Positions 1-64,000 of a DNA stretch of 64,000 nt are shown one piece after another; the first letter of the stretch is position 1, and the number at the start of each line of letters is the position of its first letter. Source of the stretch: Bugula neritina (lineage: Eukaryota; Animalia; Bryozoa); contig CAXIUT010000097.1 of the NCBI GenBank assembly GCA_964035545.1, positions 1-64,000 of the forward strand. The letters run 5' to 3'. The notes beneath the pieces are model-generated. The model was not told the DNA's origin. It searched no databases and saw nothing but the letters and a program-made list of their open reading frames with translations. The position numbers and the translations under genes are program-made.

Positions 1-458
1 AGTGTATTTCAGTATGTTGCAGTATATTTTAGTATGTTGCAGTATGTTGCAGTGTGTCGCAGTATATTTCAGTATGTAGCAGTGTATTTCAGTATTTTGC
101 AGTATATTTCAATGTGTTGCACTGTAATTCAATATGTTACAGTGTATTTTAGTATGTTGCAGTAAGTTGCAGTGTGTTGCAGTATATTTCAGTATTTTGC
201 AGTGTATTTCAGTATGTTGCAGTGTATTTTAGTATGTTGCAGTAAATTGCAGTGTGTTGCAGTATATTTCAGTATGTTGTAGTATTTTGCGGTGTATTTG
301 AATGTGTTGCAGTGTATTTCAGTATGTTGCAGTGTTTTTCAATGTGTTAGAGTTTATTTCAGTATATTATCGTATATTTAGGTATGTTGCAGTATATTTC
401 AATGTGTTGCAGTGTATTTCAATATGTTGTAGTATGTTGCAGTGTATTTCAGTATGTT
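1..458 (-). repeat. 10-bp/20-bp-unit satellite, inverted orientation (AGTATGTTGC / AGT(G/A)TATTTC on + strand); continues off the left edge
   Basis: Continuous 10-bp register. It is the reverse complement of the main array and by eye is identical to the reverse complement of 3620-4077, including rare variants such as ACTGTAATTC and GTTAGAGTTTAT. Confidence 0.97.
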
Positions 459-484
459 TGTTTGTTTGTTTGTTTGTTTGGTTT
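456..484 (-). repeat. (AAAC)n microsatellite 3' tail of the LINE
   Basis: The + strand reads (GTTT)6 at 456-479, then G, then GTTT. Short tandem-repeat tails are typical of L2/CR1-group LINEs. Confidence 0.85.
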
Positions 485-487
485 ATT
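482..487 (-). promoter_or_regulatory. AATAAA polyadenylation-signal-like hexamer at the LINE 3' end
   Basis: TTTATT on the + strand at 482-487, directly next to the tail. Confidence 0.5.
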
Positions 488-545
488 TCATCAAAGGTAT
501 TTAATAACACAAGGACATTAGAAAATGCCAAGGAGGCGATGATGA

Positions 546-584
546 GGCCCATTGCGCTATAGCCTAGCTAGTCATGCGCGGGCC
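546..584 (-). other. GC-rich stem-loop in the LINE 3' UTR
   Basis: Minus-strand RNA GGCCC-GCGC-AUGAC-UAGC-UAG-GCUA-UA-GCGC-AAU-GGGCC gives nested pairings GGCCC/GGGCC, GCGC/GCGC and UAGC/GCUA. Confidence 0.6.
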
Positions 585-632
585 AACACGAGCTGACAGC
601 GACTCTATCCAGAAAAATACAAAAAAATACAA

Positions 633-1006
633 CTATTCTAACAGATAAAGCCTCAACTTCCTCCCAAATTCATTAGGGTTGCTAATTGACCGTAAAGGGA
701 TTGGCAGTTCATTCCATAGTGCCACCTCCTGATAACAGTTTCTCCTGTGACCTGCTGCTGTTTGAGAGTGAGGAAGGGGGAGATTTATGAATGATTGACG
801 TGTATTGATAGAGTGAGTGGGAAAAAAATTGTCAGAGTAGAAAAAAGAATGAGCTTTCTTTAACACTTTAAAACGGTAAATCTGGTATATTGAGAGAACT
901 TTATGCTTAGTAAATAGAGGCGCTGATGGATGGTCAAACGGTTTTTTGTTCATGATACGCATTACCTTTTTTTGAAAAATAAAAATCTTGTTTAGATGGG
1001 TATTAG
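633..1006 (-). pseudogene. Fragment of LINE ORF2 (region C-terminal to the reverse transcriptase domain), about 124 codons, uninterrupted
   Basis: The peptide ANTHLNKIFIFQKKVMRIM...HPSAPLFTKHKVL...THSINTR...YQEVALWNELPIPLRSISNPNEFGRKLRLYLLE* matches the LQKxAxRxI, HxxPLFxxLxIL, HxYxTR and LWNxLPxxIR...FKxxLK motifs typical of the ORF2 C-terminus in L2/Crack/CR1-group LINEs. The ATG at 1055 in the ORF track lies in satellite. Confidence 0.85.
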
Positions 1007-4000
1007 CTGCAACACACTGCGACATACTGCAACATACTGAAATACACTGCAACACATTGAAATATACTGCAATGTACCGAAATATATGGTAAACTACTGA
1101 AATATACTGTCACACATTGAAAAATACTGCAACATACTGAAATATACTGCGACACATTGCAATATACTGTAGCATACTGAAATACGCTGTAGCACACTGA
1201 AATACACTGCAACTCACTGAAATATACTGCAAAATACTGGAATACACTGCTACATACTGAAATATACTGCGACACACTACAACATGCTGCAACATACTGA
1301 AGTATACTGCAACATACTGAAATACACTGTAAAATACTGAAATACACTATAACATACTGAAATATACTGCAACATACTGAAAAATACTGCTACATACTGA
1401 AATATACTGCCACACACTGCAACATACTGCAACATACCAGAACACACTGCAAAATACTAAAATACACTGTAACATACTGAAGTATACTGCAACATACTGA
1501 AATACACTGCTACATACTGAAATATACTGCAACACACAGCAACATACTGCAACATACTAGAATACAATGTAACCTAATGAAATACACTGCAACACATTGA
1601 AATATACTGCAAAATACTGAAATACACTGCTATATACTGAAATGTACTGCAACACACTACAACATACTGCAACATGCTAAAATATACTGTAAAATACTGA
1701 AATACCCTGCAAAATACTGAAATACACTGTAACATACTGAAGTATACTGCAACATACTGAAATACACTGTAACATATTGGAATACACTGCAACACATTGA
1801 AATATACTGCAACACACCTAAATATACGGTAATATACCAAAATATACTGTAACACATTTAAAAACACTGCAACCTACTGAAATACACTGCAACACACTGA
1901 AATACACTGCAAAAGACTGTAACACACTGAAATATACTGCAACACACTGCACTTTACTGCAACATACTAAAATATACTGCAACATACTGAAATACACTGC
2001 AAAATACTGAAATATACTGCAACACACTGCAACTTACTGCAACATACTAAAATACACTGTAACATATTGAATTACACTGCAACACATTGAAATATAGTGC
2101 AAAATACTGAAATACACTGCTACATACTGAAATATACTGCGACACACTGCAACATACTGCAACATACTAAAATATACTGCAACATACTAAAATACACTGC
2201 AAAATACTGAAATACACTGTAACATACTGAAATATACTGCAACATACTGAAATACACTGCTACATACTGAAATATACTGCAAAATACTGCAACATACTAA
2301 AATACAATGTAACATATTGAAATACACTGCAACACATTGAAATATACTGCAAAATACTGAAATACACTGCTACATACTGAAATATACTGCGACACACTGC
2401 AACATACTGCAACATACTAAAATACACTGCAACATACTGAAATACACTGCAGAATACTGAAATACACTGTAACATACTGAAATATACTGCAAAATACTGA
2501 AATACACTGCTACATACTGAATTATACTGCAACACACTGCGACATACTGCAACATACTGAAATACACTGTAACATATTGAAATACACTGCAACACATTGA
2601 AATATACTGCAATGTACCGAAATATATGGTAAACTACTGAAATATACTGTCACACATTGAAAAATACTGCAACATACTGAAATATACTGCGACACATTGC
2701 AATATACTGTAGCATACTGAAATACGCTGTAGCACACTGAAATACACTGCAACTCACTGAAATATACTGCAAAATACTGGAATACACTGCTACATACTGA
2801 AATATACTGCGACACACTACAACATACTGCAACATACTAAAGTATACTGCAACATACTGAAATACACTGTAAAATACTGAAATACACTATAACATACTGA
2901 AATATACTGCAACATACTGAAATATACTGCTACATACTGAAATATACTGCCACACACTGCAACATACTGCAACATACCAGAACACACTGTAACATAATGA
3001 AATACACTGCAACACATTGAAATATACTGCAAAATACTGAAATACACTGCTATATACTGAAATACACTGCAACACACTACAACATACTGCAACATACGAA
3101 AATATACTGCAACATACTGAAATACACTGCAAAATACTGAAATACACTGTAACATACTGAAGTATACTGCAACATACTGAAATACACTGCTACATACTTA
3201 AATATACTGCAACACACAGCAACATACTGCAACATACTAAAATACACTGTAACATATTGGAATAAACTGCAACACATTAATTATACTGCAAAATACTGAA
3301 ATACACTGCTACATACTGAAATATACTGCAACATACTGCAACATACTGAAATACACTGCAACACATTCAAATACACCGCAAAATACTACAACATACTGAA
3401 ATGCATTGTAACATATTGAAATACACTGCAACGCATCGAAATATACTGCAATGTACCGAAATATATTGTAAAGTACTGTAATATACTGTCACACATTGAA
3501 AAACACTGCAACATACTGAAATATACTGCGACACATTGCAATATACTGCAACACACTGAAATATAGTGCTACATACTGAAATATACTGCAACATACTGCA
3601 ACATAGTGAAATACACTGTAACATACTGAAATACACTGCAACATACTACAACATATTGAAATACACTGCAACACATTGAAATATACTGCAACATACCTAA
3701 ATATACGATAATATACTGAAATAAACTCTAACACATTGAAAAACACTGCAACATACTGAAATACACTGCAACACATTCAAATACACCGCAAAATACTACA
3801 ACATACTGAAATATACTGCAACACACTGCAATTTACTGCAACATACTAAAATACACTGCAACATACTGAAATACACTGCAAAATACTGAAATATACTGCA
3901 ACACACTGCAACTTACTGCAACATACTAAAATACACTGTAACATATTGAATTACAGTGCAACACATTGAAATATACTGCAAAATACTGAAATACACTGCT

Positions 4001-5399
4001 ACATACTGAAATATACTGCGACACACTGCAACATACTGCAACATACTAAAATATACTGCAACATACTGAAATACACTGCAAAATACTGAAATACACTGTA
4101 ACATACTGAAATATACTGCAACATACTGAAATACACTGCTACATACTGAAATATACTGCAAAATACTGCAACATACTAAAATACAATGTAACATATTGAA
4201 ATACACTGCAACACATTGAAATATACTGCAAAATACTGAAATACACTGCTACATACTGAAATATACTGCGACACACTGCAACATACTGCAACATACTAAA
4301 ATACACTGCAACATACTGAAATACACTGCAGAATACTGAAATACACTGTAACATACTGAAATATACTGCAAAATACTGAAATACACTGCTACATACTGAA
4401 TTATACTGCAACACACTGCGACATACTGCAACATACTGAAATACACTGCAACACATTGAAATATACTGCAATGTACCGAAATATATGGTAAACTACTGAA
4501 ATATACTGTCACACATTGAAAAATACTGCAACATACTGAAATATACTGCGACACATTGCAATATACTGTAGCATACTGAAATACGCTGTAGCACACTGAA
4601 ATACACTGCAACTCACTGAAATATACTGCAAAATACTGGAATACACTGCTACATACTGAAATATACTGCGACACACTACAACATGCTGCAACATACTAAA
4701 GTATACTGCAACATACTGAAATACACTGTAAAATACTGAAATACACTATAACATACTGAAATATACTGCAACATACTGAAATATACTGCTACATACTGAA
4801 ATATACTGCCACACACTGCAACATACTGCAACATACCAGAACACACTGCAAAATACTGAAATACACTGTAACATACTGAAGTATACTGCAACATACTGAA
4901 ATACACTGCTACATACTGAAATATACTGCAACACACAGCAACATACTGCAACATACTAGAATACACTGTAACCTAATGAAATACACTGCAGCACATTGAA
5001 ATATACTGCAAAATACTGAAATACACTGCTATATACTGAAATGTACTGCAACACACTACAACATACTGCAACATGCTAAAATATACTGCAAAATACTGAA
5101 ATACTCTGCAAAATACTGAAATACACTGTAACATACTGAAGTATACTGCAACATACTGAAATACACTTCTACATACTGAAATATGCTGCAACACACAGCA
5201 ACATACTGCAACATACTAAAATACACTGTAACATATTGGAATACACTGCAACACATTGAAATATACTGCAACACACCTAAATATACGGTAATATACCAAA
5301 ATATACTGTAACACATTTAAAAACACTGCAACCTACTGAAATACACTGCAACACACTGAAATACACTGCAAAAGACTGTAACATACTAAAATATACTGC

Positions 5400-8300
5400 A
5401 ACATACTGAAATACACTGCAAAATACTGAAATATACTGCAACACACTGCAACTTACTGCAACATACTAAAATACACTGTAACATATTGAATTACACTGCA
5501 ACACATTGAAATATAGTGCAAAATACTGAAATACACTGCTACATACTGAAATATACTGCGACACACTGCAACATACTGCAACATACTAAAATATACTGCA
5601 ACATACTGAAATACACTGCAAAATACTGAAATACACTGTAACATACTGAAATATACTGCAACATACTGAAATACACTGCTACATACTGAAATATACTGCA
5701 AAATACTGCAACATACTAAAATACAATGTAACATATTGAAATACACTGCAACACATTGAAATATACTGCAAAATACTGAAATACACTGCTACATACTGAA
5801 ATATACTGCGACACACTGCAACATACTGCAACATACTAAAATACACTGCAACATACTGAAATACACTGCAGAATACTGAAATACACTGTAACATACTGAA
5901 ATATACTGCAAAATACTGAAATACACTGCTACATACTGAATTATACTGCAACACACTGCGACATACTGCAACATACTAAAATACACTGTAACATATTGAA
6001 ATACACTGCAACACATTGAAATATACTGCAATGTACCGAAATATATGGTAAACTACTGAAATATACTGTCACACATTGAAAAACACTGCAACATACTGAA
6101 ATATACTTCGACACATTGCAATATACTGTAGCATACTGAAATACGCTGTAGCACACTAAAATACACTGCAACTCACTGAAATATACTGCAAAATACTGGA
6201 ATACACTGCTACATACTGAAATATACTGCGACACACTACAACATACTGCAACATACTAAAGTATACTGCAACATACTGAAATACACTGTAAAATACTGAA
6301 ATACACTATAACATACTGAAATATGCTGCAACATACTGAAATATACTGCTACATACTGAAATATACTGCCACACACTGCAACATACTGCAACATACCAGA
6401 ACACACTGCAAAATACTGAAATACACTGTAACATACTGAAGTATACTGCAACATACTGAAATACACTGCTACATACTGAAATATACTGCAACACACAGCA
6501 ACATACTGCAACATACTAAAATACACTGTAACATATTGGAATACACTGCAACACATTAATTATACTGCAAAATACTGAAATACACTGCTACATACTGAAA
6601 TATACTGCAACATACTGCAACATACTGAAATACACTGCAACACATTCAAATACACCGCAAAATACTACAACATACTGAAATGCACTGTAACATATTGAAA
6701 TACACTGCAACGCATTGAAATATACTGCAATGTACCGAAATATATGGTAAACTACTGCAATATGCTGTCACACATTGAAAAACACTGCAACATACTGAAA
6801 TATACTGCGACACATTGCAATATACTGTAACATACTGAAATATACTGCGATACACTGCAACATACTGCAACATACTAAAATATACTGCAACATACTGAAA
6901 TACACTGCAAAATACTGAAATACACTGTAACATACTGAAATATACTGCAACATACTGAAGTACACTCCTACATACTGAAATATACTGCAACTCACTGCAA
7001 CATACTGCAACATACTAAATTACACTGTAACATATTGAAATACACTGCAACACATTGAAATATACTGCAAAATACTGAAATACACTGCTACATACTGAAA
7101 TATACTGCGACACACTGCAACATACTGCAACATACTAAAATATACTGCAACATACTGAAATACACTGCAAAATACTGAAATACACTGTAACATACTGAAA
7201 TATACTGCAACATACTGAAGTACACTCCTACATACTGAAATATACTGCAACTCACTGCAACATACTGCAACATACTAAATTACACTGTAACATATTGAAA
7301 TACACTGCAACACATTGAAATATACTGCAAAATACTGAAATACACTGCTACAACACTGAAATATATTCAACACACGGCAACATACTGCAACATACTAAAA
7401 TATGCTGCAATATACTGAAATACACTGCAAAATACTGAAATACACTGTAACACACTGAAATATACTGCAACATACTGAAATATACTGCTACATGCTGAAA
7501 TATACTGCAACACACTGCAACATACTGCAACATCCTAGAATACACTGTAACCTAATGAAATACACTGCAACACATTGAAATATACTGCAAAATACTGAAA
7601 TACACTGCTATATACTGAAAAGTACTGCAACACACTACAACATACCGCAACATGCTAAAATATACTGCAAAATACTGAAATACCCTGCAAAATACTGAAA
7701 TACACTGTAACATACTGAAGTATACTGCAACATACTGAAATACACTTCTACATACTGAAATATGCTGCAACACACAGCAACATACTGCAACATACTAAAA
7801 TACACTGTAACATATTGGAATACACTGCAACACATTGAAATATACTGCAACACACCTAAATATACGGTAATATACCAAAATATACTGTAACACATTTAAA
7901 AACACTGCAACCTACTGAAATACACTGCAACACACTGAAATACACTGCAAAAAACTGTAACACACTGAAATATACTGCAACACACTGCAATTTACTGCAA
8001 CATACTAAAATATACTGCAACATACTGAAATACACTGCAAAATACTGAAATATACTGCAACACACTGCAACTTATTGCAACATACTAAAATACACTGTAA
8101 CATATTGAATTACACTGCAACACATTGAAATATACTGCAAAATACTGAAATACACTGCTACATACTGAAATATACTGCGACACACTGCAACATACTGCAA
8201 CATACTAAAATATACTGCAACATACTGAAATACACTGCAAAATACTGAAATACACTGTAACATACTGAAATATACTGCAACATACTAAAATATGCTGCAA

Positions 8301-11300
8301 TATACTGAAATACACTGCAAAATACTGAAATACACTGTAACATACTGAAATATACTGCAACATACTGAAATACACTGCTACATACTGAAATATACTGCAA
8401 AATACTGCAACATACTAAAATACAATGTAACATATTGAAATACACTGCAACACATTGAACTATACTGCAAAATACTGAAATACACTGCTACATACTGAAA
8501 TATACTGCGACACACTGCAACATACTGCAACATACTAAAATACACTGCAACATACTGAAATACACTGCAGAATACTGAAATACACTGTAACATACTGAAA
8601 TATACTGCAAAATACTGAAATACACTGCTACATACTGAATTATACTGCAACACACTGCGACATACTGCAACATACTAAAATACACTGTAACATATTGAAA
8701 TACACTGCAACACATTGAAATATACTGCAATGTACCGAAATATATGGTAAACTACTGAAATATACTGTCACACATTGAAAAATACTGCAACATACTGAAA
8801 TATACTGCGACACATTGCAATATACTGTAGCATACTGAATTACGCTGTAGCACACTGAAATACACTGCAACTCACTGAAATATACTGCAAAATACTGGAA
8901 TACACTGCTACATACTGAAATATACTGCGACACACTACAACATACTGCAACATACTAAAATATACTGCAACATACTGAAATACACTGCAAAATACTGAAA
9001 TACACTGTAACATACTGAAGTATACTGCAACATACTGAAATACACTGCTACATACTGAAATATACTGCAACACACAGCAACATACTGCAACATACTAAAA
9101 TACACTGTAACATATTGGAATACACTGCAACACATTGAAATATACTGCAAAATACTGAAATACACTGCTACATACTGAAATATACTGCAACATACTGCAA
9201 CATACTGAAATACACTGCAACACATTCAAATACACCGCAAAATACTACAACATACTGAAATGCACTGTAACATATTGAAATACACTGTAACATATTAAAA
9301 TATACGGCAACATACTGAAATATACTGCGACACATTGCAATATACTGTAAAATACTGAAATAGGCTGTAGCACACTGAAATACACTGCAACTCACTGAAA
9401 TATACTGCAACATACTGAAATACACTGTAACATATTGAAATATACTGCAACACACTGAAATATACTGCAACATACTGAAATACACTGCTACATACTGAAA
9501 TATACTGCAAAATACTGCAACATACTAAAATACAATGTAACATATTGAAATACACTGCAACACATTGAAATATACTGCAAAATACTGAAATACACTGCTA
9601 CATACTGAAATATACTGCGACACACTGCAACATACTGCAACATACTAAAATATACTGCAACATACTGAAATACACTGCAACACATTCAAATACACCGCAA
9701 AATACTACAACATACTGAAATACACTGTAACACACTGAAATATACTGCAAAATACTGAAATACACTGCTACATACTGAAATATACTGCAACACACTGCGA
9801 CATACTGCAACATACTAAAATACACTGTAACATATTGAAATACACTGCGACTCACTGAAATATGCTGCAACATACTGCAACATAGTGAAATACACTGTAA
9901 CATACTGAAATACACTGCGACATACTACAACATATTGAAAGACACTGCAACACATTGAAATATACTGCAACACACCTAAATATACGGTAATATACCAAAA
10001 TATGCTGTAACACATTTAAAAACACTGCAACCTACTGAAATACACTGCAACACACTGAAATACACTGCAAAATACTGTAACACACTGAAATATACTGCAA
10101 CACACTGCAATTTACTGCAACATACTAAAATACACTGCAACATACTGAAATACACTGCAAAATACTGAAATATACTGCAACACACTGCAACTTACTGCAA
10201 CATACTAAAATATACTGTAACATATTGAATTACACTGCAACACATTGAAATATACTGCAAAATACTGAAATACACTGCTACATACTGAAATATACTGCGA
10301 CACACTGCAACATACTGCAACATACTAAAATATACTGCAACATACTGAAATACACTGCAAAATACTGAAATACACTGTAACATACTGAAATATACTGCAA
10401 CATACTGAAATACACTGCTACATACTGAAATATACTGCAAAATACTGCAACATACTAAAATACAATGTAACATATTGAAATACACTGCAACACATTGAAA
10501 TATACTGCAAAATACTGAAATACACTGCTACATACTGAAATATACTGCGACACACTGCAACATACTGCAACATACTAAAATACACTGCAACATACTGAAA
10601 TACACTGCAGAATACTGAAATACACTGTAACATACTGAAATATACTGCAAAATACTGAAATACACTGCTACATACTGAATTATACTGCAACACACTGCGA
10701 CATACTGCAACATACTAAAATACACTGTAACATATTGAAATACACTGCAACACATTGAAATATACTGCAATGTACCGAAATATATGGTAAACTACTGAAA
10801 TATACTGTCACACATTGAAAAATACTGCAACATACTGAAATATACTGCGACACATTGCAATATACTGTAGCATACTGAAATACGCTGTAGCACACTGAAA
10901 TACACTGCAACTCACTGAAATATACTGCAAAATACTGGAATACACTGCTACATACTGAAATATACTGCGACACACTACAACATACTGCAACATACTAAAG
11001 TATACTGCAACATACTGAAATACACTGTAAAATACTGAAATACACTATAACATACTGAAATATACTGCAACATACTGAAATATACTGCTACATACTGAAA
11101 TATACTGCCACACACTGCAACATACTGCAACATACCAGAACACACTGCAAAATACTGAAATACACTGTAACATATTGAAGTATACTGCAACATACTGAAA
11201 TACACTGCTACATACTGAAATATACTGCAACACACAGCAACATACTGCAACATACTAAAATACACTGTAACATATTGGAATACACTGCAACACATTAATT

Positions 11301-13020
11301 ATACTGCAAAATACTGAAATACACTGCTACATACTGAAATACACTGCAACATACTGCAACATACTGAAATACACTGCAACACATTCAAATACACCGCAAA
11401 ATACTACAACATACTGAAATGCACTGTAACATATTGAAATACACTGCAACGCATTGAAATATACTGCAATGTACCGAAATATATGGTAAACTACTGAAAT
11501 ATACTGTCACACATTGAAAAACACTGCAACATACTGAAATATACTGCGACACATTGCAATATACTGTAACATACTGAAATATACTGCGATACACTGCAAC
11601 ATACTGCAACATACTAAAATATACTTCAACATACTGAAATACACTGCAAAATACTGAAATACACTGTAACATACTGAAATATACTGCAACATACTGAAGT
11701 ACACTCCTACATACTGAAATATACTGCAACTCACTGCAACATACTGCAACATACTAAATTACACTGTAACATATTGAAATACACTGCAACACATTGAAAT
11801 ATACTGCAAAATACTGAAATACACTGCTACATACTGAAATATACTGCGACACACTGCAACATACTGCAACATACTAAAATGTACTGCAACATAATGAAAT
11901 ACACTGCAAAATACTGAAATACACTGTAACATACTGAAATATACTGCAACATACTGAAGTACACTCCTACATACTGAAATATACTGCAACTCACTGCAAC
12001 ATACTGCAACATACTAAATTACACTGTAACATATTGAAATACACTGCAACACATTGAAATATACTGCAAAATACTGAAATACACTGCTACAACACTGAAA
12101 TATATTCAACACACGGCAACATACTGCAACATACTAAAATATGCTGCAATATACTGAAATACCCTGCAAAATACTGAAATACACTGTAACACACTGAAAT
12201 ATACTGCAACATACTGAAATATACTGCTACATGCTGAAATATACTGCAACACACTGCAACATACTGCAACATACTAGAATACACTGTAACCTAATGAAAT
12301 ACACTGCAACACATTGAAATATACTGCAAAATTTTGAAATACACAGCTATATACTGAAATGTACTGCAACACACTACAACATACTGCAACATGCTAAAAT
12401 ATACTGCAAAATACTGAAATACCCTGCAAAATACTGAAATACACTGTAACATACTGAAGTATACTGCAACATACTGAAATACACTTCTACATACTGAAAT
12501 ATGCTGCAACACACAGCAACATACTGCAACATACTAAAATACACTGTAACATATTGGAATACACTGCAACACATTGAAATATACTGCAACACACCTAAAT
12601 ATACGGTAATATACCAAAATATACTGTAACACATTTAAAAACACTGCAACCTACTGAAATACACTGCAACACACTGAAATACACTGCAAAAGACTGTAAC
12701 ACACTGAAATATACTGCAACACACTGCAATTTACTGCAACATACTAAAATATACTGCAACATACTGAAATACACTGCAAAATACTGAAATATACTGCAAC
12801 ACACTGCAACTTACTGCAACATACTAAAATACACTGTAACATATTGAATTACACTGCAACACATTGAAATATACTGCAAAATACTGAAATACACTGCTAC
12901 ATACTGAAATATACTGCGACACACTGCAACATACTGCAACATACTAAAATATACTGCAACATACTGAAATACACTGCAAAATACTGAAATACACTGTAAC
13001 ATACTGAAATATACTGCAAC
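5400..13020 (+). repeat. Block duplication within the satellite: ~5400-8280 repeated at ~10140-13020 (offset 4739)
   Basis: Ten or more ORF-track pairs have offset 4739 (5453/10192 to 8072/12811). Both copies share the rare variant GCTACAACACTGAAATATATTCAACACACGGC (~7347 and ~12086). Boundaries are approximate. Confidence 0.85.
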
Positions 13021-16000
13021 ATACTGAAATACACTGCTACATACTGAAATATACTGCAAAATACTGCAACATACTAAAATACAATGTAACATATTGAAAT
13101 ACACTGCAACACATTGAAATATACTGCAAAATACTGAAATACACTGCTACATACTGAAATATACTGCGACACACTGCAACATACTGCAACATACTAAAAT
13201 ACACTGCAACATACTGAAATACACTGCAGAATACTGAAATACACTGTAACATACTGAAATATACTGCAAAAATACTGAAATACACTGCTACATACTGAAT
13301 TATACTGCAACACACTGCGACATACTGCAACATACTGAAATACACTGTAACATATTGAAATACACTGCAACACATTGAAATATACTGCAATGTACCGAAA
13401 TATATGGTAAACTACTGAAATATACTGTCACACATTGAAAAATACTGCAACATACTGAAATATACTGCGACACATTGCAATATACTGTAGCATACTGAAA
13501 TACGCTGTAGCACACTGAAATACACTGCAACTCACTGAAATATACTGCAAAATACTGGAATACACTGCTACATACTGAAATATACTGCGACACACTACAA
13601 CATACTGCAACATACTAAAGTATACTGCAACATACTGAAATACACTGTAAAATACTGAAATACACTATAACATACTGAAATATACTGCAACATACTGAAA
13701 TATACTGCTACATACTGAAATATACTGCCACACACTGCAACATACTGCAACATACCAGAACACACTGTAACATAATGAAATACACTGCAACACATTGAAA
13801 TATACTGCAAAATACTGAAATACACTGCTATATACTGAAATACACTGCAACACACTACAACATACTGCAACATACGAAAATATACTGCAACATACTGAAA
13901 TACACTGCAAAATACTGAAATACACTGTAACATACTGAAGTATACTGCAACATACTGAAATACACTGCTACATACTGAAATATACTGCAACACACAGCAA
14001 CATACTGCAACATACTAAAATACACTGTAACATATTGGAATACACTGCAACACATTGAAATATACTGTAAAATACTGAAATACACTGCTACATACTGAAA
14101 TATACTGCAACATACTGCAACATACTGAAATACACTGCAACACATTCAAATACACCGCAAAAAACTACAACATACTGAAATGCACTGTAACATATTGAAA
14201 TACACTGCAACGCATTAAAATATACTGCAATGTACTGAAATATATGGTAAACTACTTAAATATACTGTCACACATTGAAAAACTCTGCAACATACTGAAA
14301 TATACTGCGACACATTGCAATATACTGTAACATACTGAAATAGGCTGTAGCACACTGAAATACACTGCAACCCACTGAAATATACTGCAACATACTGAAA
14401 TACACTGTAACATATTGAAATATACTGCAACACACTGAAATATAGTGCTACATACTGAAATATACTGCAACATACTGCAACATAGTGAAATACACTGTAA
14501 CATACTGAAATACACTGCAACATACTACAACATATTTCAATACACTGCAACACATTGAAATATACTGCAACATACCTAAATATACAATAATATACTGAAA
14601 TATACTCTAACACATTGAAAAACACTGCAACATACTGAAATACACTGCAACACATTCAAATACACCGCAAAATACTACAACATACTGAAATATACTGCAA
14701 CACACTGCAATTTACTGCAACATACTAAAATACACTGCAACATACTGAAATACACTGCAAAATACTGAAATATACTGCAACACACTGCAACTTACTGCAA
14801 CATACTAAAATACACTGTAACATATTGAATTACACTGCAACACATTGAAATATACTGCAAAATACTGAAATACACTGCTACATACTGAAATATACTGCGA
14901 CACACTGCAACATACTGCAACATACTAAAATATACTGCAACACACTGAAATACACTGCAAAATACTGAAATACACTGTAACATACTGAAATATACTGCAA
15001 CATACTGAAATACACTGCTACATACTGAAATATACTGCAAAATACTGCAACATATTAAAATACAATGTAACATATTGAAATACACTGCAACACATTGAAA
15101 TATACTGCAAAATACTGAAATACACTGCTACATACTGAAATATACTGCGACACACTGCAACATACTGCAACATACTAAAATACACTGCAACATACTGAAA
15201 TACACTGCAGAATACTGAAATACACTGTAACATACTGAAATATACTGCAAAATACTGAAATACACTGCTACATACTGAATTATACTGCAACACACTGCGA
15301 CATACTGCAACATACTGAAATACACTGTAACATATTGAAATACACTGCAACACATTGAAATATACTGCAATGTACCGAAATATATGGTAAACTACTGAAA
15401 TATACTGTCACACATTGAAAAATACTGCAACATACTGAAATATACTGCGACACATTGCAATATACTGTAGCATACTGAAATACGCTGTAGCACACTGAAA
15501 TACACTGCAACTCACTGAAATATACTGCAAAATACTGGAATACACTGCTACATACTGAAATATACTGCGACACACTACAACATTCTGCAACATACTAAAG
15601 TATACTGCAACATACTGAAATACACTGTAAAATACTGAAATACACTATAACATACTGAAATATACTGCAACATACTGAAATATACTGCTACATACTGAAA
15701 TATACTGCCACACACTGCAACATACTGCAACATACCAGAACACACTGCAAAATACTGAAATACACTGTAACATACTGAAGTATACTGCAACATACTGAAA
15801 TACACTGCTACATACTGAAATATACTGCAACACACAGCAACATACTGCAACATACTAGAATACACTGTAACCTAATGAAATACACTGCAACACATTGAAA
15901 TATACTGCAAAATACTGAAATACACTGCTATATACTGAAATGTACTGCAACACACTACAACATACTGCAACATGCTAAAATATACTGTAAAATACTGAAA

Positions 16001-19000
16001 TACCCTGCAAAATACTGAAATACACTGTAACATACTGGAGTATACTGCAACATACTGAAATACACTTCTACATACTGAAATATGCTGCAACACACAGCAA
16101 CATACTGCAACATACTAAAATACACTGTAACATATTGGAATACACTGCAACACATTGAAATATACTGCAACACACCTAAATATACGGTAATATACCAAAA
16201 TATACTGTAACACATTTAAAAACACTGCAACCTACTGAAATACACTGCAACACACTGAAATACACTGCAAAAGACTGTAACACACTGAAATATACTGCAA
16301 CACACTGCAATTTACTGCAACATACTAAAATATACTGCAACATACTGAAATACACTGCAAAATACTGAAATATACTGCAACACACTGCAACTTACTGCAA
16401 CATACTAAAATACACTGTAACATATTGAATTACACTGCAACACATTGAAATATAGTGCAAAATACTGAAATACACTGCTACATACTGAAATATACTGCGA
16501 CACACTGCAACATACTGCAACATACTAAAATATACTGCAACATACTAAAATACACTGCAAAATACTGAAATACACTGTAACATACTGAAATATACTGCAA
16601 CATACTGAAATACACTGCTACATACTGAAATATACTGCAAAATACTGCAACATACTAAAATACAATGTAACATATTGAAATACACTGCAACACATTGAAA
16701 TATACTGCAAAATACTGAAATACACTGCTACATACTGAAATATACTGCGACACACTGCAACATACTGCAACATACTAAAATACACTGCAACATACTGAAA
16801 TACACTGCAGAATACTGAAATACACTGTAACATACTGAAATATACTGCAAAATACTGAAATACACTGCTACATACTGAATTATACTGCAACACACTGCGA
16901 CATACTGCAACATACTGAAATACACTGTAACATATTGAAATACACTGCAACACATTGAAATATACTGCAATGTACCGAAATATATGGTAAACTACTGAAA
17001 TATACTGTCACACATTGAAAAATACTGCAACATACTGAAATATACTGCGACACATTGCAATATACTGTAGCATACTGAAATACGCTGTAGCACACTGAAA
17101 TACACTGCAACTCACTGAAATATACTGCAAAATACTGGAATACACTGCTACATACTGAAATATACTGCGACACACTACAACATACTGCAACATACTAAAG
17201 TATACTGCAACATACTGAAATACACTGTAAAATACTGAAATACACTATAACATACTGAAATATACTGCAACATACTGAAATATACTGCTACATACTGAAA
17301 TATACTGCCACACACTGCAACATACTGCAACATACCAGAACACACTGTAACATAATGAAATACACTGCAACACATTGAAATATACTGCAAAATACTGAAA
17401 TACACTGCTATATACTGAAATACACTGCAACACACTACAACATACTGCAACATACGAAAATATACTGCAACATACTGAAATACACTGCAAAATACTGAAA
17501 TACACTGTAACATACTGAAGTATACTGCAACATACTGAAATACACTGCTACATACTTAAATAAACTGCAACACACAGCAACATACTGCAACATACTAAAA
17601 TACACTGTAACATATTGGAATAAACTGCAACACATTAATTATACTGCAAAATACTGAAATACACTGCTACATACTGAAATATACTGCAACATACTGCAAC
17701 ATACTGAAATACACTGCAACACATTCAAATACACCGCAAAATACTACAACATACTGAAATGCACTGTAACATATTGAAATACACTGCAACGCATCGAAAT
17801 ATACTGCAATGTACCGAAATATATTGTAAAGTACTGAAATATACTGTCACACATTGAAAAACACTGCAACATACTGAAATATACTGCGACACATTGCAAT
17901 ATACTGTAACATACTGAAATAGGCTGTAGCACACTGAAAGACACTGCAACATACTGAAATACACTGTAACATATTAAAATATACTGCAACATACTGAAAT
18001 ACACTGCAGAATACCGAAATACACTGTAACATACTGAAATATACTGCAAAATACTGAAATACATTGCTACATACTGAAATATACTGCAACATACTGCAAC
18101 ATACTGAAATACACTGTAACATACTGAAATACGCTGCTACATACTACAACATATTGAAAGACACTGCAACACAGTGAAATATACTGCAACATACCTAAAT
18201 ATACGGTAATATACCAAAATATACTGTAACACATTGAAAAATACTGCAACATACTGAAATACACTGCAACACACCTAAAAACACTGAAAATACTGTAACA
18301 CACTGAAATATACTGCAAAATACTGAAATACACTGCTACATACTGAAATATACTGCGACACACTGCAACATACTGCAACATACTAACGTAAACTGCAACA
18401 TACTGAAATACACTGTAAAAAACTGAAATACACTAGAACATACTGAAATATACTGCACCATACTGAAATATACTGCTACATACTGAAATATACTGCAACA
18501 CACTGCAACATACTGCAACATACTAGAATACACTGTAACATAATGAAATACACTGCAACACATTGAAATATACTGCAAAATACTGAAATACACTGCTATA
18601 TACTGAAATACACTGCAACACACTACAACATACTGCAACATACTAAAATATACTGCAACATACTGAAATACACTGCAAAATACTGAAATACACTGTAACA
18701 TACTGAAGTATACTGCAACATACTGAAATACACTGCTACATACTGAAATATACTGCAACACACAGCAACATACTGCAACATACTAAAATACACTGTAACA
18801 TATTGGAATACACTGCAACACATTGAAATATACTGTAAAATACTGAAATACACTGCTACATACTGAAATATACTGCAACATACTGCAACATACTGAAATA
18901 CACTGCAACACATTCAAATACACCGCAAAAAACTACAACATACTGAAATGCACTGTAACATATTGAAATACACTGCAACGCATTAAAATATACTGCAATG

Positions 19001-19891
19001 TACTGAAATATATGGTAAACTACTTAAATATACTGTCACACATTGAAAAACACTGCAACATACTGAAATATACTGCGACACATTGCAATATACTGTAACA
19101 TACTGAAATAGGCTGTAGATCACTGAAATACACTGCAACCCACTGAAATATACTGCAACATACTGAAATACACTGTAACATATTGAAATATACTGCAACA
19201 CACTGAAATATAGTGCTACATACTGAAATATACTGCAACATACTGCAACATAGTGAAATACACTGTAACATACTGAAATACACTGCAACATACTACAACA
19301 TATTGAAATACACTGCAACACATTGAAATATACTGCAACATACCTAAATATACGATAATATACTGAAATAAACTCTAACACATTGAAAAACACTGCAACA
19401 TACTGAAATACACTGCAACACATTCAAATACACCGCAAAATACTACAACATACTGAAATATACTGCAACACACTGCAATTTACTGCAACATACTAAAATA
19501 CACTGCAACATACTGAAATACACTGCAAAATACTGAAATATACTGCAACACACTGCAACTTACTGCAACATACTAAAATACACTGTAACATATTGAATTA
19601 CAGTGCAACACATTGAAATATACTGCAAAATACTGAAATACACTGCTACATACTGAAATATACTGCGACACACTGCAACATACTGCAACATACTAAAATA
19701 TACTGCAACATACTGAAATACACTGCAAAATACTGAAATACACTGTAACATACTGAAATATACTGCAACATACTGAAATACACTGCTACATACTGAAATA
19801 TACTGCAAAATACTGCAACATACTAAAATACAATGTAACATATTGAAATACACTGCAACACATTGAAATATACTGCAAAATACTGAAATAC

Positions 19892-19899
19892 ACTGCTAC
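19892..19899 (+). repeat. Left 8-bp target-site duplication ACTGCTAC
   Basis: Identical to 20435-20442. Confidence 0.93.
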
Positions 19900-19909
19900 C
19901 AGGGTTGGG

Positions 19910-20078
19910 GTAATTGTAATTTGTAATTGTAATTGGTTGTAATTAATTACATTTTTTCAAGTAATTGAATGTAATTTGTAATTGATGTATAAAAATGTAA
20001 TTGTAATTGTAATTGTAATTAATTACATATCTAATGTAATTGATTTTTACAATTACTTTATAATTACATGTCAATTAC
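19910..20078. repeat. Left subterminal GTAATT/AATTAC repeat cluster of the hAT element
   Basis: Many GTAATT hexamers, with the palindrome TGTAATTAATTACA at 19938-19951 and 20014-20027. Confidence 0.85.
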
Positions 20079-20276
20079 TTCAAACTTTGAAATCCTAAAA
20101 GTTTCATACTTTTCCTACCATGCCTACTAATAAATAACAAATTCAGATTAATTGTCAATGTGGTATAGTATCACTGTTGAGTGCAAAGGAGGTTCAGCAC
20201 TGTCAAAATTGCCCCTGCTAGTTGGACCCTAGAGGTGAAATTGCATAACTTTTATTTATCTCTTGCGAGAACAAAA

Positions 20277-20422
20277 GTAATTGTAATTGTAATTAATTAC
20301 ATTGCCATGTAATTGTAATTGTAATTAATTACATTACTATTTGACTGTAATTATAATTGTAATTGTAATTGACAAATTGTCATGTAATTGTAATTGTAAT
20401 TAATTACATTCACATGTAATTG
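20277..20422. repeat. Right subterminal GTAATT repeat cluster of the hAT element
   Basis: Three GTAATTGTAATTGTAATTAATTACAT modules, with the palindrome at 20288-20301, 20320-20333 and 20395-20408. Confidence 0.85.
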
Positions 20423-20434
20423 ACCCCAACCCTG

Positions 20435-20442
20435 ACTGCTAC
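20435..20442 (+). repeat. Right 8-bp target-site duplication ACTGCTAC
   Basis: Identical to 19892-19899. Confidence 0.93.
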
Positions 20443-23400
20443 ATACTGAAATATACTGCGACACACTGCAACATACTGCAACATACTAAAATACACTGCA
20501 ACATACTGAAATACACTGCAGAATACTGAAATACACTGTAACATACTGAAATATACTGCAAAACACTGAAATACACTGCTACATACTGAATTATACTGCA
20601 ACACACTGCGACATACTGCAACATACTGAAATACACTGCAACACATTGAAATATACTGCAATGTACCGAAATATATGGTAAACTACTGAAATATACTGTC
20701 ACACATTGAAAAATACTGCAACATACTGAAATATACTGCGACACATTGCAATATACTGTAGCATACTGAAATACGCTGTAGCACACTGAAATACACTGCA
20801 ACTCACTGAAATATACTGCAAAATACTGGAATACACTGCTACATACTGAAATATACTGCGACACACTACAACATGCTGCAACATACTAAAGTATACTGCA
20901 ACATACTGAAATACACTGTAAAATACTGAAATACACTATAACATACTGAAATATACTGCAACATACTGAAATATACTGCTACATACTGAAATATACTGCC
21001 ACACACTGCAACATACTGCAACATACCAGAACACACTGCAAAATACTGAAATACACTGTAACATACTGAAGTATACTGCAACATACTGAAATACACTGCT
21101 ACATACTGAAATATACTGCAACACACAGCAACATACTGCAACATACTAGAATACACTGTAACCTAATGAAATACACTGCAACACATTGAAATATACTGCA
21201 AAATACTGAAATACACTGCTATATACTGAAATGTACTGCAACACACTACAACATACTGCAACATGCTAAAATATACTGCAACATACTGAAATACACTGCA
21301 GAATACTGAAATACACTGTAACATACTGAAATACACTGCAAAATACTGAAATACACTGTAACATACTGGAATATACTGCAACATACTGAAATACACTGCT
21401 ACATACTGAAATATACTGCAAAATACTGCAACATACTAAAATACAATGTAACATATTGAAATACACTGCAACACATTGAAATATACTGCAAAATACTGAA
21501 ATACACTGCTACATACTGAAATATACTGCGACACACTGCAACATACTGCAACATACTAAAATACACTGCAACATACTGAAATACACTGCAGAATACTGAA
21601 ATACACTGTAACATACTGAAATATACTGCAAAATACTGAAATACACTGCTACATACTGAATTATACTGCAACACACTGCGACATACTGCAACATACTGAA
21701 ATACACTGTAACATATTGAAATACACTGCAACACATTGAAATATACTGCAATGTACCGAAATATATGGTAAACTACTGAAATATACTGTCACACATTGAA
21801 AAATACTGCAACATACTGAAATATACTGCGACACATTGCAATATACTGTAGCATACTGAAATACACTGCAACTCACTGAAATATACTGCAAAATACTGGA
21901 ATACACTGCTACATACTGAAATATACTGCGACACACAACAACATACTGCAACATACTAAAGTATACTGCAACATACTGAAATACACTGTAAAATACTGAA
22001 ATACACTATAACATACTGAAATATACTGCAACATACTGAAATATACTGCTACATACTGAAATATACTGCCACACACTGCAACATACTGCAACATACCAGA
22101 ACACACTGTAACATAATGAAATACACTGCAACACATTGAAATATACTGCAAAATACTGAAATACACTGCTATATACTGAAATACACTGCAACACACTACA
22201 ACATACTGCAACATACGAAAATATACTGCAACATACTGAAATACACTGCAAAATACTGAAATACACTGTAACATACTGAAGTATACTGCAACATACTGAA
22301 ATACACTGCTACATACTGAAATATACTGCAACACACAGCAACATACTGCAACATACTAAAATACACTGTAACATATTGGAATAAACTGCAACACATTAAT
22401 TATACTGCAAAATACTGAAATACACTGCTACATACTGAAATATACTGCAACATACTGCAACATACTGAAATACACTGCAACACATTCAAATACACCGCAA
22501 AATACTACAACATACTGAAATGCACTGTAACATATTGAAATACACTGCAACGCATTGAAATATGCTGCAATGTACCGAAATATATGGTAAAGTACTGAAA
22601 TATACTGTCACACATTGAAAAACACTGCAACATACTGAAATATACTGCGACACATTGCAATATACTGTAACATACTGAAATAGGCTGTAGCACACTGAAA
22701 TACACTGCAACTCACTGAAATATACTGCAACATACTGAAATACACTGTAACATATTAAAATATACTGCAACATACTGAAATATAGTGCTACATACTGAAA
22801 TATACTGCAACATACTGCAACATAGTGAAATACACTGTAACATACTGAAATACACTGCAACATACTACAACATATTGAAATACACTGCAACACATTGAAA
22901 TATACTGCAACATACCTAAATGTACGGTAATATACTGAAATATACTGTAACACATTGAAAAACACTGCAACATACTGAAATACACTGTAACATATTAAAA
23001 TATACTGCAACATACTGAAATACACTGCAGAATACCGAAATACACTGTAACATACTGAAATATACTGCAAAATACTGAAATACACTGCTACATACTGAAA
23101 TATACTGCGACACACTGCGACATACTGCAACATACTAAAATACACTGTAACATATTGAAATACACTGCAACACATTGAAATATACTGCAATGTACCGAAA
23201 TATATGGTAAACTACTGAAATATACTGTCACACATTGAAAAACACTGCAACATACTGAAATATACTGCGACACATTGCAATATACTGTAACATACTGAAA
23301 TATGCTGTAGCACACTGAAATACACTGCAACTCACTGAAATATACTGCAACATACTGAAACACACTGTAACATATTGAAATATACTGCAACATACTGAAA

Positions 23401-26400
23401 TACATTGCTACATACTGAAATATACTGCAACATACTGCAACATACTGAAATACACTGTAACATACTGAAATACGCTGCAACATACTACAACATATTGAAA
23501 GACACTGCAACACATTGAAATATACTGCAACATACCTAAATATACGGTAATATACCAAAATATACTGTAACACATTGAAAAATACTGCAACATACTGAAA
23601 TACACTGCAACACACCGAAAAACACTGAAAATACTGTAACACACTGAAATATACTGCAAAATACTGAAATACACTGCTACATACTGAAATACACTGCGAC
23701 ACACTGCAACATACTGCAACATACTAAAGTATACTGCAACATACTGAAATACACTGTAAAATACTGAAAGACACTATAACATACTGAAATATACTGCAAA
23801 ATACTGAAATACACTGCTATATACTGAAATACACTGCAACACACTACAACATACTGCAACATACGAAAATATACTGCAACATACTGAAATACACTGCAAA
23901 ATACTGAAATACACTGTAACATACTGAAGTATACTGCAACATACTGAAATACACTGCTACATACTGAAATATACTGCAACACACAGCAACATACTGCAAC
24001 ATACTAAAATACACTGTAACATATTGGAATAAACTGCAACACATTAATTATACTGCAAAATACTGAAATACACTGCTACATACTGAAATATACTGCAACA
24101 TACTGCAACATACTGAAATACACTGCAACACATTCAAATACACCGCAAAATACTACAACATACTGAAATGCACTGTAACATATTGAAATACACTGCAACG
24201 CATTGAAATATACTGCAATGTACCGAAATATATGGTAAAGTACTGAAATATACTGTCACACATTGAAAAACACTGCAACATACTGAAATATACTGCGACA
24301 CATTGCAATATACTGTAACATACTGAAATAGGCTGTAGCACACTGAAATACACTGCAACTCACTGAAATATACTGCAACATACTGAAATACACTGTAACA
24401 TATTAAAATATACTGCAACATACTGAAATATAGTGCTACATACTGAAATATACTGCAACATACTGCAACATAGTGAAATACACTGTAACATACTGAAATA
24501 CACTGCAACATACTACAACATATTGAAATACACTGCAACACATTGAAATATACTGCAACATACCTAAATATACGGTAATATACTGAAATATACTGTAACA
24601 CATTGAAAAACACTGCAACATACTGAAATACACTGCAACACATTCAAATACACCGCAAAATACTACAACATACTGAAATGCACTGTAACATATCGAAATA
24701 CACTGCAACACATTGAAATATACTGCAATGTACCAAAATATATGGTAAACTACTGAAATATACTGTCACACATTGAAAAATACTGCAACATACTGAAATA
24801 TACTGCGACACATTGCAATATACTGTAACATACTGAAATATGCTGTAGCACACTGAAAGACACTGCAACATACTGAAATACACTGTAACATATTAAAATA
24901 TACTGCAACATACTGAAATACACTGCAGAATACCGAAATACACTGTAACATACTGAAATATACTGCAAAATACTGAAATACACTGCTACATACTGAAATA
25001 TACTGCGACACACTGCGACATACTGCAACATACTAAAATACACTGTAACATATTGAAATACACTGCAACACATTGAAATATACTGCAATGTACCGAAATA
25101 TATGGTAAACTACTGAAATATACTGTCACACATTGAAAAATACTGCAACATACTGAAATATACTGCGACACATTGCAATATACTGTAACATACTCAAATA
25201 TGCTGTAGCACACTGAAATACACTGCAACTCACTGAAATATACTGCAACATACTGAAACACACTGTAACATATTGAAATATACTGCAACATACTGAAATA
25301 CATTGCTACATACTGAAATATACTGCAACATACTGCAACATACTGAAATACACTGTAACATACTGAAATACGCTGCAACATACTACAACATATTGAAAGA
25401 CACTGCAACACATTGAAATATACTGCAACATACCTAAATATACGGTAATATACCAAAATATACTGTAACACAGTGAAAAATACTGCAACATACTGAAATA
25501 CACTGCAACACACCGAAAAACACTGAAAATACTGTAACACACTGAAATATACTGCAAAATACTGAAATACACTGCTACATACTGAAATACACTGCGACAC
25601 ACTGCAACATACTGCAACATACTAAAGTATACTGCAACATACTGAAATACACTGTAAAATACTGAAATACACTATAACATACTGAAATATACTGCAACAT
25701 ACTGAAATATACTGCTACATACTGAAATATACTGCAACACACTGCAACATACTGCAACATACTAGAATACACTGTAACATAATGAAATACACTACAACAC
25801 ATTGAAATATACTGCAAAATACTGAAATACACTGCTATATACTGAAACACACTGCAACACACTACAACATACTGCAACATACTAAAATATACTGCAACAT
25901 ACTGAAATACACTGCAAAATACTGAAATACACTGTAACATACTGAAGTATACTGCAACATACTGAAATACACTGCTACATACTGAAATATACTGCAACAC
26001 ACAGCAACATACTGCAACATACTAAAATACACTGTAACATATTGGAATACACTGCAACACATTGAAATATACTGCAAAATACTGAAATACACTGCTACAT
26101 ACTGAAATATACTGCAACATACTGCAACATACTGAAATACACTGCAACACATTCAAATACACCGCAAAATACTACAACATACTGAAATGCACTGTAACAT
26201 ATTGAAATACACTGTAACATATTAAAATATACGGCAACATACTGAAATATACTGCGACACATTGCAATATACTGTAACATACTGAAATAGGCTAGAGCAC
26301 ACTGACATACACTGCAACTCACTGAAATATACTGCAACATACTGAAATACACTGTAACATATTGAAATATACTGCAACACACTGAAATATAGTGCTACAT

Positions 26401-29400
26401 ACTGAAATATACTGCTACATACTGAAATACACTGCAACATACTGCAACATACTGAAATACACTGCAACACATTGAAATATACTGCAACATACCTAAATAT
26501 ACGGTAATATACTGAAAAATACTGTAACACATTGAAAAACACTGCAACATACTGAAATACACTGCAACACATTCAAATACACCGCAAAATACTACAACAT
26601 ACTGAAATGCACTGTAACATATTGAAATACACTGCAACACATTGAAATATACTGCAATGTACCGAAATATATGGTAAACTACTGATATATACTGTCACAC
26701 ATTGAAAAATACTGCAACATACTGAAATTTACTGCGACACATTGCAATATACTGTAACATACTGAAATATGCTGTAGCACACTGAAATACACTGCAACAT
26801 ACTGAAATACACTGTAAATTATTAAAATATACTGCAACATACTGAAATACACTGCAGAATACCGAAATACACTGTAACATACTGAAATATACTGCAAAAT
26901 ACTGAAATACACTGCTACATACTGAAATTTACTGCGACACACTGAAATATAGTGCTACATACTGAAATATACTGCAACATACTGCAACATAGTGAAATAC
27001 ACTGTAACATACTGAAATACACTGCAACATACTACAACATATTTCAATACACTGCAACACATTGAAATATACTGCAACATACCTAAATATACGATAATAT
27101 ACTGAAATATACTCTAACACATTGAAAAACACTGCGACATACTGAAATACACTGCAACACATTCAAATACACCGCAAAATACTACAACATACTGAAATAT
27201 ACTGCAACACACTGCAATTTACTGCAACATACTAAAATACACTGCAACATACTGAAATACACTGCAAAATACTGAAATATACTGCAACACACTGCAACTT
27301 ACTGCAACATACTAAAATACACTGTAACATATTGAATTACACTGCAACACATTGAAATATACTGCAAAATACTGAAATACACTGCTACATACTGAAATAT
27401 ACTGCTACACACTGCAACATACTGCAACATACTAAAATATACTGCAACATACTGAAATACACTGCAAAATACTGAAATACACTGTAACATACTGAAGTAT
27501 ACTGCAACATACTGAAATACACTGCTACATACTGAAATATACTGCAAAATACTGCAACATACTAAAATACAATGTAACATATTGAAATACACTGCAACAC
27601 ATTGAAATATACTGCGACACATTGCAATATACTGTAACATACTCAAATATGCTGTAGCACACTGAAATACACTGCAACTCACTGAAATATACTGCAACAT
27701 ACTGAAACACACTGTAACATATTGAAATATACTGCAACATACTGAAATACATTGCTACATACTGAAATATACTGCAACATACTGCAACATACTGAAATAC
27801 ACTGTAACATACTGAAATACGCTGCAACATACTACAACATATTGAAAGACACTGCAACACATTGAAATATACTGCAACATACCTAAATATACGGTAATAT
27901 ACCAAAATATACTGTAACACATTGAAAAATACTGCAACATACTGAAATACACTGCTACATACTGAATTATACTGCAACACACTGCGACATACTGCAACAT
28001 ACTGAAATACACCGTAACATATTGAAATACACTGCAACACATTGAAATATACTGCAATGTACCGAAATATATGGTAAACTACTGAAATATACTGTCACAC
28101 ATTGAAAAATACTGCAACATACTGAAATATACTGCGACACATTGCAATATACTGTAGCATACTGAAATACGCTGTAGCACACTGAAATACACTGCAACTC
28201 ACTGAAATATACTGCAAAATACTGGAATACACTGCTACATACTGAAATATACTGCGACACACTACAACATGCTGCAACATACTAAAGTATACTGCAACAT
28301 ACTGAAATACACTGTAAAATACTGAAATACACTATAACATACTGAAATATACTGCAACATACTGAAATATACTGCTACATACTGAAATATACTGCCACAC
28401 ACTGCAACATACTGCAACATACCAGAACACACTGCAAAATACTGAAATACACTGTAACATACTGAAGTATACTGCAACATACTGAAATACACTGCTACAT
28501 ACTGAAATATACTGCAACACACAGCAACATACTGCAACATACTAAAATACACTGTAACATATTGGAATACACTGCAACACATTAATTATACTGCAAAATA
28601 CTGAAATACACTGCTACATACTGAAATATACTGCAACATACTGCAACATACTGAAATACACTGCAACACATTCAAATACACCGCAAAATACTACAACATA
28701 CTGAAATGCACTGTAACATATTGAAATACACTGCAACGCATTGAAATATACTGCAATGTACCGAAATATATGGTAAACTATTGAAATATACTGTCACACA
28801 TTGAAAAACACTGCAACATACTGAAATATACTGCGACACATTGCAATATACTGTAACATACTGAAATATACTGCGATACACTGCAACATACTGCAACATA
28901 CTAAAATATACTGCAACATACTGAAATACACTGCAAAATACTGAAATACACTGCTACATACTGAAATATACTGCGACACACTGCAACATACTGCAACATA
29001 CTAAAATATACTGCAACATACTGAAATACACTGCAAAATACTGAAATACACTGTAACATACTGAAATATACTGCAACATACTGAAGTACACTCCTACATA
29101 CTGAAATATACTGCAACTCACTGCAACATACTGCAACATACTAAATTACACTGTAACATATTGAAATACACTGCAACACATTGAAATATACTGCAAAATA
29201 CTGAAATACACTGCAACATACTACAACATATTGAAAGACACTGCAACACATTGAAATATACTGCAACATACCTAAATATCCGGTAATATACCAAAATATA
29301 CTGTAACACATTGAAAAATACTGCAACATACTGAAATACACTGCAACACACCGAAAAACACTGAAAATACTGTAACACACTGAAATATACTGCAAAATAC

Positions 29401-29608
29401 TGAAATACACTGCTACATACTGAAATACACTGCGACACACTGCAACATACTGCAACATACTAAAGTATACTGCAACATACTGAAATTCACTGTAAAATAC
29501 TGAAATACACTATAACATACTGAAATATACTGCAACACACTGCAACATACTGCAACATACTAGAATACACTGTAACATAATGAAATACACTACAACACAT
29601 TGAAATAG

Positions 29609-32600
29609 ACTGCAAAATACTGAAATACACTGCTATATACTGAAATACACTGCAACACACTACAACATACTGCAACATACTAAAATATACTGCAACATAC
29701 TGAAATACACTGCAAAATACTGAAATACACTGTAACATACTGAAGTATACTGCAACATACTGAAATACACTGCTACATACTGAAATATACTGCAACACAC
29801 AGCAACATACTACAACATACTAAAATACACTGTAACATATTGGAATACACTGCAACACATTGAAATATACTGCAACATACTGAAATACACTGCAACACAT
29901 TCAAATACACCGCAAAATACTACAACATACTGAAATGCACTGTAACATATTGAAATACACTGTAACATATTAAAATATACGGCAACATACTGAAATATAC
30001 TGCGACACATTGCAATATACTGTAACATACTGAAATAGGCTGTAGCACACTGAAATACACTGCAACTCACTGAAATATACTGCAACATACTGAAATACAC
30101 TGTAACATATTGAAATATACTGCAACACACTGAAATATAGTGCTACATACTGAAATATACTGCTACATACTGAAATACACTGCAACATACTGCAACATAC
30201 TGAAATACACTGCAACACATTGAAATATACTGCAACATACCTAAATATACGGTAATATACTGAAAAATACTGTAACACATTGAAAAACACTGCAACATAC
30301 TGAAATACACTGCAACACATTCTAATACACCGCAAAATACTACAACATACTGAAATGCACTGTAACATATTGAAATACACTGCAACACATTGAAATATAC
30401 TGCAATGTACCGAAATATATGGTAAACTACTGATATATACTGTCACACATTGAAAAATACTGCAACATACTGAAATATACTGCGACACATTGCAATATAC
30501 TGTAACATACTGAAATATGCTGTAGCACACTGAAATACACTGCAACATACTGAAATACACTGTAACATATTAAAATATACTGCAACATACTGAAATACAC
30601 TGCAGAATACCGAAATACACTGTAACATACTGAAATATACTGCAAAATACTGAAATACACTGCTACATACTGAAATTTACTGCGACACACTGCGACATAC
30701 TGCAACATACTAAAATACACTGTAACATATTGAAACACACTGCAACACATTGAAATATACTGCAATGTACCGAATTATATGGTAAACTACTGAAATATAC
30801 TGTCACACATTGAAAAATACTGCAACATACTGAAATATACTGCGACACATTGCAATATACTGTAACATACTGAAATATGCTGTAGCACACTGAAATACAC
30901 TGCAACTCACTGAAATATACTGCAACATACTGAAACACACTGTAACATATTGAAATATACTGCAACATACTGAAATACATTGCTACATACTGAAATATAC
31001 TGCAACATACTGCAACATACTGAAATACACTGTAACATACTGAAATACGCTGCAACATACTACAACATATTGAAAGACACTGCAACACAGTGAAATATAC
31101 TGCAACATACCTAAATATACGGTAATATACCAAAATATACTGTAACACATTGAAAAATACTGCAACATACTGAAATACACTGCAACACACCGAAAAACAC
31201 TGAAAATACTGTAACACACTGAAATATACTGCAAAATACTGAAATACACTGCTACATACTGAAATATACTGCGACACACTGCAACATACTGCAACATACT
31301 AAAGTAAACTGCAACATACTGAAATACACTGTAAAATACTGAAATACACTAGAACATACTGAAATATACTGCACCATACTGAAATATACTGCTACATACT
31401 GAAATATACTGCAACACACTGCAACATACTGCAACATACTAGAATACACTGTAACATAATGAAATACACTGCAACACATTGAAATATACTGCAAAATACT
31501 GAAATACACTGCTATATACTGAAATACACTGCAACACACTACAACATACTGCAACATACTAAAATATACTGCAACATACTGAAATACACTGCAAAATACT
31601 GAAATACACTGCTACATACTGAAATATACTGCAACATACTGCAACATACTGAAATACACTGTAACATACTGAAATACGCTGCAACATACTACAACATATT
31701 GAAAGACACTGCAACACATTAAAATATACTGCAACATACCTAAATATCCGGTAATATACCAAAATATACTGTAACACATTGAAAAATACTGCAACATACT
31801 GAAATACACTGCAACACACCGAAAAACACTGAAAATACTGTAACACACTGAAATATACTGCAAAATACTGAAATACACTGCTACATACTGAAATATACTG
31901 CGACACACTGCAACATACTGCAACATACTAAAGTAAACTGCAACATACTGAAATACACTGTAAAATACTGAAATACACTAGAACATACTGAAATATACTG
32001 CACCATACTGAAATATACTGCTACATACTGAAATATACTGCAACACACTGCAACATACTGAAATACACTGTAACATACTGAAATACGCTGCAACATACTA
32101 CAACATATTGAAAGACACTGCAACACATTGAAATATACTGCAACATACCTAAATATCCGGTAATATACCAAAATATACTGTAACACATTGAAAAATACTG
32201 CAACATACTGAAATACACTGCAACACACCGAAAAACACTGAAAATACTGTAACACACTGAAATATACTGCAAAATACTGAAATACACTGCTACATACTGA
32301 AATACACTGCGACACACTGCAACATACTGCAACATACTAAAGTATACTGCAACATACTGAAATACACTGTAAAACACTGAAATACACTATAACATACTGA
32401 AATATACTGCAACATACTGAAATATACTGCTACATACTGAAATATACTGCAACACACTGCAACATACTGCAACATACTAGAATACACTGTAACATAATGA
32501 AATACACTACAACACATTGAAATTGACTGCAAAATACTGAAATACACTGCTATATACTGAAATACACTGCAACACACTACAACATACTGCAACATACTAA

Positions 32601-35600
32601 AATATACTGCAACATACTGAAATACACTGCAAAATACTGAAATACACTGTAACATACTGAAGTATACTGCAACATACTGAAATACACTGCTACATACTGA
32701 AATATACTGCAACACACAGCAACATACTACAACATACTAAAATACACTGTAACATATTGGAATACACTGCAACACATTGAAATATACTGCAACATACTGA
32801 AATACACTGCAACACATTCAAATACACCGCAAAATACTACAACATACTGAAATGCACTGTAACATATTGAAATACACTGTAACATATTAAAATATACGGC
32901 AACATACTGAAATATACTGCGACACATTGCAATATACTGTAACATACTGAAATAGGCTGTAGCACACTGAAATACACTGCAACTCACTGAAATATACTGC
33001 AACATACTGAAATACACTGTAACATATTAAAATATACTGCAACATACTGAAATATAGTGCTACATACTGAAATATACTGCAACATACTGCAACATACTGA
33101 AATACACTGCAACACATTGAAATATACTGCAACATACCTAAATATACTGTAATATACTGAAAAATACTGTAACACATTGAAAAACACTGCAACATACTGA
33201 AATACACTGCAACACATTCAAATACACCGCAAAATACCACAACATACTGAAATGCACTGTAACATATTGAAATACACGGCAACACATTGAAATATACTGC
33301 AATGTACCGAAATATATGGTAAACTACTGATATATACTGTCACACATTGAAAAATACTGCAACATACTGAAATATACTGCGACACATTGCAATATACTGC
33401 AAAATACTGAAATACACTGCTATATACTGAAATACACTGCAACACACTACAACATACTGCAACATACTAAAATATACTGCAACATACTGAAATACACTGC
33501 AAAATACTGAAATACACTGTAACATACTGAAGTATACTGCAACATACTGAAATACACTGCTACATACTGAAATATACTGCAACACACAGCAACATACTAC
33601 AACATACTAAAATACACTGTAACATATTGGAATACACTGCAACACATTGAAATATACTGCAACATACTGAAATACACTGCAACACATTCAAATACACCGC
33701 AAAATACTACAACATACTGAAATGCACTGTAACATATTGAAATACACTGTAACATATTAAAATATACGGCAACATACTGAAATATACTGCGACACATTGC
33801 AATATACTGTAACATACTGAAATAGGCTGTAGCACACTGAAATACACTGCAACTCACTGAAATATACTGCAACATACTGAAATACACTGTAACATATTGA
33901 AATATACTGCAACACACTGAAATATAGTGCTACATACTGAAATATACTGCTACATACTGAAATACACTGCAACATACTGCAACATACTGAAATACACTGC
34001 AACACATTGAAATATACTGCAACATACCTAAATATACGGTAATATACTGAAAAATACTGTAACACATTGAAAAACACTGCAACATACTGAAATACACTGC
34101 AACACATTCTAATACACCGCAAAATACTACAACATACTGAAATGCACTGTAACATATTGAAATACACTGCAACACATTGAAATATACTGCAATGTACCGA
34201 AATATATGGTAAACTACTGATATATACTGTCACACATTGAAAAATACTGCAACATACTGAAATATACTGCGACACATTGCAATATACTGTAACATACTGA
34301 AATATGCTGTAGCACACTGAAATACACTGCAACATACTGAAATACACTGTAACATATTAAAATATACTGCAACATACTGAAATACACTGCAGAATACCGA
34401 AATACACTGTAACATACTGAAATATACTGCAAAATACTGAAATACACTGCTACATACTGAAATTTACTGCGACACACTGCGACATACTGCAACATACTAA
34501 AATACACTGTAACATATTGAAACACACTGCAACACATTGAAATATACTGCAATGTACCGAATTATATGGTAAACTACTGAAATATACTGTCACACATTGA
34601 AAAATACTGCAACATACTGAAATATACTGCGACACATTGCAATATACTGTAACATACTGAAATATGCTGTAGCACACTGAAATACACTGCAACTCACTGA
34701 AATATACTGCAACATACTGAAACACACTGTAACATATTGAAATATACTGCAACATACTGAAATACATTGCTACATACTGAAATATACTGCAACATACTGC
34801 AACATACTGAAATACACTGTAACATACTGAAATACGCTGCAACATACTACAACATATTGAAAGACACTGCAACACAGTGAAATATACTGCAACATACCTA
34901 AATATACGGTAATATACCAAAATATACTGTAACACATTGAAAAATACTGCAACATACTGAAATACACTGCAACACACCGAAAAACACTGAAAATACTGTA
35001 ACACACTGAAATATACTGCAAAATACTGAAATACACTGCTACATACTGAAATATACTGCGACACACTGCAACATACTGCAACATACTAAAGTAAACTGCA
35101 ACATACTGAAATACACTGTAAAATACTGAAATACACTAGAACATACTGAAATATACTGCACCATACTGAAATATACTGCTACATACTGAAATATACTGCA
35201 ACACACTGCAACATACTGCAACATACTAGAATACACTGTAACATAATGAAATACACTGCAACACATTGAAATATACTGCAAAATACTGAAATACACTGCT
35301 ATATACTGAAATACACTGCAACACACTACAACATACTGCAACATACTAAAATATACTGCAACATACTGAAATACACTGCAAAATACTGAAATACACTGCT
35401 ACATACTGAAATATACTGCAACATACTGCAACATACTGAAATACACTGTAACATACTGAAATACGCTGCAACATACTACAACATATTGAAAGACACTGCA
35501 ACACATTAAAATATACTGCAACATACCTAAATATCCGGTAATATACCAAAATATACTGTAACACATTGAAAAATACTGCAACATACTGAAATACACTGCA

Positions 35601-37186
35601 ACACACCGAAAAACACTGAAAATACTGTAACACACTGAAATATACTGCAAAATACTGAAATACACTGCTACATACTGAAATATACTGCGACACACTGCAA
35701 CATACTGCAACATACTAAAGTAAACTGCAACATACTGAAATACACTGTAAAATACTGAAATACACTAGAACATACTGAAATATACTGCACCATACTGAAA
35801 TATACTGCTACATACTGAAATATACTGCAACACACTGCAACATACTGAAATACACTGTAACATACTGAAATACGCTGCAACATACTACAACATATTGAAA
35901 GACACTGCAACACATTGAAATATACTGCAACATACCTAAATATCCGGTAATATACCAAAATATACTGTAACACATTGAAAAATACTGCAACATACTGAAA
36001 TACACTGCAACACACCGAAAAACACTGAAAATACTGTAACACACTGAAATATACTGCAAAATACTGAAATACACTGCTACATACTGAAATACACTGCGAC
36101 ACACTGCAACATACTGCAACATACTAAAGTATACTGCAACATACTGAAATACACTGTAAAACACTGAAATACACTATAACATACTGAAATATACTGCAAC
36201 ATACTGAAATATACTGCTACATACTGAAATATACTGCAACACACTGCAACATACTGCAACATACTAGAATACACTGTAACATAATGAAATACACTACAAC
36301 ACATTGAAATTGACTGCAAAATACTGAAATACACTGCTATATACTGAAATACACTGCAACACACTACAACATACTGCAACATACTAAAATATACTGCAAC
36401 ATACTGAAATACACTGCAAAATACTGAAATACACTGTAACATACTGAAGTATACTGCAACATACTGAAATACACTGCTACATACTGAAATATACTGCAAC
36501 ACACAGCAACATACTACAACATACTAAAATACACTGTAACATATTGGAATACACTGCAACACATTGAAATATACTGCAACATACTGAAATACACTGCAAC
36601 ACATTCAAATACACCGCAAAATACTACAACATACTGAAATGCACTGTAACATATTGAAATACACTGTAACATATTAAAATATACGGCAACATACTGAAAT
36701 ATACTGCGACACATTGCAATATACTGTAACATACTGAAATAGGCTGTAGCACACTGAAATACACTGCAACTCACTGAAATATACTGCAACATACTGAAAT
36801 ACACTGTAACATATTAAAATATACTGCAACATACTGAAATATAGTGCTACATACTGAAATATACTGCAACATACTGCAACATACTGAAATACACTGCAAC
36901 ACATTGAAATATACTGCAACATACCTAAATATACTGTAATATACTGAAAAATACTGTAACACATTGAAAAACACTGCAACATACTGAAATACACTGCAAC
37001 ACATTCAAATACACCGCAAAATACCACAACATACTGAAATGCACTGTAACATATTGAAATACACGGCAACACATTGAAATATACTGCAATGTACCGAAAT
37101 ATATGGTAAACTACTGATATATACTGTCACACATTGAAAAATACTGCAACATACTGAAATATACTGCGACACATTGCAATATACTG
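29609..37186 (+). repeat. Near-perfect tandem duplication, 3787-bp unit (29609-33395, 33396-37182)
   Basis: Constant offset 3787 across ORF-track pairs 29810/33597 to 33218/37005. The junction overlaps by ACTG. Confidence 0.88.
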
Positions 37187-40100
37187 TAACATACTGAAAT
37201 ATGCTGTAGCACACTGAAATACACTGCAACATACTGAAATACACTGTAACATATTAAAATATACTGCAACATACTGAAATACACTGCAGAATACCGAAAT
37301 ACACTGTAACATACTGAAATATACTGCAAAATACTGAAATACACTGCTACATACTGAAATTTACTGCGACACACTGCGACATACTGCAACATACTAAAAT
37401 ACACTGTAACATATTGAAACACACTGCAACACATTGAAATATACTGCAATGTACCGAATTATATGGTAAACTACTGAAATATACTGTCACACATTGAAAA
37501 ATATTGCAACATACTGAAATATACTGCGACACATTGCAATATACTGTAACATACTGAAATATGCTGTAGCACACTGAAATACACTGCAACTCACTGAAAT
37601 ATACTGCAACATACTGAAACACACTGTAACATATTGAAATATACTGCAACATACTGAAATACATTGCTACATACTGAAATATACTGCAACATACTGCAAC
37701 ATACTGAAATACACTGTAACATACTGAAATACGCTGCAACATACTACAACATATTGAAAGACACTGCAACACAGTGAAATATACTGCAACATACCTAAAT
37801 ATACGGTAATATACCAAAATATACTGTAACACATTGAAAAATACTGCAACATACTGAAATACACTGCAACACACCTAAAAACACTGAAAATACTGTAACA
37901 CACTGAAATATACTGCAAAATACTGAAATACACTGCTACATACTGAAATATACTGCGACACACTGCAACATACTGCAACATACTAAAGTAAACTGCAACA
38001 TACTGAAATACACTGTAAAATACTGAAATACACTAGAACATACTGAAATATACTGCACCATACTGAAATATACTGCTACATACTGAAATATACTGCAACA
38101 CACTGCAACATACTGCAACATACTAGAATACACTGTAACATAATGAAATACACTGCAACACCTTGAAATATACTGCAAAATACTGAAATACACTGCTATA
38201 TACTGAAATACACTGCAACACACTACAACATACTGCAACATACTAAAATATACTGCAACATACTGAAATACACTGCAAAATACTGAAATACACTGTAACA
38301 TACTGAAGTATACTGCAACATACTGAAATACACTGCTACATACTGAAATATACTGCAACACACAGCAACATACTGCAACATACTAAAATACACTGTAACA
38401 TATTGGAATACACTGCAACACATTGAAATATACTGTAAAATACTGAAATACACTGCTACATACTGAAATATACTGCAACATACTGCAACATACTGAAATA
38501 CACTGCAACACATTCAAATACACCGCAAAAAACTACAACATACTGAAATGCACTGTAACATATTGAAATACACTGCAACGCATTAAAATATACTGCAATG
38601 TACTGAAATATATGGTAAACTACTTAAATATACTGTCACACATTGAAAAACACTGCAACATACTGAAATATACTGCGACACATTGCAATATACTGTAACA
38701 TACTGAAATAGGCTGTAGCACACTGAAATACACTGCAACCCACTGAAATATACTGCAACATACTGAAATACACTGTAACATATTGAAATATACTGCAACA
38801 CACTGAAATATAGTGCTACATACTGAAATATACTGCAACATACTGCAACATAGTGAAATACACTGTAACATACTGAAATACACTGCAACATACTACAACA
38901 TATTTCAATACACTGCAACACATTGAAATATACTGCAACATACCTAAATATACGATAATATACTGAAATATACTCTAACACATTGAAAAACACTGCAACA
39001 TACTGAAATACACTGCAACACATTCAAATACACCGCAAAATACTACAACATACTGAAATATACTGCAACACACTGCAATTTACTGCAACATACTAAAATA
39101 CACTGCAACATACTGAAATACACTGCAAAATACTGAAATATACTGCAACACACTGCAACTTACTGCAACATACTAAAATACACTGTAACATATTGAATTA
39201 CACTGTAACACACTGAAATATACTGCAAAATACTGAAATACACTGCTACATACTGAAATATACTGCGACACACTGCAACATACTGCAACATACTAAAGTA
39301 AACTGCAACATACTGAAATACACTGTAAAATACTGAAATACACTAGAACATACTGAAATATACTGCACCATACTGAAATATACTGCTACATACTGAAATA
39401 TACTGCAACACACTGCAACATACTGCAACATACTAGAATACACTGTAACATAATGAAATACACTGCAACACATTGAAATATACTGCAAAATACTGAAATA
39501 CACTGCTATATACTGAAATACACTGCAACACACTACAACATACTGCAACATACTAAAATATACTGCAACATACTGAAATACACTGCAAAATACTGAAATA
39601 CACTGCTACATACTGAAATATACTGCAACATACTGCAACATACTGAAATACACTGTAACATACTGAAATACGCTGCAACATACTACAACATATTGAAAGA
39701 CACTGCAACACATTGAAATATACTGCAACATACCTAAATATCCGGTAATATACCAAAATATACTGTAACACATTGAAAAATACTGCAACATACTGAAATA
39801 CACTGCAACACACCGAAAAACACTGAAAATACTGTAACACACTGAAATATACTGCAAAATACTGAAATACACTGCTACATACTGAAATATACTGCGACAC
39901 ACTGCAACATACTGCAACATACTAAAGTAAACTGCAACATACTGAAATACACTGTAAAATACTGAAATACACTAGAACATACTGAAATATACTGCACCAT
40001 ACTGAAATATACTGCTACATACTGAAATATACTGCAACACACTGCAACATACTGAAATACACTGTAACATACTGAAATACGCTGCAACATACTACAACAT

Positions 40101-41399
40101 ATTGAAAGACACTGCAACACATTGAAATATACTGCAACATACCTAAATATCCGGTAATATACCAAATTATACTGTAACACATTGAAAAATACTGCAACAT
40201 ACTGAAATACACTGCAACACACCGAAAAACACTGAAAATACTGTAACACACTGAAATATACTGCAAAATACTGAAATACACTGCTACATACTGAAATACA
40301 CTGCGACACACTGCAACATACTGCAACATACTAAAGTATACTGCAACATACTGAAATACACTGTAAAACACTGAAATACACTATAACATACTGAAATATA
40401 CTGCAACATACTGAAATATACTGCTACATACTGAAATATACTGCAACACACTGCAACATACTGCAACATACTAGAATACACTGTAACATAATGAAATACA
40501 CTACAACACATTGAAATTGACTGCAAAATACTGAAATACACTGCTATATACTGAAATACACTGCAACACACTACAACATACTGCAACATACTAAAATATA
40601 CTGCAACATACTGAAATACACTGCAAAATACTGAAATACACTGTAACATACTGAAGTATACTGCAACATACTGAAATACACTGCTACATACTGAAATATA
40701 CTGCAACACACAGCAACATACTACAACATACTAAAATACACTGTAACATATTGGAATACACTGCAACACATTGAAATATACTGCAACATACTGAAATACA
40801 CTGCAACACATTCAAATACACCGCAAAATACTACAACATACTGAAATGCACTGTAACATATTGAAATACACTGTAACATATTAAAATATACGGCAACATA
40901 CTGAAATATACTGCGACACATTGCAATATACTGTAACATACTGAAATAGGCTGTAGCACACTGAAATACACTGCAACTCACTGAAATATACTGCAACATA
41001 CTGAAATACACTGTAACATATTAAAATATACTGCAACATACTGAAATATAGTGCTACATACTGAAATATACTGCAACATACTGCAACATACTGAAATACA
41101 CTGCAACACATTGAAATATACTGCAACATACCTAAATATACTGTAATATACTGAAAAATACTGTAACACATTGAAAAACACTGCAACATACTGAAATACA
41201 CTGCAACACATTCAAATACACCGCAAAATACTACAACATACTGAAATGCACTGTAACATATTGAAATACACTGCAACACATTGAAATATACTGCAATGTA
41301 CCGAAATATATGGTAAACTACTGATATATACTGTCACACATTGAAAAATACTGCAACATACTGAAATATACTGCGACATACTGAAATATACTGCAACAT

Positions 41400-44300
41400 A
41401 CTGCAACATACTGAAATACACTGCAACACATTCAAATACACCGCAAAATACTACAACATACTGAAATATACTGCAACACACTGCAATTTACTGCAACATA
41501 CTAAAATACACTGCAACATACTGAAATACACTGCAAAATACTGAAATATACTGCAACACACTGCAACTTACTGCAACATACTAAAATACACTGTAACATA
41601 TTGAATTACACTGCAACACATTGAAATATACTGCAAAATACTGAAATACACTGCTACATACTGAAATATACTGCGACACACTGCAACATACTGCAACATA
41701 CTAAAATATACTGCAACATACTGAAATACACTGCAAAATACTGAAATACACTGTAACATACTGAAATATACTGCAACATACTGAAATACACTGCTACATA
41801 CTGAAATATACTGCAAAATACTGCAACATATTAAAATACAATGTAACATATTGAAATACACTGCAACACATTGAAATATACTGCAAAATACTGAAATACA
41901 CTGCTACATACTGAAATATACTGCGACACACTGCAACATACTGCAACATACTAAAATACACTGCAACATACTGAAATACACTGCTACATACTGAATTATA
42001 CTGCAACACACTGCGACATACTGCAACATACTGAAATACACTGTAACATATTGAAATACACTGCAACACATTGAAATATACTGCAATGTACCGAAATATA
42101 TGGTAAACTACTGAAATATACTGTCACACATTGAAAAATACTGCAACATACTGAAATATACTGCGACACATTGCAATATACTGTAGCATACTGAAATACG
42201 CTGTAGCACACTGAAATACACTGCAACTCACTGAAATATACTGCAAAATACTGGAATACACTGCTACATACTGAAATATACTGCGACACACTACAACATT
42301 CTGCAACATACTAAAGTATACTGCAACATACTGAAATACACTGTAAAATACTGAAATACACTATAACATACTGAAATATACTGCAACATACTGAAATATA
42401 CTGCTACATACTGAAATATACTGCCACACACTGCAACATACTGCAACATACCAGAACACACTGCAAAATACTGAAATACACTGTAACATACTGAAGTATA
42501 CTGCAACATACTGAAATACACTGCTACATACTGAAATATACTGCAACACACAGCAACATACTGCAACATACTAGAATACACTCTAACCTAATGAAATACA
42601 CTGCAACACATTGAAATATACTGCAAAATACTGAAATACACTGCTATATACTGAAATGTACTGCAACACACTACAACATACTGCAACATGCTAAAATATA
42701 CTGTAAAATACTGAAATACCCTGCAAAATACTGAAATACACTGTAACATACTGAAGTATACTGCAACATACTGAAATACACTTCTACATACTGAAATATG
42801 CTGCAACACACAGCAACATACTGCAACATACTAAAATACACTGTAACATATTGGAATACACTGCAACACATTGAAATATACTGCAACACACCTAAATATA
42901 CGGTAATATACCAAAATATACTGTAACACATTTAAAAACACTGCAACCTACTGAAATACACTGCAACACACTGAAATACACTGCAAAAGACTGTAACACA
43001 CTGAAATATACTGCAACACACTGCAATTTACTGCAACATACTAAAATATACTGCAACATACTGAAATACACTGCAAAATACTGAAATATACTGCAACACA
43101 CTGCAACTTACTGCAACATACTAAAATACACTGTAACATATTGAATTACACTGCAACACATTGAAATATAGTGCAAAATACTGAAATACACTGCTACATA
43201 CTGAAATATACTGCGACACACTGCAACATACTGCAACATACTAAAATATACTGCAACATACTAAAATACACTGCAAAATACTGAAATACACTGTAACATA
43301 CTGAAATATACTGCAACATACTGAAATACACTGCTACATACTGAAATATACTGCAAAATACTGCAACATACTAAAATACAATGTAACATATTGAAATACA
43401 CTGCAACACATTGAAATATACTGCAAAATACTGAAATACACTGCTACATACTGAAATATACTGCGACACACTGCAACATACTGCAACATACTAAAATACA
43501 CTGCAACATACTGAAATACACTGCAGAATACTGAAATACACTGTAACATACTGAAATATACTGCAAAATACTGAAATACACTGCTACATACTGAATTATA
43601 CTGCAACACACTGCGACATACTGCAACATACTGAAATACACTGTAACATATTGAAATACACTGCAACACATTGAAATATACTGCAATGTACCGAAATATA
43701 TGGTAAACTACTGAAATATACTGTCACACATTGAAAAATACTGCAACATACTGAAATATACTGCGACACATTGCAATATACTGTAGCATACTGAAATACG
43801 CTGTAGCACACTGAAATACACTGCAACTCACTGAAATATACTGCAAAATACTGGAATACACTGCTACATACTGAAATATACTGCGACACACTACAACATA
43901 CTGCAACATACTAAAGTATACTGCAACATACTGAAATACACTGTAAAATACTGAAATACACTATAACATACTGAAATATACTGCAACATACTGAAATATA
44001 CTGCTACATACTGAAATATACTGCCACACACTGCAACATACTGCAACATACCAGAACACACTGTAACATAATGAAATACACTGCAACACATTGAAATATA
44101 CTGCAAAATACTGAAATACACTGCTATATACTGAAATACACTGCAACACACTACAACATACTGCAACATACGAAAATATACTGCAACATACTGAAATACA
44201 CTGCAAAATACTGAAATACACTGTAACATACTGAAGTATACTGCAACATACTGAAATACACTGCTACATACTTAAATATACTGCAACACACAGCAACATA

Positions 44301-47300
44301 CTGCAACATACTAAAATACACTGTAACATATTGGAATAAACTGCAACACATTAATTATACTGCAAAATACTGAAATACACTGCTACATGCTGAAATATAC
44401 TGCAACATACTGCAACATACTGAAATACACTGCAACACATTCAAATGCACCGCAAAATACTACAACATACTGAAATGCACTGTAACATATTGAAATACAC
44501 TGCAACGCATCGAAATATACTGCAATGTACCGAAATATATTGTAAAGTACTGAAATATACTGTCACACATTGAAAAACACTGCAACATACTGAAATATAC
44601 TGCGACACATTGCAATATACTGTAACATACTGAAATAGGCTGTAGCACACTGAAAGACACTGCAACATACTGAAATACACTGTAACATATTAAAATATAC
44701 TGCAACATACTGAAATACACTGCAGAATACCGAAATACACTGTAACATACTGAAATATACTGCAAAATACTGAAATACATTGCTACATACTGAAATATAC
44801 TGCAACATACTGCAACATACTGAAATACACTGTAACATACTGAAATACGCTGCTACATACTACAACATATTGAAAGACACTGCAACACAGTGAAATATAC
44901 TGCAACATACCTAAATATACGGTAATATATCAAAATATACTGTAACACATTGAAAAATACTGCAACATACTGAAATACACTGCAACACACCTAAAAACAC
45001 TGAAAATACTGTAACACACTGAAATATACTGCAAAATACTGAAATACACTGCTACATACTGAAATATACTGCGACACACTGCAACATACTGCAACATACT
45101 AACGTAAACTGCAACATACTGAAATACACTGTAAAATACTGAAATACACTAGAACATACTGAAATATACTGCACCATACTGAAATATACTGCTACATACT
45201 GAAATATACTGCAACACACTGCAACATACTGCAACATACTAGAATACACTGTAACATAATGAAATACACTGCAACACATTGAAATATACTGCAAAATACT
45301 GAAATACACTGCTATATACTGAAATACACTGCAACACACTACAACATACTGCAACATACTAAAATATACTGCAACATACTGAAATACACTGCAAAATACT
45401 GAAATACACTGTAACATACTGAAGTATACTGCAACATACTGAAATACACTGCTACATACTGAAATATACTGCAACACACAGCAACATACTGCAACATACT
45501 AAAATACACTGTAACATATTGGAATACACTGCAACACATTGAAATATACTGTAAAATACTGAAATACACTGCTACATACTGAAATATACTGCAACATACT
45601 GCAACATACTGAAATACACTGCAACACATTCAAATACACCGCAAAAAACTACAACATACTGAAATGCACTGTAACATATTGAAATACACTGCAACGCATT
45701 AAAATATACTGCAATGTACTGAAATATATGGTAAACTACTTAAATATACTGTCACACATTGAAAAACACTGCAACATACTGAAATATACTGCGACACATT
45801 GCAATATACTGTAACATACTGAAATAGGCTGTAGATCACTGAAATACACTGCAACCCACTGAAATATACTGCAACATACTGAAATACACTGTAACATATT
45901 GAAATATACTGCAACACACTGAAATATAGTGCTACATACTGAAATATACTGCAACATACTGCAACATAGTGAAATACACTGTAACATACTGAAATACACT
46001 GCAACATACTACAACATATTTCAATACACTGCAACACATTGAAATATACTGCAACATACCTAAATATACGATAATATACTGAAATAAACTCTAACACATT
46101 GAAAAACACTGCAACATACTGAAATACACTGCAACACATTCAAATACACCGCAAAATACTACAACATACTGAAATATACTGCAACACACTGCAATTTACT
46201 GCAACATACTAAAATACACTGCAACATACTGAAATACACTGCAAAATACTGAAATATACTGCAACACACTGCAACTTACTGCAACATACTAAAATACACT
46301 GTAACATATTGAATTACAGTGCAACACATTGAAATATACTGCAAAATACTGAAATACACTGCTACATACTGAAATATACTGCGACACACTGCAACATACT
46401 GCAACATACTAAAATATACTGCAACATACTGAAATACACTGCAAAATACTGAAATACACTGTAACATACTGAAATATACTGCAACATACTGAAATACACT
46501 GCAACATACTGCAACATACTAAAATACACTGCAACATACTGAAATACACTGCAGAATACTGAAATACACTGTAACATACTGAAATATACTGCAAAATACT
46601 GAAATACACTGCTACATACTGAATTATACTGCAACACACTGCGACATACTGCAACATACTGAAATACACTGCAACACATTGAAATATACTGCAATGTACC
46701 GAAATATATGGTAAACTACTGAAATATACTGTCACACATTGAAAAATACTGCAACATACTGAAATATACTGCGACACATTGCAATATCCTGTAGCATACT
46801 GAAATACGCTGTAGCACACTGAAATACACTGCAACTCACTGAAATATACTGCAAAATACTGGAATACACTGCTACATACTGAAATATACTGCGACACACT
46901 ACAACATGCTGCAACATACTAAAGTATACTGCAACATACTGAAATACACTGTAAAATACTGAAATACACTATAACATACTGAAATATACTGCAACATACT
47001 GAAATATACTGCTACATACTGAAATATACTGCCACACACTGCAACATACTGCAACATACCAGAACACACTGCAAAATACTGAAATACACTGTAACATACT
47101 GAAGTATACTGCAACATACTGAAATACACTGCTACATACTGAAATATACTGCAACACACAGCAACATACTGCAACATACTAGAATACACTGTAACCTAAT
47201 GAAATACACTGCAACACATTGAAATATACTGCAAAATACTGAAATACACTGCTATATACTGAAATGTACTGCAACACACTACAACATACTGCAACATGCT

Positions 47301-50300
47301 AAAATATACTGCAAAATACTGAAATACCCTGCAAAATACTGAAATACACTGTAACATACTGAAGTATACTGCAACATACTGAAATACACTTCTACATACT
47401 GAAATATGCTGCAACACACAGCAACATACTGCAACATACTAAAATACACTGTAACATATTGGAATACACTGCAACACATTGAAATATACTGCAACACACC
47501 TAAATATACGGTAATATACCAAAATATACTGTAACACATTTAAAAACACTGCAACCTACTGAAATACACTGCAACACACTGAAATACACTGCAAAAGACT
47601 GTAACACACTGAAATATACTGCAACACACTGCAATTTACTGCAACATACTAAAATATACTGCAACATACTGAAATACACTGCAAAATACTGAAATATACT
47701 GCAACACACTGCAACTTACTGCAACATACTAAAATACACTGTAACATATTGAATTACACTGCAACACATTGAAATATAGTGCAAAATACTGAAATACACT
47801 GCTACATACTGAAATATACTGCGACACACTGCAACATACTGCAACATACTAAAATATACTGCAACATACTGAAATACACTGCAAAATACTGAAATACACT
47901 GTAACATACTGAAATATACTGCAACATACTGAAATACACTGCTACATACTGAAATATACTGCAAAATACTGCAACATACTAAAATACAATGTAACATATT
48001 GAAATACACTGCAACACATTGAAATATACTGCAAAATACTGAAATACACTGCTACATACTGAAATATACTGCGACACACTGCAACATACTGCAACATACT
48101 AAAATACACTGCAACATACTGAAATACACTGCAGAATACTGAAATACACTGTAACATACTGAAATATACTGCAAAATACTGAAATACACTGCTACATACT
48201 GAATTATACTGCAACACACTGCGACATACTGCAACATACTGAAATGCACTGTAACATATTGAAATACACTGCAACACATTGAAATATACTGCAATGTACC
48301 GAAATATATGGTAAACTACTGAAATATACTGTCACACATTGAAAAATACTGCAACATACTGAAATATACTGCGACACATTGCAATATACTGTAGCATACT
48401 GAAATACGCTGTAGCACACTGAAATACACTGCAACTCACTGAAATATACTGCAAAATACTGGAATACACTGCTACATACTGAAATATACTGCGACACACA
48501 ACAACATACTGCAACATACTAAAGTATACTGCAACATACTGAAATACACTGTAAAATACTGAAATACACTATAACATACTGAAATATACTGCAACATACT
48601 GAAATATACTGCTACATACTGAAATATACTGCCACACACTGCAACATACTGCAACATACCAGAACACACTGTAACATAATGAAATACACTGCAACACATT
48701 GAAATATACTGCAAAATACTGAAATACACTGCTATATACTGAAATACACTGCAACACACTACAACATACTGCAACATACGAAAATATACTGCAACATACT
48801 GAAATACACTGCAAAATACTGAAATACACTGTAACATACTGAAGTATACTGCAACATACTGAAATACACTGCTACATACTGAAATATACTGCAACACACA
48901 GCAACATACTGCAACATACTAAAATACACTGTAACATATTGGAATAAACTGCAACACATTAATTATACTGCAAAATACTGAAATACACTGCTACATACTG
49001 AAATATACTGCAACATACTGCAACATACTGAAATACACTGCAACACATTCAAATACACCGCAAAATACTACAACATACTGAAATGCACTGTAACATATTG
49101 AAATACACTGCAACCCATTGAAATATACTGCAATGTACCGAAATATATGGTAAAGTACTGAAATATACTGTCACACATTGAAAAACACTGCAACATACTG
49201 AAATATACTGCGACACATTGCAATATACTGTAACATACTGAAATAGGCTGTAGCACACTGAAATACACTGCAACTCACTGAAATATACTGCAACATACTG
49301 AAATACACTGTAACATATTAAAATATACTGCAACATACTGAAATATAGTGCTACATACTGAAATATACTGCAACATACTGCAACATAGTGAAATACACTG
49401 TAACATACTGAAATACACTGCAACATACTACAACATATTGAAATACACTGCAACACATTGAAATATACTGCAACATACCTAAATATACGGTAATATACTG
49501 AAATATACTGTAACACATTGAAAAACACTGCAACATACTGAAATACACTGTAACATATTAAAATATACTGCAACATACTGAAATACACTGCAGAATACCG
49601 AAATACACTGTAACATACTGAAATATACTGCAAAATACTGAAATACACTGCTACATACTGAAATATACTGCGACACACTGCGACATACTGCAACATACTA
49701 AAATACACTGTAACATATTGAAATACACTGCAACACATTGAAATATACTGCAATGTACCGAAATATATGGTAAACTACTGAAATATACTGTCACACATTG
49801 AAAAATACTGCAACATACTGAAATATACTGCGACACATTGCAATATACTGTAACATACTGAAATATGCTGTAGCACACTGAAATACACTGCAACTCACTG
49901 AAATATACTGCAACATACTGAAACACACTGTAACATATTGAAATATACTGCAACATACTGAAATACATTGCTACATACTGAAATATACTGCAACATACTG
50001 CAACATACTGAAATACACTGTAACATACTGGAATACGCTGCAACATACTACAACATATTGAAAGACACTGCAACACATTGAAATATACTGCAACATACCT
50101 AAATATACGGTAATATACCAAAATATACTGTAACACATTGAAAAATACTGCAACATACTGAAATACACTGCAACACACCGAAAAACACTGAAAATACTGT
50201 AACACACTGAAATATACTGCAAAATACTGAAATACACTGCTACATACTGAAATACACTGCGACACACTGCAACATACTGCAACATACTAAAGTATACTGC

Positions 50301-51020
50301 AACATACTGAAATACACTGTAAAATACTGAAAGACACTATAACATACTGAAATATACTGCAAAATACTGAAATACACTGCTATATACTGAAATACACTGC
50401 AACACACTACAACATACTGCAACATACGAAAATATACTGCAACATACTGAAATACACTGCAAAATACTGAAATACACTGTAACATACTGAAGTATACTGC
50501 AACATACTGAAATACACTGCTACATACTGAAATATACTGCAACACACAGCAACATACTGCAACATACTAAAATACACTGTAACATATTGGAATAAACTGC
50601 AACACATTAATTATACTGCAAAATACTGAAATACACTGCTACATACTGAAATATACTGCAACATACTGCAACATACTGAAATACACTGCAACACATTCAA
50701 ATACACCGCAAAATACTACAACATACTGAAATGCACTGTAACATATTGAAATACACTGCAACGCATTGAAATATACTGCAATGTACCAAAATATATGGTA
50801 AAGTACTGAAATATACTGTCACACATTGAAAAACACTGCAACATACTGAAATATACTGCGACACATTGCAATATACTGTAACATACTGAAATAGGCTGTA
50901 GCACACTGAAATACACTGCAACTCACTGAAATATACTGCAACATACTGAAATACACTGTAACATATTAAAATATACTGCAACATACTGAAATATAGTGCT
51001 ACATACTGAAATATACTGCA
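41400..51020 (+). repeat. Long-range copy of ~14624-24460 (offset ~26.0-26.8 kb)
   Basis: Offsets run 26776, 26716, 26033, 26543, 26563 along the block. Shared private variants: GGCTGTAGATCACTG (~19111/45827), TACTAACGTAAACT (~18381/45097) and GACACACAACAAC (~21930/48493). Confidence 0.85.
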
Positions 51021-51390
51021 ACACACTGCAACATACTGAAATACACTGTAACATACTGAAATACGCTGCAACATACTACAACATATTGAAAGACACTGCA
51101 ACACATTGAAATATACTGCAACATACCTAAATATCCGGTAATATACCAAAATATACTGTAACACATTGAAAAATACTGCAACATACTGAAATACACTGCA
51201 ACACACCGAAAAACACTGAAAATACTGTAACACACTGAAATATACTGCAAAATACTGAAATACACTGCTACATACTGAAATACACTGCGACACACTGCAA
51301 CATACTGCAACATACTAAAGTATACTGCAACATACTGAAATACATTGTAAAACACTGAAATACACTATAACATACTGAAATATACTGCAA

Positions 51391-54300
51391 CATACTGAAA
51401 TATACTGCTACATACTGAAATATACTGCAACACACTGCAACATACTGCAACATACTAGAATACACTGTAACATAATGAAATACACTACAACACATTGAAA
51501 TAGACTGCAAAATACTGAAATACACTGCTATATACTGAAATACACTGCAACACACTACAACATACTGCAACATACTAAAATATACTGCAACATACTGAAA
51601 TACACTGCAAAATACTGAAATACACTGTAACATACTGAAGTATACTGCAACATACTGAAATACACTGCTACATACTGAAATATACTGCAACACACAGCAA
51701 CATACTACAACATACTAAAATACACTGTAACATATTGGAATACACTGCAACACATTGAAATATACTGCAACATACTGAAATACACTGCAACACATTCAAA
51801 TACACCGCAAAATACTACAACATACTGAAATGCACTGTAACATATTGAAATACACTGTAACATATTAAAATATACGGCAACATACTGAAATATACTGCGA
51901 CACATTGCAATATACTGTAACATACTGAAATAGGCTGTAGCACACTGAAATACACTGCAACTCACTGAAATATACTGCAACATACTGAAATACACTGTAA
52001 CATATTGAAATATACTGCAACACACTGAAATATAGTGCTACATACTGAAATATACTGCTACATACTGAAATACACTGCAACATACTGCAACATACTGAAA
52101 TACACTGCAACACATTGAAATATACTGCAACATACCTAAATATACGGTAATATACTGAAAAATACTGTAACACATTGAAAAACACTGCAACATACTGAAA
52201 TACACTGCAACACATTCTAATACACCGCAAAATACTACAACATACTGAAATGCACTGTAACATATTGAAATACACTGCAACACATTGAAATATACTGCAA
52301 TGTACCGAAATCTATGGTAAACTACTGATATATACTGTCACACATTGAAAAATACTGCAACATACTGAAATATACTGCGACACATTGCAATATACTGTAA
52401 CATACTGAAATATGCTGTAGCACACTGAAATACACTGCAACATACTGAAATACACTGTAACATATTAAAATATACTGCAACATACTGAAATACACTGCAG
52501 AATACCGAAATACACTGTAACATACTGAAATATACTGCAAAATACTGAAATACACTGCTACATACTGAAATTTACTGCGACACACTGCGACATACTGCAA
52601 CATACTAAAATACACTGTAACATATTGAAACACACTGCAACACATTGAAATATACTGCAATGTACCGAATTATATGGTAAACTACTGAAATATACTGTCA
52701 CACATTGAAAAATACTGCAACATACTGAAATATACTGCGACACATTACAATATACTGTAACATACTGAAATATGCTGTAGCACACTGAAATACACTGCAA
52801 CTCACTGAAATATACTGCAACATACTGAAACACACTGTAACATATTGAAATATACTGCAACATACTGAAATATATTGCTACATACTGAAATATACTGCAA
52901 CACACTGCAACATACTGAAATACACTGTAACATACTGAAATACGCTGCAACATACTACAACATATTGAAAGACACTGCAACACATTGAAATATACTGCAA
53001 CATACCTAAATATCCGGTAATATACCAAAATATACTGTAACACATTGAAAAATACTGCAACATACTGAAATACACTGCAACACACCGAAAAACACTGAAA
53101 ATACTGTAACACACTGAAATATACTGCAAAATACTGAAATACACTGCTACATACTGAAATACACTGCGACACACTGCAACATACTGCAACATACTAAAGT
53201 ATACTGCAACATACTGAAATACACTGTAAAATACTGAAATACACTATAACATACTGAAATATACTGCAACATACTGAAATATACTGCTACATACTGAAAT
53301 ATACTGCAACACACTGCAACATACTGCAACATACTAGAATACACTGTAACATAATGAAATACACTACAACACATTGAAATAGACTGCAAAATACTGAAAC
53401 ACACTGCTATATACTGAAATACACTGCAACACACTACAACATACTGCAACATACTAAAATATACTGCAACATACTGAAATACACTGCAAAATACTGAAAT
53501 ACACTGTAACATACTGAAGTATACTGCAACATACTGAAATACACTGCTACATACTGAAATATACTGCAACACACAGCAACATACTACAACATACTAAAAT
53601 ACACTGTAACATATTGGAATACACTGCAACACATTGAAATATACTGCAACATACTGAAATACACTGCAACACATTCAAATACACCGCAAAATACTACAAC
53701 ATACTGAAATGCACTGTAACATATTGAAATACACTGTAACATATTAAAATATACGGCAACATACTGAAATATACTGCGACACATTGCAATATACTGTAAC
53801 ATACTGAAATAGGCTGTAGCACACTGAAATACACTGCAACTCACTGAAATATACTGCAACATACTGAAATACACTGTAACATATTGAAATATACTGCAAC
53901 ACACTGAAATATAGTGCTACATACTGAAATATACTGCTACATACTGAAATACACTGCAACATACTGCAACATACTGAAATACACTGCAACACATTGAAAT
54001 ATACTGCAACATACCTAAATATACGGTAATATACTGAAAAATACTGTAACACATTGAAAAACACTGCAACATACTGAAATACACTGCAACACATTCTAAT
54101 ACACCGCAAAATACTACAACATACTGAAATGCACTGTAACATATTGAAATACACTGCAACACATTGAAATATACTGCAATGTACCGAAATATATGGTAAA
54201 CTACTGATATATACTGTCACACATTGAAAAATACTGCAACATACTGAAATATACTGCGACACATTGCAATATACTGTAACATACTGAAATATGCTGTAGC

Positions 54301-57300
54301 ACACTGAAATACACTGCAACATACTGAAATAGACTGTAACATATTAAAATATACTGCAACATACTGAAATACACTGCAGAATACCGAAATACACTGTAAC
54401 ATACTGAAATATGCTGCAAAATACTGAAATACACTGCTACATACTGAAATTTACTGCGACACACTGCGACATACTGCAACATACTAAAATACACTGTAAC
54501 ATATTGAAAAACACTGCAACACATTGAAATATACTGCAATGTACCGAATTATATGGTAAACTACTGAAATATACTGTCACACATTGAAAAATACTGCAAC
54601 ATACTGAAATATACTGCGACACATTGCAATATACTGTAACATACTGAAATATGCTGTAGCACACTGAAATACACTGCAACTCACTGAAATATACTGCAAC
54701 ATACTGAAACACACTGTAACATATTGAAATATACTGCAACATACTGAAATACATTGCTACATACTGAAATATACTGCAACATACTGCAACATACTGAAAT
54801 ACACTGTAACATACTGAAATACGCTGCAACATACTACAACATATTGAAAGACACTGCAACACAGTGAAATATACTGCAACATACCTAAATATACGGTAAT
54901 ATACCAAAATATACTGTAACACATTGAAAAATACTGCAACATACTGAAATACACTGCAACACACCGAAAAACACTGAAAATACTGTAACACACTGAAATA
55001 TACTGCAAAATACTGAAATACACTGCTACATACTGAAATATACTGCGACACACTGCAACATACTGCAACATACTAAAGTAAACTGCAACATACTGAAATA
55101 CACTGTAAAATACTGAAATACACTAGAACATACTGAAATATACTGCACCATACTGAAATATACTGCTACATACTGAAATATACTGCAACACACTGCAACA
55201 TACTGCAACATACTAGAATACACTGTAACATAATGAAATACACTGCAACACATTGAAATATACTGCAAAATACTGAAATACACTGCTATATACTGAAATA
55301 CACTGCAACACACTACAACATACTGCAACATACTAAAATATACTGCAACATACTGAAATACACTGCAAAATACTGAAATACACTGTAACATACTGAAGTA
55401 TACTGCAACATACTGAAATACACTGCTACATACTGAAATATACTGCAACACACAGCAACATACTGCAACATACTAAGATACACTGTAACATATTGGAATA
55501 CACTGCAACACATTGAAATATACTGCAAAATACTGAAATACACTGCTACATACTGAAATATACTGCAACATACTGCAACATACTGAAATACACTGCAACA
55601 CATTCAAATACACCGCAAAAAACTACAACATACTGAAATGCACTGTAACATTGAAATACACTGCAACGCATTAAAATATACTGCAATGTACTGAAATATA
55701 TGGTAAACTACTTAAATATACTGTCACACATTGAAAAACACTGCAACATACTGAAATATACTGCGACACATTGCAATATACTGTAACATACTGAAATAGG
55801 CTGTAGCACACTGAAATACACTGCAACTCACTGAAATATACTGCAACATACTGAAATACACTGTAACATATTGAAATATACTGCAACACACTGAAATATA
55901 GTGCTACATACTGAAATATACTGCAACATACTGCAACATAGTGAAATACACTGTAACATACTGAAATACACTGCAACCTACTGCAACATATTTCAATACA
56001 CTGCAACACATTGAAATATACTGCAACATACCTAAATATACGATAATATACTGAAATATACTCTAACACATTGAAAAACACTGCAACATACTGAAATACA
56101 CTGCAACACATTCTAATACACCGCAAAATACTACAACATACTGAAATGCACTGTAACATATTGAAATACACTGCAACACATTGAAATATACTGCAATGTA
56201 CCGAAATATATGGTAAACTACTGATATATACTGTCACACATTGAAAAATACTGCAACATACTGAAATATACTGCGACACATTGCAATATACTGTAACATA
56301 CTGAAATATGCTGTAGCACACTGAAATACACTGCAACATACTGAAATACACTGTAACATATTAAAATATACTGCAACATACTGAAATACACTGCAGAATA
56401 CCGAAATACACTGTAACATACTGAAATATACTGCAAAATACTGAAATACACTGCTACATACTGAAATTTACTGCGACACACTGCGACATACTGCAACATA
56501 CTAAAATACACTGTAACATATTGAAACACACTGCAACACATTGAAATATACTGCAATGTACCGAATTATATGGTAAACTACTGAAATATACTGTCACACA
56601 TTGAAAAATACTGCAACATACTGAAATATACTGCGACACATTGCAATATACTGTAACATACTGAAATATGCTGTAGCACACTGAAATACACTGCAACTCA
56701 CTGAAATATACTGCAACATACTGAAACACACTGTAACATATTGAAATATACTGCAACATACTGAAATACATTGCTACATACTGAAATATACTGCAACATA
56801 CTGCAACATACTGAAATACACTGTAACATACTGAAATACGCTGCAACATACTACAACATATTGAAAGACACTGCAACACAGTGAAATATACTGCAACATA
56901 CCTAAATATACGGTAATATACCAAAATATACTGTAACACATTGAAAAATACTGCAACATACTGAAATACACTGCAACACACCGAAAAACACTGAAAATAC
57001 TGTAACACACTGAAATATACTGCAAAATACTGAAATACACTGCTACATACTGAAATATACTGCGACACACTGCAACATACTGCAACATACTAAAGTAAAC
57101 TGCAACATACTGAAATACACTGTAAAATACTGAAATACACTAGAACATACTGAAATATACTGCACCATACTGAAATATACTGCTACATACTGAAATATAC
57201 TGCAACACACTGCAACATACTGCAACATACTAGAATACACTGTAACATAATGAAATACACTGCAACACATTGAAATATACTGCAAAATACTGAAATACAC

Positions 57301-60300
57301 TGCTATATACTGAAATACACTGCAACACACTACAACATACTGCAACATACTAAAATATACTGCAACATACTGAAATACACTGCAAAATACTGAAATACAC
57401 TGCTACATACTGAAATATACTGCAACATACTGCAACATACTGAAATACACTGTAACATACTGAAATACGCTGCAACATACTACAACATATTGAAAGACAC
57501 TGCAACACATTGAAATATACTGCAACATACCTAAATATCCGGTAATATACCAAAATATACTGTAACACATTGAAAAATACTGCAACATACTGAAATACAC
57601 TGCAACACACCGAAAAACACTGAAAATACTGTAACACACTGAAATATACTGCAAAATACTGAAATACACTGCTACATACTGAAATATACTGCGACACACT
57701 GCAACATACTGCAACATACTAAAGTAAACTGCAACATACTGAAATACACTGTAAAATACTGAAATACACTAGAACATACTGAAATATACTGCACCATACT
57801 GAAATATACTGCTACATACTGAAATATACTGCAACACACTGCAACATACTGCAACATACTAGAATACACTGTAACATAATGAAATACACTACAACACATT
57901 GAAATAGACTGCTAAATACTGAAATACACTGCTATATACTGAAATACACTGCAACACACTACAACATACTGCAACATACTAAAATATACTGCAACATACT
58001 GAAATACACTGCAAAATACTGAAATACACTGTAACATACTGAAGTATACTGCAACATACTGAAATACACTGCTACATACTGAAATATACTGCAACACACA
58101 GCAACATACTACAACATACTAAAATACACTGTAACATATTGGAATACACTGCAACACATTGAAATATACTGCAACATACTGAAATACACTGCAACACATT
58201 CAAATACACCGCAAAATACTACAACATACTGAAATGCACTGTAACATATTGAAATACACTGTAACATATTAAAATATACGGCAACATACTGAAATATACT
58301 GCGACACATTGCAATATACTGTAACATACTGAAATAGGCTGTAGCACACTGAAATACACTGCAACTCACTGAAATATACTGCAACATACTGAAATACACT
58401 GTAACATATTGAAATATACTGCAACACACTGAAATATAGTGCTACATACTGAAATATACTGCTACATACTGAAATACACTGCAACATACTGCAACATACT
58501 GAAATACACTGCAACACATTGAAATATACTGCAACATACCTAAATATACGGTAATATACTGAAAAATACTGTAACACATTGAAAAACACTGCAACATACT
58601 GAAATACACTGCAACACATTCTAATACACCGCAAAATACTACAACATACTGAAATGCACTGTAACATATTGAAATACACTGCAACACATTGAAATATACT
58701 GCAATGTACCGAAATCTATGGTAAACTACTGATATATACTGTCACACATTGAAAAATACTGCAACATACTGAAATATACTGCGACACATTGCAATATACT
58801 GTAACATACTGAAATATGCTGTAGCACACTGAAATACACTGCAACATACTGAAATACACTGTAACATATTAAAATATACTGCAACATACTGAAATACACT
58901 GCAGAATACCGAAATACACTGTAACATACTGAAATATACTGCAAAATACTGAAATACACTGCTACATACTGAAATTTACTGCGACACACTGCGACATACT
59001 GCAACATACTAAAATACACTGTAACATATTGAAACACACTGCAACACATTGAAATATACTGCAATGTACCGAATTATATGGTAAACTACTGAAATATACT
59101 GTCACACATTGAAAAATACTGCAACATACTGAAATATACTGCGACACATTACAATATACTGTAACATACTGAAATATGCTGTAGCACACTGAAATACACT
59201 GCAACTCACTGAAATATACTGCAACATACTGAAACACACTGTAACATATTGAAATATACTGCAACATACTGAAATATATTGCTACATACTGAAATATACT
59301 GCAACACACTGCAACATACTGAAATACACTGTAACATACTGAAATACGCTGCAACATACTACAACATATTGAAAGACACTGCAACACATTGAAATATACT
59401 GCAACATACCTAAATATCCGGTAATATACCAAAATATACTGTAACACATTGAAAAATACTGCAACATACTGAAATACACTGCAACACACCGAAAAACACT
59501 GAAAATACTGTAACACACTGAAATATACTGCAAAATACTGAAATACACTGCTACATACTGAAATACACTGCGACACACTGCAACATACTGCAACATACTA
59601 AAGTATACTGCAACATACTGAAATACACTGTAAAATACTGAAATACACTATAACATACTGAAATATACTGCAACATACTGAAATATACTGCTACATACTG
59701 AAATATACTGCAACACACTGCAACATACTGCAACATACTAGAATACACTGTAACATAATGAAATACACTACAACACATTGAAATAGACTGCAAAATACTG
59801 AAATACACTGCTATATACTGAAATACACTGCAACACACTACAACATACTGCAACATACTAAAATATACTGCAACATACTGAAATACACTGCAAAATACTG
59901 AAATACACTGTAACATACTGAAGTATACTGCAACATACTGAAATACACTGCTACATACTGAAATATACTGCAACACACAGCAACATACTACAACATACTA
60001 AAATACACTGTAACATATTGGAATACACTGCAACACATTGAAATATACTGCAACATACTGAAATACACTGCAACACATTCAAATACACCGCAAAATACTA
60101 CAACATACTGAAATGCACTGTAACATATTGAAATACACTGTAACATATTAAAATATACGGCAACATACTGAAATATACTGCGACACATTGCAATATACTG
60201 TAACATACTGAAATAGGCTGTAGCACACTGAAATACACTGCAACTCACTGAAATATACTGCAACATACTGAAATACACTGTAACATATTGAAATATACTG

Positions 60301-63300
60301 CAACACACTGAAATATAGTGCTACATACTGAAATATACTGCTACATACTGAAATACACTGCAACATACTGCAACATACTGAAATACACTGCAACACATTG
60401 AAATATACTGCAACATACCTAAATATACGGTAATATACTGAAAAATACTGTAACACATTGAAAAACACTGCAACATACTGAAATACACTGCAACACATTC
60501 TAATACACCGCAAAATACTACAACATACTGAAATGCACTGTAACATATTGAAATACACTGCAACACATTGAAATATACTGCAATGTACCGAAATATATGG
60601 TAAACTACTGATATATACTGTCACACATTGAAAAATACTGCAACATACTGAAATATACTGCGACACATTGCAATATACTGTAACATACTGAAATATGCTG
60701 TAGCACACTGAAATACACTGCAACATACTGAAATAGACTGTAACATATTAAAATATACTGCAACATACTGAAATACACTGCAGAATACCGAAATACACTG
60801 TAACATACTGAAATATACTGCAAAATACTGAAATACACTGCTACATACTGAAATTTACTGCGACACACTGCGACATACTGCAACATACTAAAATACACTG
60901 TAACATATTGAAAAACACTGCAACACATTGAAATATACTGCAATGTACCGAATTATATGGTAAACTACTGAAATATACTGTCACACATTGAAAAATACTG
61001 CAACATACTGAAATATACTGCGACACATTGCAATATACTGTAACATACTGAATTATGCTGTAGCACACTGAAATACACTGCAACTCACTGAAATATACTG
61101 CAACATACTGAAACACACTGTAACATATTGAAATATACTGCAACATACTGAAATACATTGCTACATACTGAAATATACTGCAACATACTGCAACATACTG
61201 AAATACACTGTAACATACTGAAATACGCTGCAACATACTACAACATATTGAAAGACACTGCAACACAGTAAAATATACTGCAACATACCTAAATATACGG
61301 TAATATACCACAATATACTGTAACACATTGAAAAATACTGCAACATACTGAAATACACTGCAACACACCGAAAAACACTGAAAATACTGTAACACACTGA
61401 AATATACTGCAAAATACTGAAATACACTGCTACATACTGAAATATACTGCGACACACTGCAACATACTGCAACATACTAAAGTAAACTGCAACATACTGA
61501 AATACACTGTAAAATACTGAAATACACTAGAACATACTGAAATATACTGCACCATACTGAAATATACTGCTACATACTGAAATATACTGCAACACACTGC
61601 AACATACTGCAACATACTAGAATACACTGTAACATAATGAAATACACTGCAACACATTGAAATATACTGCAAAATACTGAAATACACTGCTATATACTGA
61701 AATACACTGCAACACACTACAACATACTGCAACATACTAAAATATACTGCAACATACTGAAATACACTGCAAAATACTGAAATACACTGTAACATACTGA
61801 AGTATACTGCAACATACTGAAATACACTGCTACATACTGAAATATACTGCAACACACAGCAACATACTGCAACATACTAAGATACACTGTAACATATTGG
61901 AATACACTGCAACACATTGAAATATACTGCAAAATACTGAAATACACTGCTACATACTGAAATATACTGCAACATACTGCAACATACTGAAATACACTGC
62001 AACACATTCAAATACACCGCAAAAAACTACAACATACTGAAATGCACTGTAACATTGAAATACACTGCAACGCATTAAAATATACTGCAATGTACTGAAA
62101 TATATGGTAAACTACTTAAATATACTGTCACACATTGAAAAACACTGCAACATACTGAAATATACTGCGACACATTGCAATATACTGTAACATACTGAAA
62201 TAGGCTGTAGCACACTGAAATACACTGCAACTCACTGAAATATACTGCAACATACTGAAATACACTGTAACATATTGAAATATACTGCAACACACTGAAA
62301 TATAGTGCTACATACTGAAATATACTGCAACATACTGCAACATAGTGAAATACACTGTAACATACTGAAATACACTGCAACCTACTGCAACATATTTCAA
62401 TACACTGCAACACATTGAAATATACTGCAACATACCTAAATATACGATAATATACTGAAATATACTCTAACACATTGAAAAACACTGCAACATACTGAAA
62501 TACACTGCAACACATTCTAATACACCGCAAAATACTACAACATACTGAAATGCACTGTAACATATTGAAATACACTGCAACACATTGAAATATACTGCAA
62601 TGTACCGAAATATATGGTAAACTACTGATATATACTGTCACACATTGAAAAATACTGCAACATACTGAAATATACTGCGACACATTGCAATATACTGTAA
62701 CATACTGAAATATGCTGTAGCACACTGAAATACACTGCAACATACTGAAATACACTGTAACATATTAAAATATACTGCAACATACTGAAATACACTGCAG
62801 AATACCGAAATACACTGTAACATACTGAAATATACTGCAAAATACTGAAATACACTGCTACATACTGAAATTTACTGCGACACACTGCGACATACTGCAA
62901 CATACTAAAATACACTGTAACATATTGAAACACACTGCAACACATTGAAATATACTGCAATGTACCGAATTATATGGTAAACTACTGAAATATACTGTCA
63001 CACATTGAAAAATACTGCAACATACTGAAATATACTGCGACACATTGCAATATACTGTAACATACTGAAATATGCTGTAGCACACTGAAATACACTGCAA
63101 CTCACTGAAATATACTGCAACATACTGAAACACACTGTAACATATTGAAATATACTGCAACATACTGAAATACATTGCTACATACTGAAATATACTGCAA
63201 CATACTGCAACATACTGAAATACACTGTAACATACTGAAATACGCTGCAACATACTACAACATATTGAAAGACACTGCAACACAGTGAAATATACTGCAA

Positions 63301-64000
63301 CATACCTAAATATACGGTAATATACCAAAATATACTGTAACACATTGAAAAATACTGCAACATACTGAAATACACTGCAACACACCGAAAAACACTGAAA
63401 ATACTGTAACACACTGAAATATACTGCAAAATACTGAAATACACTGCTACATACTGAAATATACTGCGACACACTGCAACATACTGCAACATACTAAAGT
63501 AAACTGCAACATACTGAAATACACTGTAAAATACTGAAATACACTAGAACATACTGAAATATACTGCACCATACTGAAATATACTGCTACATACTGAAAT
63601 ATACTGCAACACACTGCAACATACTGCAACATACTAGAATACACTGTAACATAATGAAATACACTGCAACACATTGAAATATACTGCAAAATACTGAAAT
63701 ACACTGCTATATACTGAAATACACTGCAACACACTACAACATACTGCAACATACTAAAATATACTGCAACATACTGAAATACACTGCAAAATACTGAAAT
63801 ACACTGCTACATACTGAAATATACTGCAACATACTGCAACATACTGAAATACACTGTAACATACTGAAATACGCTGCAACATACTACAACATATTGAAAG
63901 ACACTGCAACACATTGAAATATACTGCAACATACCTAAATATCCGGTAATATACCAAAATATACTGTAACACATTGAAAAATACTGCAACATACTGAAAT
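51391..64000 (+). repeat. Near-perfect tandem duplication, 6404-bp unit (~51391-57794, ~57795 to the window end)
   Basis: Constant offset 6404 (51705/58109 to 57350/63754). Shared private variants: AAATCTATGG (52312/58716), TACTAAGATAC (~55471/61875) and a 2-bp deletion GTAACATTG (~55650/62054). Confidence 0.9.

Follow-up and report, generated by a model that had tools for sequence, protein, structure and literature searches.

A satellite array of the bryozoan Bugula neritina presented a change of strand orientation across a single 5′-truncated LINE; this GT satellite-LINE-CA satellite order may well be a genuine junction left by an inversion or fold-back coupled to retrotransposition, the inverted side of which is the 458-bp tip of a contig as read from the assembly alone. 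The window (i.e., the whole stretch of 64,000 nucleotides analysed here) represents the first 64 kb of the 620-kb contig C106 (assembly: 216 Mb, 321 contigs), and nearly all of it consists of a 10/20-bp satellite. Contig C106 starts at window base 1, and its outermost 458 bp make up the GT-rich flank; here the satellite has a 20-bp period, the GT orientation (unit AGTATATTTCAGTATGTTGC), and a GC skew of +0.29. At 1007-64000, the satellite is found in the CA orientation (CTGCAACATACTGAAATATA), which is the exact reverse-complement orientation of the 1-458 repeat, with a GC skew of about -0.35 in each 1-kb bin. Counts of oriented satellite words were 0/54 in the first 500 bp, and later bins were without any reverse-oriented word. 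The CA satellite is interrupted only once, by a 535-bp TIR element (19900-20434), and the GT and CA satellites are separated by a non-satellite interval (459-1006). A preliminary description of this DNA had reported a strand switch across a LINE, with GT satellite at 1-458, a LINE 3′ end in the gap, and CA satellite from 1007, all of which is borne out here; the satellite limits given there (458 and 1007) also stand, whereas the LINE does not end at 1006, as its homology runs to 1011 and bases 1007-1011 are common to LINE and satellite (Table 1).

Table 1. Features of the strand switch in the window, with the loci of the LINE insertions used for comparison.
Feature	Position	Strand	Remarks
Left flank, satellite in GT orientation, tip of contig C106	1-458	+	reverse complement 100% identical to 3620-4077 and 19267-19724
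TGTT overlap between satellite target (…CAGTATGTT) and complement of LINE tail	455-458	+	presumed primer 3′ end annealed to RNA tail
LINE (CAAA)6 microsatellite tail	459-480	-	
LINE 3′ UTR	481-632	-	
LINE ORF, C-terminal ~120 codons	633-1006	-	open frame, stop codon at 635-633
CTGCA 5-bp microhomology between LINE (TGCAG on minus strand) and satellite	1007-1011	.	5′ junction
Right flank, satellite in CA orientation	1007-64000	+	uniform up to window end
Paralogous empty target site (…CTGT AACA-TACTGAAAT…), then exact inverted twin of 1-458	3616-4077	+	
99.2% paralogue of the 5′-junction flank 1007-1600	4406-4999	+	786 bp rightward of the priming-site paralogue at 3620
Collinear sister insertions	C2:18687580; C135; C192:928049; C192:1296231; C192:1406201; C239:745099		

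The interval 459-1006 contains the last ~550 bp of a LINE located on the minus strand and truncated at its 5′ end. At the bridge, the LINE ORF comprises ~120 aa with the C-terminus ...WNELPIPLRSISNPNEFGRKLRLYLLE before the stop codon, and is followed by the 3′ UTR and then (CAAA)6. This copy begins at ~4901 of a ~5.4-kb reference copy, to which it aligns as one collinear piece (single plus/plus alignment of 553-558 bp), and belongs to a 99.8%-identical LINE. The genome holds at least 40 other copies of the family at 98-100% identity, all of which reach the 3′ end but are truncated at different 5′ points, their sizes ranging from about 40 bp to >3.5 kb; one long copy (L034) carries a 912-aa ORF with Exo_endo_phos (E = 6e-9) and RVT_1 (E = 1e-40) domains. 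The bridging LINE is a very young APE+RT element. It can be classed as a putative 5′-truncated TPRT insertion of an APE-type LINE, as the domains, the common 3′ end, and the preferred nick site of such an element were all found; a TSD was not found at the bridging copy. A recognisable TSD was likewise absent from the dispersed truncated copies of this LINE family, of which at least 15 were compared; since the family leaves no TSD elsewhere, the missing TSD at the inversion junction is uninformative. The absence of a TSD, which had initially been put forward as a clue, is thus correct as an observation and carries no evidential weight.

The 3′ junction of the bridging copy (458/459) reads AACA-TACTG (hyphens mark junctions here and below), with the satellite end …CAGTATGTT passing directly into TGTTTGTT…; a TGTT primer is able to pair with the AACA of the LINE RNA tail. 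Whole-assembly pattern searches identified nine independent LINE-satellite 3′ junctions, all of which read (CAAA)nCA-T(A/G)(C/T)TG in one phase and one orientation, so the 3′ junction of the bridging copy matches those of eight other satellite insertions in both phase and orientation. Outside the satellite, a T directly follows the tail in 27 of 29 dispersed LINE copies. The left junction is an ordinary target-primed junction at the preferred site of the LINE family, because the nine satellite junctions share sequence, phase, and orientation and because the T recurs in the dispersed copies. The 3′ junction together with the 458-bp flank occurs a single time in the assembly, and a pattern search of the 216-Mb assembly for a LINE tail followed by GT-oriented satellite gave 0 matches.

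Comparison of the insertion loci, based on ±1.5-kb regions around the pattern-search matches, revealed collinear flanks (CA-LINE-CA in LINE sense) in all six sister insertions with both flanks in view. The GT-LINE-CA order, in contrast to these six, was seen at the bridging copy only; as the sisters are collinear, inverted flanks represent an exception rather than a property of the target. The bridging copy also differs from the collinear sister insertions at its 5′ junction, where LINE and satellite have CTGCA (1007-1011), a 5-bp microhomology, in common, as compared to an overlap of 0-1 bp in the sisters. Among 200,000 simulated random LINE/satellite joins, which served as the null for this microhomology, an overlap of at least 5 bp arose by chance with P = 0.0064. 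The 5′ junction sequence (995-1023) is unique in the assembly.

Both flanks have close relatives within the array. Besides the two exact matches of its reverse complement (Table 1), the left flank has four further inverted counterparts at 98-99.6% identity, and the array at 3616-3624 reads AACA-TACTG without an insertion, i.e., it presents an empty target site. Paralogues of 1007-1600 (97-99.3% identity) are located at 4406, 20596, 46629, 15305, and elsewhere; these 5′-flank paralogues sit 650-990 bp to the right of each priming-site paralogue, with one spacing of 1329 bp that includes 543 bp of the TIR element. The spacing of the two breakpoints, as measured on paralogous blocks, is thus 0.65-0.99 kb, or 2.6 kb, which would be reached by chance in about 16-33% of cases, the repeat blocks being 2-5 kb apart. 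We infer that the cDNA end may have met the array on the same duplex, ~0.8 kb behind the primer from which it was extended; if the 100%-identical copy at 3620 was nicked instead, the join would lie 2.6 kb off, on the other side. This placement is by paralogy only and carries that same chance (about 0.16-0.33). Compared with the same paralogues, the left flank shows zero differences and the right flank 4-5 differences, a disparity (P about 0.13-0.18) that only weakly favours folding back onto the sister chromatid. The segment is not inverted in any of the window's paralogous blocks, and the assembly lacks the reciprocal junction that a local inversion predicts, in which the upstream block would run into GT satellite.

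The sequence itself shows that the LINE endonuclease nicked the GT strand at the site it usually cuts and that …CAGTATGTT was the 3′ end from which reverse transcription was primed on the (CAAA)n tail; only a short cDNA (about 550 nt) is present, and its end is joined to satellite of the opposite orientation via the 5-bp microhomology. In the steps proposed to link these features, the resected 3′ overhang that bears the cDNA (the "primary RT end") may fold back, such that its tip …CTGCA-3′ anneals to a TGCAG of the same strand or of the sister chromatid; fill-in or extension and ligation would follow annealing. The product could be (i) a local inversion that takes in the LINE and about 0.8 kb of satellite, (ii) a hairpin fold-back (i.e., an inverted duplication) with the LINE and that segment in the loop, or (iii) a fold-back onto the sister chromatid. 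The geometry fits all three, and the contig end hides whether an inversion or a fold-back formed. The preliminary description had suggested, as one of two possibilities, that the LINE cDNA had been attached by its 5′ end to array sequence in inverted orientation; this suggestion gains from the canonical TPRT 3′ junction, the microhomology at the 5′ join, the exact inverted twin nearby, and the six collinear sister insertions, and loses from the absence of a reciprocal junction in the assembly and from an inverted flank that amounts to a 458-bp tip. As a separate point, which counts against the proposed reading, a fold-back chromosome would be unstable unless resolved.

Several other histories could place satellite of opposite orientations on either side of a LINE. 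The position of the junction at the very start of C106, with an inverted flank of merely 458 bp that is 100% identical to the array 2.6 kb away, raises the possibility of a contig-tip assembly artefact, in which a chimeric or hairpin-type read, or else a mis-join, gave rise to the first ~1 kb and the flanks are collinear at the true locus; neither reciprocal junction was assembled, and the round size of C106 (620,000) hints at post-assembly cutting. Such an artefact seems unlikely, as the 3′ junction has a biologically canonical form, a 5-bp microhomology (P = 0.006) would be rare in a blunt ligation chimera, and the 548 bp of shared LINE are too short for long reads to be mis-joined; the true locus should moreover supply a second 3′ junction with this flank, but only one exists. 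A palindrome caused by adapter loss was ruled out separately, given that the arms are 3.2 kb apart with a non-palindromic LINE between them. An inversion independent of the LINE, in which a later satellite inversion broke inside a normally inserted LINE or a pre-existing switch took up the LINE, with a deletion, would draw on the many LINE-free switches of this satellite, at least six of them large and with palindromic junctions, and a break inside a longer LINE would mimic 5′ truncation. This history is also rather improbable: the LINE makes up roughly 0.1% of the arrays (a rough estimate that counts about 10 insertions, each about 1 kb long), so a random break inside it is unlikely, and the microhomology at issue is one between LINE and satellite at a natural cDNA end, as opposed to the satellite palindromes of the LINE-free switches. 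Furthermore, no 5′ part of the LINE that ends at this point and is followed by GT satellite was found in the assembly, and the paralogous blocks of the window never carry the segment in inverted form.

Homologous exchange between LINE copies was considered as well, since copies that are 99-100% identical are good recombination substrates. NAHR between two inverted LINE copies, flipping the DNA between them, is nevertheless very unlikely; the nine satellite insertions all have one orientation, so copies within an array form direct and not inverted repeats. NAHR was rejected given that its reciprocal recombinant, the LINE tail joined to GT satellite, is the combination that had 0 matches genome-wide. 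Least probable, and close to untenable, is a 3′ transduction, in which the LINE would have read into downstream satellite and the composite would have been inserted backwards, with a second switch beyond the contig start. L034, which at first seemed to consist of a LINE with 590 bp of oppositely oriented satellite, appeared to offer a model for this history, but on reading proved to be a LINE in a different repeat beside an old direct switch; a transduction would also require an insertion orientation that was never observed, and no potential source, sharing this 3′ flank or this tail length, exists among the other LINE-satellite 3′ junctions. This explanation was rejected on the basis of the L034 junctions and the missing source copy.

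The retrotransposition-coupled reading places the event in a class already known for human L1 and involves no new mechanism. For human L1, insertions have been described in which genomic DNA is inverted on the primary RT end, or in which a foldback junction holds a TPRT insertion, including a tumour example with genomic DNA plus L1 inverted (3,275 bp in all) (10.1101/2024.12.14.628481); a fold-back model and an L1-bridged fold-back inversion in PCAWG tumours represent a further precedent (PMC7058536). The B. neritina junction resembles these events in that a tail-bearing 3′ junction is located at an endonuclease site, a 5′-truncated cDNA end is joined to inverted DNA that may lie close to the nick, self-annealing of a resected 3′ overhang could account for the microhomology, the scale would be hundreds of bp to a few kb, and one insertion spans a pair of breakpoints that lie in opposite orientations. 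It differs in that the bridging LINE, an APE+RT element of an invertebrate, is unrelated to L1, has a (CAAA)n tail, and lacks TSDs; and while the human events were found in tumours or cell clones, the B. neritina junction is part of a reference assembly and is presumably heritable. The target also differs, being a 10-bp satellite in which breakpoints are placeable by paralogy only, with the junction known from the assembly alone. Twin priming, which gives rise to 5′-inverted L1 copies, is similar with regard to a second priming or annealing during TPRT and an inversion junction with microhomology; however, in twin priming the LINE is internally inverted between collinear flanks, whereas the B. 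neritina LINE is collinear (plus/plus throughout) between inverted flanks, and twin priming was rejected on these grounds.

If the junction is true, it would represent a clean natural case of a retrotransposition-coupled inversion outside mammals and cancer, in which both junctions can be read base by base and the same window offers an intact empty site for comparison, and LINE activity would be tied to the structural evolution of satellite arrays. More tentatively, it could be a fold-back or local inversion, bridged by a LINE, that is heritable and was fixed in a natural invertebrate satellite array, such that "primary RT end" remodelling of the human L1 type would have operated in the germ line with a LINE of a distant clade and seeded changes in satellite orientation.

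Strand switches of this satellite were also identified at a number of sites without the LINE. At least six large LINE-free switches are present (C2:18279400, C4:14712990, C4:14743300, C7:9683980, C7:9686950-9687370, and C192:1835650). Searches with relaxed strand-switch patterns gave 25 and 115 matches; strict double-anchored patterns gave 0 matches and missed the known switch at L034, and were thus too strict. An enrichment of strand switches for this LINE, for which the preliminary description had proposed a test, was not supported, as at least six large and about 100 small switches are without the LINE and only one of the nine LINE insertions into the satellite is located at a switch. The LINE is not a general cause of satellite strand switches, because the six or more large ones carry none. 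The effect therefore looks small, and with one in nine insertions involved and most switches being LINE-free, the junction described here represents an illustrative case and not a general mechanism. The LINE-free switches are found in the same arrays and show the same head-to-head change of orientation as the LINE-bridged one; however, their junctions are palindromic (e.g., CAGTATACTG and CAGTGTATACACTG), the palindromes being short, perfect or near-perfect, spaced by 0-4 bp, and devoid of foreign DNA, whereas the LINE junction is asymmetric and bridged by 548 bp of LINE. Self-alignment across the LINE-free switches revealed background identity only (73-87%), which indicates that these switches are old; they are thus silent on the persistence of young palindromes. 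That the satellite inverts readily without any LINE counts against the retrotransposition-coupled reading; a tiny inverted block, also LINE-free and with a palindromic junction, is repeated about 100 times in C239.

Several large-scale strand switches, i.e., changes of satellite orientation along an array, were identified without a transposon (table); the junctions at all five of these loci (L048, L052, L063, L066, and L056) are short palindromes of satellite sequence. Arm similarity at these switches is only 73–87%, and they therefore represent old events. The two switches on contig C4 are separated by 30 kb and could be the two ends of one inverted block. A much smaller inverted block, TTTCAGTATGTTTCAGTA|TACTGCAA, occurs approximately 100 times in G000:C239:301-507 kb, with copies spaced 0.3–15 kb apart; this block is a micro-inversion amplified as part of a higher-order repeat.

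Among the dispersed copies of the LINE family (L002–L030), the tail varies from 4 to 12 CAAA units, and the first base 3′ of the tail is T in 27 of 29 copies; no recognisable TSD was found for at least 15 truncated copies. A long copy at L034 is hosted by a ~10-bp repeat other than the satellite (GTGCYAAAAT-like) and is flanked by degenerate satellite arms in opposite orientations; an old direct satellite switch is located near L034:850 (approximate position).

Coordinates of the transposable elements, satellite strand switches, and duplicated markers
Feature	Location	Strand	Details
TIR element	window 19900-20434		non-coding, 535 bp; ends CAGGGTTGGGGTAATTG… / …CAATTGACCCCAACCCTG
Locus L034, containing a long LINE copy	G000:C192:1834800-1844799	minus	912-aa ORF at 1622-4360 of L034
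Large-scale strand switches without transposon	C2:18279400; C4:14712990; C4:14743300; C7:9683980; C7:9686950-9687370		L048, L052, L063, L066, L056
LINE junction, both C135 copies	120199/287326
Strand-switch motifs, both C135 copies	132045/299172, 140021/307148, 149692/316819, 161195/328322

All markers found in contig C135 are present twice at a fixed offset of 167,127 bp (about 118–162 kb versus about 285–329 kb), a doubling that reflects either a large duplication of very recent date or one introduced by the assembly. Contigs C106 and C192 measure exact thousands of bp (620,000 and 1,857,000), suggesting that a scaffolder, or a curation step, cut contigs at binned coordinates; such possible cutting bears on how contig ends are judged.

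The TIR element within the window looks like a hAT-type MITE and has an 8-bp TSD (ACTGCTAC). Its empty site is represented by the paralogous block at 3620–4406 of the window, which differs in length from the TIR-bearing block by 543 bp.
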